Source: Planctomycetota bacterium
Lineage (GTDB): Bacteria; Planctomycetota; B15-G4; SIAN01
Assembly (NCBI GenBank): GCA_031409275.1
Contig: JANNXA010000009.1
Span: forward strand, 64,001 to 128,000
Length of the DNA stretch: 64,000 nucleotides
Direction: 5' to 3'
In this document: piece after piece, positions 1 to 64,000 of the stretch
How the letters are laid out: the number at the start of each line of letters is the position of its first letter
How positions within the stretch are numbered: the first letter of the stretch is position 1
Notes under the pieces: model-generated
Told to the model about the DNA's origin: nothing
Database searches by the model: none
Seen by the model: only the letters and a program-made list of their open reading frames with translations
Program-made: the position numbers and the translations under genes

Positions 1-1
1 C

Positions 2-958
2 GGCACCAGCGAGGGGCTCTTGCGGTGGCAAGCCGGGACGCTGACGCCGGTGGTGAGCGACGTCGCCGTGACGGCGTTGGTGCGCTTGCCCGGCGGCCGA
101 GTGATGGCCGGAACCGCCGACGGTGAACTCATCGAGTCCGATCGAACCGGGCGACCGCGGCTACGCGCGACGCTCGCAGCGGGAGCGGTGATCGCATCGT
201 TGCTGCCGCTCGGCGGCCGCAGCGAGCGAGTGCTCGGCGGAACGGCATCGGGAGCACTCGTCGAGCTCAACGGCGACGGAGAGACGCGAGCGATCGACTG
301 GATCGCGCCCGGCGCGCCGTTGCAGGTGGTCGGCATTCCGGGCCGCCCGCGCTCGGCACTGCTGGTGAGCGCCGGTCGCGGCGGCTGGTTCGTCACCGAG
401 CCCGACCAGGCGCCGCAGCCCTGGTTCAACGCGGCGGACGCGCCACTTCTGGACACGACTCCGCATCCCATCGATGGCCACCTTTGGCTGGCGCGCACTG
501 CGACTCAACTCCTGCGCTCGAACGATGGCGCTCGCACGTTCAAGCCCGTCGCCGGTTGGCCCGCGTCCTTGCGACCGCGACGAGTCGCCTTCATGAGCGC
601 GCCGCCCTGGCACGCCTTCGCGGTGGCGTTCCCGAGCGGATCACCGCCCGACCCGGCCGATCCATCCCCGCTCTGGACCAGCGTGGACGGCGGCCAGACC
701 TTCCACCCGATCGAGTCGCGCCGAATCGATCGCGCCCGCGATCCGGTCGGCGAGATCACCGCCATCGCCGCACTCGAGGAGCACCAACACCTCGTCGTCC
801 TGCTCGGCACGGATCACGGCGAGCTCCTCCGATTCGCCGGGGGGCAACCTCCCGCCCACCTCCTCGCCGACCGCCTCCCCCCGATCCACCACCTCCTCGC
901 AACCGGCACCGCTCCCCTCGTCGACCCCTCCACCTCCGGCGTCTTCCTCCTCCCCTGA
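2..958 (+). CDS. Beta-propeller/BNR (Asp-box) repeat protein, 5' partial
   Basis: Frame is open from the window edge (GTSEGLLRW...). It has repeated GT-x-x-G propeller strands and Asp-boxes (RSNDGARTF, TSVDGGQTF). Confidence 0.6.
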   Translation, partial: GTSEGLLRWQAGTLTPVVSDVAVTALVRLPGGRVMAGTADGELIESDRTGRPRLRATLAAGAVIASLLPLGGRSERVLGGTASGALVELNGDGETRAIDWIAPGAPLQVVGIPGRPRSALLVSAGRGGWFVTEPDQAPQPWFNAADAPLLDTTPHPIDGHLWLARTATQLLRSNDGARTFKPVAGWPASLRPRRVAFMSAPPWHAFAVAFPSGSPPDPADPSPLWTSVDGGQTFHPIESRRIDRARDPVGEITAIAALEEHQHLVVLLGTDHGELLRFAGGQPPAHLLADRLPPIHHLLATGTAPLVDPSTSGVFLLP

Positions 959-982
959 CCGCCCCCGCTCTGCCGCCGCCAA

Positions 983-1218
983 CCACCCAGCGCCCGTCCC
1001 TCCTCGCGCGCTGCTGGCGCAGCCACCCAGCGCCCCGCCTCCCCCTCTCGCGCGCTGCTGTCGCAGCCACCCAGCGCCCCGCCCTTCCTCTCGCGCGCTG
1101 CTGGCGCAGCCAGCCAGCGCCTCGCCTCCCCCTCTCGCGCGCTGCTGCCGCAGCCAGCCAGCGCCCCGCGTCCCTCTCGCGCGCTGCTGGCGCAGCCAGC
1201 CAGCGCCTCCCCGCTCCC
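983..1218. repeat. Tandem array of about 5.5 palindromic units, 40-44 bp each
   Basis: Units start at 983, 1023, 1067, 1110, 1154 and 1196. The core CTCGCGCGCTGCTG(G/T/C)CGCAGCCA(C/G)CCAGCGCC is separated by short, variable, C-rich linkers. Confidence 0.9.
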
Positions 1219-1229
1219 ACCGCTGCCCC

Positions 1230-1270
1230 AAACGCAAAACGGGACGCCCAGCTTTCGCCGAGCGCCCCGT
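1230..1270 (-). terminator. Rho-independent terminator downstream of nrdJ
   Basis: The minus strand reads ACGGGGCGCTCGGC-GAAA-GCTGGGCGTCCCGT followed by TTTGCGTTT. Confidence 0.7.
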
Positions 1271-1284
1271 CATCACTTCACGAC

Positions 1285-1326
1285 TTCGCTTTCGTCTTCG
1301 CTTTCGTCTTCGCTTTCGCCTTCGCC
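1285..1326. repeat. Hexamer microsatellite (TTCGYY)x7
   Basis: ttcgct ttcgtc ttcgct ttcgtc ttcgct ttcgcc ttcgcc. Confidence 0.85.
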
Positions 1327-1349
1327 GTCACGGCCCGTCGGCCGACCAC

Positions 1350-1464
1350 GGGAGGCGCAGCGCCGGTGGGTCAGCGGCTAGGAGGAGTGTCCCGAAGCTG
1401 TGTCCGAAAGGACACAGCGATGGGCGCTCCGACAACGCCGATGACCCGCCGCCGCAAGCCTCCC
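1350..1464. repeat. 115-bp rod-like palindromic element
   Basis: Nested arms GGGAGGC/GCCTCCC, CGGTGGGTCA/TGACCCGCCG, GGAGTGTCC/GGGCGCTCC and GCTGTGTCC-GAAA-GGACACAGC. Confidence 0.8.
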
Positions 1465-1466
1465 CC

Positions 1467-3995
1467 TCAGCATTGGGAGTAGCCGCAACCATGGCACTTC
1501 ACGCACCCTTCCTGGAAGGCGAGCGCGCCGATCTCGCAGCTCGGGCACTTGAGCTTGAACATCTCCTTCGGCTTGAGCGGCACCGGCGCCGCCGCCGGCG
1601 TCGCGCCGTGGCCGTTGCCGTTCGCGGGCTCGACGTCATCGACCTTGGTGGCGTCGACTTCACCGAGCAGAAGCCCGCGAATGCCGAACTTGAGCTTCGC
1701 CGCAAGGTACTTGCGCAGTGCATGCGCGAGCCCGTCGGCGAGTGACTTGATCCGCCCTTCCTTGGTCGGGACCGACAAGCTCGATCCGATGCCGTCGAGC
1801 TGGCTGACCGCGAGCAGGAAGTCGCCGTTGCAGCGCAGGAACAGCGACACGATGCGGCAGATCGCCTCGAGGTCGGAGTTGGCGAGATCGCCTCCCTTGC
1901 CGAGCTGAGCGAAGACTTCGCGCTCGATGCCGGTGCTCGGCTCGACGCTGATCTTGACGTGCATGTTGCCGAACGGCGTGAACTGGCGAACGCGCACGCA
2001 CGGCATGATCTCGGGCAGAGCGATCGGCCGCATCGGCCCGATCGGCGCGAGCACCGCCGGCAACTTCGCGTCGACCGAAACGGGCTTGGCGTCGGCGCCA
2101 GCCTTGGCCCCGCTCGTCTTGTCGCTCAGCGTCTTGCCGACCTCGTCCTTCAGCGCCATCGGCTGCATCGGTCGGCTGCCGTCGCGATAGACGGTGATGC
2201 CCTTGCACTTCGTCTCGTAGGCGAGCATGTACGCCGCCTCGACCGCCGACACATCGCAGTCGGACGGGAGGTTGATCGTCTTGCTGACGGCGGCGTCGGT
2301 GTTCTCCTGCCAGGCCGCCTGCATGCGCACGTGCCAGTCGGGCGCGATGTCGCGCGCCGTTCGGAAGACGTCGCGCACGTGCGGCGACAGCAGATCGCAC
2401 TCCTGCACGGAGCCGTGCGAAGAGGCGAAGTCGATCGCGGCAGCCGAGTCGTCATCGCTCTTCATCGAGTCCTTGAGCGCCTGCTCGAAGACCGGGTTGA
2501 CCTCGGAGAGCTTCTTGCCGTCCAGCACCTGGCGCGTGAACGCGAGCGAGAAGATCGGCTCGATCCCGCCCGAGCAGCCCGCGATGATCGAGATGGTCCC
2601 GGTCGGCGCGATGGTCACGTAGTGGGCGTTGCGCGCCTTGATCTTGCGCTTCACGTCCCAGACCGACCCCTTCCAGTTCTTGAAGCAGCCGCGCTGCTCG
2701 GCGAGCTCGGCACCGACTTCCCACGCGGCCTTCTGGATGAAGCTGCCGACGTCGCGAGCGAGCTGCAGCGCCTCCTCCGAGTCGTAACGGACGCCGAGCT
2801 GGAACAGCAGGTCGGCCCAGCCCATGACGCCGAGCCCGACCTTGCGGTTCGAACGGCACGCCTCGTCGATCTCCTTGGTCGGGTAGTTGTTCACCTCGAC
2901 CACGTCATCGAGGAAGCGGATGCACGTCCGCACGACGCCCTTCAGCTTGTCCCAGTCGATGCGCTCCTTCAGCGAGCCGCGCACGGTCGGCCGGTAGAAG
3001 CGTTCGAGGTTGATCGAGCCGAGGTTGCACGCCTCGTACGGGCCGAGCGGCTGCTCGCCGCACGGGTTGGTGGCGCGCATCTCGAAGACGTGCGGCGTCT
3101 GGTTGTGGCGATTGACTTCGTCGATGAAGATCAGCCCCGGCTCGCCCGTGGTCCAGGCGCGCGTGATGACGCGGTCCCAGAGCTGGCGCACCGTCATGAA
3201 ATCGCCCTGCTTCTCGGCGGGGATCTCTTCGTAGACGGCGCTGCCGGTGCTCTTGCGCAGCACTCCGGCCTTCTTGCTGTGCGGGTCGCGGACGACGTGC
3301 AGCGCGTTCGGGGAGTTCTTCAGTCGATCCATGAACTCGTCGGTCATCGAGACCGAGAGGTTGTAGTTGGTGACCTTGCTCAGGTCGCCCTTGATGTCGA
3401 CGAACGAGACGATGTCGGGGTGATCGACCCGCATCATTCCCATGTTCGCGCCACGCCGGAACGCACCCTGCTGGATCGCGTCCGTCACCGCCGAAAGCAT
3501 CTTCAGGAAGGAAAGCGGACCATCGGTGGTGCCGCCGGACGACTTGACGATCGCCCCCTTCGGACGCAGCTGCGACAGGTCGACGCCAGTGCCGCCGCCC
3601 GCGCGTTGGACCAGCGCGATCTGGCGCGCGGTCTCCATGATCTCGGGGATCGAGTCGTTCAACGGGAGGACGAAGCACGCGGAGAGCATTCCGAGCCGTC
3701 GTCCCGCGTTCATCAGGGTCGGCGAGTTCGGCATGAACTGGCGCTCGGTCATCGTGCGCAGGAAGGCGTCCTCGACCTCCTTGATCGCCTCGGCCGAGAC
3801 GCCCCACTTCGATTCGATCGCGGCGACGGCATGCGCCACTCGCCGGAACAACTGAGCGGGTGTCTCGACGACCTTGCCGTTGTCGTCGCGATTGAGGTAC
3901 CGGTTCTCGAGGACCGTGAACGCGTTCTTCGACAACTCCACCGAGTCCTGCCCTTTGCTCGCCGCCGTGCCGATCGCCACCCCAGGTTGAATCAC
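1467..3995 (-). CDS. nrdJ: Class II adenosylcobalamin-dependent ribonucleotide reductase with fused TSCPD domain and C-terminal Zn ribbon
   Basis: Motifs PNSPTLMNAG, SACFV, TNPCGEQPL, EACNLGSINL, IAPTGTIS and KGITVYRDGSR, with C-terminal CPSC...CHGCGYSQC. GTG start at 3995 follows a GGGGAGG RBS. Confidence 0.95.
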   Translation of the reverse strand: MIQPGVAIGTAASKGQDSVELSKNAFTVLENRYLNRDDNGKVVETPAQLFRRVAHAVAAIESKWGVSAEAIKEVEDAFLRTMTERQFMPNSPTLMNAGRRLGMLSACFVLPLNDSIPEIMETARQIALVQRAGGGTGVDLSQLRPKGAIVKSSGGTTDGPLSFLKMLSAVTDAIQQGAFRRGANMGMMRVDHPDIVSFVDIKGDLSKVTNYNLSVSMTDEFMDRLKNSPNALHVVRDPHSKKAGVLRKSTGSAVYEEIPAEKQGDFMTVRQLWDRVITRAWTTGEPGLIFIDEVNRHNQTPHVFEMRATNPCGEQPLGPYEACNLGSINLERFYRPTVRGSLKERIDWDKLKGVVRTCIRFLDDVVEVNNYPTKEIDEACRSNRKVGLGVMGWADLLFQLGVRYDSEEALQLARDVGSFIQKAAWEVGAELAEQRGCFKNWKGSVWDVKRKIKARNAHYVTIAPTGTISIIAGCSGGIEPIFSLAFTRQVLDGKKLSEVNPVFEQALKDSMKSDDDSAAAIDFASSHGSVQECDLLSPHVRDVFRTARDIAPDWHVRMQAAWQENTDAAVSKTINLPSDCDVSAVEAAYMLAYETKCKGITVYRDGSRPMQPMALKDEVGKTLSDKTSGAKAGADAKPVSVDAKLPAVLAPIGPMRPIALPEIMPCVRVRQFTPFGNMHVKISVEPSTGIEREVFAQLGKGGDLANSDLEAICRIVSLFLRCNGDFLLAVSQLDGIGSSLSVPTKEGRIKSLADGLAHALRKYLAAKLKFGIRGLLLGEVDATKVDDVEPANGNGHGATPAAAPVPLKPKEMFKLKCPSCEIGALAFQEGCVKCHGCGYSQC

Positions 3996-4199
3996 GATGC
4001 CCCTCCCCTTTTTCGGACTCTGGCCAGCGCTGAATTCGTCATGGGGCCGAATGCGCCCCACCGTCCATAGTGCTAGCCTCGCACTATCCCGCCATTGCCA
4101 CCGGAGACGACAGCGGGCCGCCCGCCTGGCGACCCGCCGCGCTTCCATTTTTTGACCGTGCACACAAGCGTTCGGTTAGCGATCAAACTTCGATGAAGG

Positions 4200-4245
4200 T
4201 GCTAGACATGGTGGTGTCGCGGTCGCCGAACCACAACCGCTTGGT
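4200..4245 (-). promoter_or_regulatory. Tandem NrdR boxes
   Basis: CACCATGTCTAGCA (4200-4213) and a weaker ACCAAGCGGTTGTG (4232-4245) resemble the CaCwAtATaTwGtg consensus. They are 32 bp apart, upstream of nrdJ. Confidence 0.55.
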
Positions 4246-4376
4246 GCACGGGCGGAATTTGTATCCCGAACTGAAAGGGCTGTCTAGGGGGGTCAAAAAA
4301 GGCGCGATGAAGACGCCACAACCCGTTTTTGGCAAAGGACTTTCGACGCCAGGGTCGGAGCTTCAACGCGCGCCCT

Positions 4377-4712
4377 TCAGTCGACGGTTGGGCTCTCTTC
4401 CGACTTTTGGTGCGACAACAGCACGAGATTTCGGGCGTAGACGACTAGTCCTGGCAGCTGCCCCATGATCACGAGCGGCTCGGTTTTGCCGAAGCCGTAG
4501 ATCAGCGTGAGCACCGAGCCCCAGAGGCTCATGTGCCAGAAGACTTTCGGCACCACGCTCTTCTTGCGCTTTTCCGACACCCACCACTGCACGACCATGC
4601 GGCCGGCAAAGACGAGCTGTCCGACCACGCCGATGATGCCGATCGGGTCGAGGAGCTTCTCCCAGAGCTTGTGGAAGTACTGGGCGGCGTCGACTTCAAG
4701 CAAGAGCACCAT
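4377..4712 (-). CDS. Lipid A biosynthesis N-terminal (LAB_N) domain membrane protein
   Basis: Signature GQLVFAGRMVVQWWVSEKRKKSVVPKVFWHMSLWG...VYARNL. Confidence 0.85.
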   Translation of the reverse strand: MVLLLEVDAAQYFHKLWEKLLDPIGIIGVVGQLVFAGRMVVQWWVSEKRKKSVVPKVFWHMSLWGSVLTLIYGFGKTEPLVIMGQLPGLVVYARNLVLLSHQKSEESPTVD

Positions 4713-4785
4713 CGATCTCCACGGCGACGCGCCAGGGCTGCCGAAACGGCGCGCCGCCCGACACGCTACTCGTCCCCTTGCTCCG

Positions 4786-6027
4786 TCACCCCTTCACGCA
4801 CACGACCTGCTTCAGCGTGTGCACGATTTCGACGAGGTCCGACTGCGCGCGCATCACGGCGTCGATGTCCTTGTAGGCCATCGGGGTCTCATCGATGACG
4901 TCAGCGTCCTTGCGGCACTCGACGTCGCGGGTCGCCGCGGCATGGTCGGCCACGGTGAAACGGCGCCGCGCCTCGGTGCGCGACATGCGCCGGCCGGCAC
5001 CGTGGCTGCAGCTCTCGAAACTCGCGGGATCTCCCCTGCCGCGCACGATGAAGCTGCGCGCTCCCATGCTGCCCGGAATGATCCCAAGCTCGCCGAGGCC
5101 AGCGCGCACCGCTCCCTTGCGCGTGATCAGCAGCTCGACCCCGCGGTGCACTTCGCGCTGCACGTAGTTGTGATGGCAGTTCACCACCAGCAGGTCGGCC
5201 TGGAACGGCGGCAGCCCCTTCACGAGGTGCAACGATCGCAGGATCGCCTGCATCATCAGCTCGCGATTGGTGCGCGCGAACTCCTGCGCCCACGACACCG
5301 CGGCGAAGTAGTCGTCGAAGTCGGGCGTCCCCGCATCGAACCAGGCGAGGTCGCGATCGGGCAGTTCGCCGGCACGCGCCCTCATCGCCTCGCGCGCGCG
5401 CTCGATGAAGTAGGTCCCGATCTTGTTGCCGACCCCGCGCGACCCCGAATGGAGCACGACCCAGATGGCGTCGCCTTCGTCACGGCACACTTCGATGAAG
5501 TGGTTGCCCGTGCCGAGCGTGCCGAGCTGGAGTTCCGCTCGCGAGTGCTTCACGCGCGGATGGCGGGCCAGCAGCGGGGCGAGCGGCGGCGCGAGCGACT
5601 GCCATGCCGCCGCGGCAGCGGGCGGCAGCTCACGCCACGCCCCGCGATCACCCGCCGCGCCGTGGTGGGTGCGACCGTGCGGCACCGACCGCTCGATGGT
5701 GTGGCGGATCGGCTGCAGGTCATCGGGCAGGTCGCGCGCGAGCAGGCTCGTACGCACGGCCATCATCCCGCAGCCGATGTCGACGCCGACCGCCGCCGGC
5801 ACGATCGCCGCGCGAGTGGCGAAGACGCTGCCGACCGTCGCGCCGATTCCCACATGGACGTCCGGCATCGCCGCGATGTGGTCGTACGCGATCGGCAGTC
5901 GCGCGAGATTCGCGAGCTGCGCGAACGCCTCCTCCTCGACCGGCACGTCGCGGACCCAGGCATGGATCGCAACCCCACCGTCGACCTGCCGCACGATCGG
6001 GCCGCCACCGTGATTCGATCCCGTCAT
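4786..6027 (-). CDS. rtcB: RtcB family RNA ligase
   Basis: Motifs MPDVHVG, VGVDIGCG, GTGNHFIE, HSGSRG, CHHNY, SHGAGR and IDETPMAYKDI. The start overlaps the upstream stop (ATGA). Confidence 0.93.
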   Translation of the reverse strand: MTGSNHGGGPIVRQVDGGVAIHAWVRDVPVEEEAFAQLANLARLPIAYDHIAAMPDVHVGIGATVGSVFATRAAIVPAAVGVDIGCGMMAVRTSLLARDLPDDLQPIRHTIERSVPHGRTHHGAAGDRGAWRELPPAAAAAWQSLAPPLAPLLARHPRVKHSRAELQLGTLGTGNHFIEVCRDEGDAIWVVLHSGSRGVGNKIGTYFIERAREAMRARAGELPDRDLAWFDAGTPDFDDYFAAVSWAQEFARTNRELMMQAILRSLHLVKGLPPFQADLLVVNCHHNYVQREVHRGVELLITRKGAVRAGLGELGIIPGSMGARSFIVRGRGDPASFESCSHGAGRRMSRTEARRRFTVADHAAATRDVECRKDADVIDETPMAYKDIDAVMRAQSDLVEIVHTLKQVVCVKG

Positions 6028-6971
6028 CGCCGACCTCCGGGCCGCGTCTTCCAGCGCGGATGGATCCAGTTCCACTGCTCCGGGTGAGCACGCACGAACG
6101 CCTCGAGCTGACCGTTCAACACGCGCAGGAGGCGCGCCTCTTCGAGGTCCGGATCGGCCGTGAGGTCGGGGACGATCGGCTCCGCGAACGCGGCGTGGTA
6201 ATCGAGCGCCTTGCCGCTGCTCCACGACGCGACGCAGAGGATCGGCTTGCCGGTGCGCAGCGCCAGCACGGCCGGCGTGCGGACGGTCGCCGCCGGAACA
6301 CCGAAGAAATCGACGAAGGCCGGGCTCTCCTTCTGATTGAGGTCGGACAAGAGCGCCACGCTCTGGCCGCGCCGAAGGCAGCGGAACAGCGCGACCACGG
6401 CGTTGTCGCGCTCGATGAGCCCCATGCCGAGCCGGCTGCGCAACGTGACCAGTCGCTCGTTCAGCTCGGGGTTGCGCAGCGGCTTCATCACCGCGTGCAG
6501 CGGCGTCACCTGTTCCGTGACGACGCCACCCAGAAGCTCCCAGTGACCTTGATGGAGCGTCACGAAGATCGCGCTGCCGTGCTTCGCAATCATCGCCTTC
6601 GCCTGCGCCACGCCCTCCAGCGCGACGAAGCGCGTCAGCGGCCGCAGCCGCGGCTGCGCCAGCAACAGCAGGTACTCGACGAAGAAGCGGCCGAGGTGGC
6701 GATAGACGCCCGCCACGATGCGTCGCCGCGTCGCCGCATCGAGCGTCGTGCCGTACGCGAGCTCCAGGTTGGCCAGCGCCACCGCGCGACGCCGCCGATC
6801 GACGACGCCAAGCAGCGCACCGAGCCGCTCGCCGCAGCGGACGCCCAGCCGTACCGGTACGAAGCGCGCTGCGGCCGCGATCGCCAGCACGAGCCGCGCC
6901 TCGACCCGATCGCGCCAACGCTTCCAGCGCGTCCGCTCCTTCGTCGCCTTCGCCGCCTTCGTTCCCGTCAT
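6024..6971 (-). CDS. Lipid A biosynthesis acyltransferase (LpxL/HtrB family)
   Basis: Motifs HQGHWE, LRNP, LLSDLN, VDFFG and HPEQWNWIHPRWK. Confidence 0.88.
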   Translation of the reverse strand: MTGTKAAKATKERTRWKRWRDRVEARLVLAIAAAARFVPVRLGVRCGERLGALLGVVDRRRRAVALANLELAYGTTLDAATRRRIVAGVYRHLGRFFVEYLLLLAQPRLRPLTRFVALEGVAQAKAMIAKHGSAIFVTLHQGHWELLGGVVTEQVTPLHAVMKPLRNPELNERLVTLRSRLGMGLIERDNAVVALFRCLRRGQSVALLSDLNQKESPAFVDFFGVPAATVRTPAVLALRTGKPILCVASWSSGKALDYHAAFAEPIVPDLTADPDLEEARLLRVLNGQLEAFVRAHPEQWNWIHPRWKTRPGGRR

Positions 6972-6981
6972 CGTCGCGGCC

Positions 6982-8661
6982 TCACGGACGAACCGCCCGC
7001 AGAGCGACGATCGGGCTGCCTTGCAGCCAACCGCGCGCGACTTCTTGCGTCGTCCCGACCAGGCCGAGCTCGGCGAGGTCGCGCATCCAGACGATGGCGA
7101 TCAGCTCCGCATCCTCGCGCAGCAGCGCCAGCGGCTTGCGATGGTCGTACTCCTCGATCCGCGGCAGGCGCGTCGACAATCGCAGCGCGCTGCGCAGCCC
7201 GGTGGGTGCGACTAGCCGTTTCGCCGCCAGCACCGCCGGCGACTCGCTCAGATCACGCGCCGCCATGAAGCGATCGGCTCGCCGCGCAACGATCGGCAGG
7301 AGCAGGAACGCGGCAGCGCCGACCATCGTCCGCTTTGGAAACGCCGCCGGCGTGTCGGCGCTGCGCCGCGATGCCGCGCTCAGAAGCAGCGCGCCCGCCA
7401 ACGCCACCGCAACCTGCAGCCAGCGATCGCCTCGCATCGCGTCGGCGACGGTCGGATCGAGCGACGAACCCAACGGCACGCGCAACGCGAGCACCGCCGC
7501 CGCGACGACCAGGAGCACGCCGAACACACCGCCCAACGCCTTCATCGAGCGGCGCGCCCAGGGCCGCGCATCGCCGCCCAACCGCTCGCCGGCCAGCAGC
7601 GCGAGCGCCGGCAGGGCGGGCAAGACGTAGTGAGGCTGCTGCGTCGGCAGACACGCGATCAGCACGCTCGGCACCACTCCCAGACCAAGCAGCGCCGCCA
7701 CGCGCGGCGGGGGTCGCCACGCGCCGCGGCGCAACCTCGGCATCGCGCCGAGCGCCAGCACGCTCCACGGCAATCCTCCGACCAGGATCACCAGCAGCGC
7801 GAAACCAGGGAAGCGGCGGTGCTTCCTCTCGGTCCCGGCAATGCGCCGTTCGAGCTGACCGAAGATGAGGTCGTGCACATAGTTGTCGCCCGCGATCGCT
7901 CGCGCCTTCGCGACCCAACTCAGCGCGAGCGCGACCGCGACACCGAGCACCAGCAGGTCGAGCCACGCGAAGGCGCCCGGTGCCGGCGACGCCTTGGGCG
8001 CCGCGTCCGTGCGCGCTGCGAAGCACGCTCCGACTCGCCACCCGATCGCAAAGAGCAGCACCACCGGCCCCTTGGTCAGCAACCCGGCCGCCAGCAGCAC
8101 CCCTTCGAGCAGCGCCCATGCGACGCGCGCCAGGAGACGCTCGCGCGGCAGCGTCGAGCGCTGCAAGGCGCATGCGACCGCACCGGTCATTTCCACGGTC
8201 AGCAGCGGATCGATGTAACCGAGCTGCGCGTAAGCGACGACCAACGGGGCGGTGGCCAGCACGTACGCGCCGCGCCGAACCGTGCTCGCCGAGAGTCCGC
8301 ACGCGCGGCCGATCGAGGGCAGCAGCGCGAGGGTCGCGAGCGTGGCGAGCAACGACACCAGATGCGGTCCGCGTTCGATCGGGACGCCCACGCGCGCAAG
8401 GCCGGCGATGGCCCAGAAGAAGAGGGGCGGCTTCTCGAAGTACCACTTCTGGTGGAGCACCGGCACCCACCACTGCCCGCTCTCGCGCATCGCGAGCGCC
8501 ACGTCGGCGTAGCGCGTCTCGTCGACCGGCCACGCATCGCGCAGCAGCACCATCGGCAGCCACAACGCCACCGCCAGCAGCAACGCACCGCGAACGCTGG
8601 CGAGACCAGCGCATTCCGAAGGATCGACCGCGCAGGCCGCGCTTGCAGGGGAAGACAGCAC
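6982..8661 (-). CDS. ArnT-like GT-C glycosyltransferase
   Basis: Motifs DETRYA, YFEKPPLFFW, LTKGP and HYVLPALPALAL, with many TM helices. Confidence 0.85.
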   Translation of the reverse strand: MLSSPASAACAVDPSECAGLASVRGALLLAVALWLPMVLLRDAWPVDETRYADVALAMRESGQWWVPVLHQKWYFEKPPLFFWAIAGLARVGVPIERGPHLVSLLATLATLALLPSIGRACGLSASTVRRGAYVLATAPLVVAYAQLGYIDPLLTVEMTGAVACALQRSTLPRERLLARVAWALLEGVLLAAGLLTKGPVVLLFAIGWRVGACFAARTDAAPKASPAPGAFAWLDLLVLGVAVALALSWVAKARAIAGDNYVHDLIFGQLERRIAGTERKHRRFPGFALLVILVGGLPWSVLALGAMPRLRRGAWRPPPRVAALLGLGVVPSVLIACLPTQQPHYVLPALPALALLAGERLGGDARPWARRSMKALGGVFGVLLVVAAAVLALRVPLGSSLDPTVADAMRGDRWLQVAVALAGALLLSAASRRSADTPAAFPKRTMVGAAAFLLLPIVARRADRFMAARDLSESPAVLAAKRLVAPTGLRSALRLSTRLPRIEEYDHRKPLALLREDAELIAIVWMRDLAELGLVGTTQEVARGWLQGSPIVALRAVRP

Positions 8662-8670
8662 GGCGCGATC

Positions 8671-11600
8671 CTATTCCTTCGCGGCGGCAAATCGTCCGAA
8701 GCGCAGCGCGAAGGTCGGCAGCAATAGCAGGTTGAGCAGCGTCGAGGTCGCGAGCCCGCCGAGGATCACCACCGCCATCGGCCCCTCGATCTCGCGCCCG
8801 GCGCTGCCGCTGCCGATCGCGATCGGCAACAGTCCGAGACCCGTGACCAGCGCGGTCATCAGGATCGGCAGCAGCCGCTCCGAGGCGGCACGGATCACCG
8901 TCTCGGCCCCGAACGGCGCGCTCTCCTTGACGACGACGTGCTCGATATGGGCCAGCAGCATGATCGAGTTGCGCATCGTGACGCCGAACAGCGTCACGAA
9001 ACCGACCATCGAACCCATCGACAGCGTGCCGCCCGTCCACGCCGCGGCGAGCACCCCGCCCACGAAGGCGAACGGCAGGTTGGCCAGCGCCAGCAGCAGG
9101 TTGCGCGCGTTGCCGAACGCCGCGCCGAGCAGGATCACCACCGCCAGCAGCGCCAGCGCGCCGTGCAGCAGCAACTCGTTGCGCGCCACCTCCTCCTGCT
9201 GCGCCGCGCCGCTGAACGAGAGGTAGCCGCCGATCGGCAGCGCGACGTGCCCTTCGACGCGAGCGCGCGCCTCCTCCACGAACGACGCAACGTCGCGTCC
9301 GCTCACGTTGCAGGTGACGGTCTGGCGCCGACGCCCGCCTTCGCGCAGCAGCAGGTAGCGACCCGTGGTGGCGCGCACGTGCGCGAGCTCGCTCAGCGGC
9401 ACCAGCGCGCCCGAAGGCGAGCGCAGCAGCAGCTCGCCGACGCGCGCCGGATCGTCGCGCAGCGCCGGCGCGAAGGTCGCGACGACATCGAACGAGCGCG
9501 GCCCGTCATGGATCTGCGCCAGCGTGCGCCCCTGGTAGGCGGTCTCCACGACGTCGAGCACGTCGGTCGCGGCGAAGCCCAGCGCCACCAGCCGATCGCG
9601 CCGCAACTCGACTTCCAGCGCGGGCATGCCCGGCAGCGACCCGCGCTGCACGTCGACCGCGCCGGGCACCGCCGCCAGCAGCTCGGCCAGGCGCGCAGCC
9701 GCGGCGTCGAGCGCGTCGAGCTCCTCGCCGAAGATGTTCACGACGACTTGCGCCGTCTCGCCGCTGATCGACTCGCCGATGCGATCGCCGAGGAAGGTGA
9801 GCAGCTCGGTCTGGATGCCGGGGATCGGCGCGAGCACGGCGCGGATCTCGTCGCCGACCTGCGCCTCGACGTCGGGAGCGAGCGGCACCAGCTCGATGTG
9901 GAACTCGCTGCGATGCGGCCCCCACGGATCCTCGCCGAGCTCGGCACGACCGATCTGCTGTTCGACCGTCGCCAGATGCGGGTTGCGCAGCAGCTCTTCG
10001 CTGACGCGCGCGCCGAGCCGTCGCATCTCGTCGATCGACGCGCCCGGCGCCATCGACAGCTGCAGCACGAAGTGGCCTTCACGGAAATCGGGCAGGAACT
10101 CCGACCCGAGCCACGGCACCACCGCCGCCCCGCCGCTCGCCAGCAGCAGCGCGATCAAGAGCGCCGCGAGCGGGTGGCAGACGACTCGTCGCAGCAACGC
10201 GGAGTAGGCGGCACGCAGCCGCTGCGCGAAACGCGGCTCCGCGCGCGCACCATCGCGCCGACCGAGCAGCACCAGTGCGAGCGCCGGCGTCAGCGTCAGC
10301 GCCACGACCAGCGACGCCAGCACCGCGGCGATGTAGGCGATGCCCAGCGGCGCGAAGAAGCGCCCCTGCAACCCCGACAGCATCAGCACCGGCAGGAACA
10401 CGACGACCACCACGAAGGTCGCGTGCACCACCGAGCTGCGCACTTCCAGCGACGCGTCGAGCACGACGCGGAGCGGCGAGCGCCGCGTCGCCGCGAGCGC
10501 GTTCTGGCGCAGTCGACGCACGATGTTCTCGACATCGATGATCGCGTCGTCGACCACCTCGCCGATGGCGATGGCGAGACCTCCAAGCGTCATCGTGTCG
10601 AGCGCCATCCCGAGCCGCGTCAGCACGACCACCGCCGCCAGCAGCGACAGCGGGATCGCCGTCAACGAGACGAACGCCGCCGGCGCATCGGCCAGGAAGA
10701 GGAACAGCACCACCGCCACCAGCAGCGCGCCGATCCACAGCGAGTGGCCGAGGTTGGCCACCGCGGTCTCGATGAAGTTCGCCGGTCGATGGATCCGCCC
10801 GAAGACTTCGATCCCCTGCTCCGCAAAGGCCGGCTTCAACTCGTCGAGCGCGGCCTCGACCGCGTGGGTCACTTCGAGCGTGTTGGCGCCGTACTGCGAC
10901 AGCGCCTTCACCAGCACCGCCGGCTTGCCCTGCACCAGGCAGTCCCCGAACTGCGGACGCGGGCCGTCCACCACGCTCGCCACGTCGCCGACCGTGATCG
11001 GCCGGCCGTCGCGCCACTCGACCAACGTGCGCGCGAGCTCGGCCGGGGTCAGCGCCTGCCCGCGCGTCTCGATCACCACGCGCTGCGCCGGCGTATCGAC
11101 GAAACCGGCGCCGCGAATGCCGGTGGCACGCCGCACCGCCTCGAGCAGCTGCTCGATCGCGATCCCGGCCGCGGCGAGGCGCGCCGGATCGCACTCGACC
11201 TGCAGTTGGCGCACTTCGCCGCCGAAGAGCGTCACGCTCGAGACGCCGGCGACGGCGCGCAGCCGCGGCGCGACCGTCCACTCGGCGAAGGTGCGCAGCT
11301 CCATCGGCGTGAGGTGCGTCGAGACCAGTCCGACTTTCAGCAGGTCCATCGTCGCCGACGTCAGCGGCGTCAGCTTCGGCGCCTCGACACCGGCGGGCAG
11401 CTCGCCCGCCACCGTCGCCAGCTGCTCGGCCAGCACCTGGCGTGCACGGAACGGATCGGTGCCCTCCTCGAAGGTGGCCGTCACCACGCAGAGGCCCTGA
11501 ATCGACTGCGAACGGACGGAATCGAGGTTCCCTGCGCCTTGCAGCGACGCCTCGATCGGCGCCGTGACCAGCATCTCGACCTGCTCGGCGGAAAGGCCGG

Positions 11601-11760
11601 GCGCCTCGCACTGCACCACCACCTGCGGCGGCGCGAAGTCGGGCAGCACGTCGAGCGGCGCGTGCGCCGCGACGTAGACGCCATACGCGATCAGCGCGCA
11701 CGCGACCGCGATCACCGATCCGCGGCGCGCGAGGCAGAAGGCGACCAGCGACTGGAGCAT
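8671..11760 (-). CDS. CusA/CzcA-family RND efflux permease
   Basis: Motifs DVLPDFAPPQV, GEVVDDAIIDVEN and ERLLPILMTA. Start taken at MLQSLVAF. Confidence 0.92.
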   Translation of the reverse strand: MLQSLVAFCLARRGSVIAVACALIAYGVYVAAHAPLDVLPDFAPPQVVVQCEAPGLSAEQVEMLVTAPIEASLQGAGNLDSVRSQSIQGLCVVTATFEEGTDPFRARQVLAEQLATVAGELPAGVEAPKLTPLTSATMDLLKVGLVSTHLTPMELRTFAEWTVAPRLRAVAGVSSVTLFGGEVRQLQVECDPARLAAAGIAIEQLLEAVRRATGIRGAGFVDTPAQRVVIETRGQALTPAELARTLVEWRDGRPITVGDVASVVDGPRPQFGDCLVQGKPAVLVKALSQYGANTLEVTHAVEAALDELKPAFAEQGIEVFGRIHRPANFIETAVANLGHSLWIGALLVAVVLFLFLADAPAAFVSLTAIPLSLLAAVVVLTRLGMALDTMTLGGLAIAIGEVVDDAIIDVENIVRRLRQNALAATRRSPLRVVLDASLEVRSSVVHATFVVVVVFLPVLMLSGLQGRFFAPLGIAYIAAVLASLVVALTLTPALALVLLGRRDGARAEPRFAQRLRAAYSALLRRVVCHPLAALLIALLLASGGAAVVPWLGSEFLPDFREGHFVLQLSMAPGASIDEMRRLGARVSEELLRNPHLATVEQQIGRAELGEDPWGPHRSEFHIELVPLAPDVEAQVGDEIRAVLAPIPGIQTELLTFLGDRIGESISGETAQVVVNIFGEELDALDAAAARLAELLAAVPGAVDVQRGSLPGMPALEVELRRDRLVALGFAATDVLDVVETAYQGRTLAQIHDGPRSFDVVATFAPALRDDPARVGELLLRSPSGALVPLSELAHVRATTGRYLLLREGGRRRQTVTCNVSGRDVASFVEEARARVEGHVALPIGGYLSFSGAAQQEEVARNELLLHGALALLAVVILLGAAFGNARNLLLALANLPFAFVGGVLAAAWTGGTLSMGSMVGFVTLFGVTMRNSIMLLAHIEHVVVKESAPFGAETVIRAASERLLPILMTALVTGLGLLPIAIGSGSAGREIEGPMAVVILGGLATSTLLNLLLLPTFALRFGRFAAAKE

Positions 11761-11773
11761 CGGCAGCGCCCGC

Positions 11774-13027
11774 CTATTCCTCGCCGCCGCCGCCGCCCGC
11801 CGCCATCTGCTCTTCCGAGAGCAGCACGCCGGCGCCGACGACCACGACGCGCGCGTCGGCGGCCAGGCCGCTGGCGATCCAGGCGACGCCCGCTTCCGCG
11901 CGTTCGAGCACGACCGCCGTGCGCGTGAAGCGGCCCGGTTCGACCTCGACGTAGAGCCAGTCGCGGCTGCCGAAGCGCACGATCGCCGCGGCTGGGACTT
12001 CCAGCACCGGTTGCGCGGGCCGTGCCGTGACGAGCCGCGCCACCACTCCGTCGCCGGGACGCAGCCGCCGCTGCGGATCCTGGACGCGCAGCCGCAACGC
12101 GCGGCCGACCCCATCTCCTTGCGGCGCCGGCCCGACCCGTCGCGCGGGCAGCCAGGCGTCGCCGCTCGAGCTGGCCTGCAGCGTCGCTTCCTCGCGCAAC
12201 GTCTCCGCCGCGGCGCCCGGTGGCACCACTACTTCGGCGTCCACTTCGCTGAAGTCGATCGTCCGCAGCAGCGGCTGACCGGCCTCGACCTGCTCGCCCG
12301 GTTGCGCCAGCACCGCCACGACTTCCCCCGCGCGCGCCGGCAGCAACGGCCAGGCGGGCAGCGGCGCCGGCGCGCCGTCGAGCAACGAGCGCAGCGTCTC
12401 GATCGCGCGAGCTGCTGCGGCGCGGCGGGCCACATCCGTGGCCACCTGCGCCGACGCCGCTTCGACCACCTGATCGGCGACGCCCTTGTCGTCGGCGTTC
12501 AGTGCGCGCGCCCGCTCGAGTGCCGCTTGATCGGCGCCCAGCGCCGCTTCGACGCTGGCCAGCGTCGACTCCGCTTCCGCGCGGCGCAGCTCGAGGTCGG
12601 CGCGCTCGCTTTGCGTCAGCGGCGCGACCCGCGGTTCGAGGTCGCCAAGCGGCCCATCGGCGCCGACCTCGCTGCCGAGCTCGGGCCAGGCGACCCCGGC
12701 GCGTGCGGCCAGACGACCGGCCAACGGCGCGCGCAACGTGCTCTCGTGCGAGCCATCGACTTCGATGCGACCGAACGCCAGCACGGCCTCTTCGGCCATG
12801 CGCGGCGTGGCGACCGCGACTTCGAGGCCGACCGCGGCGCGCGACTCCGCGGTGAGCACCAGCGATGTCGCGCCCGCGCCATCGCGCTCGACCGTGAACG
12901 GCGCCGGCTCGGTGGAGTGATCGCCGTCGGCCTCCGCATCGTCGTGCGCACAGGAGACCAGCCCAAGCCATGCGAGCGCGAAGGCCGCGGCAATCGGAGC
13001 GCGGTGGCGGCGCGACGACTCAACCAT
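11774..13027 (-). CDS. RND efflux periplasmic adaptor (MFP)
   Basis: Lipoprotein-like signal LGLVSC, coiled-coil hairpin, GEQVEAGQPL and VPAAAIVR. It lies between the OMF and RND genes. Confidence 0.85.
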   Translation of the reverse strand: MVESSRRHRAPIAAAFALAWLGLVSCAHDDAEADGDHSTEPAPFTVERDGAGATSLVLTAESRAAVGLEVAVATPRMAEEAVLAFGRIEVDGSHESTLRAPLAGRLAARAGVAWPELGSEVGADGPLGDLEPRVAPLTQSERADLELRRAEAESTLASVEAALGADQAALERARALNADDKGVADQVVEAASAQVATDVARRAAAARAIETLRSLLDGAPAPLPAWPLLPARAGEVVAVLAQPGEQVEAGQPLLRTIDFSEVDAEVVVPPGAAAETLREEATLQASSSGDAWLPARRVGPAPQGDGVGRALRLRVQDPQRRLRPGDGVVARLVTARPAQPVLEVPAAAIVRFGSRDWLYVEVEPGRFTRTAVVLERAEAGVAWIASGLAADARVVVVGAGVLLSEEQMAAGGGGGEE

Positions 13028-14363
13028 CGGTCGGCTCCAGCTCAGACACGTTCCAGCGCGGATCGAGCGGCCGCTGACGCGCCTCCTCGAACTGCGCAAC
13101 GGCCGCCGCGAAGGCACGATCGGCCGCGAGCTGCTCGCGCGCCAACTCGACGCTCGCGCGCCGCGTCTCGAGTTCCTGCTGGCGATCGGCGGCGCCGGTC
13201 ACCACCTGACGCGCGACCTGCTGCTCGCGCCGCGCCTGCTCGACTTGCAGCTTCGCCAGCAGCGTCCGCTCGGCGTGTGCCGCCGCGAAACTGGCCCGCG
13301 CCGCGTCCATCGCGGCGAGCGCCGACGCCTGCTGCATGCGGAAACGCGCCGCCACGGCATCGCGTTGCGCGACCGCCGCCGCAATCGGACCCTCGTTGCG
13401 ATCGAAGAGCGGCAGCTCCACCCCGACTCCGAGCTGGAAGTGGCGCTCGCCCTGGTCGTACTGCCAACCGGGTCCCAGATGGAGCTCCGGCCATTGCTTC
13501 GCCACTTCGAGCTCGATCTGCCGCTCGGCCGCTTCGTACTCGGCAAGCGTCACGCGCAGGTCGAGGCGATCGGCCGCATCCGCGGTGAAGGTCGCGGCAT
13601 CTGGAGGCGCCGCGGTGTCCGCGAGCGCGAGGCGGTGGCGGGCAAGTTCGGCCGGTGCCACCCCCACGGCCGCGGCCAGACGCGCGGTCGCTTGCTCGAG
13701 CTGCGCCGCGGAACGCGCGATCTCCAGCTCCGCACGCCCCGAGGCGAGCTCCGCCGCGCTGCGCTCTCCGCTGCTCGCCGCACCGGCAGCCACTCGCGTC
13801 GCGACCAGCGCCGCCTGACGAGCGGTCAGATCTTGCTGCTGGCGCGACAGCTCCAACTCTCGTTGCGCGAAGCGTCGCTGCGCCGCCGCATCGCGGACTT
13901 CCGAGTAGATGCGCCAGATCGTGCGCGACCGTTCGAGCAACGCGAGTGCGATCTCCTGATCCGCGATCGCCAACTGCCGCTCGCGACGCTCGCCCTGCCA
14001 GCCAAGGAGATCGAGCGCGACGCCGAACGACCAGCTGATCGGCGCATCGGTGCGCGTGATGTACTCCGGCGTCAACGTCAGGGCCGGGTTTCGCCGCGCC
14101 CCGGTCGCCGTGCGCGCCGCGATCCGACCCGCGATCGCCGCCGCCTCGGCCGCGAGCTCCGGGCGCAGACGCAGCGCGCTCCTCGTCAAGGCGACGACAT
14201 CGAGCGCGTCGCCCTCGGGAAGCTCGCGCGTCGCGGCGAGCTGCTGCTCACGAGCGGGGTCGAGCGGCTGGCGGTCGACCGCGGTGCACGACGTCAGCGC
14301 CGTCGCGGCGAGGGCCAGGACGAAACGACTTCGTCGGCGTCGATGGAGATGGGTGAGGTGCAG
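13020..14363 (-). CDS. TolC-family outer membrane factor (lipoprotein)
   Basis: Lipobox LTSC and LPLFDRNEGPIA. The start is uncertain: CTG at 14363 follows an AAAGGGG RBS, while the ORF-track ATG at 14462 lies inside the predicted promoter. Confidence 0.8.
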   Translation of the reverse strand: MHLTHLHRRRRSRFVLALAATALTSCTAVDRQPLDPAREQQLAATRELPEGDALDVVALTRSALRLRPELAAEAAAIAGRIAARTATGARRNPALTLTPEYITRTDAPISWSFGVALDLLGWQGERRERQLAIADQEIALALLERSRTIWRIYSEVRDAAAQRRFAQRELELSRQQQDLTARQAALVATRVAAGAASSGERSAAELASGRAELEIARSAAQLEQATARLAAAVGVAPAELARHRLALADTAAPPDAATFTADAADRLDLRVTLAEYEAAERQIELEVAKQWPELHLGPGWQYDQGERHFQLGVGVELPLFDRNEGPIAAAVAQRDAVAARFRMQQASALAAMDAARASFAAAHAERTLLAKLQVEQARREQQVARQVVTGAADRQQELETRRASVELAREQLAADRAFAAAVAQFEEARQRPLDPRWNVSELEPTDG

Positions 14364-14405
14364 CTCCGTCCCCTTTCCAGAATCACGGTCCCGGCGAAGC
14401 GGCGA

Positions 14406-14470
14406 ATGGTAGGTCGACGCGACCGGCCGCGCGAGCCGCCGTCTGACGACGATGTCAGCCATTCGTCAGG
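14406..14470 (-). promoter_or_regulatory. CusR/CopR-like operator plus -10 box for the RND operon
   Basis: CTGAC-N6-GTCAG palindrome at 14443-14458 within a 30-bp motif (14441-14470). TACCAT lies 29 nt downstream. Confidence 0.6.
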
Positions 14471-14531
14471 TGACGTCGATCGCGAGGACGCCCACGATCA
14501 GGCTTGATCGCCATGACCCGGCGCTGCAGCG

Positions 14532-15425
14532 GTGGCGTCATCGAGGAAGACCATCCTGAGCAGCGAACCGACGCGCCACTGGCACCCCGCGAAGGGGACG
14601 AGGTCGACGGCTCGTCGCGCCATCGACCACGGCCCGTCGCGTACCCTCCTCGCGTTGCTGTTCGCTGGCGCCGGATGCGGAACCATGCGTGACGGTGGCC
14701 GTTGGAGCGATGAGGCCACGCTGCTTCCCGCGCCGCAGCGAATCGCGGCGGCGGCGCGCCACGCCATCACCGATCCGTGGACCTGGCTGCCGTTGGCGGG
14801 TGCCGGCGTCGTCGGCCTCGGGGGATGGGATCGCGACATCTCCGACTGGGCACGCCGCGAGACGCCCATCTTCGGAAGCGAGAAGGCCGCGATACGCGCG
14901 GGCGGGACGCTGGGCAGCATCAGCCGCGACGCATGGATCGCCTCCGCGGTAGCGACGCCGAGCGGCGACGAGCCGCTCGCGTGGGTCGGCGACAAGTTGC
15001 GCGGGCTGTCGATCGAGTGGGCGGCGACCCTGGCGACTAGCGCCAGCACCGGCGCGCTGAAGGGCGCCCTCCACCGCGAACGCCCCAACGGAGCCAACCA
15101 ACGCAGCCTCCCGAGCAGCGCCACTTCGGACGCCTTCGCCCAGAACGCGCTCGTTCGTCGCAACCTCGACGCCATCGATGCCCCATGGCCCATCGACCTC
15201 GCCGCTCGAGCGGGAATCGGAGCGGTGGCAGCCGGCGTTGCATGGTCGCGAGTGGAGGCGGGCGCCCACTACCCCGTCGATGTCCTCACGGGTGCGGCAC
15301 TCGGCAACTTCATCGCAGTCTTCATTCACGACGCATTCCTCGGTCTTCCGGACGGCGTCGCATTGGAAGCGTTCGCACAGCCCGCCACCGGCGAGTTCGC
15401 GCTCGGCGTGACGTACCGCTTCTGA
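14532..15425 (+). CDS. PAP2-family phosphatase-like protein
   Basis: C1 KGALHRERP and C3 SRVEAGAHYPVDV are present, but C2 reads PSSA instead of PSGH. The start is uncertain. Confidence 0.75.
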   Translation: MASSRKTILSSEPTRHWHPAKGTRSTARRAIDHGPSRTLLALLFAGAGCGTMRDGGRWSDEATLLPAPQRIAAAARHAITDPWTWLPLAGAGVVGLGGWDRDISDWARRETPIFGSEKAAIRAGGTLGSISRDAWIASAVATPSGDEPLAWVGDKLRGLSIEWAATLATSASTGALKGALHRERPNGANQRSLPSSATSDAFAQNALVRRNLDAIDAPWPIDLAARAGIGAVAAGVAWSRVEAGAHYPVDVLTGAALGNFIAVFIHDAFLGLPDGVALEAFAQPATGEFALGVTYRF

Positions 15426-15493
15426 TCTCCGCACGACGCTCGCAGCCGCTTGGCCCGAGGAAGACGTGACCGGCACAGACCGATTCGCCCGGT

Positions 15494-16654
15494 TCAGCTC
15501 GTCGGTGGTCGATTCGGAAGCACGATGCGAAACGTCGCCCCAGCACCGACGGCGCTGTCGACCTCGATCGCGCCGCCGTGCGCCTCGATGGTGGCGCGAG
15601 CGAGCGCCAGCCCGAGCCCCGCCCCGCCGCTTGCGCCGTCCACGGCCGGGTCGCGGGTACGCGACGAATCGAGCCTTCGGAAGCGCTCGAAGATGCTCGC
15701 CTGATCGTCTGGCGCGATCCCCGGGCCCTGATCCATGACCTCGACGACGCACCGGGTGGCGATCGGGCGCGATCGCACCGTGATGGCGGTTCCCGGCGGC
15801 GAATAGCGAATCGCGTTGTCGAGCAGGTTCGCGATCGCACGGCGCACCAGCGAGCGATCCACGCGGACCGGCAGCGGCGCGTCGAGATCGATGATCAGCC
15901 GCTGGCGCTTCTCGTCGGCGAGCGTCGCAAGCTGGTCGACGACTCGCCGCGCGAGCTCGGAGAGATCCGCATCGTCGATCTCGAGCGGGTGCGAACCATC
16001 GTCGGAGCGCGCGAGCGTCAGCAGCGATTCCACGAGATGGGTCAGGCCGTCGAGCTCCTCGAGCATGCTTCCCATCGCTTCGCGCAGAGCCTCCGGGTCG
16101 CGCCGCTCGCGCAGACTCACTTCGCCGATCGCGCGCAATGCGGTGAGCGGAGTGCGCAGCTCGTGCGATGCGTCCGCCGTGAAGCGGCGCAGCGCAGCGA
16201 ATGAAGCGTCGAGGCGCGCGATCATCGCGTTCATGGTCGTCGCCAGTCGGCCAAGCTCGTCGTCCGGATTCGCGACCGGCACCCGTTCGTCGAGACGATC
16301 CGCGGTGATTCGCGCCGCGTGCGTGGTGAGTCGATCGACGGGCGCCAGCGCGCGTTTCGCCAGCAGATAGCCAGCGGCACCGGCCAGCAACATTCCTGGC
16401 GCGATCACGAGGAGCAGCGCCATCACCAGCTCGCCCAGCTCCTGCTCGACCGAAGCCGATTGCGTGTCGTAGGCCGGGCCGCGCACGATCGGCACCGACG
16501 CGGCATCGCGCGCCCCCTGCTCCTCGAGCGCCTCGAACGCCTCATGGCGCACCCATCCGTAGACCGCCATGTCATGGAGCAGCAGCAGCACTCCGAACGT
16601 CGCCGAATAGGCCAACGCGAGACGGACGCGCACGCTCTTCGGTCGCCAGCTCAC
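15494..16654 (-). CDS. Sensor histidine kinase (CusS-like cytoplasmic part)
   Basis: Two TM helices, HAMP, FTADASHELRTPL, NLLDNAIRY, DQGPGI and GAGLGL. Confidence 0.93.
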   Translation of the reverse strand: MSWRPKSVRVRLALAYSATFGVLLLLHDMAVYGWVRHEAFEALEEQGARDAASVPIVRGPAYDTQSASVEQELGELVMALLLVIAPGMLLAGAAGYLLAKRALAPVDRLTTHAARITADRLDERVPVANPDDELGRLATTMNAMIARLDASFAALRRFTADASHELRTPLTALRAIGEVSLRERRDPEALREAMGSMLEELDGLTHLVESLLTLARSDDGSHPLEIDDADLSELARRVVDQLATLADEKRQRLIIDLDAPLPVRVDRSLVRRAIANLLDNAIRYSPPGTAITVRSRPIATRCVVEVMDQGPGIAPDDQASIFERFRRLDSSRTRDPAVDGASGGAGLGLALARATIEAHGGAIEVDSAVGAGATFRIVLPNRPPTS

Positions 16655-17352
16655 GCCGGCTCCTCGCGCAGGATGAAGCCGACGCCGCGCACGGTATGGA
16701 GCAGCCTCGTCGTCGCGTCCAGGTCGACCTTGCGTCGCAGTCGAGCCATGGTGACATCGATGACATTGTCAAGCGACGTTGCCCGTCCGGTCTCCTGCCA
16801 GACTTCTCGTGCCAGCATCTCGCGCGAAACGAGCTGCCCCTGGTGGATCAGCAAGAAGTCGAGCAGTTCGTACTCGCGCTGGGTGAGTTCGAGCGGGCGA
16901 CCGCCACGCGTTCCGCGACGATCGCGAGGATCGAGGATCAGGTCGGCGCAGCGACGAGGGGCGGCCGCGTCGGGTCGCGTGCGGCGCAACAAGGCACGCA
17001 AGCGCGCGACGAGTTCCGCGAAGGCGAAGGGCTTGACCAGGTAATCGTCGGCGCCGGCATCGAGCCCGGTGATGCGATCGTCGACGTCGTCGCGAGCCGT
17101 GAGGATCAGGACTGGCACCTCGTGTCCGGCTCGTCGCAGCGCCTTCAAGACCTCGACGCCGTCGCGTCCGGGCAGCATCCAGTCGAGCACCAGCAGCGCG
17201 AAGGGCTCGGTCGTGGCGAGGAAGTAGCCGTCGGTCCCGCTGCTCGCCAAGGAGACGTCGAAGCCCTCGCCGCGCAGCCCCTCTTCGAGTGCGTGCGCGA
17301 GCTTGAGCTGATCTTCGATCACGAGGATGCGGGGACGCTCCGATGACGGCAT
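16651..17352 (-). CDS. OmpR-family response regulator (CusR-like)
   Basis: Motifs LVIED, LDWMLPG, GADDYLVKPF and LHTVRGVG. Confidence 0.93.
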   Translation of the reverse strand: MPSSERPRILVIEDQLKLAHALEEGLRGEGFDVSLASSGTDGYFLATTEPFALLVLDWMLPGRDGVEVLKALRRAGHEVPVLILTARDDVDDRITGLDAGADDYLVKPFAFAELVARLRALLRRTRPDAAAPRRCADLILDPRDRRGTRGGRPLELTQREYELLDFLLIHQGQLVSREMLAREVWQETGRATSLDNVIDVTMARLRRKVDLDATTRLLHTVRGVGFILREEPA

Positions 17353-17359
17353 GCCGCTG

Positions 17360-17424
17360 ATGCTAGGCCGGCGCCGCTGTGTACCGCCTTGAACGCCTTG
17401 CATCGTTGTAAGCCAATCTTCAGG
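17360..17424 (-). promoter_or_regulatory. Probable autoregulatory operator plus -10 box (leaderless) of the RR-HK operon
   Basis: 17395-17424 matches the 14441-14470 motif at 21/30 positions. TAGCAT lies 29 nt downstream and 7 nt before the ATG. Confidence 0.6.
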
Positions 17425-17510
17425 CGGGACCCGTCGCAGGGGGAAGACGTGCATCGGACCGGCTAACGTCTCGCGCCGCGAATCACCGTCCGACTTGTTG
17501 GAGGTTCGAG

Positions 17511-19415
17511 TTGGGGAACGACGTCACGCAGGTCGGAAATCCAGATCAGCCGACGACGTTCTCGGCTCTGCGCCGCCTCTTCTTTCTGAACTGGCTGCTG
17601 GCGCTGGCGATCCTCGCATTGCACTTCACTCAAGTGCGTTGGATCGGTCCGGGGACCGTCGCCTTCGTGCTGGCCGCGTGGATCGAGTACGCGGCGCTCT
17701 ACCTGCTGCCGGCGTTCCTGCCCGCGTTGCTGCTCGCGTTCGCGCTGCGCCGGGGCGGGCAGTGGGGAGCGTGGATCGCGCTGACGGTCGCGACGGTGCT
17801 GGCGACGGCGACGCAGCTCGTCCTCTTCGTCGACACGGTCATCTTCCGGATGTACGGCTACCACCTGAACGGCTTCGTCTGGAACCTGCTGTGGACGCCA
17901 GGCGGCATCGCCTCGATGGATGCGGACGGAGCGACGACGCGGTTCGCCTCGATCGTGGTCGCGGCAGTGATCGCGCTCGAAGCGCTCGCGCTGCGGCTCG
18001 CCTGCGGCTTCCCGAAGTTCTGGGCGCGACTGGCGCCGCATCGACCGCGACGCGCGGCCTGGGTCGCCTTCGCGCTGTTCCTGACGATCGGCGTCGGCGA
18101 GCGCCTCGCCTTCGGCTTCGCCAACCTGCTCGACTACCGACCGGTCATCGTCGCGCACGACACCTTCCCGTTCTATCTGCGCACGCGGATCCGCAAGCTC
18201 GCTTCGCGGCTGGGCTACGAGATGCAGCGCGACCTCGAGGTCGACCTCGACGTCGGCTCGGCGAACCTGCGCTATCCGTTGGCGCCGCTCCAAATGCGTC
18301 CCGACCGCAAACGCTGGAACATCGTCTGGCTGGTCGCGGAGTCGTGGCGCGCCGACACCCTCGACGCCGAAGTGATGCCACAGACCAACGCGTTCGCGGA
18401 TCAGGCGTTGCGATTTCGCCAGCACGTCAGCGGCGGCAACGGCACGCGCATGGGCGTCTTCGCGATGTTCTACGGGCTCTACGGCTCGTACTGGTTCCCG
18501 TTCCTGAACGAGGGACGCGGCCCGGTCTTGATCGACCAGCTCCTCACGGACAACTACCAGTTCACGGTGTCCACCAGCGCCAAGTTCACCTTCCCGGAGT
18601 TCGACCGCACGATCTGGTCGAAGCTCCCGCACGAAGATCTCATCGAGGGCGATGAGTCGAAGCGCGGCTGGGAGAACGACCGCGAGCTGGTGAGCCGCAT
18701 GCTGGAGAAGATCGACACGCGCGATCCGCAGCGCCCCTTCTTCACCTTCCACTTCTTCGAGTCGCCGCACGCGCAGTACTGGTTCCCTCCCGAGTCGGTG
18801 ATCCGCACGCCGTACAGCGATGAGATGAACTACGCCACGCTCGATCGCTCCGACATGCCGCTGGTGAAGAACCGCTACCTGAACGCCGTCCATCACCTCG
18901 ACAGCCAGCTCGGCCGCATCTTCGACCACCTCCGCGAACGCAAACTGCTCGACGACACGCTGATCGTCGTCACCGGCGACCACGGCGAGGAGTTCATGGA
19001 GAAGGGTCGCTTCGGCCACCACTCCACCTTCAGCGAGGAGCAGATCCGCACGCCGCTCGTGCTGTGGATCCCGGGTCAGGCGCCGCGCGCGATCGACGAC
19101 ACCTCGAGCCATCTCGATCTCCCGGCGACGGTCCTCCACGTGCTCGGCGCCGTCAACGACCCCGCGGACTACTCGCTCGGCATCGACCTGCTCGGCCCGA
19201 CGCGCCGCGACCATGTGATCGTCGCGGACTGGGACCGGCTCTGCCTGCGCGACGCCCAATGGAAGGGGATCTTCCCGGTCCACCAGCGCGGCTTCCTCGG
19301 CTTCGAAGTCACGACGAAGGACGACGTGCCCGTCGACGACCGCGCCGCGTATCGCGCGGGCCACGTGCGCGAACTGCTCGAAGTGATGCAGGGGTTGGCA
19401 CGCTTCACGCGGTGA
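17511..19415 (+). CDS. YejM/PbgA(LapC)-like membrane protein with sulfatase-like domain
   Basis: About five N-terminal TM helices, then AESWRAD, SGGNGTRMGVFAMFYGL, TGDHGEEF and SHLDLPAT. TTG start follows GGAGG. Confidence 0.8.
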   Translation: MGNDVTQVGNPDQPTTFSALRRLFFLNWLLALAILALHFTQVRWIGPGTVAFVLAAWIEYAALYLLPAFLPALLLAFALRRGGQWGAWIALTVATVLATATQLVLFVDTVIFRMYGYHLNGFVWNLLWTPGGIASMDADGATTRFASIVVAAVIALEALALRLACGFPKFWARLAPHRPRRAAWVAFALFLTIGVGERLAFGFANLLDYRPVIVAHDTFPFYLRTRIRKLASRLGYEMQRDLEVDLDVGSANLRYPLAPLQMRPDRKRWNIVWLVAESWRADTLDAEVMPQTNAFADQALRFRQHVSGGNGTRMGVFAMFYGLYGSYWFPFLNEGRGPVLIDQLLTDNYQFTVSTSAKFTFPEFDRTIWSKLPHEDLIEGDESKRGWENDRELVSRMLEKIDTRDPQRPFFTFHFFESPHAQYWFPPESVIRTPYSDEMNYATLDRSDMPLVKNRYLNAVHHLDSQLGRIFDHLRERKLLDDTLIVVTGDHGEEFMEKGRFGHHSTFSEEQIRTPLVLWIPGQAPRAIDDTSSHLDLPATVLHVLGAVNDPADYSLGIDLLGPTRRDHVIVADWDRLCLRDAQWKGIFPVHQRGFLGFEVTTKDDVPVDDRAAYRAGHVRELLEVMQGLARFTR

Positions 19416-19462
19416 GACGGTCCGCGTACGCTGCGCGCCCCCATCCGCCGCAGGAGCTCGCC

Positions 19463-20365
19463 ATGTCGCTCTCTCGTCTCCGCCTCGTCGCTGGTCTCGC
19501 CGCCGTCGGCTCGCTGGCCGCCGCCACCGTTGCGTTCGCCCCGCGGCCCACGGCTCGCCCCAGCGAACCGGCGCGCATCGGGCAGGCCGCCGCGGCCTCG
19601 TTCGGCGAGAACGCGTGGTGGGATGACGGCAAGGCGGAGCTGTCGCGCTACGCCGCCGAGGAGATCGTCGAAGGCGAGAAACGCGCGTTCACCGCCTGGT
19701 CCGTGATCGTCGCCGAGCACTTCGACCCGAAGCAGATGGTGAAGAAGGAGGGCTACGACGCCGCCTACGTGCCGGTGCTGAAGTGCAACTGGTTCCTCCA
19801 CATCCCGACCGGCGTCTACGCCTACCAGCAGATGGCGTCGCTCTTCCTGCGGCGCGCCGACAGTCTGGTGATGAAGGCCGCCTTCTCGAGCCAGGAGTGG
19901 TGCGGGATGACGTTCGCCGAGTGGCGTCGTGATCAGGATGGCCTCGCGGCCCACTCGTACTGGGATGGCGAAGCGGACCAGCGCTACGAGCTGCCGGAGC
20001 TCGCCACCAACACGCTCTTCTACGAGCAGCTGCCGTTGTGGATCCGCGGCCGCCATCCCGAGCGCGCCCGCACCGAGCCGATCACGCTGATCCGCAAGCG
20101 AATCGCCACGTCGAAGTGCCCGCCCCCGAAGTTGGTCGCCGCCGCGATCTGGTTCGACGGCGTGAAGGACGACGCCACGGGCAAGCGCCTCGAAGCGCGC
20201 CTGCTGATCGACAAGGAGATGGACACCTTCGTCTTCGAGCCCGACTTCCCGCACGTAATGCGCGAGTGGCGCCGCAACGACGGCACCGTGTGGAAGCTCG
20301 AGAAGAGCGCCCGCCTCGACTACTGGAAGTTCAGCAAGAACGAGTTCAGCGAACTGCTGAAGTAG
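19463..20365 (+). CDS. Conserved hypothetical secreted protein
   Basis: Signal peptide and AGGAG RBS. Motifs WDDGKAELSRY, PVLKCN, TGVYAY and SSQEWCG match an uncharacterised family I recognise. Confidence 0.7.
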   Translation: MSLSRLRLVAGLAAVGSLAAATVAFAPRPTARPSEPARIGQAAAASFGENAWWDDGKAELSRYAAEEIVEGEKRAFTAWSVIVAEHFDPKQMVKKEGYDAAYVPVLKCNWFLHIPTGVYAYQQMASLFLRRADSLVMKAAFSSQEWCGMTFAEWRRDQDGLAAHSYWDGEADQRYELPELATNTLFYEQLPLWIRGRHPERARTEPITLIRKRIATSKCPPPKLVAAAIWFDGVKDDATGKRLEARLLIDKEMDTFVFEPDFPHVMREWRRNDGTVWKLEKSARLDYWKFSKNEFSELLK

Positions 20366-20388
20366 CTCCGCCGAAGGAAACGGCGGAG
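20366..20388. terminator. Hairpin between convergent genes
   Basis: CTCCGCCG-aaggaaa-CGGCGGAG. Confidence 0.5.
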
Positions 20389-20397
20389 GGAGCGGCT

Positions 20398-22359
20398 CTA
20401 CTTCGCGATCCGGCAGAACGGCGATGCGGGCAGTCCGGCGCCGTTGAAGAGGTTGGGCGCGCAGGTGTCGGCGAAGCCGAAGCGGACGTCCGTCGGCTGC
20501 GCGACCGCGACGCAACGCACGACCACCGTCTCGCCATCGACGGTCGCCTGCGCGGGATGCCACACCCCATCGGCACCGCACAGCTCGAAGTCGGTCAACG
20601 CGCCGTCCTTGGCGACGAGCCCGGCGGCGTGGGTGAAGCGGACGCGGACGGCATCGCGCTCGACGGCGTGCGAGGCGTAGAGCGGGCCGCTCCATTCGCC
20701 GACGTCGCGCTTGTAGGTCTGGCTCAGCGCCCACAGCGCGAGGCGACGCCCAACCTCCTGTTTGTTGGCCGGGTGGATGTTGCCACCGTCGCCGATGTCC
20801 ATCGTCACCGCCATGCCGGTGTTGGGCACGGCGAGCGTCTCGAACTGCGCCTGGCGCAGCTCCGCCGTGGCGCGGCGCGAGCCGTCGTAGTTGTAGGGCG
20901 CGATCTGCACGAAGAGGAACGGGAAGGCGGGACGCTCGAACTGGGCGCGCCAGTCGGCGATCAGCCCCTTCATCAGCGCGAGGTACTCGGTCGGTAGCCC
21001 GCGATTGCTCTCCCCCTGGTACCAGAGCGCGCCACGGATGCCGAAGGGGACAATCGGCGCCACGAGGCCGTTCCACAGCACCGACGCGACGTTGGGGTGG
21101 AGCTGGGCGCCGGCATTGGGCAGCGGCGGCAGGCCATCGGCCGCGCAGCCGAGCCGGCGCTTCCAGGGGCCGGAGAGCGTGACGCTCGCGACCGCCTTTC
21201 CATCGCGGTGCGCCGCGACGGTCACCCCCTCCTTGCCGACGCCCGCGATGCCACCACCGCCGCCGGTGTCGACGACGCGCACCGCCAGGACGTGGCGAGC
21301 CGGCGTCGTCAGCTGCGCGGGAATCGTGTAGCTGCGCGCTTCGTTCCAGCGACCGTGCACCTCGACGCCGCCGATCTTCTGGCCATCGAAGAAGACCTGA
21401 TCCATGTCGTCGATGGCGCCGAGCGACAACACGAGCTCCTGACCCACGAACTCGTGCGGCAGCGTCTCGAACGTCCGGCGATACCACACCGAGCCGTCGA
21501 CGTTCTCCATCCCCACGAACGCGTCAGGGACGGCCACGTCGCTCCAGCCCGAGTCATTGAATCCGGGCGCTGCCCAGCCGTTCTTCGCGCCGAGGTCCTT
21601 CTCGTCGAGCGCCGCCCAATAGCCGGCCCATGCGTTCGCCACGGCGTCGTTGCCGCCTTTCGCTGCAGCCGCCTCGCTCGCGACCCAATCGAGCTCCGGC
21701 TGCAGGCGCGGGAACGTGGCGAGCGCTTCGCGTCGCATCCACGCCTGCGCCACGGTTCCGCCCCAGTTGACGCCGATCAGCCCGACCGGCACGCCGAGCT
21801 CGCGACGCAGTTCTCGCGCGAAGAACCAGCCGACGCAGCTGAAGCCATTCACGCTCTCGGGAGTCGCCGGCATCCAGCTCGCCTCGCAATCGGCCAGCGG
21901 AGCCGCAGCGACGACGTTCGGCACGTCGAACAACCGCACCTGCGGATCGCTCGCCGCCGCGCGTTCTTCTTCAGCGTTGGCGACACCGCCGTAGGCGAAC
22001 GCCCACTCCATGTTCGACTGACCGCCGCACAGCCACACTTCGCCGACCAGCACGTCCTCGAGCACCAGCGTGTTCTTGCCGGTGACGGTGATCTGGCTGC
22101 CCTGCTCGCTCGCCTTCGGGGTCTTGAGCAGCGTCTTGAAGCGGCCATCGGCTCCGGCCGTCGTCTTCGCCGATTCGCCCCAGCTCGCCTTCACGGTCAC
22201 CGCTTCGCCCGGATCGGCCCACCCCCAGATCGCCACCTCGCTCTTCTCCTGCACCACCATGTGCGAGCCGAGGATGTGGGGCAGCCGGACGTCGGCCACG
22301 GCGAGCGGCGCCGAGAACGCAAGGGCGGAAGGAAGCAGCAACGCGCGCGGGTGGACCAT
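20398..22359 (-). CDS. Sialate O-acetylesterase (SASA) family protein
   Basis: Motifs GEVWLCGGQSNME, WGGT, WYQGESN and NIHPANKQEVGRRLA, with a signal peptide and an inserted sugar-binding domain. Confidence 0.9.
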   Translation of the reverse strand: MVHPRALLLPSALAFSAPLAVADVRLPHILGSHMVVQEKSEVAIWGWADPGEAVTVKASWGESAKTTAGADGRFKTLLKTPKASEQGSQITVTGKNTLVLEDVLVGEVWLCGGQSNMEWAFAYGGVANAEEERAAASDPQVRLFDVPNVVAAAPLADCEASWMPATPESVNGFSCVGWFFARELRRELGVPVGLIGVNWGGTVAQAWMRREALATFPRLQPELDWVASEAAAAKGGNDAVANAWAGYWAALDEKDLGAKNGWAAPGFNDSGWSDVAVPDAFVGMENVDGSVWYRRTFETLPHEFVGQELVLSLGAIDDMDQVFFDGQKIGGVEVHGRWNEARSYTIPAQLTTPARHVLAVRVVDTGGGGGIAGVGKEGVTVAAHRDGKAVASVTLSGPWKRRLGCAADGLPPLPNAGAQLHPNVASVLWNGLVAPIVPFGIRGALWYQGESNRGLPTEYLALMKGLIADWRAQFERPAFPFLFVQIAPYNYDGSRRATAELRQAQFETLAVPNTGMAVTMDIGDGGNIHPANKQEVGRRLALWALSQTYKRDVGEWSGPLYASHAVERDAVRVRFTHAAGLVAKDGALTDFELCGADGVWHPAQATVDGETVVVRCVAVAQPTDVRFGFADTCAPNLFNGAGLPASPFCRIAK

Positions 22360-22470
22360 TTCGCTTCTCCTGCGAAGACCATCGGTTCACCAAGGTTGCC
22401 CGCGCGCGCCCGCGATCGCCAGCGCTCGATCGAACGCGCTTGGCGGGTCGCACCCAGCTTCGGGCGGCGG

Positions 22471-23514
22471 CTACTTCACGGCGGCTTGCTTGAACCGCTT
22501 CGTGAGCGTCGTCGCGGAGGTCATTCGATCGAGCAGCTCGGGGGCTGCGACGTCCGGCAGGTAGAGCGCGATCGCGGGTGCCGCGGCGATCCCGATCGAC
22601 TGCGCCAGCGTCGCGTGGTCCGCCTCGGCGCGGTCGAGGCGAAGCAGCGTCCAGCCCGAGGCCGCCTTGGCGGCATCGGCCGAGCAGAGGACCTCCTTCT
22701 CGAACTTGCGCGCGGCCGCAACTTCGGCCTTCGCCTTGGCGTCGTCCCCTTCGCGCGTCTCGCGGCCGACGTAGACCGCGACTGGAGTCCCCGACTTGCG
22801 TGCCTGCTCGAGCTCGTCACAGGTCACGCGCCGATCACTGCCGCCGCCGGTCGCGCGTACGGTCGCTCCGACGAACGGCACCAGGGTCCTGGGATGGGCG
22901 CGATCCCACGCATCAGCGTGCTTGGTCAGCCAGCGCACCAACTGCTTGGGCTGATGAGCGTCGGCATCGGACGCGCGCTCGATCACCTTGCCGTCGCTGG
23001 CGACGACGAAGACCTGGGCCGACGGGTCATCACTAGCCCGCTTTATTCATGAGCCCCGTAGCGAGGCGACGGGATGTTGGCGCAGGACGAGGAGGGAAAT
23101 CGCGGCTCCGACGATGCGGGTCTGCTGACCCGCTGAGGAAGGAACGCGGTTTTCCGACGATGTCATGCGCCGACAGACCGAGCCGCAGCAGGGACTCGTG
23201 AACAAGGCGGGCGAGTGCCGCCGTGCTGTTGGGTCCACGGGATGACCTTGCCGTTCAGTCCGTCGTAGAGCCACTCCACCGGCTCGAAACGCAGCGCGAT
23301 CTTCGCGAAGTCGGCGTCGGCCTGGACTTGGGTCACGCCAGGTCTTGCAGGTGGCTCATTGCTCGTTGGACCAGGCGGTCGCCACGAGCAGCGCCTTCCC
23401 GCTCTTGCGCGCGGCGACTACGCCATCGTCGAGCGTCTTGTGCCACCCCGGCGGAGCGGCCGCAGGAAGCACCCAACAGAGGAGCGCGAAACCTGAAGCG
23501 AACCACTTCGACAT
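22471..23514 (-). pseudogene. Secreted thioredoxin-fold selenoprotein (UxxC), disrupted by a MITE and a 1-bp frameshift
   Basis: Reads MSKW...WHKTLDDGVVAARKSGKALLVATAWSNEQ-TGA-ATCKTWRD, frameshifts at about 23331, then QVQADADF...HGGT|MITE|SDDPSAQVFVV. The reconstruction is 287 aa. Confidence 0.75.
23036..23212 (-). mobile_element. MITE-like palindromic element, copy 1 (177 bp)
   Basis: Imperfect TIRs GCCCGCTTTATTCATGAG / CTCGTGAACAAGGCGGGC. Inserted at the TA of ACTAGT, with one TA copy altered to GA. Homologous to 52632-52809. Confidence 0.85.
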
Positions 23515-23592
23515 GACGCTCTCCGCGACCTCGCACGCACGCGTCGCCACGACCGCGAACGATCCTACGCGCGTCCTTCTAGACTGCGGCGC

Positions 23593-25749
23593 ATGGTCGT
23601 CGAACGCCGCGTCATCACTACTGCGGTCGCTCTCGTTGCCGCGTTATGCGGCATTGCCTCGCCGCACAACGTGCGCAGCGCTGCCGCCCAAGACGCCACC
23701 GGCGCGGCCAGCCTCGCCGAGCGCGTCAACCACGCCATCGACGCTGGCGTGGCCTGGTTGAAGTCGGTCCAGCGCGACGACGGCCACTTTCCCTGCGACC
23801 ACTGGTCGCAGGACGGATCGACGGCGCTCTGCACGTATGCGTTGCTCAAGTCGGGCGTGCTCGCGAGCGACCCCGCGGTCGTGAAGGCGATGGCCGTGCT
23901 GCACTACGCGCCCTTCGTCAGCACCTACGCGACCGCGGTCCGCATCGCGATGTTCGATGCGCACGGCGGCGCCGATCTCGACGAGCCGATCCGCGGCGCC
24001 GCCAAGTGGCTCGAGGAGCACCAACAGGAGAGCGGCCTCTGGGCCTATCCCGATCGGCAGCAGGACCTCTCCAACACGCAGTACGCGGCGCTCGGGCTGT
24101 GGATCGCGGCGCGTCACGGCTACGAGACGAAGCGTGAGACGTGGGCCAGACTGCTGAAGGAGCTGCTGCGACTTCAGTCCGAGGATGGCGGCTTTGGCTA
24201 CCGCGAGGGCGACGAGACGACCGGCAGCATGACCACCGCCGGCATCGCGATCGTCCACCTCGCCGTCGCCGCGCTCGAAGGCGACTCGCGCTACGGCTCG
24301 ACGCGCCAGAAGGGCAACGCCGCGCTCGAACGCGCCTGGCAGTGGCTGATCGACCGCTTCACGGTCGAGGGCAATCCCAACGGCGCGCGCGTCGTCTCGA
24401 ATGGCAACCATCTCTACTACCTCTTCGGGCTCGAGCGGGTGGCCGCGATCGGCGCGCGCAAGAAGATCGGCGACCACGACTGGTACGCGGAGGGCGCTCG
24501 CCATCTGGTGCGCACCCAAAGACCCGACGGCCAATGGTTCACCCCTGACGCGACGAGCTTCGCGCTGCTGTTCCTGCGCCGCGCCACGTTCACCGGCATG
24601 ACGCATGTCGAGCAGGACGCTCCCGTCGGCGGTCCGATCAGCGGCGAGCCGCAGCGCCCCGGCCCGCTCGCGCCCTTCCTGCGCCGTTGGTTGGTGGCGG
24701 GCCCGCTCGCCGATCCGAAGGACACGCTGCTGGAGGAGGCCTACGCGGGCGAAGCGACGGTCGAGCCGAAGGTGGGCAGTTCATTTCGCGGCAAGAGCTG
24801 GCGCGAGGTGCGCGAGCTCGATGATTTCGTCGGCTTCGGCGTCGACGATCGGCCGGGCGACCGCACGCTCTCCTACGCCTTCACCTGGCTGCACGTCGCT
24901 GAGCCGTTCCGCGGCGGGCTGTGGGTCGGCGCGAACGACGGCGTGGTGGTGCAGCTCGATGGGGCGACGGTCCTGTCGAAGCATGTCCACCAGGAGCTGC
25001 CGCGCGATCGCGTGAACACGCCGATCACGCTGGCACCCGGCATCCATCGCCTGCTGGTCAAAGTCGAGAACGAGCGCGACGACAGCGGCTTCACGCTTCG
25101 TTTCGCCAACGAGGATGGCACCGCCGCGCGACAGGTGAAGCCGTCGCTGAGCAAGAGCGATCCGCAACTCGCCGCCGCGGCTTTGGCGACGCCGGGCCTC
25201 TTCAAGCTCGAAGAGCTCGCGACGTTGCTGCCGCTGCTGCCGCGCCGATCGATCGACTTCAAATCGGCGAAGGACCTCGAGCTGCTGGCGTTCGATCGCA
25301 ACGGCGTATCGGGCGACGACCGCTACCCGCAATGGCTGGACGTCCCCGCGAAGAAGCCGGGCTCTCCCCACCCCGGCGCGCGCGGCGTGCTCGCGCTCCA
25401 CCCCATCACCGAGAAGGTCGCCACCCGACTGATCTTCCGTGTCGCGGTGCCGGCCGGCGCTCCGAAGCTCAAGCTCCGCGTCAGCTCGGAAGCGTACGGC
25501 GACGCGGCGCGCGCCGACTTCATCCTGCGCGTCGGCCTCTTCGGCGAGGCGCTCGAGTGGTTGCACGAGTCGACCATCGGCCCTTCGCCGACTCCATCCG
25601 CACCGGCCGCGAGCGGCTGGCGCGACGTCGAGATCGACCTCTCCGCGCATGCCGGCAGCGAACGGCTGGTCGTGATCGAGTGCGACGCCGGTGGCGGCGC
25701 ACCATGGAGTTTCGAGCACGCCTTCTTCGACGAGATCTCGCTGCGATGA
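23593..25749 (+). CDS. Prenyltransferase/squalene-cyclase-repeat secreted protein with C-terminal beta-sandwich domains
   Basis: QW-like repeats (VQRDDGHF, QQESGLW, QSEDGGFGY, QRPDGQW), DLSNTQYA and YYLFGLERV, plus a PA14-like segment. TAGACT lies 7 nt before the ATG. Confidence 0.75.
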   Translation: MVVERRVITTAVALVAALCGIASPHNVRSAAAQDATGAASLAERVNHAIDAGVAWLKSVQRDDGHFPCDHWSQDGSTALCTYALLKSGVLASDPAVVKAMAVLHYAPFVSTYATAVRIAMFDAHGGADLDEPIRGAAKWLEEHQQESGLWAYPDRQQDLSNTQYAALGLWIAARHGYETKRETWARLLKELLRLQSEDGGFGYREGDETTGSMTTAGIAIVHLAVAALEGDSRYGSTRQKGNAALERAWQWLIDRFTVEGNPNGARVVSNGNHLYYLFGLERVAAIGARKKIGDHDWYAEGARHLVRTQRPDGQWFTPDATSFALLFLRRATFTGMTHVEQDAPVGGPISGEPQRPGPLAPFLRRWLVAGPLADPKDTLLEEAYAGEATVEPKVGSSFRGKSWREVRELDDFVGFGVDDRPGDRTLSYAFTWLHVAEPFRGGLWVGANDGVVVQLDGATVLSKHVHQELPRDRVNTPITLAPGIHRLLVKVENERDDSGFTLRFANEDGTAARQVKPSLSKSDPQLAAAALATPGLFKLEELATLLPLLPRRSIDFKSAKDLELLAFDRNGVSGDDRYPQWLDVPAKKPGSPHPGARGVLALHPITEKVATRLIFRVAVPAGAPKLKLRVSSEAYGDAARADFILRVGLFGEALEWLHESTIGPSPTPSAPAASGWRDVEIDLSAHAGSERLVVIECDAGGGAPWSFEHAFFDEISLR

Positions 25750-27179
25750 ACCCCGCCACCCGCCCCGCCCACCACAAGACCGCGATGCTGCTGATGGGCG
25801 GCGTCGTGATCATCGTCGCCGCGACCTTCGCCGCCTTCCTCGGCGCGAAAGGGTGCACGCCGACACCGCCGCCCGCGCTCGTGATCGCGCGCGACACGAC
25901 CTGGTTCACCGCGCCGCTGCTGCCCGACGGCGGCATCGACTATCCCGGCGCGCTCGGCGCCGAGTTCGCGAGTCGCGGCGTCGATGCCACGAACAACGGC
26001 GCGCCGCTGCTGCAACAGGCGCTCGCGCAGTTCGTCGATCCGTGGAGCCATGCGACCGCACGCGCTGAAGCGGGGATCGATGGGAGCAAGCTCGGCGGAG
26101 CCATCGACGCGGCCATCGCGGCCATGCAGCGCGGCGAGACGGCCGGACCGGACGCGACCTTCCTTCAGCCCTGGCTCGACGCCAGCGAATCGGCGCTGGC
26201 GCTCGCGGCGAAGGCGGCGTTGCAACCCCACTGCCTGGTGGCGCCCACGGGCCTGCTCCTCGAGCGGGCCGATCCGTTCCCTGCGCTGCCCGCGTTGACA
26301 CTCGCGTTCGAGCTGCGTCTGGCGCAGGCCGCGGCGCGCGGCTCCCAGGAGTCCGCGCTCGCCGACGCCCGAACCGCGCTCGCGTTGGCGCGCATCGTCG
26401 CTCCTCCGCCCACGTTCGGGGCGCAAGCGCTGGCGCTCGAACGCGAAGCGGGCACGCTCGCGCAACTGTGCCGCAGCGCCCGCGGCGCGACTCCGCTTCC
26501 GGCCGCGACGTTGCTGGCGCAGGCGGAGCTCCAACCGGCGAGCGGCGCCGGTGACAGCGCGCTGCGCGAGGCGCTCTTGGCGGCACGAATCGAAGTGCTC
26601 GACCAGCTCACGGCTGCCTGGCGCGGGCGCGCCGAGATCGGCCCCGATCCGCAAGACGGCAGCGCCGAGGCGGGCCAGGAACACGCTCGTGCTGCCAGCG
26701 CGGTGGGCCAGGCGCTTGCCGTGGCCGACCCCAATCCCGTCTTCCGCCACGCCAACGAGCGCTTCGACGCGCTCGATGCGGCGCTGCTCGGCAGCGATCG
26801 GCCGCTTCCGGCGCGCCTCGACGCCTTCCTCGCCCGGCTCGACGAGCTGCTCGCCGACGGCCGGCCGCTGCCACCGCAGCGCACCGGTCCGCTCGGTCGC
26901 GCGCTCCTTTCGGCCGATCAGCTCGCCGAGCATGTCGTCGACGTGCTGCTCGGCGCCGCCGCGGCGCGCCTCGAGGCCGAGCTGCTCGACTGGATGGCGC
27001 AGGTGGTCGCATGCGAATCGTCGCTGGCGGAGCTCGCGACGCTGGCCGACGCGCCGCGCCGACGCGACCGCCTCCTGGGCGAGCCGTTGACCGCGACGAT
27101 GCGCGAAGACGGGAACTGCGAAGTCACGGGCGCGCTGCTCGAGCTGCGCGCTGACCTGCAGCGCCGTCGCAGCCGCTGA
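25746..27179 (+). CDS. Hypothetical membrane-anchored protein
   Basis: ATGA overlap with the upstream gene, an N-terminal TM helix and the motif DTTWFTAPLLPDGGIDY...NNGA. Confidence 0.6.
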   Translation: MNPATRPAHHKTAMLLMGGVVIIVAATFAAFLGAKGCTPTPPPALVIARDTTWFTAPLLPDGGIDYPGALGAEFASRGVDATNNGAPLLQQALAQFVDPWSHATARAEAGIDGSKLGGAIDAAIAAMQRGETAGPDATFLQPWLDASESALALAAKAALQPHCLVAPTGLLLERADPFPALPALTLAFELRLAQAAARGSQESALADARTALALARIVAPPPTFGAQALALEREAGTLAQLCRSARGATPLPAATLLAQAELQPASGAGDSALREALLAARIEVLDQLTAAWRGRAEIGPDPQDGSAEAGQEHARAASAVGQALAVADPNPVFRHANERFDALDAALLGSDRPLPARLDAFLARLDELLADGRPLPPQRTGPLGRALLSADQLAEHVVDVLLGAAAARLEAELLDWMAQVVACESSLAELATLADAPRRRDRLLGEPLTATMREDGNCEVTGALLELRADLQRRRSR

Positions 27180-27266
27180 GCTCCGTCGCCCGCGCGCTGC
27201 GACGCAGCGGCATCGCACGGCGCGCTATCCTCGCGCCGCTACACGCCGCAACGGAGCCACGCCCTC

Positions 27267-28898
27267 ATGCGCCACGGCATCTTCACCCCTCCTGCGCCCA
27301 TCAACGAGCCGATCAAGAGCTACGCGCCCGGTTCGCCGGAACGCGCGCAGCTGAAGGCGCGGATCGACGAGCTGCGCGGCCAGGTGCTCGACATCCCGCT
27401 GGTGATCGGCGGCAAGGAGATCCGCACCGGCAAGCTCGAGCCGTGCGTCGAGCCGCACGACCACGGCCACGTGCTCGCGCGCTACCACAAGGCGGGGCCG
27501 CAGGAGATCGAGCAGGCGATCGCGGCCGCGAACGCCGCGTGGACGACGTGGAGCGAGCTGCCGCTCGAGGCGCGCGCCAGCGTCTTCCTCAAGGCCGCAG
27601 AGCTGCTGGCCGGTCCGTGGCGGCAGACGCTGAACGCCGCGACGATGCTCGGCCAGAGCAAGACGGCGTTCCAGGCGGAGATCGACGCCGCCTGCGAGCT
27701 GATCGACTTCTGGCGTTTCAACGCGCACTACCTGGCGCAGATCAGCCGCGAGCAGCCGCTGTCGGGACCGCAGATGTGGAATCGGCTGGAGTACCGGCCG
27801 CTCGAAGGATTCGTGGTCGCGATCACGCCGTTCAACTTCACGTCGATCGCCGGCAACCTCCCGACCGCGCCGGCGCTGTGCGGCAACACGGTGTTGTGGA
27901 AGCCTGCATCGAGCTCGATCTACTCGGCGTGGTTCTTGATGAAGCTCTTCGAGGAGGCGGGCCTGCCGCCAGGCGTCATCAACTTCCTGCCGTGCAGCGG
28001 CGGCGACATCAGCAAGGTGGCCCTCCCCCATCCCGATTTCGCCGGCGTCCACTTCACCGGCTCGACCGAGGTCTTCAACACGATCTGGCGCACGGTCGGC
28101 GAGAACCTCGGCAAGTACGGCGGCTACCCGCGCCTGGTCGGCGAGACCGGCGGCAAGGACTTCGTCTTCGCCCACCCGAGCGCCGACGTGCCGACGTTGT
28201 GCGTCGCGCTGGTGCGCGGCGCCTTCGAGTATCAGGGGCAGAAGTGCTCGGCGGCGTCGCGCGCGTACATCCCGAAGTCGCTCTGGCCCGCGCTGAAGGA
28301 GAAGCTGGTCGCGATGGTGCGCGAGCTCAAGATGGGCGACCCGAAGGACTTCACGAACTTCCTCGGCGCCGTCATCGACCAGGGCGCGTTCGAGAAGATC
28401 AAGGGCTACATCGACGGCGCGCGCACCAGCAAAGACGCCGAGATCCTGGTGGGCGGCACGTGCGACCGGTCGAAGGGCTGGTTCATCGAACCGACGGTGA
28501 TCGTCGCCAAGGATCCGACCTACGTCACCATGCGCGAGGAGATCTTCGGTCCGGTGCTGACGCTGTGGGTCTACGACGATGCGCAGATGGACGCCGCGCT
28601 GAAGCACTGCGACGAAGACTCGCCCTACGCGCTGACCGGCGCGATCTTCGCGCGCGATCGCGCCGAGATCGAGCGCCTCTCCGCGCGCCTGCGCCACGCC
28701 GCTGGCAACTTCTACGTGAACGACAAGCCGACGGGCGCGGTCGTCGGCCAGCAACCGTTCGGCGGCGCGCGCGCGTCGGGCACCAACGACAAGGCGGGAT
28801 CGTCGCTCAACTTGATGCGCTGGCTCTCGGCTCGCACGATGAAGGAGAACTTCGTGCCGCCGACCGATTGGCGCTACCCCCACCAGGGCGCCTCGTGA
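27267..28898 (+). CDS. pruA: L-glutamate gamma-semialdehyde (P5C) dehydrogenase
   Basis: Motifs NEPIKSYAPGSPER, PFNFTSI, GETGGKDF, FEYQGQKCSA and QQPFGGARASGTNDKAG. Confidence 0.95.
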   Translation: MRHGIFTPPAPINEPIKSYAPGSPERAQLKARIDELRGQVLDIPLVIGGKEIRTGKLEPCVEPHDHGHVLARYHKAGPQEIEQAIAAANAAWTTWSELPLEARASVFLKAAELLAGPWRQTLNAATMLGQSKTAFQAEIDAACELIDFWRFNAHYLAQISREQPLSGPQMWNRLEYRPLEGFVVAITPFNFTSIAGNLPTAPALCGNTVLWKPASSSIYSAWFLMKLFEEAGLPPGVINFLPCSGGDISKVALPHPDFAGVHFTGSTEVFNTIWRTVGENLGKYGGYPRLVGETGGKDFVFAHPSADVPTLCVALVRGAFEYQGQKCSAASRAYIPKSLWPALKEKLVAMVRELKMGDPKDFTNFLGAVIDQGAFEKIKGYIDGARTSKDAEILVGGTCDRSKGWFIEPTVIVAKDPTYVTMREEIFGPVLTLWVYDDAQMDAALKHCDEDSPYALTGAIFARDRAEIERLSARLRHAAGNFYVNDKPTGAVVGQQPFGGARASGTNDKAGSSLNLMRWLSARTMKENFVPPTDWRYPHQGAS

Positions 28899-28923
28899 AC
28901 GGCACAACGAGGCGGCGCGCTCG

Positions 28924-29241
28924 ATGAACTCGATCAGCTGTTCCGAGCTCGCCGCACGATGGGCGCGCGGCGAGCGGCCGGTGCTGCTCGACGTGCGCGA
29001 GCCCGAGGAGCACGCGATCTGCCAGTTGCCCGGCAGCGTGCTCGTCCCGATGAGCGAGCTGCCGATGAGGCTGCAGGAGCTCGACCCCGAGGTCGAGACG
29101 ATCGTCTACTGCCACCACGGCGTGCGCTCCGCCCATGTCATCGCCCACCTGATGGGCCACGGGTTCGAGCGCCTGGTCAACCTGCGCGGCGGCATCGACG
29201 CCTGGTCGCGGGAAGTCGATCCAGCGGTCCGCCGCTACTGA
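28924..29241 (+). CDS. Single-domain rhodanese
   Basis: Motifs LLDVREPEE, YCHHGVRS and NLRGGIDAW. Confidence 0.9.
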   Translation: MNSISCSELAARWARGERPVLLDVREPEEHAICQLPGSVLVPMSELPMRLQELDPEVETIVYCHHGVRSAHVIAHLMGHGFERLVNLRGGIDAWSREVDPAVRRY

Positions 29242-29399
29242 AACGCCGACGCGGCGCGCCCGTCCGATCGTCGATCGTTCGCATCGGTCGGCCATGCGCC
29301 GCTACCAAAATTGCCATCGAGATCTACCATCTCGCGCCTCGAAGTTTCCGATTCGGCGCCGCGGCTGTCATGCGGGGTGCCACTAATCAAGGAGGTCGC

Positions 29400-30701
29400 A
29401 TGAACGGTCTGCGTGGATGCACTCTTCCGATGGCTGCACTCGGAACCATGTTCGTGGCGGCGATGCCCGCCTCGGCGCAGGAGACGATCGAGTCGCTGAC
29501 GAAGCGCGTTGCCGAACTCGAAGCAAAGCTCCCGAAGGACTCGAGCGGCGACGCCGTGAAGTGGAGCGACCTGTCGGCGCTCGGCTCGCGCTTCAAGCTC
29601 TACGGCTACCTGCGCGTCGACTCGATGTGGGACGACTCGCGACCGAACAACACGCAGCTGCCGGTCTTCATCCGGTCGGAAGACCCGAGCGCGCCGTCGG
29701 GCTTCAAGGCGGCGGACAACTCCTCCGACTTCAACCTGCACCCGAAGCTGACGCGCGTCGGCCTCGACTTCACCGGGCCGAAGGTGAACGGCATTGGTGA
29801 CCCGACGCTGACCGGCAAGCTCGAGACCGACTTCTACAACGCGACCGCCACGGAATCGCGCGAAGCGCTGCGCATCCGCGTCGCGTGGCTGCAGCTCAAG
29901 TGGAACAACTTCAGCCTTTACGGCGGCCAGATGTGGGACGTGATCTCGCCGCTGATGCCGGTGGTCAACCCCGACATGGTGTCGTGGGGCGCGGGCAACC
30001 TGGCGGACCGCCGACCGCAGATCCGCGGCGAATGGGTCAACCCGATGGGCGACAGCAAGCTCACCGTGACCGGCATGGTGGGCGCGACCGGCGCGATCGA
30101 CGCTGCCGACCTCGACGCCAACACCTACCGCGATGGCGACCAGTCGGCGCAGCCGACCCTGCAGGCGCGCGTCGGCTGGAAGACGCCGGTCTTCGACACG
30201 AAGAGCAACTTCGAGATCGGCGCCTGGGCCCACCACGCCAACGAAGAGACCGACAAGCCGATCGGCACCAACCGCAACTTCTCGAGCTCGGCGTACGGCG
30301 TCGACTTCCAGCTCCCGATCTACAAGGATCGCGTCTGGGTGAAGGGCGAGCTGTGGCACGGCCGCAACCTCGATGACGTCCGCGGCGCGATCCTGCAGGG
30401 CATCAACAGCGCCGGCGACGAGATCCGCTCGCAAGGCGGCTGGACCGAGGTCGGCTGGAAGACCGGCGATCACCTGTCGCTGCACGGCGGCTGGTCGTTC
30501 GATGACCCGAACAACGACGACTTGATCATCAGCTCGAGCAACGCGCCGCGCTCGCGCAACACGATCGCCTACGCCGCCGCGATGTTCGACTTCAAGCCGG
30601 TCTTCTTCGGCCTGCACTACCTGAAGTGGACCACCGGCTACGAAGGCTTCGACAAGGGCGACGACAACCGCCTCCAGGCCTTCATCCAGTACTCGTTCTG
30701 A
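29400..30701 (+). CDS. Outer-membrane porin, DcaP-like
   Basis: AAGGAGG RBS, signal peptide, short coiled coil, KLYGYLRVD, amphipathic strands and a terminal Phe (IQYSF). Confidence 0.75.
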   Translation: MNGLRGCTLPMAALGTMFVAAMPASAQETIESLTKRVAELEAKLPKDSSGDAVKWSDLSALGSRFKLYGYLRVDSMWDDSRPNNTQLPVFIRSEDPSAPSGFKAADNSSDFNLHPKLTRVGLDFTGPKVNGIGDPTLTGKLETDFYNATATESREALRIRVAWLQLKWNNFSLYGGQMWDVISPLMPVVNPDMVSWGAGNLADRRPQIRGEWVNPMGDSKLTVTGMVGATGAIDAADLDANTYRDGDQSAQPTLQARVGWKTPVFDTKSNFEIGAWAHHANEETDKPIGTNRNFSSSAYGVDFQLPIYKDRVWVKGELWHGRNLDDVRGAILQGINSAGDEIRSQGGWTEVGWKTGDHLSLHGGWSFDDPNNDDLIISSSNAPRSRNTIAYAAAMFDFKPVFFGLHYLKWTTGYEGFDKGDDNRLQAFIQYSF

Positions 30702-30717
30702 TCCCACGGATCCCTGG

Positions 30718-30806
30718 CCGGCGGGCGAACCTGTCGCCCGCCGGTGCTTCTCCTCGATTCCGTCGTGCGGGTGCCGGCGCTGACGCAACCAGCGCCCGCA
30801 CGACGG
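30718..30806. terminator. Two tandem GC hairpins after the porin gene
   Basis: CCGGCGGGCGA-acctg-TCGCCCGCCGG and CCGTCGTGCGGG...CCCGCACGACGG. Confidence 0.45.
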
Positions 30807-30864
30807 TCTTCTCCCCTCCCCGGCCGGCGCGATCGCGCCGCCTTCCCGCCCACCGGAGATCTCC

Positions 30865-32007
30865 ATGAAGGTGTTCCGATTCCCCTTGCTGGCGCTCGCG
30901 CTCGCAGGCGCCGCATGCGCGACCGATCTCGGCAGCAGCCACGACAGCTCGATGACGATGGCCGCCGCGAAACCCGGCAAGAGCGCCAGGTTCGACGGCA
31001 AGAACGAGTTCAAGCTGACCGTTCCGGAAGGCGCCAAGTCGATCCGCATCTGGTTCGCGATGCCGCAGGACGACGACTGGACCACGATCGCGAGCCAAAC
31101 GAACAGCTTCTCGCCGGGCCTCTCCGGCCGCATGGTGATCGATGACCACGGCAATCGGATGCTCTACGCCGAGGCCAGCGACGCTGCGGCCGGCACCGAG
31201 CTCTCGATCTCCGAAGCGTTCACTCTCGAGCGCCAGGAGATCGTCGGAAACGTCGACGCCAGCAAGGCGAAGCCGCTGTCGGCCGCTGAAGCGGTGAAGT
31301 TCGCGCGCGAGCTCGGCGAGAACGCCTACATCAAGATCACCCCCGAGATCCGCGCGATCGCGGCCTCGGTCGTCGGCGACGAGAAGAACCCGGTGATCGC
31401 GGCGCGCAAGCTCTACGACTGGACGCTCGACAACATCGAGTACTGGGTCAAGACGCCGGCCACGCGCAAGGCGTCGGCGACCGGCAGCTCGGAGCACTGC
31501 CTCACCACGAAGACCGGCAACTGCACCGACTTCCACTCGCTGTGGGCCGCGCTCGCGCGCGCCTCGGGCATCCCGACCCGCATCGTCTACGGATCGATCT
31601 TCAAGCCGGCGCTCGACGGCCAAGACAAGGACGGCAGCTACCACTGCTGGCCCGAGTTCTACGCGTCGGGTCTGGGCTGGGTGAGCCACGACGTCGCGGT
31701 CGCCGACATCTTCCGCGGCACCTATGAACTCAACGCCGACAACGAGGAGAAGGTTCGCCTCACCATCGCCACGCCGTACACCGGCGCCGACGAGAAGATG
31801 GTGAACTACTACTTCGGCAACATCGACGAGCGCCGCGTGGTCTGGTCGAGCGGGCGCGACCTGACGCTCGATCCGGCGGCAGCCGCCGGCAAGGTCAACG
31901 CGATGGCGAAGGCATACGTCGAGATCGACGGCAAGCCGTATGGCGAGAAGTCGGCCGATGGCAAGGTCCAGTGGACCCGCAAGTTCAGCTACCGTGAAGT
32001 GAAGTAG
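30865..32007 (+). CDS. Transglutaminase-like (Cys-His-Asp) lipoprotein
   Basis: Lipobox LAGAAC, GNCTDFHS, YHCWPEFY and WVSHD. Confidence 0.85.
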   Translation: MKVFRFPLLALALAGAACATDLGSSHDSSMTMAAAKPGKSARFDGKNEFKLTVPEGAKSIRIWFAMPQDDDWTTIASQTNSFSPGLSGRMVIDDHGNRMLYAEASDAAAGTELSISEAFTLERQEIVGNVDASKAKPLSAAEAVKFARELGENAYIKITPEIRAIAASVVGDEKNPVIAARKLYDWTLDNIEYWVKTPATRKASATGSSEHCLTTKTGNCTDFHSLWAALARASGIPTRIVYGSIFKPALDGQDKDGSYHCWPEFYASGLGWVSHDVAVADIFRGTYELNADNEEKVRLTIATPYTGADEKMVNYYFGNIDERRVVWSSGRDLTLDPAAAAGKVNAMAKAYVEIDGKPYGEKSADGKVQWTRKFSYREVK

Positions 32008-32110
32008 CGCGTCGCGCGCAGGCACGCAGCGCCATGATCGCCGCGGGTCGGCGCAGCGAGGCGGAACTCCGCCGCGCGCGCCGGCCCGCTCTCCATCCCG
32101 AGCTGCTCCC

Positions 32111-32722
32111 ATCTCCCATCGCCCCGCCGCTCCCGATCCAGATCCCGACTCCGCCGCGGAGACGCCACTCGTCGTCGCCGCGGTCGAGCGCGGTGCCGGC
32201 AGCCGCTGCCCGGGTTGCGGCGCCGCTGTCTGCGGCCACGAGGTCGTGCTCTCGTGGGTGCTCGGCTTCAAGGACGCGCCGCGTTGCGCGGATTGCCTGG
32301 CGAAGGGACTCGACCGCGTCCGCAACGAACTGATCGCGAGCGTGAAGCAGCACGTCGACCACCGCGAGTGCTGGAGCGCCGGCTGGCGACACGCCGGCAC
32401 GATCGAGCAGCTGCGCGCCGCGCCCGCCTGCAGGGTGGCCTCCGTCGTCGCATCCAGCGCCCCTGCCGCGGCCGCGCGCTCGAATCCTCCCGTCGTCGCC
32501 AGCGACCACGCCGCCTGCTATGACGCCGGCGACCTCGGTTGCGGCGACCTCGTCCTCGAACTGCGAATGCGATTGCGGGAGCTCGCTCCCGGATCGCTGC
32601 TCGAAGTGATCGCGCGCGATCCGGGCGCGCCGGCCGATCTGCCTGCCTGGTGCGGGATGACCGGCCACACGCTCGTCTCCGCGAACCATCCCCGCTACCT
32701 CATCCGCCGACGCAAGGAGTGA
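32111..32722 (+). CDS. Cys-rich Zn-finger-like domain fused to a TusA-family sulfur carrier
   Basis: CPGC...CGH...CADC, then YDAGDLGCGDL...DLPAWC. The frame is open upstream of GTG 32246 with no canonical start, so ATC at 32111 is a guess. Confidence 0.7.
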   Translation: MSHRPAAPDPDPDSAAETPLVVAAVERGAGSRCPGCGAAVCGHEVVLSWVLGFKDAPRCADCLAKGLDRVRNELIASVKQHVDHRECWSAGWRHAGTIEQLRAAPACRVASVVASSAPAAAARSNPPVVASDHAACYDAGDLGCGDLVLELRMRLRELAPGSLLEVIARDPGAPADLPAWCGMTGHTLVSANHPRYLIRRRKE

Positions 32723-32724
32723 AC

Positions 32725-33087
32725 ATGGCTGGCAAGTTCTGCGTGACGTTGACCTGCTCGAAGGACAACACCGACAAGGCGACGGTCGCGTTCGTCGTCG
32801 CCAACGCCTCCGTCGCGTCCGAGAAGGAGACGATGGTCTTCCTCTCGATCGAGGGCGTGCGCCTGTCGCAGAAGGGCTTCGCCGACACGATCCACGAGGA
32901 AGGTTTCGCGCCGCTGAAGGAGCTGATCGCCAACTTCGTGAAAGCGGGCGGACTGATCTGGGTCTGCTCGCCCTGCTTCAAGAAGCGCAAGCTCGACGAG
33001 GCCGCGCTGATCCCTGGCGCGACGATCGTCGGCGGCGCCAAGCTCGTCGAGTTCCTGAGCGCCGGCTCGCCCTCGATCAGCTTCTGA
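32725..33087 (+). CDS. DsrE family protein
   Basis: AAGGAG RBS, VFLSIEGV, WVCSPC and GATIVGG. Confidence 0.88.
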   Translation: MAGKFCVTLTCSKDNTDKATVAFVVANASVASEKETMVFLSIEGVRLSQKGFADTIHEEGFAPLKELIANFVKAGGLIWVCSPCFKKRKLDEAALIPGATIVGGAKLVEFLSAGSPSISF

Positions 33088-33088
33088 C

Positions 33089-33874
33089 GTGACCGACGGC
33101 AGCGACGACCGCGCCCCCGACGCGATCTGCGAAGGGGGCGAACTCGACTGCGGCAGCGGCCTCCTGCTGATCATCCGCGAGGCGATGGCGCCGCTGCCGG
33201 CCGGTGGCCTCCTCGAGGTGCGCAGCCTCGAATCGAGCGTGAAGGAGGACCTGCCGGCCTGGTGCCGTCTGGTGGGCCACGAGCTGCGCTCGGTGGTCGC
33301 CGGCGAGGGCCGCTCCACGCGCTTTCGCATCGTCAAGCGCAGCGCATCGGCGGCCGACGCTCCCGCCGTGGCGGCGCACGAGGCGCCGCTGGCCGCCGAC
33401 CTCGAACAGGCGCGCCGCTTCACGTGGAGCGCGCGCGTGAAGTGGACCGCCGGAATGCAGGCGACCAGTTACGTGCGCAACCACGCCGTCGCCATCGGGC
33501 AGCCGGCGAGCTTCGACACCGCCGATCCAGCGCCGAGCGCCATCGAGCTGCTGCTCTCGGCACTCGGCGGTTGCCTCGCCGTCGGCCTCCAGTGGCGCGC
33601 CTCGCGCCAGGGCATCGCCGTGCGCCAGCTCGAGGTGTCGCTGCGCGCGCGCGCCGACGACATCCTCGTCTTCCTCGGAATCGACGACACGAGCGAAGCG
33701 AGCCGCGGCGCCGGCCACCCCGGCCTCGCGGTCATCGACGGCTCGATCTACGTCGATTGCGACGCGGACGACGCGACGCTCCAGCAGCTCTTCACCGACA
33801 CGGTTGCTCGCTCGCCGGTCGCGCAGTCGCTGCTGCGCGGCGTCCCGCTCCGCATCAGCGCGAAGCTCGCGTGA
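33089..33874 (+). CDS. TusA-OsmC fusion protein
   Basis: N-terminal GELDCGSGLL...EDLPAWC and C-terminal PSAIELLLSALGGC...RSPV. Confidence 0.85.
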   Translation: MTDGSDDRAPDAICEGGELDCGSGLLLIIREAMAPLPAGGLLEVRSLESSVKEDLPAWCRLVGHELRSVVAGEGRSTRFRIVKRSASAADAPAVAAHEAPLAADLEQARRFTWSARVKWTAGMQATSYVRNHAVAIGQPASFDTADPAPSAIELLLSALGGCLAVGLQWRASRQGIAVRQLEVSLRARADDILVFLGIDDTSEASRGAGHPGLAVIDGSIYVDCDADDATLQQLFTDTVARSPVAQSLLRGVPLRISAKLA

Positions 33875-33915
33875 CGCGGAACGGGCTCAGTCGCTGACGC
33901 CAAGCAGCTCGGTGA

Positions 33916-35054
33916 CTACCGATCGTGCGGAGCGTCGGGCAGCTCGACGAGGAAGAGGTCCCACGTTCCGTTGGTGTCGTGCGGGACCAACGTCGACTGG
34001 TAGCTGAGGAAGACGGCGCGCAGCCCGTCTTCGCTCAAGGCGCTCGACCACACGAACGGATCGGCGACCGCCAAGGTCTTGGCATCGAGCTTCGTGTCGT
34101 AGCGATCGAGCCCGCTTTGCGCGCCGACGCTGCCGGAGTAGGTGAGGTAGCGACCGTCGGCCGAGACGGCCTGCGGCGCCGCGGCGTCGAGCGGCAGGAT
34201 CGTCGCCTCGAGCGTCGCGAGGTCCACGCGATAGGTCGCCGGCAACCACGTCCGCCAGAATCCGAGACCGCCGGAGTAGCCGCCGTACCAATAGGTCGAG
34301 TACCACTTGCCGTAGTTGGGGTAGGGCTGCCGCACGCGCTCCGCCGAGAGGAAAACCGCCGAAGCATCGGCGGCGATCACCGGCTCGGAGGGATAGAGGT
34401 AGATGAGGCCGCCCGAATCGCGGAAGTCCGCTCGCGACGACTGCAGCGGCCACGCGATCTCGGCCACGGCCACCGGCGATGCTCCGCCGATGGCGACTGC
34501 CGCGTCCGCGGAAAGCCCCGTCGTCGTCATGAAGAAACCGGTGGAGCCGACGATCGCGGCCGTCGCGATCTCATCGGCGTAGGTGACGTCGGAGTCGGTG
34601 AAGACGACGTACTTGCCGTCGGCTGAAACGAGGGGGCGTTCCGGTGAGCTCCAGTACGAGTAGGTGCCGTTCGCCGTGACCAGCGCCGTCGTCCCCGCCA
34701 CGCGATCGCGCAGGTAGACGTCGGCGTCGTTGTCGTTGTCGATCGGCCCGAGGTCGTTCGCCTCGCTGACGAAGGCGACGTAGCGACCATCGCGCGAGAT
34801 CGAGGGCGAGGCGCTCGCGCCGTTGGAGGCGCCACCGCCGGCGGCGAGCGAGATGCGCTGCGTCTTCCGTGGCGCGCGTTGCCGGAGATCGCGAACTCCT
34901 GATAGGCGCCCTTGGCGAGCTGCGAGCCGTTCGAGCGCACGCTCACCCGTTCGAACTGCTGCGCCGAGGCGAACGGTGCCGCCATGCCGACGCGGAGCAG
35001 GAGAAGTGGCGCCGGACGGACCGGTCCGGGCAGGACGAGGCGCGACACTGGCAC
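33916..35054 (-). pseudogene. TolB/PD40-repeat beta-propeller protein with internal deletion and frameshift
   Basis: Signal peptide and ERVSVRSNG...AISGNARH in one frame, joined at about 34870 to KTQRISL...SISRDGRYVAFVS...DVYLRD in another. Confidence 0.65.
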
Positions 35055-35114
35055 CAGCGGATGCCAGCTCCTAGCGTCACGCGCCGCTCGCATCTCGCCA
35101 GCCTGGAGTCGTCG

Positions 35115-36254
35115 ATGCCGTCGCTTCCGCTCTTCCCGGTGACCAGCGTCGGCAGCTGGCCGAGACCCGACTGGCTGCTCGATGCGATGAAGCGCCAGCG
35201 CCCGAACCTGCGCGAGCTGCAGGACCAGGCCACGCTGCTGGCGATCAAGCAGCAGGAGGACGCCGGCGTCGATCTCGTCACCGATGGCGAGCAGCGTCGC
35301 GACAACTTCTATTCGTTCCTGTGCGACAAGCTCGACGGCCTGCGCCTGATGACGATGGCGGACCTCCTCGACCACGTCGAAGACAAGGCCGGCTTCGAAG
35401 CGCTGCTGCAGACCCTCGATGTGCCCGCCTTCGCGATCCGCAATCCGACCGTGGTCGGCAAGCTGCGCGTGAAGTCGCCGCTGGCCTGCGACGACGCTCG
35501 ATTCCTCCGAGCCCACACGAAGCGCGCGCTCAAGGTGACGTTGCCAGGCCCCTACCTGCTGTCGCGCTCGATGTGGGTGAAGCGCCTTTCCGAGGCGGCC
35601 TACCCGACGCGCGCCGAGCTGATCGACGACCTCGTCAAGATCCTGCGCGCCGAGCTGCAGGAGCTGGTGCGCATGGGCGTCGAGATGGTGCAGTTCGACG
35701 AACCCGCGCTCACCGAGCTCGCCTTCGCCGGCAAGTCGTCGACGCGCACGTTCATGTGCGCGGCGCTCGCCGCGCAGGCCAGTCCCGAGAGCGAGCTCGA
35801 GCTGGCGGTCGAGCTGATCAATCGAGTCGTCGAAGGCGTCACCGGCACCATCACCGCGGTGCACGTCTGCCGCGGGAACTGGAGTCGCAAGGAGGAGGTG
35901 CTGCTGGCCGGCAGCTACGACCCGCTGATGCCAACCTTCAAGAAGATGAAGGTGAAGCAGTTCGTCCTCGAGTACGCGACCGAGCGCGCTGGAACCCTCG
36001 ACGCGCTGCGCGAGCTGCCTCCCGGCGCGCAGGTGGGGCTTGGCACCGTCAATCCGCGCACGAGCGAGATCGAACCGGTCACCACCATCGTCGAGCGCGC
36101 GCGTCGCGTCGCGACGCTGCTGTCGCCCGATCGGGTCTTCCTGAATCCTGACTGCGGCTTCGGGACCTTTGCCGAGCGGCCGGTGAACAGCGCCGCCGCT
36201 GCCGAACAGAAGCTCGCCGCGCTGGCGCAGGCCGCGGCCGTGCTGCGCCGTTGA
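35115..36254 (+). CDS. Cobalamin-independent methionine synthase II family (core MetE C-terminal domain only)
   Basis: Motifs VGSWPRP, TDGEQRR and QFDEP, with Zn ligands in HVCRGN, LEY and NPDCGF. The N-terminal MetE half is absent. Confidence 0.88.
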   Translation: MPSLPLFPVTSVGSWPRPDWLLDAMKRQRPNLRELQDQATLLAIKQQEDAGVDLVTDGEQRRDNFYSFLCDKLDGLRLMTMADLLDHVEDKAGFEALLQTLDVPAFAIRNPTVVGKLRVKSPLACDDARFLRAHTKRALKVTLPGPYLLSRSMWVKRLSEAAYPTRAELIDDLVKILRAELQELVRMGVEMVQFDEPALTELAFAGKSSTRTFMCAALAAQASPESELELAVELINRVVEGVTGTITAVHVCRGNWSRKEEVLLAGSYDPLMPTFKKMKVKQFVLEYATERAGTLDALRELPPGAQVGLGTVNPRTSEIEPVTTIVERARRVATLLSPDRVFLNPDCGFGTFAERPVNSAAAAEQKLAALAQAAAVLRR

Positions 36255-36323
36255 GCGGCGACGCCGCGCGACGATGCAAAGGGCGATGCAACGGGCGATG
36301 CGACGGGCGAGACGACGACGACT

Positions 36324-37784
36324 TCAGCGATCGCCGTAGCCAAGCTGCTGCAGCATCTGCTTGCCGGCGGCACTGAGCGGTCCGGCGGTCGCAGCGTGCG
36401 CGACGTTGCGAACGAGCCAATCGTCGAGGCGACGACGCAGCGCGCGCACGACGCTCGGATGGTCGAGCGCGACATCGACCGTCTCCGCAGGATCGGCGTC
36501 GACGTCGTAGAGCCGCAGCTGCTCGCCGCTCGCGCCCTTCTGCACCACCAGCTTGAAGCGACCCTGCCACGCGCAAAGCTGCTCGACCTCGGGCCGCTCG
36601 CCCGCAGCGGGCGGCGAACAGGGCAGCGCACCGAAGGCGACTCGTTCGCCGTCGGCCTCGTCCACCACCGCCGCGTCGTCGCCGTGCCGCAGCAGCGGCC
36701 AGAGGCTTCGGCCATCGAGCACCTCGCCGACGAGCGCGACCGGGTCGTGGCCGAATGCCTCGAGCACCGTTGGCAGCAGATCGACGTTCTCGACCAGCGA
36801 CTGCACGACGGCGCCTCGTGCGACTCCCGGCCCGGCGATCAGCAGCGGCACGCGCAACGTCTCCTGCGACGCAACGAAAGCGTGCAGCCCGAGCGACGCC
36901 TCGGCGCGGCTCTCGCCGTGATCGGCAAGGAAGAGCAGGAGCGTGCGATCGAGCCGGCCGCGTTCACGCAACCCGTCGAGCAGCGCGCCGACTCGCTCGT
37001 CGAGGAAGGCGACCTCGGCGTCGTAGAGCTGCAGGAACTCGGCCGCGTAGTGAGGCGGGAAGCCGCCGCCGCGCAGTAGTTCGAGCCGCGTGCGCACGGA
37101 GAAGTCGAGCGAGCCGGTGTAGTCGTCCTTCACGTAGCGCGTGAGGTAGGGCTCGGGCGGCACGAAGGGAGTGTGGGCGATGAAGAGATGAACCCACGCG
37201 AAGCTCGGCTGATCGGGGCGCAGTTCGTCGATCCAGGCGAACAGTCTCGGCAAGACGTCCTGCGCGAGGTCGGAGACGTCGCGGACCTGTTTGCGGAAGC
37301 CCTGGACCAGGTTGGCGTCATTGAACTGGAAGACGTTGTAGAAGCACGCCGTCTCGACGCCGCGACGCACCAGGAGCTCGGCGACGGTGTCGACTTCGGG
37401 CGCAAGCGCGTGCCAGTTGTCGGTGAGCCCGTGCGAGAAGGGATAGCGACCGGTCATCATCGACGCGTGCGAGGGAGCCGTCTGCGGCATCGGCGCGGCG
37501 GCGCGGGCGAACCGGGTGCCGGTCGCGGCGAGCGCGTCGAGGTGCGGCGTGGCCACGTCGCGGCCGCCGTAGCAGCCGAGCCGATCGGCCGACAGCGTGT
37601 CGAGCGTGACCAGCAGTACCTGCGGCGGGAGTGGTGGCGTGGATGCTGCGATCGATGACGGAGGGCTCGACCGCGGAGCCGCCGAGCCAGGCTCCGGCTC
37701 GCCGCCACAGCCGCTCGCCACGCCGAGCAGCGCCGCGCCCCACCAGCGCGATCCCGCCGCGCCAATCGCCGAGAAAACGTGCAT
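36324..37784 (-). CDS. Sulfatase-like hydrolase
   Basis: Motifs LDTLSAD, QTAPSHASMMTG, YDAEV, ADHGE and LYDVDADPAE. TACGAT lies 6 nt before the ATG. Confidence 0.85.
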   Translation of the reverse strand: MHVFSAIGAAGSRWWGAALLGVASGCGGEPEPGSAAPRSSPPSSIAASTPPLPPQVLLVTLDTLSADRLGCYGGRDVATPHLDALAATGTRFARAAAPMPQTAPSHASMMTGRYPFSHGLTDNWHALAPEVDTVAELLVRRGVETACFYNVFQFNDANLVQGFRKQVRDVSDLAQDVLPRLFAWIDELRPDQPSFAWVHLFIAHTPFVPPEPYLTRYVKDDYTGSLDFSVRTRLELLRGGGFPPHYAAEFLQLYDAEVAFLDERVGALLDGLRERGRLDRTLLLFLADHGESRAEASLGLHAFVASQETLRVPLLIAGPGVARGAVVQSLVENVDLLPTVLEAFGHDPVALVGEVLDGRSLWPLLRHGDDAAVVDEADGERVAFGALPCSPPAAGERPEVEQLCAWQGRFKLVVQKGASGEQLRLYDVDADPAETVDVALDHPSVVRALRRRLDDWLVRNVAHAATAGPLSAAGKQMLQQLGYGDR

Positions 37785-37837
37785 GGCGCGATCGTAGCCC
37801 CGGCCCCCTCCCCTGGCTCGAACGGCCCGCCTGCCAA

Positions 37838-37957
37838 GTGGCGGGGATCTTTCCACCACGCCAACTCCCCAGGAACCGCGCGCTCCATGCGCCGTCGCGA
37901 AGGCCGCGTCTCAGGTACGGGTGTGCGGAGACGGCGGGAGAAAGATCCCCGCCACCT
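37838..37957. repeat. REP/MITE-like element with 16-bp inverted repeats
   Basis: GTGGCGGGGATCTTTC at 37838-37853 and GAAAGATCCCCGCCAC at 37940-37955. Confidence 0.75.
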
Positions 37958-37966
37958 GTTCGGCGA

Positions 37967-39187
37967 CTAGATCGCGCGGCGGGCAGGGGCGGAGACGTTG
38001 GCGAAGAGGAGGCCGGCGACGATCGCGGCGGCGACGAAGAGCATCCGAAAGGCCGCTTCGACCCCGCTCACGATGTCCCGCTCGAGCATGAGCGTCGCTC
38101 CGCGGAATCCGAGGCTGCCGGGAACCAACAAGAGGATGCCGGGCAGCAACGTGACGGCGACGGGACGGTTGATGAAGCGCGACCACAGGTTGCTGGCCAG
38201 CGCTACGGCGAAGGCGCCAAAGAACCCTCCCATCTCCGGCCCGAACGTCTCGCTCCCGAACCGCTCGCCGCCGAAGCCAAGCACGCCCGCCACCAGGATC
38301 GGCAACAGGTCGCGCGGCTGGGCACGGAACAGCACGGTGTAAGCGCACGGCGCCAGCACGAGCGCCAGCCACAGCGTCCACGCGGGCAGCAGCGCCGGCT
38401 CGAAGCTCCCGGCGCCGTCGACCAGCCGCAGCGCGACCGCACGACCCAGCGCGACACCGAACGTGAGCTCGACCAGGACCACCGCGGCACTCACCAGACG
38501 CACGGTGCCCGACACGAGGCTCTGCGCCGCGAGTTCCGAGATCGCCATCGTCAGCGCGAGCCCGGGCAGCAGCACGACGAGGCTCGCCACGGTGATGACG
38601 TAGGACGACATCCCGCCCAGGCGCGTCGCGATGCAGAGCGCGAGGAACGAGACACCGAATGCCGCCGCCGCTTCGTACACGCGCTGGAAGCCGGGCCGCA
38701 CGCGCTGCACCAGACCGAGTCCGGCCGTGAAGGCCCCGAGCAGCGCTGCGGCCGCGATCTCACGGACGCCGCCCGCGAAGAAACGCGCCGCGCACGCCGA
38801 GGCCAGCGCGAACGCGACGATGGTCAGCCACGGGCCGTAGCGAGCCGGCGTTGCCTCGACGGCATCGACGCGCGCGGCAGCCTGCCCGGGCGTGACCGCT
38901 CCGCGCAGCAGATCCTTCATCACCTCGTCGAGCAGCACGAGCTTCTCGAGATGGACCGAACCGGGCTGCACGCGGATCAATCCAGTGCTGCGTTGTTCGG
39001 GAGCTCCGAAGGCCGCGAGAATGACCGTGGGCAGCGAGAAGAACTGGCTGGGCAAGCCGAGCCGCTCGGTGGCGACTTCGAGCGCCTGTTCGATGCGGTG
39101 CGCCGGCGTGCCATACATGTGGAGGCCGCGCGCCAGCTTGACGAGAAAGCGAACGGCTTCGGGCGACGAGGCGTCAGGGCGATCCAA
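37967..39187 (-). CDS. ThrE-family threonine/serine exporter
   Basis: Motifs YGTPAHRIE, LLPGLALTMAISEL and LVPGSLGF. TTG start follows AAGGA but is uncertain. Confidence 0.88.
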   Translation of the reverse strand: MDRPDASSPEAVRFLVKLARGLHMYGTPAHRIEQALEVATERLGLPSQFFSLPTVILAAFGAPEQRSTGLIRVQPGSVHLEKLVLLDEVMKDLLRGAVTPGQAAARVDAVEATPARYGPWLTIVAFALASACAARFFAGGVREIAAAALLGAFTAGLGLVQRVRPGFQRVYEAAAAFGVSFLALCIATRLGGMSSYVITVASLVVLLPGLALTMAISELAAQSLVSGTVRLVSAAVVLVELTFGVALGRAVALRLVDGAGSFEPALLPAWTLWLALVLAPCAYTVLFRAQPRDLLPILVAGVLGFGGERFGSETFGPEMGGFFGAFAVALASNLWSRFINRPVAVTLLPGILLLVPGSLGFRGATLMLERDIVSGVEAAFRMLFVAAAIVAGLLFANVSAPARRAI

Positions 39188-39236
39188 GGCGGCAATCCTT
39201 CGTGGGCGGTGCGACACGTTACGCTCGAACCCCGCC

Positions 39237-40121
39237 ATGGACTTCCGCGATCGCTGGCATGCCCCGCATCCGCTCCTGCTCGACGCCGCGCTCGGCAGCG
39301 AACTGACGCGCCGCGGGGTCGCCACGCCGCTGCCGTTGTGGAGCGCCGCCGCCCTTCGCGACGCTCCCGCGGCGGTCGCCGCGATCCACGCCGACCACGT
39401 CGCGGCGGGCGCCGAGGTGGTCACGACGGCGACCTTCCGAACGACCCGCCGCGCGCTGGCGAAGGCGGGAATTCAGGAGACGGCGAGCGAAGCGCGGCGG
39501 CTCGTCACCGTTGCCGTCGGCCTCGCTCGAGCGGCTCGCCCCGAGTTCGTCGCCGGCTCGATCGCGCCGCTCGAGGACTGCTACGAGCCGACGCTCGTTC
39601 CCGACGACGCGACCTGCGCACGCGAGCATGGCTGGCTCGCCCGCGACCTCGCCGACGCGGGCGTCGACCTCTTGCTGATCGAGACGATGAACAGCGTTCG
39701 CGAGGCCGTCGCCGCGACGCGCGCGGCACGTGCGACCGGGTTGCCGGTCGTCGTCGGTTTGGTCTGTCGCAGCGATGGAAGGCTCGTCAGCGGCGAGCGA
39801 GTCACCGTCGCGGCGCGCTCGCTGCTGGGCGAGCACGTCGATGGACTCGCCATCAACTGCACGCCGGTCCCCACCTTGCACGAACCGCTCGCGGAGCTGA
39901 TCGCGGCGGTCGCCGGCCACATGCCGTGCGGCGCGTGGGGCAATGTCGGCCACACCGACGAGATCGACGGGTGGACATGCACCGACGACTGCACCCCCGC
40001 TCAGTACGTCGCCGCCGCGCGCCGCTGGCTCGACCTCGGCACGCACCTCATCGGTGGCTGCTGCGGCACCACCTCCGCTCACCTCGTGGCGCTGCGCGAC
40101 GAGATCGCGGCACGCGCCTGA
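39237..40121 (+). CDS. Homocysteine S-methyltransferase family protein
   Basis: Motifs LLDAALGSEL, VAGSIAPL, LIETM, AINC and IGGCCG. Confidence 0.9.
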   Translation: MDFRDRWHAPHPLLLDAALGSELTRRGVATPLPLWSAAALRDAPAAVAAIHADHVAAGAEVVTTATFRTTRRALAKAGIQETASEARRLVTVAVGLARAARPEFVAGSIAPLEDCYEPTLVPDDATCAREHGWLARDLADAGVDLLLIETMNSVREAVAATRAARATGLPVVVGLVCRSDGRLVSGERVTVAARSLLGEHVDGLAINCTPVPTLHEPLAELIAAVAGHMPCGAWGNVGHTDEIDGWTCTDDCTPAQYVAAARRWLDLGTHLIGGCCGTTSAHLVALRDEIAARA

Positions 40122-40134
40122 AACAGGAAACGAC

Positions 40135-40839
40135 ATGGCAACGAAGCGTTCCGCCAGCGCCCGATCGTCTCGCAGCGACCCGCCGCTGGCGCTCCCTGCG
40201 CAAGTCAAGGCGGCGCTCGCCTGGATGAAGGCGAAGAGCAGCGCGCATGACCGCGCCAACCTCGCGCGTTTCGGAATCGCCGCGAAAGACGCGCTCGGCG
40301 TCTCGGTGGCGAACCTGCACGTGCTGGCGAAGCAGCTCGGCCGCAACCACGCGCTCGCCGAGGCTCTATGGACGACCGGTTGCTACGAGGCGCGGATGCT
40401 GGCCGTCTTCGTCGACGAGCCCGCATGCGTCACGCCAGCCCAGATGGAGCGGTGGTGTCGCGACTTCGACAACTGGGCGCTCTGCGACACCGCCTGCTTC
40501 CACCTCTTCGATCGCACGCCCCACTCCTTCGCGATGGTCGCGAAGTGGGCCGATCGCCGCGAGGAGTTCGTCCGGCGCGCCGCGTTCGCGCTGATCGCCG
40601 GCTCAGCCGCGCACGACAAGACGGCCGCGGATGCGCCGTTCCTCGACTGCCTGCCGCGGATCGATCAAGCAGCGGACGATGCGCGCCATCTCGTGAAGAA
40701 GGGGGTGAGCTGGGCACTGCGCGGCATCGGCCATCGCAACGCCGCGCTGCATGCAGCGGCGGTCGCATGGGCGGAACGGCTGGCGACCGACGATCACCCG
40801 ACGCGGCGCTGGATCGGCAAGGACGCGCTGCGCGACTGA
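40135..40839 (+). CDS. DNA alkylation repair protein (AlkD-like HEAT repeat)
   Basis: Motifs YEARMLA, DFDNWALCD, EFVRRA and VKKGVSWALR. Confidence 0.85.
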   Translation: MATKRSASARSSRSDPPLALPAQVKAALAWMKAKSSAHDRANLARFGIAAKDALGVSVANLHVLAKQLGRNHALAEALWTTGCYEARMLAVFVDEPACVTPAQMERWCRDFDNWALCDTACFHLFDRTPHSFAMVAKWADRREEFVRRAAFALIAGSAAHDKTAADAPFLDCLPRIDQAADDARHLVKKGVSWALRGIGHRNAALHAAAVAWAERLATDDHPTRRWIGKDALRD

Positions 40840-41095
40840 ACGCGCTGCGCATCGACCGCCACGCGCGCCTTCCCGCTCGTGCAGCCTCCGACGGGCAGCA
40901 ATCCCCATCGCCGCACGACGGTCCGTCCAGGATCTGGAACCGGTACGGCGCGCTCCGGGGAGCTGCGGCTTCATCGCTGGCATCGCGCGAGGAACGGTCG
41001 TTGCGCCTCTCTCCGCCGTGTCGAACGCCGCCGACGACGACTGCTGCCACGAAGGCGCGGACGGTGACGCGGCGACGGCACCAAAGGAGATCGCC

Positions 41096-42682
41096 GTGGA
41101 TCGGATTCGGACTCGTGGTTGCATCGTCCCCTTGGCCGCCGCGTTGAGCTGCTTCGCCTCCGCGGGCGCCGCGGCTCAAGTCAGCGTCGATTGGGTCGAT
41201 CTGACGCGCGGCAACAGCATCGCCGTCGACGCCGCCAACAACGTCTACACCGTCGACTTCGAACAGGCGCTCGGCGATGAGATCACGCTGACCAAGCGCG
41301 ACGTGAACGGCTCGCTGCTGTGGAACGCGAGCTACGACCAGACGGACGGCACGAAGTGGGAGGCCGCGACGTGGGTGACGGTCGACCACGCGGGCGACGT
41401 GATCGTGACCGGATCGCTGATGTCGGGCTACTCCAACCCGGTCAACGCCGCGAGCATCGCGATGAAGTTCGACGCGAACGGGAACTTCATCTGGCGCCAG
41501 GTCTACGAAAGTCCGTTCGACGGCTCGTACACGCGCAAGTGCCTCGTCGACGCCAACGACAACATCTACGTGCTGGGCATGGGCAGCGGCCCGAACGGCT
41601 TCGTGCCGAAGATCAAGAAGTTCGACTCGAGCGGCAATACGGTCTGGGACTGGTACGACACCACCGGCGTCGGCTTGCCGCTGAACTTCAAGCTCTCGCC
41701 CGACGGCTACCTGCTCGTCACGGGGCGTGGGATCACCGGCAGCGTGAACGGCTACGCGAAGGTCGACCTCGCCGGCCAGACGGTCTGGGGGTTCAACCTC
41801 GCGAGCTACACCATCGGCGACCTCGCCGGCGACTCGCTCGGCAACACCTACGTGCTGCACAGCGAGTACTACCCGAGCCCACGCAACGTCCTGACGAAGC
41901 TCGATGCTGCCGGCGTGCAGCTCTGGGAGACGCGCCATGACCTGCTGGCGCAGCGCATCGAGATCGCGCCCGACGACCTGCCGATCGCCTGCGGCTACCC
42001 GGTGACCGGCTTCGGCGCGGCGTTCCTCAAAGTGGACGCCAACGGCAACGAGATCTGGAAGAACCTTGACGCCGACGGCTCGCTGAGCCTCCTGCTGCAC
42101 GCGCAGATGGTGGTCGACGAGCGCGGCGCGGTCTACCTCGCGGCGGGCACCCTCTTCGACATGGCGATCTGCAAGGTGAACCCCGATGGCAGCTCGTCGT
42201 GGACGGCGACCACCGCAGGCAGCTACGCCTACGGGATGGCGCTCGGCATGCATGACAGCGGCGTCTTCGTGGTCGGCGGCCGGACCGCGCGCCTGATCGA
42301 TGGGACGGGCTCGCCGTGGACCGATCTCGGTCGCGGCTTGGCCGGTGCCGGCGGCATTCCGCGGTTGTGGGGCGCCGGCGATCTCACGCCGAGCAGCAAC
42401 GTCGAGCTCGACCTCGTCGACGCCGCGCCGAATGCGCCGACGCTGCTGGTGGTCGGCGCGAGCCGCATCGACCTGCCGCTCTTTGGCGGCACGCTGGTGC
42501 CGAATCTCGACGCGGTGATCAGCGGTCTCGTCACCGACGGCAGCGGCGCGTGGCAGATCGTCGACACCTGGCCGGACGACGTCGCAGTCGACAGCGAGTT
42601 CTTCGTGCAGACCTGGGTGGTCGACGCTGGCGCACCGCGCAAGCTGGCCGGCAGCAATGCGCTGCGGCTGGTCGCTCGCTGA
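41096..42682 (+). CDS. Secreted SBBP-like beta-propeller protein with conserved 121-aa C-terminal domain
   Basis: AAGGAG RBS, signal peptide and VD-x-x-GNxY...KxDxxGxxxW repeats. The CTD runs WTDLG...SNAL. Confidence 0.8.
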   Translation: MDRIRTRGCIVPLAAALSCFASAGAAAQVSVDWVDLTRGNSIAVDAANNVYTVDFEQALGDEITLTKRDVNGSLLWNASYDQTDGTKWEAATWVTVDHAGDVIVTGSLMSGYSNPVNAASIAMKFDANGNFIWRQVYESPFDGSYTRKCLVDANDNIYVLGMGSGPNGFVPKIKKFDSSGNTVWDWYDTTGVGLPLNFKLSPDGYLLVTGRGITGSVNGYAKVDLAGQTVWGFNLASYTIGDLAGDSLGNTYVLHSEYYPSPRNVLTKLDAAGVQLWETRHDLLAQRIEIAPDDLPIACGYPVTGFGAAFLKVDANGNEIWKNLDADGSLSLLLHAQMVVDERGAVYLAAGTLFDMAICKVNPDGSSSWTATTAGSYAYGMALGMHDSGVFVVGGRTARLIDGTGSPWTDLGRGLAGAGGIPRLWGAGDLTPSSNVELDLVDAAPNAPTLLVVGASRIDLPLFGGTLVPNLDAVISGLVTDGSGAWQIVDTWPDDVAVDSEFFVQTWVVDAGAPRKLAGSNALRLVAR

Positions 42683-42760
42683 GCCGATTCAAGCGCTCTC
42701 TCGGGCGCGCGTCGCAGGCCGATCCCTGCGGCGCGCGCCGCTCACGTCAGCGCGCACTGC

Positions 42761-43483
42761 TCAGCTCCGCTCGCCGGCACGCGCCAGCACCTCGCGCGCG
42801 GGGCCATCGTCGACGACGTTGCCATCCTGCAGGCGCACGACGCGGTCGGTGCGCGCGGCCAGTCGCGGGTCATGGGTGACCACGACGATCGTCTGTCCCT
42901 GCTGGCGCACCAACCGCTCGAAGAGCGCGAAGACGAGTTCGCCGTTCTTCGTGTCGAGGTTGCCGGTCGGCTCGTCGCCAAGCACGACGAGCGGGCGATT
43001 GGCGAGGCTGCGCGCGATGGCGACCCGCTGCTGTTCGCCGCCCGAGAGGCGACCGGGCAGGCGCCCTTCCTTGCCGGCGAGTCCGAGCAGGCCAAGCAGT
43101 TCGTAGGCGCGCTCGCGCGCTTCCTTTGCCGGAACGCCGAGCTTGCGCATCGGCAACCCGACATTCTCCGCCGCGCTGAACTCCGGCATCAGGTAGTGGA
43201 ACTGGAAGACGAAACCGATCTTCCGACCGCGCACGTCGGCGAGCGCCGCCTCCGACAGCGACCTGGTGTCGATGCCGTCGATCAGCACCTGCCCGCTGCT
43301 CGGCCGATCGAGCGCGCCGAGCAGGTACATCAGCGTCGACTTGCCGCTGCCCGACGGCCCCATGATCGAGCAGAACTCGCCGGGCCGGATCACCACGTCG
43401 AGCCCGTGCAGGATCTCGAGCTCGTTCTCGCCGCTGCCGAGCGTCCGGCGCAGCGCGCGCGTCTCCATCGCCGGCGCGATCAC
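42761..43483 (-). CDS. ABC transporter ATPase (LolD/MacB type)
   Basis: Motifs GPSGSGKS, LSGGEQQR, DEPTGNLD and VTHD. Confidence 0.93.
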   Translation of the reverse strand: MIAPAMETRALRRTLGSGENELEILHGLDVVIRPGEFCSIMGPSGSGKSTLMYLLGALDRPSSGQVLIDGIDTRSLSEAALADVRGRKIGFVFQFHYLMPEFSAAENVGLPMRKLGVPAKEARERAYELLGLLGLAGKEGRLPGRLSGGEQQRVAIARSLANRPLVVLGDEPTGNLDTKNGELVFALFERLVRQQGQTIVVVTHDPRLAARTDRVVRLQDGNVVDDGPAREVLARAGERS

Positions 43484-44763
43484 GCGCGGCCTCGCAATGT
43501 CACCACCGGATCGAGCCGCCCTGCGCGCAACGCCGGCAGGCACGCCGCGATCACCGTCGAAGCGAACGAGACCGTCGCCGCCACCGCATAGATGCGCAGC
43601 GGATCGACGAAGATCAGGTGCTCGATCTCGATCAGCCCTTTCATCGGGATCGGGAAGGTGGCCAGCGCCTGCTGCAGCCAGTAGCCGCCGATCGACCCGA
43701 AGACGACGCCGAGCGCGCCGATGGCCAGCCCCTCGAGCAGGAAGACCACGGTCACGTCGGCCGCGGTGTAGCCCATGCTCTTCAACATCGCGATCTCGGG
43801 CAGCTTCTCCAGCACCAGCATGATCAGCACGTTCAGGATGCCGAACGCCGCGACGATGGTGATGCCGCTGGTCACGACGTAGGTGATGACCGTCTGGATG
43901 TTGAACAGCGAGAGGAAGTTCTTGTTCTGCTCCTGCCAGCTTTCGCTGCGGTAGCCCACCATCGCCTCGAGGTCGGCGGCGACGTCCTGCGCTTGCGTGT
44001 GGTCGTCGAGCCGTACGACGATGCGGTTGACATCGCGGCCCAGCCCGAGCAGCTGCTGCGCGAGGCTGACCAGCGTGTAGGCGCGCACTGCGTCCACCGG
44101 CACGAGCCCGGTCTTGAAGACACCGACCACGCGCAGCGCGCGTGTCGTCCCCTCGCGCCCCCCCACCTCGCCGCTGCCGCGCAGCGACGCACCGATGGTG
44201 TCGCCGCGCCGCACGCCGAGCCGCTCGGCGAGCCCGCTGCCGAGCACGATCGCGCCGCTGGCCGAATGCAGGTCCGCGAGGCGCCCCTCGATCATGTAGG
44301 TATCGGTCGACACCACTCGGTCCTGGCGATCGGGATCGATGCCGACTAGCGCGGCGCCGACCTCGCGGTTGCCGAAGTTGAGGATCGACGTGCCCACGAC
44401 GTTGAGCGCCGCGGCGGCGACGCCGGGCCGCGACTCGATGGCCGCCAGCGTCTCGTAGGGTTTCTTGATGCGGTAGACGCGTTCGCGCGGGTGCGCCGAT
44501 TCGACCGTGACGACGCCCTGCTCCTTCTCCGAAAGCCAGTCGGCGAACTCGTCGGGCGGATCGCGGAACTCGTCCAGCACGGTGACGTGCGGGCTCGACT
44601 CGACCGTCTCGTCGACGAACTTCGCCTCGAAGCCCGCCATCAGCGCCGACATCAGCACCATGAAACAGTCGCCGATGGCGACGCCGGTGATCGACAGCGC
44701 GGTGCGAAACGGGCTGTGCAGCAGATGACGGCGCGCGATCTGGAAGAGCGGCAGGAATCGCAT
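43480..44763 (-). CDS. ABC transporter permease (LolC/E-FtsX type)
   Basis: One TM, a periplasmic domain and three TMs, with EIAMLKSMG and PALRAGRLDPV. Confidence 0.9.
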   Translation of the reverse strand: MRFLPLFQIARRHLLHSPFRTALSITGVAIGDCFMVLMSALMAGFEAKFVDETVESSPHVTVLDEFRDPPDEFADWLSEKEQGVVTVESAHPRERVYRIKKPYETLAAIESRPGVAAAALNVVGTSILNFGNREVGAALVGIDPDRQDRVVSTDTYMIEGRLADLHSASGAIVLGSGLAERLGVRRGDTIGASLRGSGEVGGREGTTRALRVVGVFKTGLVPVDAVRAYTLVSLAQQLLGLGRDVNRIVVRLDDHTQAQDVAADLEAMVGYRSESWQEQNKNFLSLFNIQTVITYVVTSGITIVAAFGILNVLIMLVLEKLPEIAMLKSMGYTAADVTVVFLLEGLAIGALGVVFGSIGGYWLQQALATFPIPMKGLIEIEHLIFVDPLRIYAVAATVSFASTVIAACLPALRAGRLDPVVTLRGRA

Positions 44764-44766
44764 GAG

Positions 44767-46011
44767 CTACTTCGCCGCGGCGGGCGCCGCGACCTTGCGG
44801 ACCTGCACGCGCGCCTCATCCTTCAACGCGCCGAGGTGGTCGAGCGCGACGGCGTCACCAGCGGCGAGCCCTGCGCGCGCCTCGCAACGGTCGTAGTTCA
44901 TCAGGCCGACGTCGACCTGCACTTCGTGAGCGACGCCATCGCGGACGACGAAGACCGAGCTGCGCAGCGTCAGCGCCGAGCGCGGGAACGACAGCGCATC
45001 GTCCTTCTCGCCCACCACGATGCCGAGCTCGCACGACGAGCCGATCAGCAGCGCGCGTCCGCCGTCGGCGCGCGTGACGCCCGCGAGCCCCTTCGCACCG
45101 CTCGCCGTGAAGCGTGCGCCAGGGAACTCGACGCGCACGCGGTAGCTGCGAGTCACCTTGTTCGAGTCGGGGAAGAGCTCGACGACACGCCCTTCGACCA
45201 GCGCCGACTCGTCGCCCGCGACGCGCACCAGCACGCGCTGGCCCGCCACGACGCTGGCCGCATCCTCTTCGTCGACTTCCCCTTCGACCCAGAGCGAACG
45301 CGCATCGCCGAACTTCAGCAGATCGCGCTCGGGGTTCACCGACTCGCCCTCTTCCGCGAAGCGCGCCAGCACGACGCCATCGAAGGGCGCGCGCAGCGTG
45401 TCGTCCTGCTCGGCGGCGCGCAGCACCTCGAGCTCGGCGGCTGCCTGCTCGCGGCGCGTCGTGCGCTCGGCCAGCGTCTGCGCGAGCTCCTGCTCCGCGA
45501 GCGCGAGGCGTTGCGCCGCTCCATCGTGCGCCGCTTGCAGCTCCTGCCAGGCGCGCACTTCGATCAGCCCCTGCTCGCGCAACGGCTGCGCGCGCGCCAC
45601 TTCGCTGACGGCCCAATCGACCTGGACGCGTGCGTCGGCGATGCGCGCCTGCGCGGCTCGGCGTAGCGCGCTGCCCTCGGAAAGGTCGGCGTCGAGTCGA
45701 TCGAGCTGCGCCAGGACGCTCGCCTGCCGCTGAGCGCGGGCACTGTCCCGCAAGGCGACCAGCGGCTCGCCGGCGCGGACTTCCGCGCCCTCCCTCGCGA
45801 AGATTCGCTCGACGATGGCGGGGCGTGCGGGGCGCAGCAGCCGGCGCTCGCGCGGCTCGATCCAGCCGGTGGCGAAGACGGTGGCGACGACTGGCCCGCG
45901 CTCGACCGAACCGGTGCGCGCCTCGATGGGCTGGCCGAAACGGCGCCAAAGAGCGAGGCCGCCGGCCCCGAGCAACGCCACGACCAGCAACCAGCCAAGC
46001 AGACGTCCCAC
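44767..46011 (-). CDS. HlyD/MacA-like periplasmic adaptor
   Basis: N-terminal TM, REGAEVRAGEPL, coiled coil and LRAPFDGVV. Confidence 0.85.
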   Translation of the reverse strand: MGRLLGWLLVVALLGAGGLALWRRFGQPIEARTGSVERGPVVATVFATGWIEPRERRLLRPARPAIVERIFAREGAEVRAGEPLVALRDSARAQRQASVLAQLDRLDADLSEGSALRRAAQARIADARVQVDWAVSEVARAQPLREQGLIEVRAWQELQAAHDGAAQRLALAEQELAQTLAERTTRREQAAAELEVLRAAEQDDTLRAPFDGVVLARFAEEGESVNPERDLLKFGDARSLWVEGEVDEEDAASVVAGQRVLVRVAGDESALVEGRVVELFPDSNKVTRSYRVRVEFPGARFTASGAKGLAGVTRADGGRALLIGSSCELGIVVGEKDDALSFPRSALTLRSSVFVVRDGVAHEVQVDVGLMNYDRCEARAGLAAGDAVALDHLGALKDEARVQVRKVAAPAAAK

Positions 46012-46107
46012 CTGCGCGCTCCTGCCCTCTTCGCCCCATCCGATTGCGAGCGGCGTGCCGAACCTCGCGCCCCTTCCTACCATGCGCCGCCCCGAAGCCT
46101 CAGGAGC

Positions 46108-46563
46108 ATGCCGATGGTCGCGCCGCCTCGTCTCGCCGCCGCCCCGCTCCTCGCGACTGCGCTCGCCGTGCTGCTTTGCCAGGGTTGCAGCAACGTGCCG
46201 CCGGAGGGGCGCGCGCGCCTCGAGCGGCAGTTGCCCGAACAGTCGCTCTCGCTGCCACCCGCCGACGTCGCGCGCGCCGCCGTGCACGCCGATGACCGTG
46301 TGACTTGCCTGCTGGTGCGCGCCACCGGCCCGATCGTTCCCCATCGCCACTTCCACAGCGAGGAGATCGTCTACGTGATCTCCGGACGCGGCGTCCTCCA
46401 CCTCGCCGATGGCGATCGCGACGTGGCGCCAGGCGACCTGATCGTGGTGCCACCCAACACGCCGCACGGCTTCACGCCGAGCAGCGAAGAGCCGGTGGTG
46501 CTGCTCGCGACGTTCGTGCCGCCGCTGCGCGAAGGGGATCGGGTGCCGGAAGTGGAGCGCTGA
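46108..46563 (+). CDS. Cupin-domain lipoprotein
   Basis: Motifs PHRHFHSEEIVYV and PPNTPHGF, with lipobox CQGC. Confidence 0.85.
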   Translation: MPMVAPPRLAAAPLLATALAVLLCQGCSNVPPEGRARLERQLPEQSLSLPPADVARAAVHADDRVTCLLVRATGPIVPHRHFHSEEIVYVISGRGVLHLADGDRDVAPGDLIVVPPNTPHGFTPSSEEPVVLLATFVPPLREGDRVPEVER

Positions 46564-46883
46564 GAGACGCGACGTCGGTTCCCGAAGTTGGACGGCAGCT
46601 CCAATCGATGGAGTGACGCAGCGGCGCGTTGTTCGCGCTGATCGGCGATGAGCGCCGTGACGCCGCTCAACATCGTCGCCCGCTTCACCCGCGCGATCGA
46701 CGCCAGCCGCGAGAACGTCACCACCTTCGCCAGCGACGCGCTCGACCTCGCCGTCGCGACGGAACGCGGTTCGCTTACTGCTTCGAAGCGATCGGCGATC
46801 TTGAAGAAGTTTCACGAACGTTCTGCGTTCGACTCGCAGGCGCGACGACGCTGCGCAGAGCCTCGGCGGAGCGGAGCAGGGAG

Positions 46884-48272
46884 ATGAAGATGAAGACGAG
46901 CCTCGGAGCGCTTCTCGTGGCGGTGCCGCTGTTCATGGGGACGGGCGCGCATGCGCAGACCGTCACCATCACGGACCTGCCTCTCCTCCCCGGTGGCACC
47001 TACGCCTCCGCGTATGGCATCGACGACACCGGCAAGATCGTGGGCGTGGCCAACGATTCGAGCTTCGCGTTGCGAACGGTGCAGTGGGTCAACGGCCAGA
47101 TCTCCGTCATTCCGGATCTCGGCGGTGGCTTGGCCGTACCCGAAGACCTCAATGACGCGGGCGAGATTGCAGGGGGACAGGACCTCGGCAAGGGCGGTCA
47201 CTTGGGCATCTATTGGGATTCCCAGAACAACCCGTTCCAGCTTCCAGGCCTCCCGAGCGGCACGTCGAACAGCCAGTGGGCGCACGGAATCAACTCGATC
47301 GGACAAGTCGTTGGAATGGCCCAGGAGGGGGCGCCGAACTTCTGGGGCCACGCGGTCATCTGGCTCGGAAGCTCATTTCAGACGGACCTCGGGTTCATGG
47401 GCGGAGGCACCTATTCGGAAGCGTACGGCATCAACGACTTGGGCGAAGTCGTGGGGGTTGCATCCGTCGCGAACACGAATCAACACGCCTTCCTCTGGAA
47501 GGGCGGACAGTACACGGATCTCAGCACGTGGAGCGGCGGCGGCGCCAGCTCAAAGGCCTACTCGATCAACCGTCACGGCGTGATCGTCGGCTTGAACGCC
47601 AACGTCGCGTCGGTCTTCGAGGACGGCGTCGTGACCGCGCTGAAGATGCCGCGCGGCGTGTCGGCCTACACGCCAGCCATCGACATCAACGACAACGGCG
47701 ACATCATCGCGACCGGCTCCAAGGGCTATCCGATCGACGTCGGCGTCCTCTGGCGCAACCGGACGGCGATCGACCTCGGAACGCTCCCCGGTGGCACGAT
47801 CAGCCGTGCGTATCACCTCAATGCGTCCGGCGAGATCGTCGGCGCGGCGAACACGACGAGCGGCTACTTCCACGCCGTGAAATGGACCGTCACTCCCACG
47901 CCGACCTGGACGGACCTCGGTCATGTGTTGCCGGGAAGCACCGGCGCACCGCTCCTCGTCGGCAGCGGTGACCTCAGCGCCAACTCCACCATCACGGTCA
48001 CCATGAGCAACGGACTGCCCAACGCCCTGATGTTCACGGTGCTCGGGATCAACTCGCTGTATGCGCCGCTGTTCGGTGGCGTGCTCGTCCCTGCGCCCAC
48101 CGTGGTCTTTCCGGCGGTTCAGCTTGATGGCTCCGGCAGCGTGACGATCACGGACACCATGCCGCCCGGCATTCCCTCGGGCAGCGTCTACTTCATCCAG
48201 AACTGGATCCTCGATCCGGTGGGGCCGCGCGGCTTGGCCGCGTCGAACGCGCTCAAGGCAACGACCCCCTGA
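46884..48272 (+). CDS. Secreted HAF-repeat protein with conserved 121-aa C-terminal domain
   Basis: Repeats DLG...S.AYGIN..G.VVG...HAFLW. The CTD runs WTDLG...SNAL. Confidence 0.85.
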   Translation: MKMKTSLGALLVAVPLFMGTGAHAQTVTITDLPLLPGGTYASAYGIDDTGKIVGVANDSSFALRTVQWVNGQISVIPDLGGGLAVPEDLNDAGEIAGGQDLGKGGHLGIYWDSQNNPFQLPGLPSGTSNSQWAHGINSIGQVVGMAQEGAPNFWGHAVIWLGSSFQTDLGFMGGGTYSEAYGINDLGEVVGVASVANTNQHAFLWKGGQYTDLSTWSGGGASSKAYSINRHGVIVGLNANVASVFEDGVVTALKMPRGVSAYTPAIDINDNGDIIATGSKGYPIDVGVLWRNRTAIDLGTLPGGTISRAYHLNASGEIVGAANTTSGYFHAVKWTVTPTPTWTDLGHVLPGSTGAPLLVGSGDLSANSTITVTMSNGLPNALMFTVLGINSLYAPLFGGVLVPAPTVVFPAVQLDGSGSVTITDTMPPGIPSGSVYFIQNWILDPVGPRGLAASNALKATTP

Positions 48273-48304
48273 CCCGATCGGCAGGTTCAGCGTCGCCCCG
48301 CCCC

Positions 48305-49408
48305 CTACCGCTTCACGCCGCAGACGACGTCGTAGGTCCGCAACATGCGGGTCGACACCTTGTCGAAGTCGCGCGGGAGGCGTTCGAGGAACCACTCGGG
48401 CTGCTTGGTGACGATGTGGACGCGGCCACCGCGGCGCAGGCCACCGCGCGCGGCGAGCACGAAGACCTCGGCAATGCGGAAGTGCGAGTAGTAGGGCGGA
48501 TTGAGCAGGGCGAGGTCGAAGTTGCCGACGTCGAGCTGCCCGTCGAAGCAGACGGCGCCCGTGCAACCGGTGATGCCGTTCATCTCGGCGCCGCGCAGCG
48601 CGCACGCGACGGCGCGCGGCATCGAGTCGACGAAGTGGACCTTCACGTCCTTCGAGCGCAGCGCGCACGCGATGCCGACCGTTCCCGAGCCGCAACCGTA
48701 GTCGAGCACGCGCATGCCGTTCTCGAGGTAGTCGCGCTCGAGCCCGTTCTCCTCGGTCCAGCTCAGCGATTCCAGGACCGCGCGCGCGCCGAGGTCGAGC
48801 CGCCGATGGCTGAAGACGGCGGGTCGGCTCACGGCACGCACGAGTCGTTCGCGATCCCGGAAGGCGAACTCGCAGTCGAACGTCTTCACCTTCTTCAACG
48901 GATCGCGCTTGATGCCGATGTAGGCGATCGCGTCGTCGGCCTTGTGGCGCGTGAAGCGGGTGCCAAAGAGCGCTTCCATGCGGCCCGCGACCCAATGGTC
49001 GCGCCGCTCATCCACGCTGGCGATCAGCGTGCCGCCCACGTTCAGCTCGACGTAGGCGTGCTGCAGCATCTCCCATGCGAGCTCCGAGTCGGCGCCGGCG
49101 CGCAACGGCATCAGCGCGGCATCGAAGGGGCCTTTCGGAAAGTCCGCTGCGCAATCGACGGTGAGGTTCGGCGGCGCGGTGCCTTCCCGTCCACCGGCCG
49201 CTTCGCGCGCGGCGTCGGCGAGGAACGCGTCCACGAAGCTGACCACGACCTGCCGCTCGGGCGACGCGCGCGCCGCCTCGACGGCGAGCTGACCGCGCCC
49301 CGGCGACACGCACCAGACGCGCGCTTGCGGGCCGATCTTGGCTTCGGGCAGGAGGGCGAAGAGCAGGGCTTCGGACGCGCGCGATCGCTCCGGTCCGTCG
49401 CCGCTCAC
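48305..49408 (-). CDS. RsmC/RlmG-like class I SAM methyltransferase
   Basis: Motifs VFSHRRLDLG, LDYGCGSG and NPPY, with a GTGA overlap. Confidence 0.85.
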   Translation of the reverse strand: MSGDGPERSRASEALLFALLPEAKIGPQARVWCVSPGRGQLAVEAARASPERQVVVSFVDAFLADAAREAAGGREGTAPPNLTVDCAADFPKGPFDAALMPLRAGADSELAWEMLQHAYVELNVGGTLIASVDERRDHWVAGRMEALFGTRFTRHKADDAIAYIGIKRDPLKKVKTFDCEFAFRDRERLVRAVSRPAVFSHRRLDLGARAVLESLSWTEENGLERDYLENGMRVLDYGCGSGTVGIACALRSKDVKVHFVDSMPRAVACALRGAEMNGITGCTGAVCFDGQLDVGNFDLALLNPPYYSHFRIAEVFVLAARGGLRRGGRVHIVTKQPEWFLERLPRDFDKVSTRMLRTYDVVCGVKR

Positions 49409-50112
49409 TTCGCCCCTTCTTTCCACAGCGCGATGCCGCCGAGGATCCCGTACTCGTTCGGCACGATCTCGACGCCCGCCGGCAGCTGCCAATCGATCAA
49501 GCGCGCGTTGCCGCCGCCGAGGCACAGCCGCGTCGGCCAGAAGACGCGCAGCATCTGCGCGATGGCGAGCTTCATGCGCTTCTTCCAGCGCCGCTTGCCG
49601 ACGACGTCGAGCGCGTGCTGGCCAAGCTGCTGCTCGTAGGTCTCGCCCTTGCGAAACGCATGGTGGCCGAGTTCGAGGTTCTCGACGAGCTTGCCGTCGA
49701 CGAAGAGGCCCGAGCCGACTCCGGTGCCGAATGTCACGGTCAGCTCGACGCCGATCCCCTTGATCGCGCCGTAGCCCTGCATGTCGGCGTCGTTCAGCAC
49801 CCGCGTCGGTTTCTTCAGCTTCTTCTGCACGGCAGCCTGCAGGTCGAACCCGGCCCACTTGCCGTCGAAGTTGACGGCCGTCAGCACGCGGCCCGCGCGG
49901 ATCACGCCAGGAAAACCGACCGAGACGCGGTCGAAGGCGCCGGCCTGCGCGGCGACCTGACCGATGGTGGTGACCACCGCCGTCGGGCTCGCGGGTCGCG
50001 GCGTGGGGAGCTTGACGCGCTCGGTGAGCGGCTTGCCGCGCGCATCGAGCAGCATCGCCTTGATGTTGCTGCCACCCACATCGATCGACAGCGTGATCGG
50101 CCCCTTGGCCAT
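49405..50112 (-). CDS. ppgK: ROK family polyphosphate glucokinase-like protein
   Basis: Motifs IDVGGSNIK, VGFPG, LNDAD, GTGVGSG, LELGH and LGGGN. Confidence 0.8.
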   Translation of the reverse strand: MAKGPITLSIDVGGSNIKAMLLDARGKPLTERVKLPTPRPASPTAVVTTIGQVAAQAGAFDRVSVGFPGVIRAGRVLTAVNFDGKWAGFDLQAAVQKKLKKPTRVLNDADMQGYGAIKGIGVELTVTFGTGVGSGLFVDGKLVENLELGHHAFRKGETYEQQLGQHALDVVGKRRWKKRMKLAIAQMLRVFWPTRLCLGGGNARLIDWQLPAGVEIVPNEYGILGGIALWKEGAK

Positions 50113-50163
50113 GTTCCTATCCCTCCTCGGCATCTGGACGCAGCGCGGCGCGATGGTAGCGCG

Positions 50164-51801
50164 TCAGCCACCCGACGCAGGGATCGACCGTGTGCCGAGG
50201 TCGACTTCGCTCGAACCGGCGGCCGCGTCATCGGGCGCTGGCTCGAGCGTGGTCGTGAGGAACGGAACGCCGGTCGCGCCTGGCTCCGTGAGCGAGAAAC
50301 GGAGCGCGCGTCCGACGGCGGCCTGCTCGAAACGAAAGCGACCGGCGAAGTCGACCGTCGCCTCGGCCAGCAGCAGCTGCGAGTCGGCGTCGTGCAGTTG
50401 GACGACGCGCACGCCGCGCTCGACCGGCGGCAGATCGGCGAGCGTGCCCTTCACCGCGCGACCGGCCGCGAACTCGAGCGGCTCGACGTGCGGCGCGCCG
50501 GAAGTGCTCGCCGTCGCGGTCGAGGCGGCGAGCGCGAGTGCGTGCACCGTGGCCGCCTGATGCTCGGCGCGCAGCAGCGCCCACAACGGAGTGACGCACG
50601 GCGCCCGCAGCGTGAGCGTGCCATGCGCGTCGCAAACGCCGGCGGCGACGGCTCGCTCGCCCGCCGCGTCGCGAGTGATCAGCTCGACCGCGACGCCAGC
50701 CACTGGAACTCCCGCGCGCGTCAGCTCGAGACGTACGTCGACCTGCGCCGGAAAGCGCAGCTCGAGCGGCGTCACGCGGCCGCCGTCGCTCATGCCAGGC
50801 GCCGCCGGCAGCTCGCCGACGACGGTTCCAAGCGTCCGCTCGACCGCACGCACGACGAGCCGGCCGGGCCATGCGAGCGGCAGCTCGAAGCGGCCCTCGC
50901 CGTCGCTGCGCACCGTCAGCACCGGCAGTTCGCGGACGCTGCTGGCCTGCAGCGCCATCACCAGCGCGCGCGCCGCCGGATCGGCCGGCAGCTCGTCGCT
51001 GACGTGGTAGGCCGGGATCAGCCGCGCGCCGACGACGGGTGCGCCGCTGGCATCGAGGAGGCGACCAGCGACCTTGCCGCCGCGCGCGGCGGGCCGCAGC
51101 AGGACGAGCGTTCCGCTGCGCGCCGATTCGAGGTAGGCCGTCGCGTGGCCGTCGGCGACCGCGAAGAGGAGGTCGCTGTTGCTGTCGATCTGCGGGCGCA
51201 CGAAGGTCGCACGGCCATCGGCACCGCTCACGCCGAGCGTGGCGCCCGACTCGTGGACGATCGCGACCCCCGCCAACGGCGCTCCGGTGCCATCGATCTG
51301 GAACAGGCGCTCATCGCGCCGCGCGCGCAGCAGTCCCAATCGAAACGGCGCGTCGAGACGGGAGATGGTGGTCGTCGCGAGGCCAGGGGGCAGGCACCAC
51401 TCGCTGCCCACCAATTCGACGCGAAGCGGCAGCTCGGGATCCTGGACCGGCAGCTGCAGCGCGAGCGTGAAGTGCTGGCGCGGACGCTCTTCTCGCGCCG
51501 TGAGGTCGAAGGGGCGGGTCGCCCCTTCGCGCGCACGCAGCCGCAGCACGAGCGGCGGACCGATCGCGCTCGCCGCCATGGCCGCCTGCACTTCGAGACG
51601 CAGCGTGGCGCCGGTCGTCGCGCGCGTCGCCGAGTCGGACCCGGGCGTCGCGGCCGTGGGCTGCGCGGCGGCCCGGCGAGCTTCGAGTTCCGCGGCCGCT
51701 TTCCCTGCGACGCTCGAACGCGCCACCGAAACGGCGAGCAGCCCGGCCGCGAGCAAGACGGCCGCCACCACGATCCCGCGCGAATGAGCTTCGTCCGCCA
51801 T
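50164..51801 (-). CDS. Carboxypeptidase-regulatory-like repeat membrane-anchored protein
   Basis: N-terminal TM and repeated G.PV.GA.V...SDGEGRF units. Confidence 0.65.
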   Translation of the reverse strand: MADEAHSRGIVVAAVLLAAGLLAVSVARSSVAGKAAAELEARRAAAQPTAATPGSDSATRATTGATLRLEVQAAMAASAIGPPLVLRLRAREGATRPFDLTAREERPRQHFTLALQLPVQDPELPLRVELVGSEWCLPPGLATTTISRLDAPFRLGLLRARRDERLFQIDGTGAPLAGVAIVHESGATLGVSGADGRATFVRPQIDSNSDLLFAVADGHATAYLESARSGTLVLLRPAARGGKVAGRLLDASGAPVVGARLIPAYHVSDELPADPAARALVMALQASSVRELPVLTVRSDGEGRFELPLAWPGRLVVRAVERTLGTVVGELPAAPGMSDGGRVTPLELRFPAQVDVRLELTRAGVPVAGVAVELITRDAAGERAVAAGVCDAHGTLTLRAPCVTPLWALLRAEHQAATVHALALAASTATASTSGAPHVEPLEFAAGRAVKGTLADLPPVERGVRVVQLHDADSQLLLAEATVDFAGRFRFEQAAVGRALRFSLTEPGATGVPFLTTTLEPAPDDAAAGSSEVDLGTRSIPASGG

Positions 51802-51811
51802 GACCACGAAA

Positions 51812-52618
51812 CTAGCGCGACGCCGCATTCAACAGCTTGCGCGCCGTGAGTTCGGCTGCGAGTCCCCGCGACCAGCGCTCCGGTACGGCGCGCGCCGGAT
51901 GCTCCCATGCCACGATGCGCGCGGGGCCGAGGCGGGCCATCAGCGGCGCGGCCAACGCGGCCTCGACGTCGCGTCCGAGCAGCACGATGCCGCGCGGCGC
52001 GAGTCGCGCGATCGCCTCATCGACGGTCGCGAGTCGTGCCGCATCGAAGCGCGCGACGAAGTCGTTCGCCACTGCCGCCGGCGCACCGCGCGCTCGCAAG
52101 CTGCGCGGCAGGTCGGCCGGCGTCCGGTTGGCGCCATCGTTCGGATCGATGAAGAGGAGCGGACACGGGTTCATCACGGCGAGCTCGGTGAAGCCCTGCT
52201 CGGCGCTGCCGTAGGCGTGGTCAAGGAAGCGGTAGACGCGAACGGACGACGACTCGAACGTGCGCTTCAGCCATGGCCGCAACCCCGTGGGCGCGAGCCC
52301 CGGCAGCGTCAGTTCAGCGCCGGTGGCGCGCAGCGTTGCCGCAAGGCGCGGGAGCTTCGACTCCAGCCGCTTGAGATCGGTGAAAGGAATGCCCGACTGT
52401 GCCATTCCATAGGGGCCAGGGTTGAGCCCGCAGATCAGCAGCGGCTTCTGCCCCAGCGGGTAGCACGCGCGGAAGCGGGCGTGCCATGGCTCGCCGTAGC
52501 CGCCGGGGTGAAAGACCTGCCAACCGGTCGCGGCGGCGATCTCGCGCCCGAGCGGCACGAAGCGCTTTGCGGCGTTCTGCCAGCAGACGCCAAGCGGATC
52601 GACGGGAGGCTCGCTCAT
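51812..52618 (-). CDS. SMUG1-like (family 3) uracil-DNA glycosylase
   Basis: Motifs GLNPGPYGMAQSGIPF, NPCPLLF, NRTPADL and HPAR. Confidence 0.85.
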   Translation of the reverse strand: MSEPPVDPLGVCWQNAAKRFVPLGREIAAATGWQVFHPGGYGEPWHARFRACYPLGQKPLLICGLNPGPYGMAQSGIPFTDLKRLESKLPRLAATLRATGAELTLPGLAPTGLRPWLKRTFESSSVRVYRFLDHAYGSAEQGFTELAVMNPCPLLFIDPNDGANRTPADLPRSLRARGAPAAVANDFVARFDAARLATVDEAIARLAPRGIVLLGRDVEAALAAPLMARLGPARIVAWEHPARAVPERWSRGLAAELTARKLLNAASR

Positions 52619-52631
52619 GAGCGGCAAGCTA

Positions 52632-52809
52632 CCCCGTCTGATTCACGAAACCCCTGCTGCGGCTCGGTCTGCCGGCGCATGACTTCGTCGGAAAACCGCG
52701 TTCCTTCCTCAGCGGGTCAGCCAACCCGCATCGTCGGAACCGCGATTTCCCTCCTCGTCATGCACCGACATCCCGTCGCCTCGCGACGGGGATCGAGAAT
52801 CAAACGGGC
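52632..52809 (+). mobile_element. MITE-like palindromic element, copy 2 (178 bp)
   Basis: Flanked by TA at 52630-31 and 52810-11, with TIRs CCCGTCTGATTC / GAATCAAACGGG. The interior is nearly identical to the reverse complement of 23036-23212. Confidence 0.85.
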
Positions 52810-53004
52810 TAATCTCCGCCGCCGCTTGGAACGACGGTCGTCACGTCCGCGCCCAACGAGGTGGGAACATCCGGGGTGCCGCAGGCGTACGAAACGTCCG
52901 ATCCAGACGATCGCACGGCATCGGTGCGCCGCGAGATCGAGATCGACGAATCACAAGCACCCAAGGACAAGGCGGCGTGCGCCGTCATGCAGATGGAGGT
53001 GGAG

Positions 53005-54117
53005 ATGCGCTGTTGGCTCCTCGTCGCGGGAGCAGTCGTGCTGCTTGGAGGCGGACTCCGGGCACAGGACACCCTCGACAAGATTCAGAAAGAGACGAAC
53101 CTCGTCCTGGCGCGCGGCGCCAAGGCGGGTCCGGACCTCGCCGAGATCGAGCGCCTGCTCGGTCGCGCGCGGGACCTCTCGATCGACCTCAAGGCCGACG
53201 ACGAGGGGTTGCGGGCGAGCTTGCTGGTGCTCGACCTGTCGAGCTTCCTTGCGGAGGAGCGACAGAGCGAGCTCTTCACCGAGGTCTTCGACTCGCTGAT
53301 CGAGAACCACCTGCAGAGCGATGGGCTGGCGCAGGTCGTTCTGATGCGGCTGGCCAACCCTGCTCCCCACCTCGCGAAGGCGGCGGGCGAGTACTTCGAC
53401 TGGATCGCGCGCGATTCGAAGTCGAAGCCGGTGCAGGCGGCGTGCAAGTACACCCGTCTCACCAAGGACGCGGCAGCGGCCGGGAATGTCGCCGACGTGA
53501 AGAAGATGGTGGCGAAGCTCGAGGCGCTGAAGGCGGAGATCGGCAAGGAGCCGGCCGCGTTCGGTCAGACCTACGGGCAGATGCTCGACGAGTTGATCGA
53601 GTCGCTGAAGATCGTCGGGACGCCGGCCCCTGAAATCGAGGGCAAGGACCTCGACGGCGTCGCGTTCAAGCTCTCCGACTATCACGGCAAGGTCGTGCTG
53701 CTCGACTTCTGGGGCTATTGGTGAGGCCCTTGCCGGGGCATGTTCCCGCACGAGCGGTCGCTCGTGGCACGACTGAAGGATGATCCTTTCGCTCTGGTCG
53801 GAGTGAACAGCGACGAGAACTTCGAGGAGCTGAAGAAGAAGGAGTACCTCGAAGAGAAGATCACTTGGCGCAGCTTCCAGAACAGCGCGGCGACGCCGCC
53901 GATCTCGGAGCAGTGGAAGGTGAGTGGCTGGCCCACGCTCTACCTCGTCGACGCCGAAGGCAAGCTGCGCAAGAAGTGGATCGGCAGCCCGAGCGAAGCG
54001 GAGCTCGACGCGGCGATTGATGGCCTCGTGGCCGAAGCCACAGCGGGCAAAGGCAAGGCCGCTCCCGCCAAGCCCGTGAAGAAGGCCGATCCGAAGAAGA
54101 GCGGCGCTCCGAACTGA
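53005..54117 (+). CDS. Secreted TlpA/ResA-like thioredoxin selenoprotein (Sec at residue 240)
   Basis: GKVVLLDFWGYW-TGA-GPCRGMFPHERSLV is in frame. Joining the two track ORFs gives one 370-aa protein with a UGPC active site and GWPT cis-Pro loop. Confidence 0.9.
53749..53766 (+). promoter_or_regulatory. Candidate bacterial SECIS hairpin
   Basis: CACGAGC-GGTC-GCTCGTG. The G-starting loop lies 31 nt after the UGA. Confidence 0.6.
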
Positions 54118-54128
54118 CCTGTCCGATG

Positions 54129-54165
54129 AGGTGGCGGGGATCTTTCTCCCGCCGCATCCGCACAC
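54129..54165. repeat. Copy of the AGGTGGCGGGG repeat family
   Basis: Matches the reverse complement of 37921-37957 with 2 mismatches. Confidence 0.8.
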
Positions 54166-54253
54166 TCGATCCGCGGCCCCGCGTCGAACCCGACGCGGGG
54201 CCGTTTGCGTCCCGGCGAACCGGCATGCTGCAGCCGACCGCGTGCGCCGGTCG

Positions 54254-55525
54254 ATGAGCGCTGCGACCTCCCACGGAGCCGCCGACGCGATGTTCGCCGC
54301 CCACCTCGCCTATCAGCTGACCGATCTGCTCATTGCGACCGCGGCGCTCCTGCCCTGCCTCTGGCTCGCGGGAACGAGCCCCGCTCGCGCCCTCGCGAAG
54401 CGCTTCCCCACGCTGCTCGGCACGCCACCGCGGCGGCTGCTCCTGATCGCCACCGCGCTCTACGTGATGCTGATGGCGATCGCCGTGGTGTCGGGCTACA
54501 CGTTCGGGTTCGCGGCGATCGATCGTCTGCTGAAGGGCCGCCCGAGCTGGCAGCGCGCGCTCAATCTCAGCTCGTTCCTGGTGATCGGCTCGGCGTGGCT
54601 CGGCGGCACGCTTTTGCTGCCGGCCATCGCGCTGTGGACGACGTGGCGCTGCCGCGCCACCACGGCACTCGCGCGCGCGCGACGACGCACCGATCGTGCA
54701 CTTGCGGGCGTCTTCGCCATCGCGATGGCGGCGCTCTTCATCGACGCCTGCTTCCTCGAGCCCAACCGCCTGGTCGTCGAGCGGTCGCGGGTCGAACTCG
54801 CAAGCTGGCCAGCCGAGCGCCCGCCGCTGCGCGTCGTCCTCTTCTCCGATCTGCAGTCGGCCTACCTTGGTGCGCGTGAGCGAAGCGTGCCGGAGATCGT
54901 GGCGTCGCTGAAGCCCGACCTCATCGTGATCGCCGGTGACCTGGTGGCGCAGAGCTTCGATGAGTCGACCGCGCTCGAGCAGGCCCGCTACGTGCTCTCG
55001 AGGCTGCACGCGCCGCTCGGGGTCTACGTCGTGAACGGCGACGTCGATGACGTGGTGAGCGGCGGCATCGAACGGATCGTCGAGGGAATGCCCGTCACGC
55101 TGCTCGACAACGAATCGATCGTGCTGCCCTGCGAGCCGCCGATCGAACTCCTGGGAATCGACCCTCGCCGTCTGGCGCGGATGGGAGCGCTGCTCGATGC
55201 GCCGGCCCGCGCGCCGCTGCGGCTCGGGCTCGTCCATCGTCCGCGCCACTGGGAGCAGCTGTCGGCGGCCGGGTGCGAGCTCGTCATGGCGGGCCACACG
55301 CACGGCGGTCAGGTCGTCGTCCCCGGCTACGGTCCGCCGATCACGTTCGAAACGGTCCCGCGCTTCGTTGCGGCCGGCGGGTTGCACACGATGAGCCCCA
55401 CGACGCAGCTCTACGTCACGCGCGGGATCGGCCGCGAAGGCGGCTTCGCCCCGCAGATCCGTCTGCTGTGCCCGCCCGAGATCACGCTGCTCGAAATCGG
55501 CGGCCCCGAGCCAGCGACGCCCTGA
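54254..55525 (+). CDS. Membrane-anchored metallophosphoesterase (YkuE/YaeI-like)
   Basis: N-terminal TMs, SDLQ, AGDLV, NGDVD, AGHTHGGQ and RGIG...PPEI. Confidence 0.82.
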   Translation: MSAATSHGAADAMFAAHLAYQLTDLLIATAALLPCLWLAGTSPARALAKRFPTLLGTPPRRLLLIATALYVMLMAIAVVSGYTFGFAAIDRLLKGRPSWQRALNLSSFLVIGSAWLGGTLLLPAIALWTTWRCRATTALARARRRTDRALAGVFAIAMAALFIDACFLEPNRLVVERSRVELASWPAERPPLRVVLFSDLQSAYLGARERSVPEIVASLKPDLIVIAGDLVAQSFDESTALEQARYVLSRLHAPLGVYVVNGDVDDVVSGGIERIVEGMPVTLLDNESIVLPCEPPIELLGIDPRRLARMGALLDAPARAPLRLGLVHRPRHWEQLSAAGCELVMAGHTHGGQVVVPGYGPPITFETVPRFVAAGGLHTMSPTTQLYVTRGIGREGGFAPQIRLLCPPEITLLEIGGPEPATP

Positions 55526-55543
55526 CGGCGAGCGCCTCGTGGA

Positions 55544-55569
55544 AGGTGGCGGGGAGAACCCCGCCACCT
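55544..55569. repeat. Perfect hairpin of the AGGTGGCGGGG family between convergent genes
   Basis: AGGTGGCGGGG-agaa-CCCCGCCACCT. Confidence 0.8.
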
Positions 55570-55582
55570 GTTACGCCACCTG

Positions 55583-57010
55583 TCAGTCGAGCCGCCGCAG
55601 TCGCAGCGAGCGGAACCAGACGTCGTCACCGTGATCCTGCAGTGCGATGACGCCGGTCGTGCAGGTCGCGAACTTCGGCATCGAGCCGAACTTGCTGGCG
55701 GCGATCTTCGCGCGGACCGCCGCGCTGGCGAGCTCCTGGTCGACCACCTTCTTGCCGTTGAGCCAATGCTCGACGTGCCAGCCGCGGACCACGATCCGCC
55801 CTTCGTTCCACTCGCCCACCGGCGCGAGCGCCTTGCCTTCCGCAGCGATGAGCGCGTAGAGGGCCGCCGCGGACGTACGCGGGTCCTTGCCATCCGGGTG
55901 CTTCGCATCGTCGAGCACCTGGTACTCCGGTCCCGTCTGCCACGGGTACTGCTGCTCCTCGCTCACCCGGTACATCACGCCGCTGTTCGCGCCCGCCGAC
56001 ACCTTCCACTCGAAGCGCAATTCGAAGTCGCCGTACGTCTCCGCCGTGACGAGATCGCCGCCACCACCGCCCGCGTGGACATGCAGCGTGCCATCCACGA
56101 TGGCCCACCCCTGAGTCGGGAATTCCGCCTTCGCGAACCCGCGCCAGCCATTCGGGCTGCGACCGTCGAACAGAATCTTGAAGCCGGCGGCCTCCTCCTC
56201 GAGCGAGAGTTGATTGGGCACCACCGCCGGCAGCGTCACCGCTCCCGTCGCCGCCCATTCGGTGCCGCGCGCGATCAGCAGGTGCAGCTCGGGGTTGTCG
56301 AACGTGGCACGCGACGCCACATCGCCCGGCCACACATGGCCGAGCGGCGTGTGGAAGATGCGGCCGGCGCCGAACTGCAGCACGATCGCCATCGGCTCGT
56401 CCTTGCCGGTTCCACCCGTCTCCGGATCGGAGTAGGCCGTCGCCAGCACGCGCGTCTCGACCCCCGGCGTGTGCACGAGCTTGTGGTACAGCTCGTCGGG
56501 GTGAGCCTTCAGGTCCCGCATCCCGTGCGTGATCGGGTGGTCACGATCGATGATCTTGACGTCGAAGGCGTGGTAGCGGCCGTGACCCGTGCCGGCGCGC
56601 CACAAGTCGGCCACCATCTGCTCGTACTCGGTCCATCCTTCGAACGCGTTGTCGGCCGCGTGGATCACGCTGACGCCGACGCCGCCGCGAACGGCCGCGA
56701 CGAAGTTCTTCTCCGCCGCCTCGCCCCAGCGCGCGCCGTTGTAGTTCAGCACGAAGCAGCGGTACTTGGCGATCGCCGCCGCGTCGGCCAGGGTCTTGGC
56801 AGGCTCGAGCGTGACGTCGACGTCGAAGCGGCCGCTCTTCTCGAGCCCCTCCTCGATCTTCGGGTTGGTGTACTCCCAATCGTGGTTGTTCTGCCCCGAG
56901 ATCAGCAGCACGGGGATCTTCTCGAGCGGGATCGCGCCGTGAACCGGCACGTCCGCACCACCACCGCATGCCACGAGAGCCAGCCACGAGAAAGCGTGCA
57001 GCATCGTCAT
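55583..57010 (-). CDS. ThuA-like domain plus DUF1080 (3-keto-disaccharide hydrolase-like) protein
   Basis: ThuA part SGQNNHDW, HPIT, DELY and TPLGH. DUF1080 part LFDG, GANSGV, EYQVLDD and LQDHG. Confidence 0.88.
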   Translation of the reverse strand: MTMLHAFSWLALVACGGGADVPVHGAIPLEKIPVLLISGQNNHDWEYTNPKIEEGLEKSGRFDVDVTLEPAKTLADAAAIAKYRCFVLNYNGARWGEAAEKNFVAAVRGGVGVSVIHAADNAFEGWTEYEQMVADLWRAGTGHGRYHAFDVKIIDRDHPITHGMRDLKAHPDELYHKLVHTPGVETRVLATAYSDPETGGTGKDEPMAIVLQFGAGRIFHTPLGHVWPGDVASRATFDNPELHLLIARGTEWAATGAVTLPAVVPNQLSLEEEAAGFKILFDGRSPNGWRGFAKAEFPTQGWAIVDGTLHVHAGGGGGDLVTAETYGDFELRFEWKVSAGANSGVMYRVSEEQQYPWQTGPEYQVLDDAKHPDGKDPRTSAAALYALIAAEGKALAPVGEWNEGRIVVRGWHVEHWLNGKKVVDQELASAAVRAKIAASKFGSMPKFATCTTGVIALQDHGDDVWFRSLRLRRLD

Positions 57011-57291
57011 CTCCGAGGGTGAACCGCCCTTTGGAGGACGCTCCGGGTCGACCGGCGGCGGCGCTCGAGCCGGTCGTTCGTCGGAGGCTCTCGACCACTC
57101 ACCTTGGAGCTGGCTTCGAACCTCCTCCGCGTCCCGACTCGAAGTCCACTCACCCGACTCGCGGCGACTCCTCCAACCGACGGCTGAGGCTTTGAAGCGT
57201 ACCAGCCGCGCGCGCCCATCCCCATCGGCTCGAAACGCCGCGCCGCGTCCGGCAGTAGCCTTCGCCGGTCGTGCACCGTCGGAGCCGCACG

Positions 57292-57783
57292 ATGATCGAA
57301 GCGCTGCTGTCGAGCCACGCCTACACGACCCGGTGGATCGTCGATGCCGTCGCCGACATCGCCGAGCGCGACCGGGCACGCCTCTTTCCCGGCATCGCCA
57401 ACCACCCGGCGTGGACGCTCGGCCACCTCATCTTCAGCGCGCAGTCGATCGGCGGCGAGCTCGAGGTCGCGCCATGGCTCGACGCGAGCTGGCAGGCGCG
57501 CTTCGGTCAGGGCAGTGTCCCGATCGACGACGCCGACGCCTATCCACCGCTCGCGTTCCTCGTCGTCGATCTGCGCGCTTGCGCCAAACAGCTGCAGGCC
57601 CACCTCGCCGCACGCGGCGCCGACTTCCTCGCGCAGCCGCTTCCCGACGTCCGCTTTCGCGCCCTGCTGCCGACGCGCGGCCACGCGGCGCTGCAGGTCC
57701 TGGTCGGTCACACCGCGTTCCATGCCGGCCAGCTCGCCGTCGGGCGCCGCGCCGCGGGCCTGCCTGGCCGCTCGTTCGTGTGA
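57292..57783 (+). CDS. DinB family protein
   Basis: Motifs NHPAWTLGHL and HTAFHAGQL. Confidence 0.85.
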   Translation: MIEALLSSHAYTTRWIVDAVADIAERDRARLFPGIANHPAWTLGHLIFSAQSIGGELEVAPWLDASWQARFGQGSVPIDDADAYPPLAFLVVDLRACAKQLQAHLAARGADFLAQPLPDVRFRALLPTRGHAALQVLVGHTAFHAGQLAVGRRAAGLPGRSFV

Positions 57784-57810
57784 TCGCGGCGCCGCGGCGC
57801 GACGGCGCGC

Positions 57811-59982
57811 CTACTGTCCCGTAGCGCCGCCCTTCTTCAATTCCGGCAGATCGCAGCCGATCGCCTTGGTGCGATCGTTCGTGATCTTCTTGCCGGCCAG
57901 CAACGCGTCGAGCGCGACGCGCAAGTCACGAACCGTGGGTGCCGGCCGCTTCTTCGCCAGGTCGCCCCACTGGTCGTCGATCCGGCCGCGGTACGCGATG
58001 GTGCCGCCAGCGGTGATCACCGCAACTTCGGGCGTCGCGTCGATGCCGAGCTTCTTCGCCAGCACGTGCTTCGGATCGAGCAGGAGCCGCGGACGCAGGC
58101 TGTACTCGCGCGCGTGAGCTGTCGCCGATTCGGCGCTCGTGTCGGGATCGACGTGCACGACGAAGAAGCGCAGCGGCTGCTCGGCGTAGTCGGCGACGAT
58201 CGCGTTGATCTCCGGCGCATACGAGTTGGCGATCGGGCAATCGGGCGTCACGAAGAGCATCACGTTGGCCTTCTGCTCGCCCGGATCGAGCGGCCAGCAC
58301 GCCACGCCGGCGACGTCGCTCCACTTCGGGCCGCTGCCCGCCTTCTGCGGCGCCTCGGACTTCGGCTTCGCGGGCGCCTCGCCCTCCTTGCCGGCCGGCG
58401 CAGGTTTGGCAGCGCCCGGCTCCTCGCCGGTCAGCGCGGCGAGCTCGGCCGCATCGATGTCGCCATCGCCATTGCTGTCGAGCCGCCCGACGAACGGCTT
58501 CATCTGCGCCGGGATCTCATCCTTCGAGATCGTCCCGTCCTTGTTGAGGTCGAACTGCTTCACGCGCGCCGCGAGCCCTTCGAGCAGCCCGCCCCCGCCG
58601 CCCGCGCTCTTTCGCGCACCACGCGCCATCGAGGCGATCCGGTTCAACCGGATGCCGGCCAGCAGCGCGGCCGAGTCCGCTTCGCGCGTCGGCACCAGCA
58701 ACAGCGAGACGCTGCCCATCTCGTCGGTCGTCTCTTCGCCCCACCGCACGCGCTGTGGCGGGTCGTGCGGATTGTTCTTGTTGGCGGCGGAGTTGTCGTA
58801 GGTGAGCTCGACCTCGACCTTGGTGCCCTTCGGCAACGGCAGCGGCTCGCGGTACTGGTACTGGTTCTGCCAGTCGAAGTCCCACTGGTCGATGAAGAAG
58901 GCGGACTCGCGCTCCGATTGCGGCCGCGTCACCCACACCTGCATCGTCGTGCAGAGCAGGTGGGCATGGCCGCCGACCATCACCGCCTCGGCGTCGACCG
59001 GCAGCTCGAACGAGTCGCGCAGCTTGAACGCCGCTTCGCCGGCCGGGATGTCGAGACCCGCGCTGACGCCAAAGAGCGGCGGCAGTTGCAGCGTGGCCAT
59101 CGTGCGCGCGGGCGGCTCCTTCGCGAAGTGCAGCCCGAGCACCGTCTGCTCCGTCTCCGCCTTCCCGGACGGATGGAGGTGGCTCTGCAAGACGAGGTCG
59201 GCGCCCTTCGGGACGCGGCGCGCGAGACCTTGCGGCAAATGGCGCGGCATGCCGCCGACCGCCCAACCGCCAAGCCCCGCTGTATCCGCGCCCAGCAGCT
59301 GGTTGTCGCCCCCACCCACCATGCGCCGGAATCCAGGCTTGCCGTCCTTGCCATCGATCTGGCGCGCCTCGCCTGTTTCGTCGAGGAAGAAGAGCACGTG
59401 ATGCAGCACCGCGCGCGCGCTCGGCCGCACCTCGATCGCCGTGAGGTAGCGATCCTCCTTGAAGCCGAGCGGCACCAGGAAGTTGCGGTAGATGTCGGGC
59501 CCGCCGGCCGCGACGTCGTAGCCCTTCGGCATCTTCACGACGAGGTCGGGCTCGCCGAGCTGCCACCCTTGCGTGAACTTCGGCAGCGCCGGGGTCTGCT
59601 TCGGATCCCCTTGCGGGCAGCCACCATCCACCCACGCCGTGATCGTCTCGACCTCGCTCACGCTCAACGTGAGTTCGTCGGCGAACTCGCCGTGCCCCTC
59701 GACCGGTTGCCATGGTGGCATCAAGCGGCGCGACACGACCCGCTCGATCATCGTCGAGCGCTTGCGGACCTCCTCGTAGGTCAGCAGCGAGAACGGTCCG
59801 ACCTCGCCCGGTCGATGGCACGAGCTGCAGTTCGAGAAGATGATCGGCGCGACGTCCTTCGCGAAGGTCGGCGGCGCGTCGGCGGCGAGACCGGCGACGG
59901 CGACGCCCGCACCGCTCAGCACGAGGGCGGCGAGGGCGCGGACGCCGCAGCGGATGAAGGAGTGCGCGTGACGATGCAGCAT
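57811..59982 (-). CDS. Secreted heme-c (CxxCH) + copper type II monooxygenase-like + EF-hand + redoxin multidomain protein
   Basis: Motifs CSSCH, LHHVLF, GHAH, WDFDWQ and DEM, EF loops (DLNKDGTIS, DSNGDGDID), then DCPIAN, TPEV and YRGRIDD. Confidence 0.8.
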   Translation of the reverse strand: MLHRHAHSFIRCGVRALAALVLSGAGVAVAGLAADAPPTFAKDVAPIIFSNCSSCHRPGEVGPFSLLTYEEVRKRSTMIERVVSRRLMPPWQPVEGHGEFADELTLSVSEVETITAWVDGGCPQGDPKQTPALPKFTQGWQLGEPDLVVKMPKGYDVAAGGPDIYRNFLVPLGFKEDRYLTAIEVRPSARAVLHHVLFFLDETGEARQIDGKDGKPGFRRMVGGGDNQLLGADTAGLGGWAVGGMPRHLPQGLARRVPKGADLVLQSHLHPSGKAETEQTVLGLHFAKEPPARTMATLQLPPLFGVSAGLDIPAGEAAFKLRDSFELPVDAEAVMVGGHAHLLCTTMQVWVTRPQSERESAFFIDQWDFDWQNQYQYREPLPLPKGTKVEVELTYDNSAANKNNPHDPPQRVRWGEETTDEMGSVSLLLVPTREADSAALLAGIRLNRIASMARGARKSAGGGGGLLEGLAARVKQFDLNKDGTISKDEIPAQMKPFVGRLDSNGDGDIDAAELAALTGEEPGAAKPAPAGKEGEAPAKPKSEAPQKAGSGPKWSDVAGVACWPLDPGEQKANVMLFVTPDCPIANSYAPEINAIVADYAEQPLRFFVVHVDPDTSAESATAHAREYSLRPRLLLDPKHVLAKKLGIDATPEVAVITAGGTIAYRGRIDDQWGDLAKKRPAPTVRDLRVALDALLAGKKITNDRTKAIGCDLPELKKGGATGQ

Positions 59983-60204
59983 GCGGAGCTCCCGAGCGAT
60001 CTGGCGGAGTGCGGGAAACTAGCGATTGAACCGCAACGCGCGCAGTCGGGCATGGTGCGCGGCGTCTGGAGGTTCCCGCGATGAGGGCATTCGCCCCCGG
60101 TTCGACGCTCTGGAAGGAGGAGTCGCGCCGCCGCGCCGCCGGCGGGCTCCTCGCGTTGCGCGGCGCGTGGCGCCACCGACGCGAGGAGCTCGAGGCCGCC
60201 GCCC

Positions 60205-62808
60205 TCAGCAGATGACGTTGACGATCTTCCGCGGCACGACGATCACCTTCTTCGCCGGCTTGCCCTCCATCGCGCGCTGCACCTTCTCGCTCGCGAGCGC
60301 GAGCTGCTGGCAGAGCGCCGCGTCGGCGGCGACCGGGATCTTGATGGTGTCGCGCACCTTGCCATTCACCTGCACGGCGATCTCGAGCTCGTCATCGACG
60401 CACAGCGCCGCATCGAACGTCGGCCACGGCGCATTGGCGATCGACTCGCGGTGACCGAGCGCGGCCCACACCTCTTCGGCGAAGTGCGGCGCGAACGGCG
60501 CGAGCAGCAGGACGAACTTCTCGAGCAGCGACCGCGGCAGCCGCTCGCGACCGGTCGCGGCATTCACGAAGACCATCATCGCGCTGATCGCCGTGTTGAA
60601 TCCCATCACGGCGAGGTCGGCGGTCACCTTCTGGATCGTCTTGTGGAGGAGCTTCTCGAGCTCCTTGTCCTCGGGCTGCAGCGGGCCGTCGACGAGCGCC
60701 GGGTTCAACACATCGACCGTCGCCCCCTTCGGCGTCATGAACCAGAGGCGCCACGCGCGCTCGAGGAAGCGATAGACCCCCTCGACGCCATTGGTCTGCC
60801 AGACGCCGCCTGACTCCATCGGGCCGATGAAGCACTCATAGAGGCGCATCGAGTCGGCGCCGTAGTCGCGCACGACATCGTCGGGGTTGACGACGTTGTA
60901 GCGCGACTTGCTCATCTTCTCGATCTGCGTCTTCACGGCGACGCCGCTCGCCTTGACCCGCCACTGCCCGCTGCCGAGCGCCGTCTCCTCGACATCGTCG
61001 GGGTAGTAGTACTTGCCGGCCGCGTCCTGGAAGCTCGCCGCGACGATCATTCCCTGGTTGCGCAGCTTCTGGAACGGCTCCTTCGTCGTGACGAGGCCGA
61101 GGTCGAAGAGCACCTTGTGCCAGAAGCGGGCATACAACAGGTGCAGCACCGCGTGCTCGACGCCGCCGACGTAGAGGTCGACGGGCATCCAATACGACTC
61201 CGCCTCCTTCGACCACGGCGCCTGCGAGTTCTTCGGGTCGATGAAGCGCAGGTAGTACCAGCACGAGCCGGCCCACTGCGGCATCGTGTTGGTTTCGCGT
61301 GTCGCCGGCTTGCCGCTGCGCGGATCGGTCGTCTTCACCCATTCGGTCGCGCGAGCGAGCGGCGGCTGCCCATCGGCCGTCGGCTTGTATTCATCGATCG
61401 GCGGCAGCAGCAGCGGGAGATCCTCGTAGGGAACCGCCACCGTCGTGCCATCCTCGAGGTGGAGCACGGGGAAAGGCTCGCCCCAGTAGCGCTGCCGTGA
61501 GAAGAGCCAGTCGCGCAGCTTGTACTGGACGCGCTCTTTGCCGAGCCGCTTCTCCTCGAGCCACTTCGTCATCGCCGCCTTGGCGTCGACGGTGCCCTTG
61601 CCATCGAGGAAGTTCGAGTTCACCGCGACCCCGTCGTCGACGTAGGCCGCCTGCTGAACATCACATTTCGCCGCGACGCCACTCGCGCCGGCCGCCGGCG
61701 CCACCACCTGCACGATCGGCAGACCGAATGCCATCGCGAAGGCGTGGTCGCGCTCGTCGTGGCCAGGCACCGCCATGATCGCGCCGGTTCCGTAACCCCA
61801 CAGGACGTAGTCGGCGACCCAGATCGGGATCGCCTGGCCGGTCGCCGGGTTCAGCGCGAACGCGCCCGTGAACGCGCCCGTCTTCTCCTTGGTGTCCGCC
61901 ATGCGATCGCGCTCGGCCTTGTTCTTCGCGGCCGTCACGTACGCATCGACGGTCGCGCGCTGCGCCGGCGCGGTGATCTTCGCGACCAGCGGGTGCTCGG
62001 GCGCCAGCACGCAATAGGTGGCGCCGAAGAGCGTGTCGGGACGCGTGGTGAAGACCGTGAACGACGCGGGAGCTCCGCCGCTCGCGCCGCCGCCACCTTG
62101 CACCGCGAACGTGACCTCCGCGCCACTGCTCTTGCCGATCCAGTGGCGCTGCATCTCCTTCAGCGACTCGGGCCAGTCGAGGCCGTCCAGGTCGCTGATC
62201 AGCCGCTCGGCATACGCCGTGATCTTCATCATCCACTGCCGCATCGAGCGCTTCTCGACCGGGTCGCCGGTCTCGACGTACTTGCCGTCCTGCACCTCTT
62301 CGTTGGCCAGCACGGTGCCGAGCGCCGGGCACCAGTTCACGGCGACCTCTGCCTGGTAGGCGAGCCCCTTCTCGTAGAGCTTGAGGAAGATCCACTGCGT
62401 CCACTTGTAGTACTCGACATCGGTCGTCGAGACTTCGCGCTCCCAGTCGTAGGCGAAACCGAGTCGCTGGATCTGCTGGCGGAAGTTCGCGACGTTGCGC
62501 TTGGTGATGACCGCCGGGTGGAGGTTCTCGCGCACCGCGGCGCGCTCGGCCGGCAACCCGAACGCATCCCATCCCATCGGATGGAGCACGTTGAAGCCCT
62601 GCATCCGCTTCCAGCGCGAGATCACGTCGGTCGCCGTGTAGCCCTTCGGATGGCCGACGTGGAGCCCCGAGCCGCTCGGGTAAGGGAACATGTCGAGCAC
62701 GTAGTACTTCGGCTTGCTGCGATCGAGCTGCACGCTGAAGGTCTTCTCGCGCAGCCACTTCTCCTGCCAGCGCGGCTCGATCGAATGCGGGTTGTAGGGC
62801 ATCGGCAT
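60205..62808 (-). CDS. leuS: Leucine--tRNA ligase
   Basis: Motifs MFPYPSG, HVGH, FTTRPDT, SRQRYWG and KMSKS. Start at 62808 or 62802. Confidence 0.97.
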
Positions 62809-63242
62809 CCATCCGTGGGCGCGCCCCGGATCGGGCGCGAGGGGCCGGGATGATACGCCGCCGCTCCACGCGCCCGCGCCGTGCCGTCGGCGAAGCGCTG
62901 AAGTGGCCACTTCACGTGGTCCCGCATCAGCGCGACGATTCCAAGGTGAAGTGGAGCTTGAACTCGGCTTCGAGCTCATCCGGCGGTTGAACGGCGACCA
63001 CCCCGTCGGCATCCGCATGGTCGATCCGCTGCCGCGAAGTGCCGACGCGACCTGCGGACGTGCAGCGTGGTGCCGAGCAACGCCCCGACGTCCCCGTTCG
63101 GCTCGACCGACGGGCCCGTCCTCTTCTTCAATCGCCGCGCGACCCGAGCGGCCCGAACCGACACCAACGGAGCGCGCTGGTTGGCACGCCGTGCCGCACG
63201 ACCGCGCATTGATGAGCTTTTCGCTCGGCCCAGGAGAACCCA

Positions 63243-64000
63243 ATGGTCGCTCGCCCGCTCGCCGTACTCGCCGCGGTACTGCTCACGACCGGCGCCGCCA
63301 CGGCGCAGATCCAGTTCGGCTATCGGGCGCTCGCGCTGCTGCCTGGCGACCAGCTCGCAACGCCCATCGCGATGAACGCACATGGAGACATCGTCGGCAC
63401 GTCGTTCGACGCCGCCTACGTCGCCTGCGCGACGCTCTGGATCGATGGCGTACCGCAATCGCTCGGCACGCTGCCGGGAACGACCTCGTCGTACGCCCTC
63501 GCACTCAACCAACTGCGCGAGGTCGTCGGGATCTCGACGACGAGCGGATCACCTGACCGGTCCGCCTGGATCTGGGACGCCGTGAACGGCATGCGCGAGC
63601 TGCCGCCACCGATCGGCCACTCCAACGCGATGGCCCGCGACCTCAACGAGTCCGGGACGATCATCGGCTCCTCCGTCGACGCGAGCGGGTTCACGCAGAT
63701 CGTCCGATGGGATCACCTCGGCGCGGCGACGCTGCTCGGCGTCCCTGCCGGCTACGACGACGCGGCCCCGGCCGGGATCAACCGCTTCGGCGAGATCTGC
63801 GGAACCGCGACTGCGTCGGGTGGCCGCGTCGCCGATGCGCTGCGTTACGACGACGTCAACGGATTCCGCATGCTGCCGCCGCCCGGAACCGGACGCACCT
63901 CTTCCAACGACATCCGTGATGACGGCATCGTTTGCGGCGCCGCAACCGATGACGGCGAGCTCATCACCTGGAACGGACTGGTGCCGACCTCGCTCGGCTT
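63243..64000 (+). CDS. Secreted HAF-repeat protein, 3' partial (absent from the ORF track)
   Basis: AGGAG RBS, signal [14 protein letters not shown]...AQ and [17 protein letters not shown] repeats. The frame is open to the window end. Confidence 0.8.

Follow-up and report, generated by a model that had tools for sequence, protein, structure and literature searches.

A Broken Planctomycetota Gene Points to an Apparently Uncatalogued Family of Predicted Exported Selenoproteins with Two Thioredoxin Domains

Within the window, a stretch of 64,000 nucleotides from a Planctomycetota bacterium, we examined a broken gene on the minus strand. On balance, we read its intact relatives as predicted exported selenocysteine (Sec) proteins with two thioredoxin domains, likely envelope dithiol reductases or isomerases. 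From the codon patterns described below, the in-frame TGA that these genes share almost certainly encodes Sec, and the window copy is very probably a recent pseudogene. The family is apparently uncatalogued, Sec-dominant, and of a known kind, since exported Thioredoxin_7-type (Trx7) selenoproteins are known and tandem Trx7 proteins are common in the phylum. An earlier note on this DNA had spoken of an unfamiliar type, which is correct for the family but not for its general kind. No type of selenoprotein is commoner than a thioredoxin fold with UxxC, and the window copy is very probably dead, so that the surprise is limited. The bacterial selenoprotein catalogue would nonetheless gain a Sec-dominant family and a sister subfamily.

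The gene is interrupted by one surplus base and by a 179-bp insert (Table 1). When both are removed, the three pieces form the 287-residue reading frame that the earlier note had reconstructed, and this frame matches an intact 294-aa orthologue that has neither interruption. We found the orthologue by comparing the 3' piece with 60 relatives, of which one genome of the same genus (G003) clearly matched. Its gene (L011) is one frame of 294 codons with a single TGA, in NEQ-U-AS-C; over 265 codons, the pieces in the window share 71% identity with it, at a dN/dS of 0.28. In the starting frame of the window copy, a hydrophobic leader is followed by W25...A.KSGK.LLV, T.W, and then the TGA, in agreement with the signal peptide, thioredoxin-like start, and TGA at the first Cys position of EQ-U-AT-C (codon 53) described earlier. 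A weak match in a further genome (G035, E 4.6e-4) was rejected as a relative, as inspection of the alignment revealed no homologue and the profile search also lacked it. No intact paralogue was found in the source genome, and an Rfam search over 22300-23700 returned nothing at E 1.

Table 1. Features of the broken gene and its surroundings, in window coordinates
Feature	Position	Strand	Basis or remark
Disrupted gene, whole	ATG 23514 to TAG 22471	minus	Three pieces, 61 + 39 + 187 codons = 287
5' piece, 61 codons: from ATG through predicted signal peptide into thioredoxin domain 1, UxxC included	23332..23514	minus	Thioredoxin_7, E 0.0012; alignable to intact orthologue
Predicted signal peptide, about residues 1-20, ending A-A-A	23455..23514	minus	Read from the letters; similar hydrophobic A-x-A leaders in homologues
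In-frame TGA, codon 53, inferred selenocysteine, in EQ-U-AT-C	23356..23358	minus	TGA in 43/52 and Cys in 9/52 related loci
Resolving Cys codon	23349-23347	minus	Second Cys in 52/52 loci
Damaged SECIS of the window copy	23325..23344	minus	Changes confined to the 3' arm; GACCTGG (5' arm, 23344-23338) and CGTGA (loop, 23337-23333) preserved
CCC run (GGG on the plus strand) with one surplus base, +1 frameshift	23330..23332	minus	Orthologue and homologues in frame at the run
Middle piece, 39 codons, out of frame, family signature EWLYDGLNGKVIPWT..GGT	23214..23330	minus	E 2.7e-16 to family profile
MITE-like repeat of 179 bp between CT and AG, its ends forming imperfect terminal inverted repeats	23035..23213		Genome BLAST
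3' piece, 187 codons and TAG: remainder of domain 1, with the DDPS loop and final strands, then all of thioredoxin domain 2, without CxxC	22471..23034	minus	67% to G003

To the question of what homologues carry at residue 53, the related loci gave a uniform answer. When all were scored at the first CxxC position, 43 of 52 had TGA and nine had Cys, with nothing else in any locus (TAA, TAG, and TGG, 0/52), and the Sec reading stands. The 52 loci consist of 18 from genomes (18 of 37 pattern matches confirmed) and 34 from metagenomes (34 of 132); 48 are distinct, as L013 is identical to the query and the 45-base context of four loci duplicates that of another. Each of the 52 aligned as one HSP without a frameshift, and 17 of the 18 genome loci are Planctomycetota by record title. 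We scanned 400 genomes from the phylum and obtained 22 matches of near-full length, spread over 21 genomes; TGA is present in 18 and absent from four. All ten newly fetched loci carried TGA: seven have the tandem architecture, two belong to a sister type that ends in a helical domain, and one is truncated. At thresholds of E 1e-30, 1e-10, and 0.001, the family profile retrieved 44, 77, and 114 representatives, respectively, among 1.84 billion; the gene was found in two of 42 genomes of the window's order. L085, marked as having two TGA codons, was rejected as a case of a second Sec, its aligned part holding the codon-54 TGA alone.

The 25 relatives from a protein search fell into two classes, full-length proteins with a CxxC-type motif and fragments of 218-249 aa that mostly start right past the motif. 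Such fragments are labeled 'hypothetical protein' at NCBI (P0002, P0023, P0024). Annotation thus keeps these genes as truncated hypothetical proteins, which renders the catalytic half and the signal peptide invisible. We also observed a sister subfamily (L098, L099; P0089, P0094, P0095, P0098, P0100, P0105, P0108) with the same domain 1 followed by a helical domain. TGA was present in both loci seen as DNA (L098, L099), and some members have a C-terminal C..C motif.

The sequence that follows the TGA has features expected of a SECIS element. The family hairpin takes the form N-ACCUGG / CGUGN / CC(A/G)GGU-N, with its loop 18 nt past the UGA and GACCUGG-CGUGA-CCAGGUC as its intact form. Its folding energy in the L011 orthologue is -24.2 kcal/mol (z -4.28), which none of 200 shuffles equaled or surpassed. 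The bSECIS model of PMC13188914 has a 3-9 nt loop, a 4-16 bp stem, G in the first two loop positions, 16-37 nt spacing, and an MFE of at most -7.5; the orthologue qualifies on all four constraints of the model, with its 5-nt CGUGA loop, 7-bp upper stem, 18-nt spacing, and energy. The same stretch of the window copy reaches -10.3 (z +0.27; 114 of 200 shuffles as good) and does not qualify as a bSECIS. Its hairpin is weak because the surplus C and a CAA codon sit in the 3' arm; at the position of this CAA, all 20 Sec loci with Gln there use CAG. A different hairpin had been pointed out earlier in the window copy (CCTG..GAC-ccaa-GTC-CAGG). It can form, but it is no stabler than shuffled sequences, and we rejected it as the SECIS, since that of the family lies in another register.

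Synonymous codons after the TGA are biased in the way that a SECIS requires. Across 39 non-duplicate Sec loci, Thr in the hairpin is always ACC (30/30), compared to 93 of 304 (31%) elsewhere in the same genes. For Arg in the hairpin, CGT is used in 30 of 39 cases versus 28 of 481 (6%) elsewhere, and CGG in 10 of 10 versus 128 of 481 (27%). At the same positions in the nine Cys loci, ACC fell to 5/9 and CGG to 1/8. These counts come from related sequences, so that p-values derived from them are overstated. Codon usage is the informative test of Sec against Cys forms: pair counts in the SECIS register did not differ between them (p 0.53), and folding energy differed marginally (p 0.064). Four of the 39 Sec loci pair at just 2-3 of the six positions in this register.

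Sec is the rule in this family and Cys the exception. In a tree of 38 near-full-length rows, which is unrooted and omits 14 of the 52 loci as too short, the seven Cys rows need four changes, at least three of them forced by well-supported branches. Repeated change from Sec to Cys is the simplest reading of this unrooted tree, and would amount to several independent switches in genomes that retain the Sec machinery. Such switches offer natural pairs for judging the benefit of Sec to an exported oxidoreductase. One genome holds both Cys and TGA paralogues (L077 and G143:C21:62570-63409).

We compared the family with catalogued selenoproteins. For eight proteins searched against NCBIfam (June 2026), no model came near its cut-off; the best was NF041199, at 12-18.2 bits against 300. 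None of the 119 families in Table 1 of a 2026 review (PMC13188914), which we compared through the names, domain ids, and motifs that the table gives, fits by model, motif, or architecture. The family may fall loosely under generic entries of that table, such as 'thiol:disulfide interchange protein' (PMC13188914). It is absent from the catalogues checked, as the earlier note had surmised in recognizing no described Sec family, and is probably uncatalogued. A published description was not found in the literature searched. The families of Haft and Tolstoy, from 2025, are reportedly included in both the review table and NCBIfam. The main texts of deep-Sep (PMC12013277) and of BSepDB (PMC13326102), as far as they were available, mention neither Planctomycetes nor thioredoxin; the latter database, according to its main text, gathers families already reported. 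PMC4807772 describes Sec machinery, along with a few selenoproteins, in other planctomycetes.

Several known families share parts of this design. Like our family, the Trx7/PDZ proteins of NF041199 have an exported Thioredoxin_7-type N-terminal domain with Sec in CxxC, and they were its best NCBIfam match. However, they carry CxxU and a C-terminal PDZ domain, where the new family has UxxC and a second thioredoxin domain, and the match, obtained with all eight proteins, spans only about 55 residues. An intact NF041199 member in the source genome scored 350.5 against the cut-off of 300. The VPGUxxT families (NF041382 and NF041383) also place Sec first in an exported Trx7-type domain, and the type 2 model has 287 positions. 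In contrast, our proteins lack the VPGU motif, have a different C-terminal part, and scored 13-14 bits in two of eight cases and nothing in the rest (cut-offs 350 and 275), while a VPGUxxT member in the source genome scored 332 against 275.

A further likeness is to DsbD gamma, DsbH, and the UxxC 'thiol:disulfide interchange protein' (PF13098), which share the fold of domain 1 (Z 12-13.5) and UxxC. Domain 2 also resembles DsbD-gamma by sequence, with a residual Cys before the helix in seven of 38 rows. Unlike DsbD, the family has no membrane DsbD domains and has a tandem duplication and its own YDGL..W and DDPS loops. PF13098 matched none of 26 family members at E 0.1. The DsbD equivalog gave about 10 bits against 330 in two of eight proteins, and the TsoB, DsbH, and ResA-TlpA models were unmatched at E 1.

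AlphaFold2, run on a 26-row alignment (pLDDT 83, pTM 0.60), predicts two thioredoxin domains, the first DsbD-gamma/DsbH-like with UxxC and the second without CxxC. In structure comparisons of this model, domain 1 (about residues 22-148) best matched 3f9u, which is DsbD-gamma-like (Z 13.5, rmsd 2.8, 120 aligned), and also matched DsbH 2ju5 and DsbD-gamma 1vrs (Z 12.3). Domain 2 (about 150-290) matched thioredoxins (Z 10.6, rmsd 2.3, 102 aligned) and, by profile, DsbD-gamma (E 7e-6). That a second thioredoxin-like domain would lack CxxC had been anticipated in the earlier note; the modeled fold is that of a thioredoxin, and the motif is absent from all 38 near-full-length rows. Seven of the 38 retain a single Cys at the former resolving position, and 30 have another Cys (173). 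Membership in the Thioredoxin_7 clade (PF13899) is indicated by a score of 32.9 bits for P0001, above the threshold of 27, together with the fold (Z 13.5). Thioredoxin_7 matched 10 of 26 members at E 0.1, most of the others lacking the N terminus.

Two further resemblances concern the arrangement of the domains. PDI-family proteins (PDI, ERp57, ERp44) appeared in the Foldseek list with E values of about 2e-6, and their exported a-b arrangement likewise places a catalytic thioredoxin domain ahead of a non-catalytic one. However, the likeness is one of analogy only, as TM-scores are 0.2-0.3, identity is 9-14%, and PDI is a eukaryotic four-domain protein without Sec. Look-alikes in the ESM Atlas (0.93-0.94) were tandem Thioredoxin_2/7 clusters, which are common in Planctomycetota and serve as a lead only.

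By analogy with these systems, the intact proteins would most likely be envelope dithiol reductases or isomerases that DsbD recharges, domain 2 serving for binding. We draw this from the fold, the motif, and established Dsb/PDI chemistry; a shared fold alone shows no function. Recharging by DsbD is proposed on account of a DsbD-like TGA gene and other exported Sec-thioredoxins in the source genome. In such a scheme, the UGA would be read as Sec through the SelB/bSECIS pathway, and a predicted cleaved signal peptide would direct export of the DsbD-gamma/DsbH-like domain 1 ahead of the non-catalytic domain 2. As in thioredoxins, Sec would attack a substrate disulfide or an oxidized thiol, and the Cys three residues on would resolve the intermediate. 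A DsbD-type membrane protein may then re-reduce the Sec/Cys pair, and domain 2 may, like the b domains of PDI, bind a substrate or partner. Genomic context names no substrate because, among 40 selected neighbor ORFs scanned, none was common to the family.

Within the same Sec family, and with the same pseudogene, the enzyme could instead be devoted to reducing or binding a single small substrate, such as a metal, metalloid, or peroxide, and not to general protein-disulfide catalysis, which we regard as unlikely. T47, W49, C57, W60, Y84-D-G-L, G89, W94, G99, and P105 of domain 1 are identical in all 38 rows, and D104 in 37; leaving aside C57, these residues make for an unusually invariant domain surface. 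In profile alignment, the proline loop of domain 1 is also longer than the canonical Trx7 cis-proline loop and out of register with it. PMC2665069 ties the cis-proline loop to redox potential and substrate contacts and states that the cis-proline excludes metal binding in human thioredoxin. Moreover, this module is also found, with TGA, in front of a helical C-terminal domain. However, the invariant Pro105 may be a plain cis-proline in a longer loop, and metal-resistance or peroxide genes do not recur nearby. Equally speculative is a wider proposal, in which domain 1 would be a dedicated Sec module for one specific substrate, with a remodeled cis-proline loop and an invariant aromatic/acidic pocket, used in two architectures (tandem and helical). 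It would be a client of a Sec-based envelope relay that runs from Sec-DsbD to several exported Sec-thioredoxins in Planctomycetota; we consider this doubtful.

We give less credence still to a family dedicated to cytochrome c maturation or to the DsbA/VKOR pathway. In one clade (cluster c1, nine loci), the gene comes after a SoxA/TsdA-type cytochrome c gene in the same orientation, and genes of the FG-GAP/ASPIC and TPR/weak multiheme kinds are located upstream. Four other loci have a VKOR-DsbA fusion at a distance of two genes, encoded on the opposite strand, and the top structural match, 3f9u, is annotated as cytochrome c biogenesis-related. Yet each neighborhood is limited to related loci and is absent elsewhere, including the window, where the neighbors are a sialate O-acetylesterase-like gene and a prenyltransferase-fold gene; in addition, the ResA/CcmG/TlpA models were unmatched.

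Whichever substrate the intact proteins act on, the window copy itself is very probably dead, and for a short time. We judge the breakage recent because the copy retains 47 of 48 family-conserved positions and because the dN/dS of its pieces is low. The nearest copy of the insert elsewhere in the genome is 98.9% identical to it, which we also counted for recent breakage. Loss of the gene may be tolerated, as the gene appears dispensable in the order and other exported Sec-thioredoxins are intact.

The insert is MITE-like, being short, non-coding, and multi-copy, with inverted ends and flanking CT(A). BLAST against the source genome gave 23 segments (E<=1e-10), of which 18 are longer than 140 bp and 81-100% identical, corresponding to about 20 dispersed copies. 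The repeat folds as a long hairpin, and CT(A) flanks both sides of most copies. A search with the repeat ends for an autonomous transposase partner found no long element bearing both; several copies lie at contig ends. Since the repeat also occurs as head-to-tail pairs and at several contig ends (G000:C37:1-211 and C16:138533-138753), its genomic copy number is probably underestimated. A further copy (89%) is located at window positions 52633-52810, just upstream of another hidden selenoprotein gene described below.

It is very unlikely that the window copy is alive, whether through assembly error, a minority allele, or recoding that yields a product. The frame arithmetic does hold, since the surplus base and the 179 bp of the insert together add 180 and return the 3' piece to the starting frame. 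The insert carries a TGA (23049-23047) in frame with the flanking pieces, so that the path would run from the first TGA through the insert and this second TGA into the 3' piece. However, this path swaps the invariant YDGL..W for unrelated residues and requires a second read-through; moreover, the SECIS is destroyed, and none of the homologues has the frameshift. For these reasons, a programmed frameshift or compensated frame was rejected. Short-read contigs of the public runs X1 and X2 (over 23182-23700) and X3 (over 23182-23560) were identical to the window, with no differences and no gaps, although the three runs belong to one study that is possibly the source of the assembly itself. These contigs span the surplus base and one insert junction; at the other junction, they contain just 29 letters of the insert, too few to count as bridging. 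An intact allele was not seen in contigs of X1-X4, X6, and X11, which drop rare variants.

The genes for Sec incorporation, which the earlier note had made a test of its reading, are present: selA, selB, selC (tRNA-Sec), and selD all exceeded their cut-offs in the source genome (G000), and selD itself contains an in-frame TGA. Among the 18 genomes that carry the family, selA and tRNA-Sec were each detected in 17, and every genome had at least one of the two. Since selA is also present in all four genomes with Cys forms and in 39 of 42 genomes of the window's order, this co-occurrence does not discriminate; the sel genes show that recoding is possible, without specificity for the family. That the TGA is a true stop or a Trp or Cys codon, and the genes split or truncated thioredoxins, is scarcely credible: the 3' fragments are indeed stored in databases as separate 'hypothetical' proteins of 218-244 aa, but all 52 loci have TGA or Cys codons only, a dedicated tRNA-Sec is present, and TGA ends genes normally, that of the L011 orthologue included.

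Among 10 Thioredoxin_7 matches in the source genome, four further genes have TGA at CxxC. Two of the four are the Trx7/PDZ and VPGU members, both of which pass NCBIfam cut-offs; the others encode a DsbD-like protein and another exported tandem-thioredoxin. A crude scan of the genome returned 26 TGA candidates, about 20 of them at redox motifs. The findings lend support to the idea that selenium underlies much of the envelope thiol chemistry of uncultured Planctomycetota.

The second tandem-thioredoxin lies outside the window (L070:665-1447, minus strand, G000:C9). It is intact and exported, with U-GP-C in the first domain and no CxxC in the second, and it is a distant relative of the family (hhalign 96.7%) that passes no NCBIfam cut-off; possibly, it represents another uncatalogued family. 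The DsbD-like membrane protein (L071, G000:C51:106506, minus strand) has its TGA at the C-terminal CxxC (FT-U-IN-C) and scored 112 bits against the DsbD cut-off of 330 and 122 against the TsoB cut-off of 805. The window contains another hidden selenoprotein, with TGA at 53722-53724 on the plus strand in a frame that extends over 52813-54117. This is an exported TlpA/ResA-like protein of a known kind, with W-U-GP-C, and has three close relatives elsewhere in the genome. Lastly, a DsbH-like Trx7 gene at G000:C18:7319-7573 (minus strand) has an in-frame TAG and a shortened N terminus, and is probably another broken thioredoxin.

What the first reader, a model, noticed from the sequence alone, without database searches (positions are those of the whole stretch)
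28924..36254. Sulfur-relay cluster I cannot assign: ZnF-TusA, DsrE, TusA-OsmC and core MetE-like enzyme
Seen: three genes 1-2 bp apart encode two non-canonical TusA domains (GxLxCG instead of CPxP, plus DLPAWC), a CxxC DsrE and a one-Cys OsmC (second Cys to Ser). A Zn-ligand-complete half-MetE with an extra FMC follows. Rhodanese, porin and Cys-transglutaminase lipoprotein genes lie upstream on the same strand. Known: TusA/DsrE/rhodanese carry persulfides, and core MetE folds activate thiols for alkyl transfer (MesA-D, epoxyalkane:CoM transferase). Inference: a folate-independent S-alkyl transfer or organosulfur/selenium scavenging pathway on protein carriers. This is my best candidate for an undescribed system.
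Basis: partly seen in the sequence, partly recalled or inferred. Interest (0 to 1): 0.8.

Follow-up and report, generated by a model that had tools for sequence, protein, structure and literature searches.

The report
Methionine-synthase-like selenium salvage operon
A widespread but unstudied set of genes pairs small cysteine proteins of known carrier families with a half-size methionine-synthase-like enzyme whose extra cysteine is a likely selenocysteine in some relatives, and it likely recovers selenium from methylated selenium compounds without needing vitamin B12.

Summary
The cluster is real. The core TusA–DsrE–TusA(/OsmC)–half-MetE recurs in 54 of 69 loci across several phyla. Natural TusA–MetE fusions exist. 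In the window's phylum this DsrE occurs in 46 of 53 MetE carriers and 0 of 107 non-carriers. The enzyme keeps all MetE zinc and homocysteine residues but fails the MesA–D and EaCoMT tests. Its extra FMC cysteine is Cys or TGA in 182 of 182 loci: 7 in-frame TGA, all with SECIS-like hairpins, in three separate branches. All 56 carriers among 351 phylum genomes have SelA (non-carriers 208 of 295), and several loci lie inside selenium islands. Against: a sister architecture without TusA/DsrE occurs in SelA-free Paenibacillales and SelD-free archaea. Best reading (0.42, inferred): corrinoid-free salvage of methyl-selenium, with the methyl going to homocysteine and selenium relayed to SelD, analogous to Sdm/Mlp clusters. 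I found no description in print. The scan noted this operon on four other windows, including the selenocysteine; one proposed selenium salvage. Interest 0.78.

The parts
35115..36254 (+). Core enzyme: half-MetE (379 aa) with homocysteine pocket S14/E59/D195, Zn ligands H250/C252/E286/C347 and an extra FMC Cys215
   Evidence: Pfam Meth_synt_2 E 2.6e-24; residues invariant where aligned in 157 family loci; AF2 pTM 0.92; the same 379-aa protein is in the public collection
35757..35759 (+). Codon of Cys215 (TGC here). In relatives it is TGA followed by a SECIS-like hairpin, on a predicted mobile loop
   Evidence: 182 loci: TGC 144, TGT 31, TGA 7; loop 205-223 has the lowest pLDDT, 54-68
33089..33874 (+). 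TusA2-OsmC. The TusA domain (C21 of GELDCG, C59 of DLPAWC) is the one fused to the enzyme in other lineages; the OsmC domain has one non-invariant Cys and is likely not a peroxidase
   Evidence: Pfam TusA E 1.3e-5 (below cut-off), OsmC E 3e-11; C21 140/140, C59 130/140, OsmC C162 62/77 with Asp in 13; fusions
32725..33087 (+). DsrE-family protein with CSPC, specific to this operon
   Evidence: Pfam DsrE E 7e-13; C81 133/133, C84 132/133 with one TGA in L058; 46/53 carriers and 0/107 non-carriers
32111..32722 (+). TusA1 (C131 of GDLGCG, C168 of DLPAWC in the numbering) with an optional N-terminal Cys-rich domain; start uncertain (ATC 32111 assumed; GTG 32246 would cut the first CxxC)
   Evidence: Pfam TusA E 6e-10; C131 119/119 best hits; Cys-rich domain in 20 of 81 loci, five Cys nearly invariant in 35 loci
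30865..32007 (+). Transglutaminase-like Cys/His protein with a lipoprotein-like signal, a frequent accessory member
   Evidence: Pfam Transglut_core E 7e-24; in 36 of 54 TusA/DsrE loci and 8 of 80 fusion-type loci, many of them short; C220 50/50, H260 49/49
29400..30701 (+). DcaP-like outer-membrane porin, accessory
   Evidence: Pfam DcaP E 4e-4, below cut-off; 11 of 81 loci
28924..29241 (+). Single-domain rhodanese, 25 bp behind an aldehyde dehydrogenase gene; probably not part of the core
   Evidence: Pfam Rhodanese E 6e-17; 3 of 81 loci, but directly before the enzyme in the close relative L004
33916..35021 (-). Intervening PD40/TolB-like gene, frameshifted near 34870-34890; a lineage-specific insertion, not part of the system
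   Evidence: Pfam PD40; 66% identical to the intact 395-aa gene in L002, in two frames

Best explanation
This is a conserved operon around a half-size MetE-fold enzyme with an extra Cys (likely Sec in some relatives), and it likely salvages selenium from methyl-selenium compounds without a corrinoid. Shown by sequence and genome comparison: the gene set, TusA-MetE fusions, intact Zn and homocysteine residues, the Cys/TGA exchange at residue 215, and the link to SelA and selenium islands. Inferred steps: (1) a CH3-Se group (from methylselenol, dimethyldiselenide, or breakdown of methylselenocysteine or selenomethionine) is captured on Cys/Sec215 as R-S-Se-CH3, possibly delivered by TusA2; (2) Zn-bound homocysteine takes the methyl group and gives methionine; (3) the selenium left on residue 215 passes to TusA2 Cys21 and through the TusA1/DsrE pair (the same two domain types as the selenium protein YedF) to SelD; (4) porin and exported transglutaminase-like protein would help bring in or release organoselenium. 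The OsmC domain is likely structural or substrate-binding.
For: Codon 215 is Cys or TGA in 182 of 182 loci. The 7 TGA cases lie in three separate places of the tree; all 7 pass a relaxed SECIS filter, against 36 of 159 distinct Cys genes; SelA was found in all seven genomes and tRNA-Sec in the two tested. Database proteins of one cluster stop exactly at this residue. SelA: 56 of 56 carriers vs 208 of 295 non-carriers in 351 phylum genomes, and 0 of 87 SelA-negative genomes carry the enzyme (Fisher 3.4e-8, kin not independent); 46 of 50 locus genomes. Neighbours: selA, selB and tRNA-Sec in L069, L071 and L081, with selD in L069 and L071; selA in Paracoccus L082; selenium LysR over cut-off in L081, L110 and L144, and YedE in L081; a Sec-lyase-like desulfurase next to both Sec-type clostridial genes and a YedF DsrE domain over cut-off next to one. 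TusA2-MetE fusions; their AF2 model has pTM 0.85 although the MetE part is about 75-79% of the chain, which suggests a confident docking (my inference). No hit to a B12-binding domain in any fetched locus. Precedent for methyl-selenide salvage with recycling of the methyl to methionine: type 1 mlp/Sdm clusters (PMC10418091, passages).
Against: No activity is shown. In a 221-genome sample of the Paenibacillus order only 1 of 7 carriers has SelA; all 7 have SelD, but so do 112 of 221. Those six are the ACAD+SBP architecture without TusA/DsrE. Two archaeal carriers and two TusA/DsrE-type MAGs (G036, G038) have neither SelA nor SelD over cut-off. SelA is common in this phylum (264 of 351), so a shared lifestyle could drive part of the link. 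Sec at a residue shows that it is reactive, not that the substrate contains selenium. The window's own operon has no sel gene nearby (selA and selD on C40, selB on C29). Some loci lie beside sulfur and methionine genes (L110, L063, L070, L076). From general chemistry, a thiolate attacks S or Se of R-S-Se-CH3 more readily than carbon, so step 2 needs enzyme control.
Confidence: 0.42

Rival explanations
1. The same chemistry on sulfur: the enzyme salvages methanethiol or another S-alkyl compound, and the TusA/DsrE proteins carry the resulting persulfide. This is closest to the first reader's idea.
For: TusA, DsrE and rhodanese are established sulfur carriers (general knowledge). L110 sits in a sulfur assimilation cluster, and MetY- or MetB-like genes lie downstream in L063, L070 and L076. 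The sister architecture (Rv1679-like acyl-CoA dehydrogenase + Rv1680-like binding protein) occurs without Sec machinery. Type 1 mlp clusters also have a non-selenium clade.
Against: A sulfur function does not explain 0 of 87 SelA-negative genomes carrying it, nor its place in selenium islands. No SAM riboswitch or T-box was found at the gathering threshold in 8 Bacillota loci.
Confidence: 0.2
2. A fifth folate-independent methionine synthase for biosynthesis, with TusA/DsrE acting as MesX-like methyl suppliers.
For: All seven MetE catalytic and substrate residues named in PMC7857596 are kept; the best solved relative is MesD 3RPD; 23 of 50 locus genomes have no single MetH match over cut-off (many are incomplete or may have split MetH). 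MesD also co-occurs with MetH in most genomes.
Against: The own genome has a full MetH, as do 27 of 50 locus genomes. No S-box in Bacillota. No methyl source is encoded. It does not explain Cys/Sec215 or the SelA link.
Confidence: 0.13
3. Reverse direction: selenomethionine (or methylselenocysteine) binds in the amino-acid pocket, Zn stabilises the selenol leaving group, and Cys/Sec215 takes the methyl group; PLP lyases then free the selenide.
For: The pocket is of the type that holds selenomethionine in 3RPD. Sec-lyase-like or Cys/Met lyase genes are neighbours in L167, L168, L070, L076 and L082. The 2026 review calls prokaryotic SeMet-to-Sec conversion uncertain.
Against: A neutral selenoether is a poor methyl donor (general chemistry); a methylated Cys needs a further acceptor that is not evident; the role of TusA/DsrE is less direct.
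Confidence: 0.13
4. Metalloid or heavy-metal handling (arsenic, mercury, tellurium, excess selenium), or coenzyme M-dependent alkyl transfer.
For: ArsM-like methyltransferase near L032 (a cluster also holding L045 and L077 proteins) and a CUAEP radical SAM gene upstream in L032 and L033; coenzyme M biosynthesis genes near L023 and L031; many Cys residues.
Against: These neighbours are sporadic. EaCoMT has Asn and Lys where this family keeps S14 and E59. Detoxification would not need SelA.
Confidence: 0.07

Closest known systems
Type 1 mlp gene clusters / SdmABC (Kountz and Balskus, PMC10418091, abstract and passages read; Niess and Klein 2004 only as cited there)
   Same: Zn His-Cys-Cys methyltransferases of the URO-D/MetE superfamily; strong link to Sec machinery (87% there); proposed to strip methyl-selenium and recycle the methyl to methionine; a non-selenium offshoot exists in both.
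   Different: Those use MtaA-like enzymes, a corrinoid protein and a reductive activase, in anaerobes only. Here the enzyme has a MetE amino-acid pocket and an extra Cys/Sec, the partners are TusA/DsrE, no B12-binding domain was found in the loci, and carriers include aerobic genera such as Paracoccus and Paenibacillus (lifestyle recalled).
Core methionine synthases MesA-D, closest MesD/MesX (Price et al. 2021, PMC7857596, parts 1-4 of 7 read; PDB 3RPD)
   Same: Single catalytic barrel without folate domain; the same Zn ligands and homocysteine residues; reliance on a partner.
   Different: 27% identity to MesD, no MesX, no CoFeSP, extra FMC loop absent from MesD, different partners, link to selenium.
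Epoxyalkane:coenzyme M transferase (EtnE, taken beside the alkene monooxygenase genes of Mycolicibacterium chubuense)
   Same: MetE-like barrel that activates a thiol on Zn for a reaction other than methionine synthesis.
   Different: 22% identity; lacks the S14/E59 amino-acid pocket and FMC; I saw no alkene monooxygenase gene in the loci I listed.
YedF (SirA/TusA + DsrE) with YedE, DUF3343 and LysR_Se (Lin et al. 2015, PMC5322559, passages read)
   Same: TusA and DsrE domains together, tied to SelD; a YedF DsrE domain is the neighbour of a Sec-type enzyme gene in L167.
   Different: Here TusA and DsrE are separate proteins with GxCG instead of CPxP, did not match the YedF model at E 0.01, and are tied to an enzyme.

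Membership tests
MetE-core (Meth_synt_2) Zn enzymes | Barrel fold with His-x-Cys, Glu and Cys zinc ligands | tested here: met
   Pfam over cut-off; ligands invariant where aligned; fold search of the fused model hits MetE and MesD structures first
MetE-core (Meth_synt_2) Zn enzymes | Homocysteine-binding Ser, Glu, Asp (E. coli S433/E484/D599) | tested here: met
   S14, E59, D195 align to MetE and MesD
Full or split MetE | N-terminal folate-binding domain, fused or as a separate gene | tested here: not met
   379 aa; TIGR01371 65.7 vs cut-off 930, PRK04326 174.7 vs 406; only one Meth_synt_2 match in the genome; no such gene among the recurring neighbours. A separate Meth_synt_1 gene elsewhere in the genome was not searched.
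MesD/MesX | About 55% or more identity to MesD and an adjacent mesX | tested here: not met
   27% identity; PRK09121 126.7 vs 392; MesX tblastn empty in the own genome while finding its source locus; the PF08908 search had no ringing control and is not used alone
MesA | About 40% or more identity to methanogen MesA; found only in methanogens | tested here: not met
   PRK00957 87.2 vs cut-off 258 (that this model stands for MesA is recalled); carriers are non-methanogens; no direct alignment to METE_METTM was made
MesB / MesC | Host encodes the Wood-Ljungdahl corrinoid iron-sulfur protein | tested here: not met
   CdhD absent in 5 of 5 genomes tested, including the own (92.9% complete); controls rang
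MesB / MesC | Sequence score to DET0516 or Q8TUL3 above the published thresholds | not tested
   Reference sequences were not fetched and are not in the tree
Epoxyalkane:CoM transferase | CoM-type pocket and linkage to alkene monooxygenase | tested here: not met
   22% identity; EtnE has N and K at positions 14 and 59; CoM biosynthesis genes near only L023 and L031
Type 1 mlp / Sdm cluster | Corrinoid protein and reductive activase in the cluster | tested here: not met
   No hit of the MetH B12-binding domain in any fetched locus at E 1e-4; the activase was not searched separately
Type 1 mlp / Sdm cluster | Co-occurrence with Sec machinery | tested here: met
   56 of 56 in the phylum sample, 46 of 50 locus genomes; fails for the TusA-less architecture in the Paenibacillus order
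Type 1 mlp / Sdm cluster | Methyl transfer to or from selenide | not testable with these tools
   Needs an assay
Bacterial selenoprotein (relatives only) | In-frame TGA aligned to a conserved Cys, bSECIS-like hairpin, Sec machinery in the genome | tested here: met
   7 genes; hairpin 7 of 7 vs 36 of 159, with a hairpin energy limit of -2 instead of the published -7.5 kcal/mol; SelA, tRNA-Sec in two. The window's own gene has TGC and no hairpin.
Canonical TusA | CPxP motif at the catalytic Cys | tested here: not met
   CGDL and CGSG instead; PRK00299 37.9 and 17 vs cut-off 78; a beta-alpha-beta-alpha-beta-beta order is predicted for the fused domain
OsmC/Ohr peroxidase | Two conserved catalytic Cys | tested here: not met
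   Second position Ser; first Cys replaced by Asp in 13 of 77
YedF (TIGR03527) | SirA and DsrE domains in one chain, CPxP and CGxC | tested here: not met
   Separate genes; no TIGR03527 match at E 0.01

The most novel reading that the evidence does not exclude
A corrinoid-free pathway in which a MetE-fold (seleno)enzyme moves the methyl group of methyl-selenium directly onto homocysteine and hands the selenium to dedicated TusA/DsrE carriers for SelD. It would be the first MetE-fold selenoprotein family and a route by which aerobic and facultative bacteria reuse methylated selenium.
Probability: 0.35. Interest if true: 0.9.

Novelty: new variant of a known kind. Interest (0 to 1): 0.78.

Why it matters
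The 2026 review of prokaryotic selenoproteins (PMC13188914) says that the in vivo selenium donor system of SelD is unresolved and that it is uncertain whether prokaryotes convert selenomethionine to Sec; its catalogue of 119 families has no MetE-like member. Known methyl-selenium salvage needs corrinoids and anoxia. This operon is in about one in six genomes of the window's phylum (56 of 351) and in Acidobacteriota, Bacillota, Chloroflexota, NC10 and others. It gives a small, soluble four-protein candidate with a named reactive residue and cultured hosts, so both questions become testable. Even if the substrate is sulfur, it is an undescribed MetE-fold chemistry served by protein carriers.

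Tried and rejected
Model coordinates could not be read, so the distance from Cys215 to Zn was not measured. The OsmC query was out of frame; its count (25) is dropped and replaced. The 'selB' hit in L160 looks like IF-2 and is not counted. The stop in L106 is not at residue 215 and is not counted as Sec. The single DsrE CxxTGA in L058 (1 of 133) may be Sec or an error. No TGA aligned to a Cys of TusA, OsmC or the transglutaminase in the first 81 loci. Rfam found nothing in the window. No RNA holder was listed. The first tree run did not finish; FastTree was used, without MesA/B/C, with long reference branches, so only the monophyly of the FMC family (SH-like 97) and the spread of Sec forms are taken from it. 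The idea that all carriers need Sec machinery was rejected. The coenzyme M reading was rejected as a general explanation. Literature: no paper holds methionine synthase + DsrE + TusA + OsmC; the listings show no description of this operon; the review text has no 'MetE' or 'methionine synthase' and the first two of three parts of its section 7, which hold the table, list none; deep-Sep (PMC12013277, term search of the main text) has none. Haft and Tolstoy 2025 is not held, and no supplements were read, so a listing there cannot be excluded; NCBIfam June 2026 has no model over cut-off for the enzyme.

Full report
Anatomy. The region holds, on the plus strand, a rhodanese, a DcaP-like porin, a transglutaminase-like protein with a lipoprotein-like signal, a Cys-rich domain fused to TusA (TusA1), DsrE, TusA2-OsmC and a 379-aa half-MetE. 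TusA1, DsrE and TusA2-OsmC are 2 and 1 bp apart. The start of the Cys-rich domain is unclear. The closest named relatives are Planctomycetota MAGs. The genome (92.9% complete) has one Meth_synt_2 match, a full MetH, and selA, selB, selD and tRNA-Sec on other contigs.

Conservation. A scan of GTDB genomes found 548 relatives of the enzyme and returned the best 80, from Planctomycetota, Acidobacteriota, NC10, Poribacteria, Chloroflexota, Armatimonadota, Actinomycetota, Bacillota, Alphaproteobacteria and archaea. Of 69 loci with at least 2.4 kb upstream, 54 have DsrE plus TusA(-OsmC) (architecture A), 8 have an Rv1679-like acyl-CoA dehydrogenase plus an Rv1680-like binding protein, mostly with an OsmC domain (architecture B; both below the NCBIfam cut-offs), and 7 have other neighbours. 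The transglutaminase is in 36 of the 54. Of all 81 loci, the Cys-rich domain is in 20, the porin in 11 and the rhodanese in 3. A third form fuses the TusA2 domain to the enzyme (six of thirteen long hits scanned); of 80 metagenome loci found with such a fusion, 66 hold the DsrE and none an OsmC. The link is reciprocal: in the window's phylum this DsrE is in 46 of 53 enzyme carriers tested and in 0 of 107 non-carriers tested (of 295). The core is therefore TusA1, DsrE, TusA2 and the enzyme.

The enzyme. S14, E59 and D195 (the homocysteine residues of Price et al.) and H250, C252, E286 and C347 are invariant where aligned in 157 loci (two search patterns contained Zn ligands, none contained FMC). 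FMC is in 157 of 157. Among more distant representatives outside the clade it is absent, and a few near ones differ (P0002, P0036). The family is one clade (SH-like 97), apart from MesD (27% identity), EtnE (22%), the MetE C-terminal half (22%) and two generic half-MetEs; MesA, B and C were not in the tree. All NCBIfam methionine synthase models score below cut-off. MesX is absent from the own genome and CdhD from 5 of 5 genomes. AlphaFold gives pTM 0.92 for the window's enzyme, with the FMC loop (205-223) as the least confident stretch. A natural fusion folds with pTM 0.85, more than its MetE part alone would allow, which I read as a confident placement of TusA2.

Selenocysteine. One representative had Trp at the FMC Cys, and its cluster mates end just before it. 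In 301 genomes of the Peptostreptococcus order, 4 carry the enzyme and 2 have one in-frame TGA; in 351 genomes of the window's phylum, 56 carry it and 5 have one. All seven TGAs sit at residue 215. Over 182 loci the codon is TGC 144, TGT 31, TGA 7 and nothing else; a relaxed version of the bSECIS model is met by 7 of 7 TGA genes and by 36 of 159 distinct Cys genes. The Sec forms fall in three places of the tree, so the count of independent cases is about three. By the usual logic of Cys/Sec pairs this marks residue 215 as a reactive site. The window's own gene has Cys.

Link to selenium use. All 56 carriers in the phylum sample have SelA, against 208 of 295 non-carriers (kin are not independent). 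Of 50 locus genomes tested (50 of 80), 46 have SelA; this set partly overlaps the phylum sample in kinship. In Bacillota the operon lies beside selA, selB and tRNA-Sec in L069, L071 and L081, with selD in L069 and L071 and yedE and the selenium LysR in L081. In Paracoccus versutus the fusion gene is followed by selA and trxB. L144 and L110 have the selenium LysR, and L144 a partial selB. Both Sec-type clostridial genes lie next to a DUF3343-like gene (label from recall) and a Sec-lyase-like desulfurase, and L167 also next to a YedF DsrE domain. Against this: in 221 genomes of the Paenibacillus order only 1 of 7 carriers has SelA (3 of 221 overall), although all 7 have SelD (112 of 221); the six are architecture B. 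Two archaea (architecture B) and two architecture A MAGs have neither SelA nor SelD over cut-off. Some loci sit by sulfur and methionine genes, and two by coenzyme M genes. So the selenium link is strong for the TusA/DsrE form found in this window and weak for the sister form.

Link to methionine synthesis. MetH is over cut-off in the own genome and in 27 of 50 locus genomes. Eight Bacillota loci show no SAM riboswitch or T-box, which from general knowledge is unusual for methionine genes in that group; the one T-box found, in L035, precedes a separate ABC operon.

How it most likely works. Shown: an enzyme with an intact homocysteine and Zn site, one extra reactive Cys or Sec, a TusA partner that is sometimes fused, a dedicated DsrE, no B12-binding domain nearby, and a selenium-linked distribution. 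Inferred: a CH3-Se group is held on residue 215; Zn-homocysteine takes the methyl to form methionine; the selenium moves through TusA2 and the TusA1/DsrE pair to SelD. I put this at 0.42, the sulfur version at 0.20, the reverse selenomethionine demethylation at 0.13, a biosynthetic methionine synthase at 0.13, and metalloid or coenzyme M chemistry at 0.07. The two selenium-salvage readings together come to 0.55.

Comparison with what is known. It works most like the type 1 mlp/Sdm clusters, which are tied to Sec machinery, methylate selenide in vitro, and are proposed to recycle methyl-selenide into methionine (PMC10418091, abstract and passages; PMC11097638, passages), but it is not a member: no corrinoid protein. 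In sequence it is nearest to MesD, but fails that test too. TusA plus DsrE recalls YedF (PMC5322559, passages). The 2026 catalogue of 119 prokaryotic selenoprotein families has no MetE-like entry (PMC13188914, sections 4 and 5 and two of three parts of section 7). My eight literature searches found no description of the operon; Haft and Tolstoy 2025 could not be read and no supplements were seen.

Earlier notes. I reached the Sec and SelA results before opening the scan's notes. Three notes on other genomes report the same cassette with Sec in relatives, and a fourth proposes selenium uptake and salvage for a fusion-type locus. They agree with this reading but are not independent support.

Verdict. 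It is a new variant of MetE-core chemistry with a probable new selenoprotein family. Interest 0.78.

Noticed in passing
window 39237-40121 (+): A stand-alone homocysteine S-methyltransferase-domain gene 3 kb downstream of the half-MetE (27% to the first domain of MetH). It recurred only in the two closest relatives, L002 and L003, so it is probably not part of the system.
   Followed up: partly
L027, L035, L068, L073-L075, L078, L080, L169, L176, L186-L191: Architecture B joins the FMC enzyme to homologs of Rv1679 (FadE16) and Rv1680 (binding-protein-like). The NCBIfam model of the radical SAM protein Rv1681 also weakly matches the window's TusA1 at its N-terminus (E 5e-4), hinting at a larger family of ACAD + SBP cassettes with interchangeable terminal enzymes. 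L171 has both architectures side by side.
   Followed up: partly
L058 2136-2495: DsrE with TGA at the second Cys of CxxC (1 of 133): a possible CxxU selenoprotein or a sequence error.
   Followed up: partly
L023 6066-7811; L031 9409-17144: Coenzyme M biosynthesis genes (XcbA over cut-off in L023, a ComA-like gene, lyase-like genes) in Acidobacteriota, close to the FMC enzyme, an OsmC-like gene, a tandem rhodanese and a cbb3-like oxidase set.
   Followed up: no
L103, L111, L116, L123, L137, L140, L156: A PhnCDE-like ABC transporter lies directly upstream of the TusA-DsrE-fusion operon; its binding protein scores below the cut-offs of both the PhnD and the putative selenate binding protein models.
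   Followed up: partly
G579:C15, G565:C66, G504:C288: A second, more distant DsrE copy (51-54% identity) lies within about 6 kb of the operon in three genomes of one family.
   Followed up: no
L004 7553-9107: In this close relative the rhodanese is followed directly by the half-MetE, with no porin, transglutaminase, TusA, DsrE or OsmC gene within 8 kb.
   Followed up: no
window 32009-32245: The frame of the Cys-rich domain is open and partly conserved in L002, but in the window it has no standard start codon; an ATC start or another unusual initiation is possible.
   Followed up: partly
P0043: A distant half-MetE that carries an intein with a homing endonuclease domain.
   Followed up: no
window 1467-3980 (-): A large ORF that looks like a class II ribonucleotide reductase (judged by eye from its N-terminus, not scanned).
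   Followed up: no

Follow-up and report, generated by a model that had tools for sequence, protein, structure and literature searches.

A lineage-specific, uncatalogued domain of 121 residues stands at one end of a large set of otherwise unrelated exported proteins in a planctomycete genome, and within one genus its copies bear a common acidic mark at two adjacent residues. We tentatively propose that this Ig-like module docks about 110 exported proteins, uncleaved and non-covalently, on one shared envelope partner encoded by the cell. The case for docking is built on terminal position, single copy per protein, signal-like N-termini, unrelated passengers, swapping of tails between homologs, and the acidic pair.

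Two carriers in the window and their neighbours

The window, a stretch of 64,000 nucleotides, contains two plus-strand genes of this kind. Carrier 1 (41096..42682; the start codon is uncertain, and the GTG at 41096 was taken) encodes a signal peptide, an SBBP-like beta-propeller and copy 1 of the terminal beta-sandwich domain (42317..42682, plus strand; 366 nt, 121 aa and the stop). Carrier 2 (46884..48272) encodes a signal peptide, a HAF-repeat propeller and copy 2 (47907..48272, plus strand; 366 nt with the stop), which is the copy that was modelled. Both 121-aa copies run up to the stop codon. The preliminary description of this DNA had the two stretches aligning without gaps at about 40% identity, and BLASTP bears this out with 50/117 identical residues (43%), ungapped, at E 2e-31. 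It also held that the passengers differ and that both carriers have Sec signals. For carrier 1 the passenger scores E 7.5e-17 against the SBBP propeller lipoprotein model NF047494, which falls short of that model's cut-off, and no better than E 0.18 against Pfam SBBP; that of carrier 2 contains four HAF repeats (TIGR02913), over the cut-off; assessed by eye, the N-termini resemble Sec signal peptides (…ASAGAAA followed by Q and …MGTGAHA followed by Q). A third carrier, a HAF-type propeller protein of 456 aa, occupies 63243..64000 on the plus strand and continues beyond the window to 64613. The end of this gene, flagged earlier as worth checking, proves to be a divergent copy of the domain, of the second subfamily.

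Between carriers 1 and 2 lie minus-strand genes for a LolD-like ABC ATPase (42761..43468), judged to be outside the system, a MacB/LolCE-like permease with MacB_PCD and FtsX domains (43480..44763) and an RND-MFP-like membrane-fusion protein, or MFP (44767..46083; start uncertain), together with a plus-strand gene for a cupin-domain protein with a lipoprotein-like signal (46108..46563). The presence of an ABC/MFP set between the carriers had thus been noted correctly, but it stands on the minus strand, shares the interval with the cupin gene, and is of LolD, LolCE/MacB and RND-MFP type, not the ABC of a type I secretion system.

Copies, position and range of the domain

The source genome (G000) has 112 carriers, about 2.7% of its 4,139 called genes, with a single domain copy each. 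The domain is C-terminal in 103 of these and N-terminal in nine, and is never internal; eight of the nine are whole genes in which it follows right behind the signal peptide, and one is a fragment. Among 117 database matches, 116 are C-terminal and one is N-terminal, with none internal or doubled, and in G183 the domain precedes the passenger in 5/39 carriers. The suggestion of a C-terminal sorting module needs correcting, as the module keeps to chain ends but is not strictly C-terminal; nor is it limited to two genes. With reversed ORFs or genes as a chance control, the three profiles reached best E values of 3.0, 0.12 and 0.49.

The domain is present in 65/301 Planctomycetota genomes, and the matches in relatives reach 144 or more per genome (60 in G004, 87 in G006 and 116 in G009, which is 73% complete). 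Copies are 19-50% identical to one another, and those from one genome group partly together on the tree. Some carriers have little else to offer: a 161-aa protein of G183 (L179:1322-1807) consists of a signal peptide and the domain and nothing more, and a G000 protein (C47:17394-18023) joins signal and domain to a Ser/Asp-repeat stalk without another anchor. A domain-bearing kinase (P0349) is apparently two genes read through as one, and it was set aside as evidence of location.

Fold and catalogue searches

The model of copy 2 is an all-beta Ig-like sandwich (mean pLDDT 97.2, pTM 0.88), and its chain terminates in strand G, the final residues of the domain being mostly Q, E, R or P. Fold searches returned generic sandwiches alone, the best Z, 8.1, being shared by unrelated Ig and macroglobulin (MG) domains (rmsd 2.6-2.9 over 86-100 residues; Foldseek TM 0.51-0.54); neither the T9SS CTD nor cohesin was among the matches listed. 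For 42 domain members, Pfam gave nothing usable (two stray matches, best E 0.005) and neither did NCBIfam (four stray matches, best E 0.01); none of the 42 matched PF18962, TIGR04183 or TIGR04131. The PDB sequences likewise gave nothing usable (best E 0.016) and contained no close match. The 30 nearest clusters in the ESM Atlas are hypothetical Planctomycetota proteins with no Pfam family in common. A search of mostly open literature on Planctomycetota C-terminal or sorting domains, envelope and dockerins found no description of the domain, and a word search of the main text of the Saltatorellota preprint (10.1101/817700) yielded nothing on secretion or such a domain. These searches support the view that the domain is lineage-specific and uncatalogued, and the statement that it had no known name stands.

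Exchange of the terminal domain on related passengers

HAF propeller homologs that are 54-76% identical end in the terminal domain, in two-Cys sandwiches or in other tails. These other tails comprise a GC-type dockerin (P0034, and on further homologs P0050 and P0051), FlgD-Ig (P0029), PKD (P0032) and a FADGFE motif (P0007); a PF18962 tail occurs on another homolog of the passenger (P0099). The results support the conclusion that the terminal domain takes the slot held by a GC-type dockerin, FlgD-Ig, PKD or others on orthologous passengers of other bacteria.

An acidic signature of the genus

Four genomes of one genus have Asp or Glu at residues 83-84 in 74/77 copies, drawn from different subfamilies, against 0-17% elsewhere. 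Within the genus the counts are 38/41 (G000), 30/30 (G004), 5/5 (G003) and 1/1 (G001). Outside it they are 1/6 (G005), 2/32 (G006), 2/30 (G009), 0/21 (G183), 0/18 for single copies from other genomes and 0/20 for HAF homologs; the comparison sets overlap by two sequences, and the best 30-32 copies were read of the 60, 87 and 116 matches in G004, G006 and G009. Of 1,071 column-by-residue-class contrasts, acid at this site ranked first, with a minimum difference of 0.87 in both subfamilies, and the third G000 subfamily has it in 30/36 copies. This site also gives the strongest contrast for G009 (Gly) and the second strongest for G006 (hydrophobic). Outside the signature site the domain of G006 is equally acidic (0.075 vs 0.069), arguing that the contrast does not reflect general composition.

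In 17 passenger-matched pairs, which involve just six G000 genes and include three pairs without acid on both sides, acid occurs in 2/17 non-genus copies versus 14/17 of their G000 matches. Both window copies read Asp-Thr (42563..42568 in copy 1 and 48153..48158 in copy 2, plus strand), and their orthologs in G009, a member of another family, read Gly-Thr, with Gly at residue 83. The carrier 1 ortholog in G009 is 62% identical across 391 aa of passenger; that in G004 is 78% identical. A tree test with four independent pairs gave 3.7 in the same direction and none opposite (p 0.125), and the signature is to be counted as one lineage-level event. Residues 83-84 are located at the end of strand E in the predicted fold. 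A genus-specific acidic mark common to so many carriers suggests that the domain docks them on one shared envelope partner.

A candidate partner

The candidate is a lipoprotein of about 1,040 aa that combines two Ig-like domains with a YVTN propeller, and the top PDB match of the propeller is an archaeal surface-layer protein (1l0q). In G000 it is encoded at C22:50368-53481, with three tandem paralogs, and a relatives search found it in 31/31 genomes including G000. It was chosen by eye among 250 exported reciprocal best hits, 81 of which were Pfam-scanned and four profiled, and its profile is the tightest of those four: it occurs in 23/23 genomes that bear the domain, in 0/2 with a single match and in 1/20 free of the domain, the sole match in this last group being weak (7e-9) and on an unrelated 4,848-aa frame. 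Since the domain-bearing genomes are probably a single clade, markers of that clade would give a similar profile. No basic residue cleanly confined to the genus with the acidic signature was seen in the lipoprotein. One to five lipoprotein genes would have to serve about 110 clients.

Three other profiled proteins were rejected as docking partners. A secretin partner (22/23 domain-bearing, 1/2 single-match, 4/20 domain-free) and a giant pseudopilin (23/23, 1/2 and 7/20) both leak into domain-free genomes, and a Big_5 lipoprotein is found in 11/23, 0/2 and 1/20. No Lys-rich exported protein was prominent, a single-pass scan for internal repeats returned no scaffoldin, and the conserved carrier neighbours of G000 versus G183 amount to a TonB-receptor operon alone.

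Proposed docking and its alternatives

In the proposed scheme, carriers would be exported by Sec and fold in the periplasm, would cross the outer membrane through the resident type II secretion system (T2SS), and may then be captured at the cell surface by the partner via the strand-E face of the domain. Residues 83-84 would serve for recognition and evolve in step with the partner, lineage by lineage, and the Ig/YVTN lipoprotein could be that partner. Non-covalent anchors work at either chain end, and the occurrence of the domain at either end therefore favours docking. Proteins made of the domain alone, or of domain plus stalk, argue against a cleaved tag, since a tag without cargo would presumably be pointless. 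As between an export tag and an attachment tag, the evidence leans towards attachment, and the domain would best be read as a dockerin-like envelope docking module with a T2SS tag as the main rival.

That rival, a folded signal read by the T2SS, we consider unlikely, though a serious contender; the signature would fit a lineage-specific surface on the pseudopilus tip, on GspC or on GspD, with the cargo afterwards set free or anchored in another way. G000 does have six secretins and a gspDEFGHIJ cluster, which it has in common with G183, and the N-terminal part of its GspD was found in 30/31 genomes of the relatives search. PorV (PF19572) was found in 0/31 genomes, its control matching in Bacteroides, so that another route across the outer membrane is needed; SprA (PF14349) also gave 0/31, but here no control genome matched. 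According to PMC7949064, T2SS recruitment is structural and species-specific, and orthologs 67% identical are not cross-secreted. However, no genus-specific basic residue was seen in the N0 region of GspD among 29 aligned sequences, the two such sites lying further along the chain; the giant pseudopilin also occurs in domain-free genomes, and there are proteins of the domain alone or of domain plus stalk. A role of the domain as a substrate mark for the ABC/MFP exporter next to the carriers, the link suggested by the preliminary description, is highly improbable. The order carrier-ABC-MFP-carrier is retained in G004, of the same genus, and MFP orthologs occur in G000, G004 and G005. At E<=1e-20, however, none was found in either G006, with its 87 copies, or G009, with 116 in a genome 73% complete, and the G183 DNA examined gave a top match of 25% identity. 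This lack in domain-rich relatives, together with the opposite strand, makes the flanking genes unlikely machinery; they are moreover of MacB/LolCDE type, the carriers have Sec-like signals, and 11% of the genes in G000 have a carrier no more than three genes away.

It is doubtful that the target is instead an envelope polymer other than protein (LPS core or O-antigen, or capsule), or that the domains assemble with one another into a lattice on the surface through bridging cations. The acid patch would then track the glycan or lipid chemistry of the genus. Genus copies average about three acids in residues 82-88, a possible cation site, against 0-1.1 elsewhere; domain-only proteins exist, and a weak Foldseek row points to the Deinococcus HPI S-layer (TM 0.46). 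Terminal glycan-binding anchors are found at both kinds of chain end. But no co-variation links the acid patch to the basic hairpin of residues 106-111 (Lys or Arg in 21/30 G009 and 19/32 G006 copies without acid), which leaves simple charge-complementary self-assembly unsupported, and no carbohydrate-binding module was prominent in the fold searches. That the domain is a passive Ig-like spacer or cap, carried around by recombination and given its signature by gene conversion or drift, is improbable: the fold is generic and copies within a genome partly cluster on the tree, but copies as divergent as these have two genus-specific positions common to three subfamilies, and the domain is never internal and never repeated.

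Docking on a shared partner also has a fuller form, which is doubtful as a whole: in this Planctomycetota branch an Ig/YVTN lipoprotein scaffold would capture from 40 to more than 140 different proteins per cell through the one portable sandwich, with a barcode of two residues at the end of strand E rewritten in each lineage, so that a cell would keep its own proteins alone. If true, this would be an undescribed surface-display system in about a fifth of the sampled Planctomycetota genomes, and a diderm counterpart to cohesin-dockerin built from unrelated folds. The domain probably gives order to much of what a large and mostly uncultured branch of Planctomycetota exports, and to our knowledge no anchoring or sorting system is known for that branch. 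The signature points to the probable binding face and predicts a single partner for all copies, the contrast of Asp83 with Gly83 comes with natural ortholog pairs, and the lipoprotein that co-occurs with the domain offers a definite candidate to start from.

Comparison with known systems

The sandwich topology is common to macroglobulin (MG) and Ig domains, PmoD and superoxide reductase, with background-level scores that imply no functional likeness. The T9SS CTD (PF18962/TIGR04183) and FlgD-Ig (PF13860) are also C-terminal Ig-like sandwiches on dozens to hundreds of Sec-exported proteins, and both occur on homologs of the same passenger (P0099 and P0029). The T9SS C-terminal domain has about 75 aa, and the present domain is longer; it matches none of these models and is N-terminal in some carriers, and PorV was not found in the 31 genomes. 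The earlier analogy to the T9SS CTD thus survives as to function and not otherwise.

The PEP-CTERM/exosortase, GlyGly-CTERM/rhombosortase and MYXO-CTERM/myxosortase systems resemble it in having many tagged proteins and one presumed partner. According to 10.1101/2023.06.07.544157, their tails are short motif-helix-basic segments cleaved in the membrane; the present domain is soluble and folded, with no membrane helix or basic tail. Exosortase (PF09721) was found in 3/5 genomes and not in G010 (90% complete) or G183 (86%), and the PEP-CTERM analogy drawn earlier fails. The Fn3 domain of Pel3/PelI (PMC7949064) is likewise a beta-sandwich; orthologs from related genera differ on its surface, which the T2SS machinery of the lineage may read. 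There, however, the signal is distributed among loops of a single enzyme, whereas here a portable domain is found on about 110 proteins.

The docking proposed here is modelled on the binding of cohesins by dockerins, which include type I (PF00404) and the GC-type tails of Phycisphaerae. The present domain differs in being an all-beta 121-aa sandwich without the duplicated calcium loop-helix; PF00404 has no match in G000, and cohesin (PF00963) was found in 0/5 genomes with its control matched. Like a dockerin, however, it is a terminal module on many unrelated exported proteins, and on close HAF propeller homologs it takes the same slot as the GC-type dockerin. Recognition residues common to a whole lineage are known for dockerins (PMC5748583), and residues 83-84 may be their counterpart here.

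A shared terminal domain and its carriers

Two + strand genes of the window, gene 1 (41096-42682) and gene 2 (46884-48272), end in the same domain: 42317-42682 and 47907-48272 each translate to 121 residues terminated by a stop codon, and the copies align without gaps at 50 of 117 identical residues (E 2e-31). This bears out the preliminary description of a shared tail on unlike passengers, an SBBP-like propeller in gene 1 (NF047494 at E 7.5e-17, below the model cut-off) and four HAF repeats in gene 2; both N-termini, assessed by eye, are Sec-like, as proposed. Between the genes lie a LolD-like ATPase, a MacB/LolCE-like permease and a membrane-fusion protein (MFP) on the - strand, followed by a + strand cupin gene before gene 2. 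The 63243 gene, whose end had also drawn attention, runs to 64613 and carries a C-terminal copy that seeded a second subfamily, tied to the main family by profile comparison. Elsewhere in the window (52876-54117, + strand), two in-frame ORFs are split by TGA in the context FWGYW-TGA-GPC, a thioredoxin-like UxxC motif; judged from sequence, they are probably a single selenoprotein gene.

The domain is real, uncatalogued and widespread. Pfam, NCBIfam and PDB sequences gave no meaningful match, upholding the view that the tail is not a characterised domain. No named atlas cluster matched it in a meaningful way, and no account was found in the literature searched (Planctomycetota C-terminal and sorting domains, dockerins, envelope). 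The AlphaFold2 model is an all-beta Ig-like sandwich (pLDDT 97.2) with best Foldseek TM of 0.51-0.54; a wide fold search reached Z 8.1 to unrelated Ig and macroglobulin domains, the background level. A single-copy query matched 30 of 31 genomes in the relatives search (up to at least 144 matches per genome), and an alignment query, with 14 candidates scored per genome, matched 65 of 301 Planctomycetota genomes, nearly all-or-none by family.

An iterated profile found 68 copies among all six-frame ORFs of the source genome, G000 (best reversed-sequence score E 3.0). With two further seeds the count reached 112 carriers among 4,139 genes of our own calling, so the tail extends far beyond the window genes, as anticipated; the three subfamilies have mutual hhalign probabilities of 97-99%. 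Strict C-terminal position did not hold: 103 of the 112 are C-terminal and nine N-terminal (eight whole genes, one fragment), with one N-terminal case among 117 database proteins, the other 116 being C-terminal. Every G000 carrier has a single copy, none of the 112 being internal or doubled, and a crude filter assigned signal peptides to 80. Passengers separable from the domain form 36 clusters, the biggest being FG-GAP (35), PD40-like (9) and a second FG-GAP type (9), together with Kelch-like propellers, cytochrome c peroxidase-like proteins and a nine-haem protein; these names come from motifs and the Pfam labels of homologs. Some carriers have little else. One G000 protein (locus L306, C47:17394-18023) is a signal peptide, the domain and an 85-aa Ser/Asp/Asn/Lys repeat tail that resembles an SD-repeat stalk but lacks a C-terminal anchor, and a 161-aa protein of the distant genome G183 (L179:1322-1807) is nothing but signal peptide and domain.

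Several loci deserve separate mention. Four paralogs in tandem at G000 C9:26350-31192 each have the domain at the N-terminal end, with a common domain of ~200 aa after it. An operon at G000 C34:111794-123609, kept in G183 (L196:7458-18844), begins with a carrier and continues with a TonB-dependent receptor, ExbB/ExbD, TonB and a TPR protein, which hints at an outer-surface location for that carrier. Two domain copies of G003, of the same genus, have an internal TAA stop (L319 on C9; C44:62805-63161).

The tail slot is interchangeable on the HAF propeller. Among the best 67 of 120 listed homologs, close relatives end in the domain, two-Cys sandwiches, a GC-type dockerin (NCBI's naming), FlgD-Ig, PKD or a short FADGFE motif. 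The last, unnamed, occurs in P0007 (source name Holophagae), and P0037 ends in an unnamed Lys-rich, Cys-containing domain. The HAF passenger travels between lineages and acquires the local tail, a pattern expected of a localisation module.

A genus-specific acidic site

Residues 83-84, at the end of strand E, carry Asp/Glu in 38 of 41 G000 copies (two of 43 rows, without the anchor column, left out) and 30 of 30 in G004, of the same genus. Elsewhere the figures are 2/32 in G006 and 2/30 in G009 (counts for G004, G006 and G009 being the best 30-32 of 60, 87 and 116 matches), 0/18 for single copies from other genomes, 0/21 in G183 and 0/20 in HAF homologs. Further loci gave 5/5 in G003 and 1/1 in G001, both of the same genus as G000, and 1/6 in the sister genus, G005. 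Among 1,071 column-pair by residue-class contrasts, no other shared by both main subfamilies is as large as this one (0.87; next non-overlapping, 0.53); the same residues give the top contrast in G009, as Gly, and the second in G006, as hydrophobic. The rest of the domain is as acidic in G006 as in the barcoded genus. In the third subfamily, represented by G000 copies only, 30 of 36 have an acid at the matching place, level with a turn Asp.

The G009 orthologs of the window genes (62% identical over 391 aa, 67% over 333 aa) have Gly-Thr in place of Asp-Thr, and across 17 passenger-matched pairs, involving six G000 genes in all, the acid occurs in 14 G000 copies versus two foreign ones. A tree built without the barcode columns scatters the genus copies (10 label changes), with only four independent pairs on well-supported branches (3.7 in the same direction, 0 opposite, p 0.125). 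The pattern is thus strong, yet it is one lineage event. We infer from it that all domain copies in a cell meet a single shared partner. Comparable lineage-wide behaviour of dockerin recognition residues is described in PMC5748583, and comparable lineage-specific behaviour of T2SS recruitment in PMC7949064.

Candidate partners

The partner search covered ~2.3 of 2.4 Mb of G183, a small genome with 39 carriers: 250 exported reciprocal best hits were reduced to 81 scanned in Pfam and four profiled over 45 genomes. An Ig/YVTN lipoprotein of ~1,040 aa was found in 23/23 domain-bearing, 0/2 single-match and 1/20 domain-free genomes, the sole domain-free match being weak and on an unrelated long frame; it was also present in 31/31 genomes of the relatives search. 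Corresponding figures were 22/23, 1/2 and 4/20 for a secretin partner (E<=1e-3), 11/23, 0/2 and 1/20 for a Big_5 lipoprotein, and 23/23, 1/2 and 7/20 for a giant pseudopilin. In its model (pLDDT 87), the Ig/YVTN lipoprotein has two Ig-like domains and a propeller, and the best PDB hit of this propeller is an archaeal surface-layer YVTN propeller; no basic site cleanly restricted to the barcoded genus was found in the lipoprotein. It is a candidate partner, and a clade marker would give a similar profile.

At G000 C22:42436-54433 (L292), three tandem Ig/YVTN lipoproteins (~1,040-1,100 aa) adjoin a CPBP (Rce1-like) protease and UbiX/UbiA-like genes; lipoprotein and protease are adjacent in G183 as well (L172:13715-17400). 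At L291 (G000 C27:157059-158911) and L208:12671-14357, a short lipoprotein-type secretin lies beside an exported protein of 140-149 aa that matches no Pfam family; this small protein turned up in 27 of the 45 Planctomycetota genomes covered. A pseudopilin-like protein of 1,685 aa, within a pilin/PilM-like cluster (L294, G000 C51:222390-227447; L152:10855-15918), occurs in 31 of 45.

Proposed route and alternatives

We tentatively favour, at somewhat below an even chance, a route in which carriers would be exported by Sec, would pass through the T2SS, and would then be captured non-covalently by one envelope partner through the strand-E face of the domain. Established observations are the single N- or C-terminal copy in each exported carrier, the domain-only and domain-plus-stalk proteins, the interchange with dockerin and FlgD-Ig, and the barcode. 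The machinery also bears on a rather unlikely alternative, that the domain is itself the T2SS recognition tag: six secretins are encoded in G000, together with a T2SS cluster also present in G183, and GspD is found in 30 of 31 genomes; no genus-specific basic residue was seen in its N0 domain among 29 aligned sequences. A little less probable is binding to a glycan, or self-assembly through cation bridges, which might draw on acidic residues such as those of the barcode.

That the domain is a passive cap, a reading to be set against the barcode, seems improbable. Least credible is a substrate tag for the neighbouring exporter. G004 retains the MFP between both carriers, and G005 also has it; no ortholog was found in G006 or G009, and the best G183 match is 25% identical. 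The barcode and the candidate scaffold lipoprotein make the function of the domain directly testable.

Comparison with known systems

No exosortase was found in G010 or G183, and cohesin was absent from the five genomes searched, as was dockerin from G000. The preliminary analogy to the T9SS C-terminal domain survives as a likeness of function and fails as membership: PorV was found in 0/31 genomes with a positive control. A search for SprA gave 0/31 and matched no control genome either. In its way of working the domain comes closest to dockerins and T9SS tails, yet it belongs to neither.
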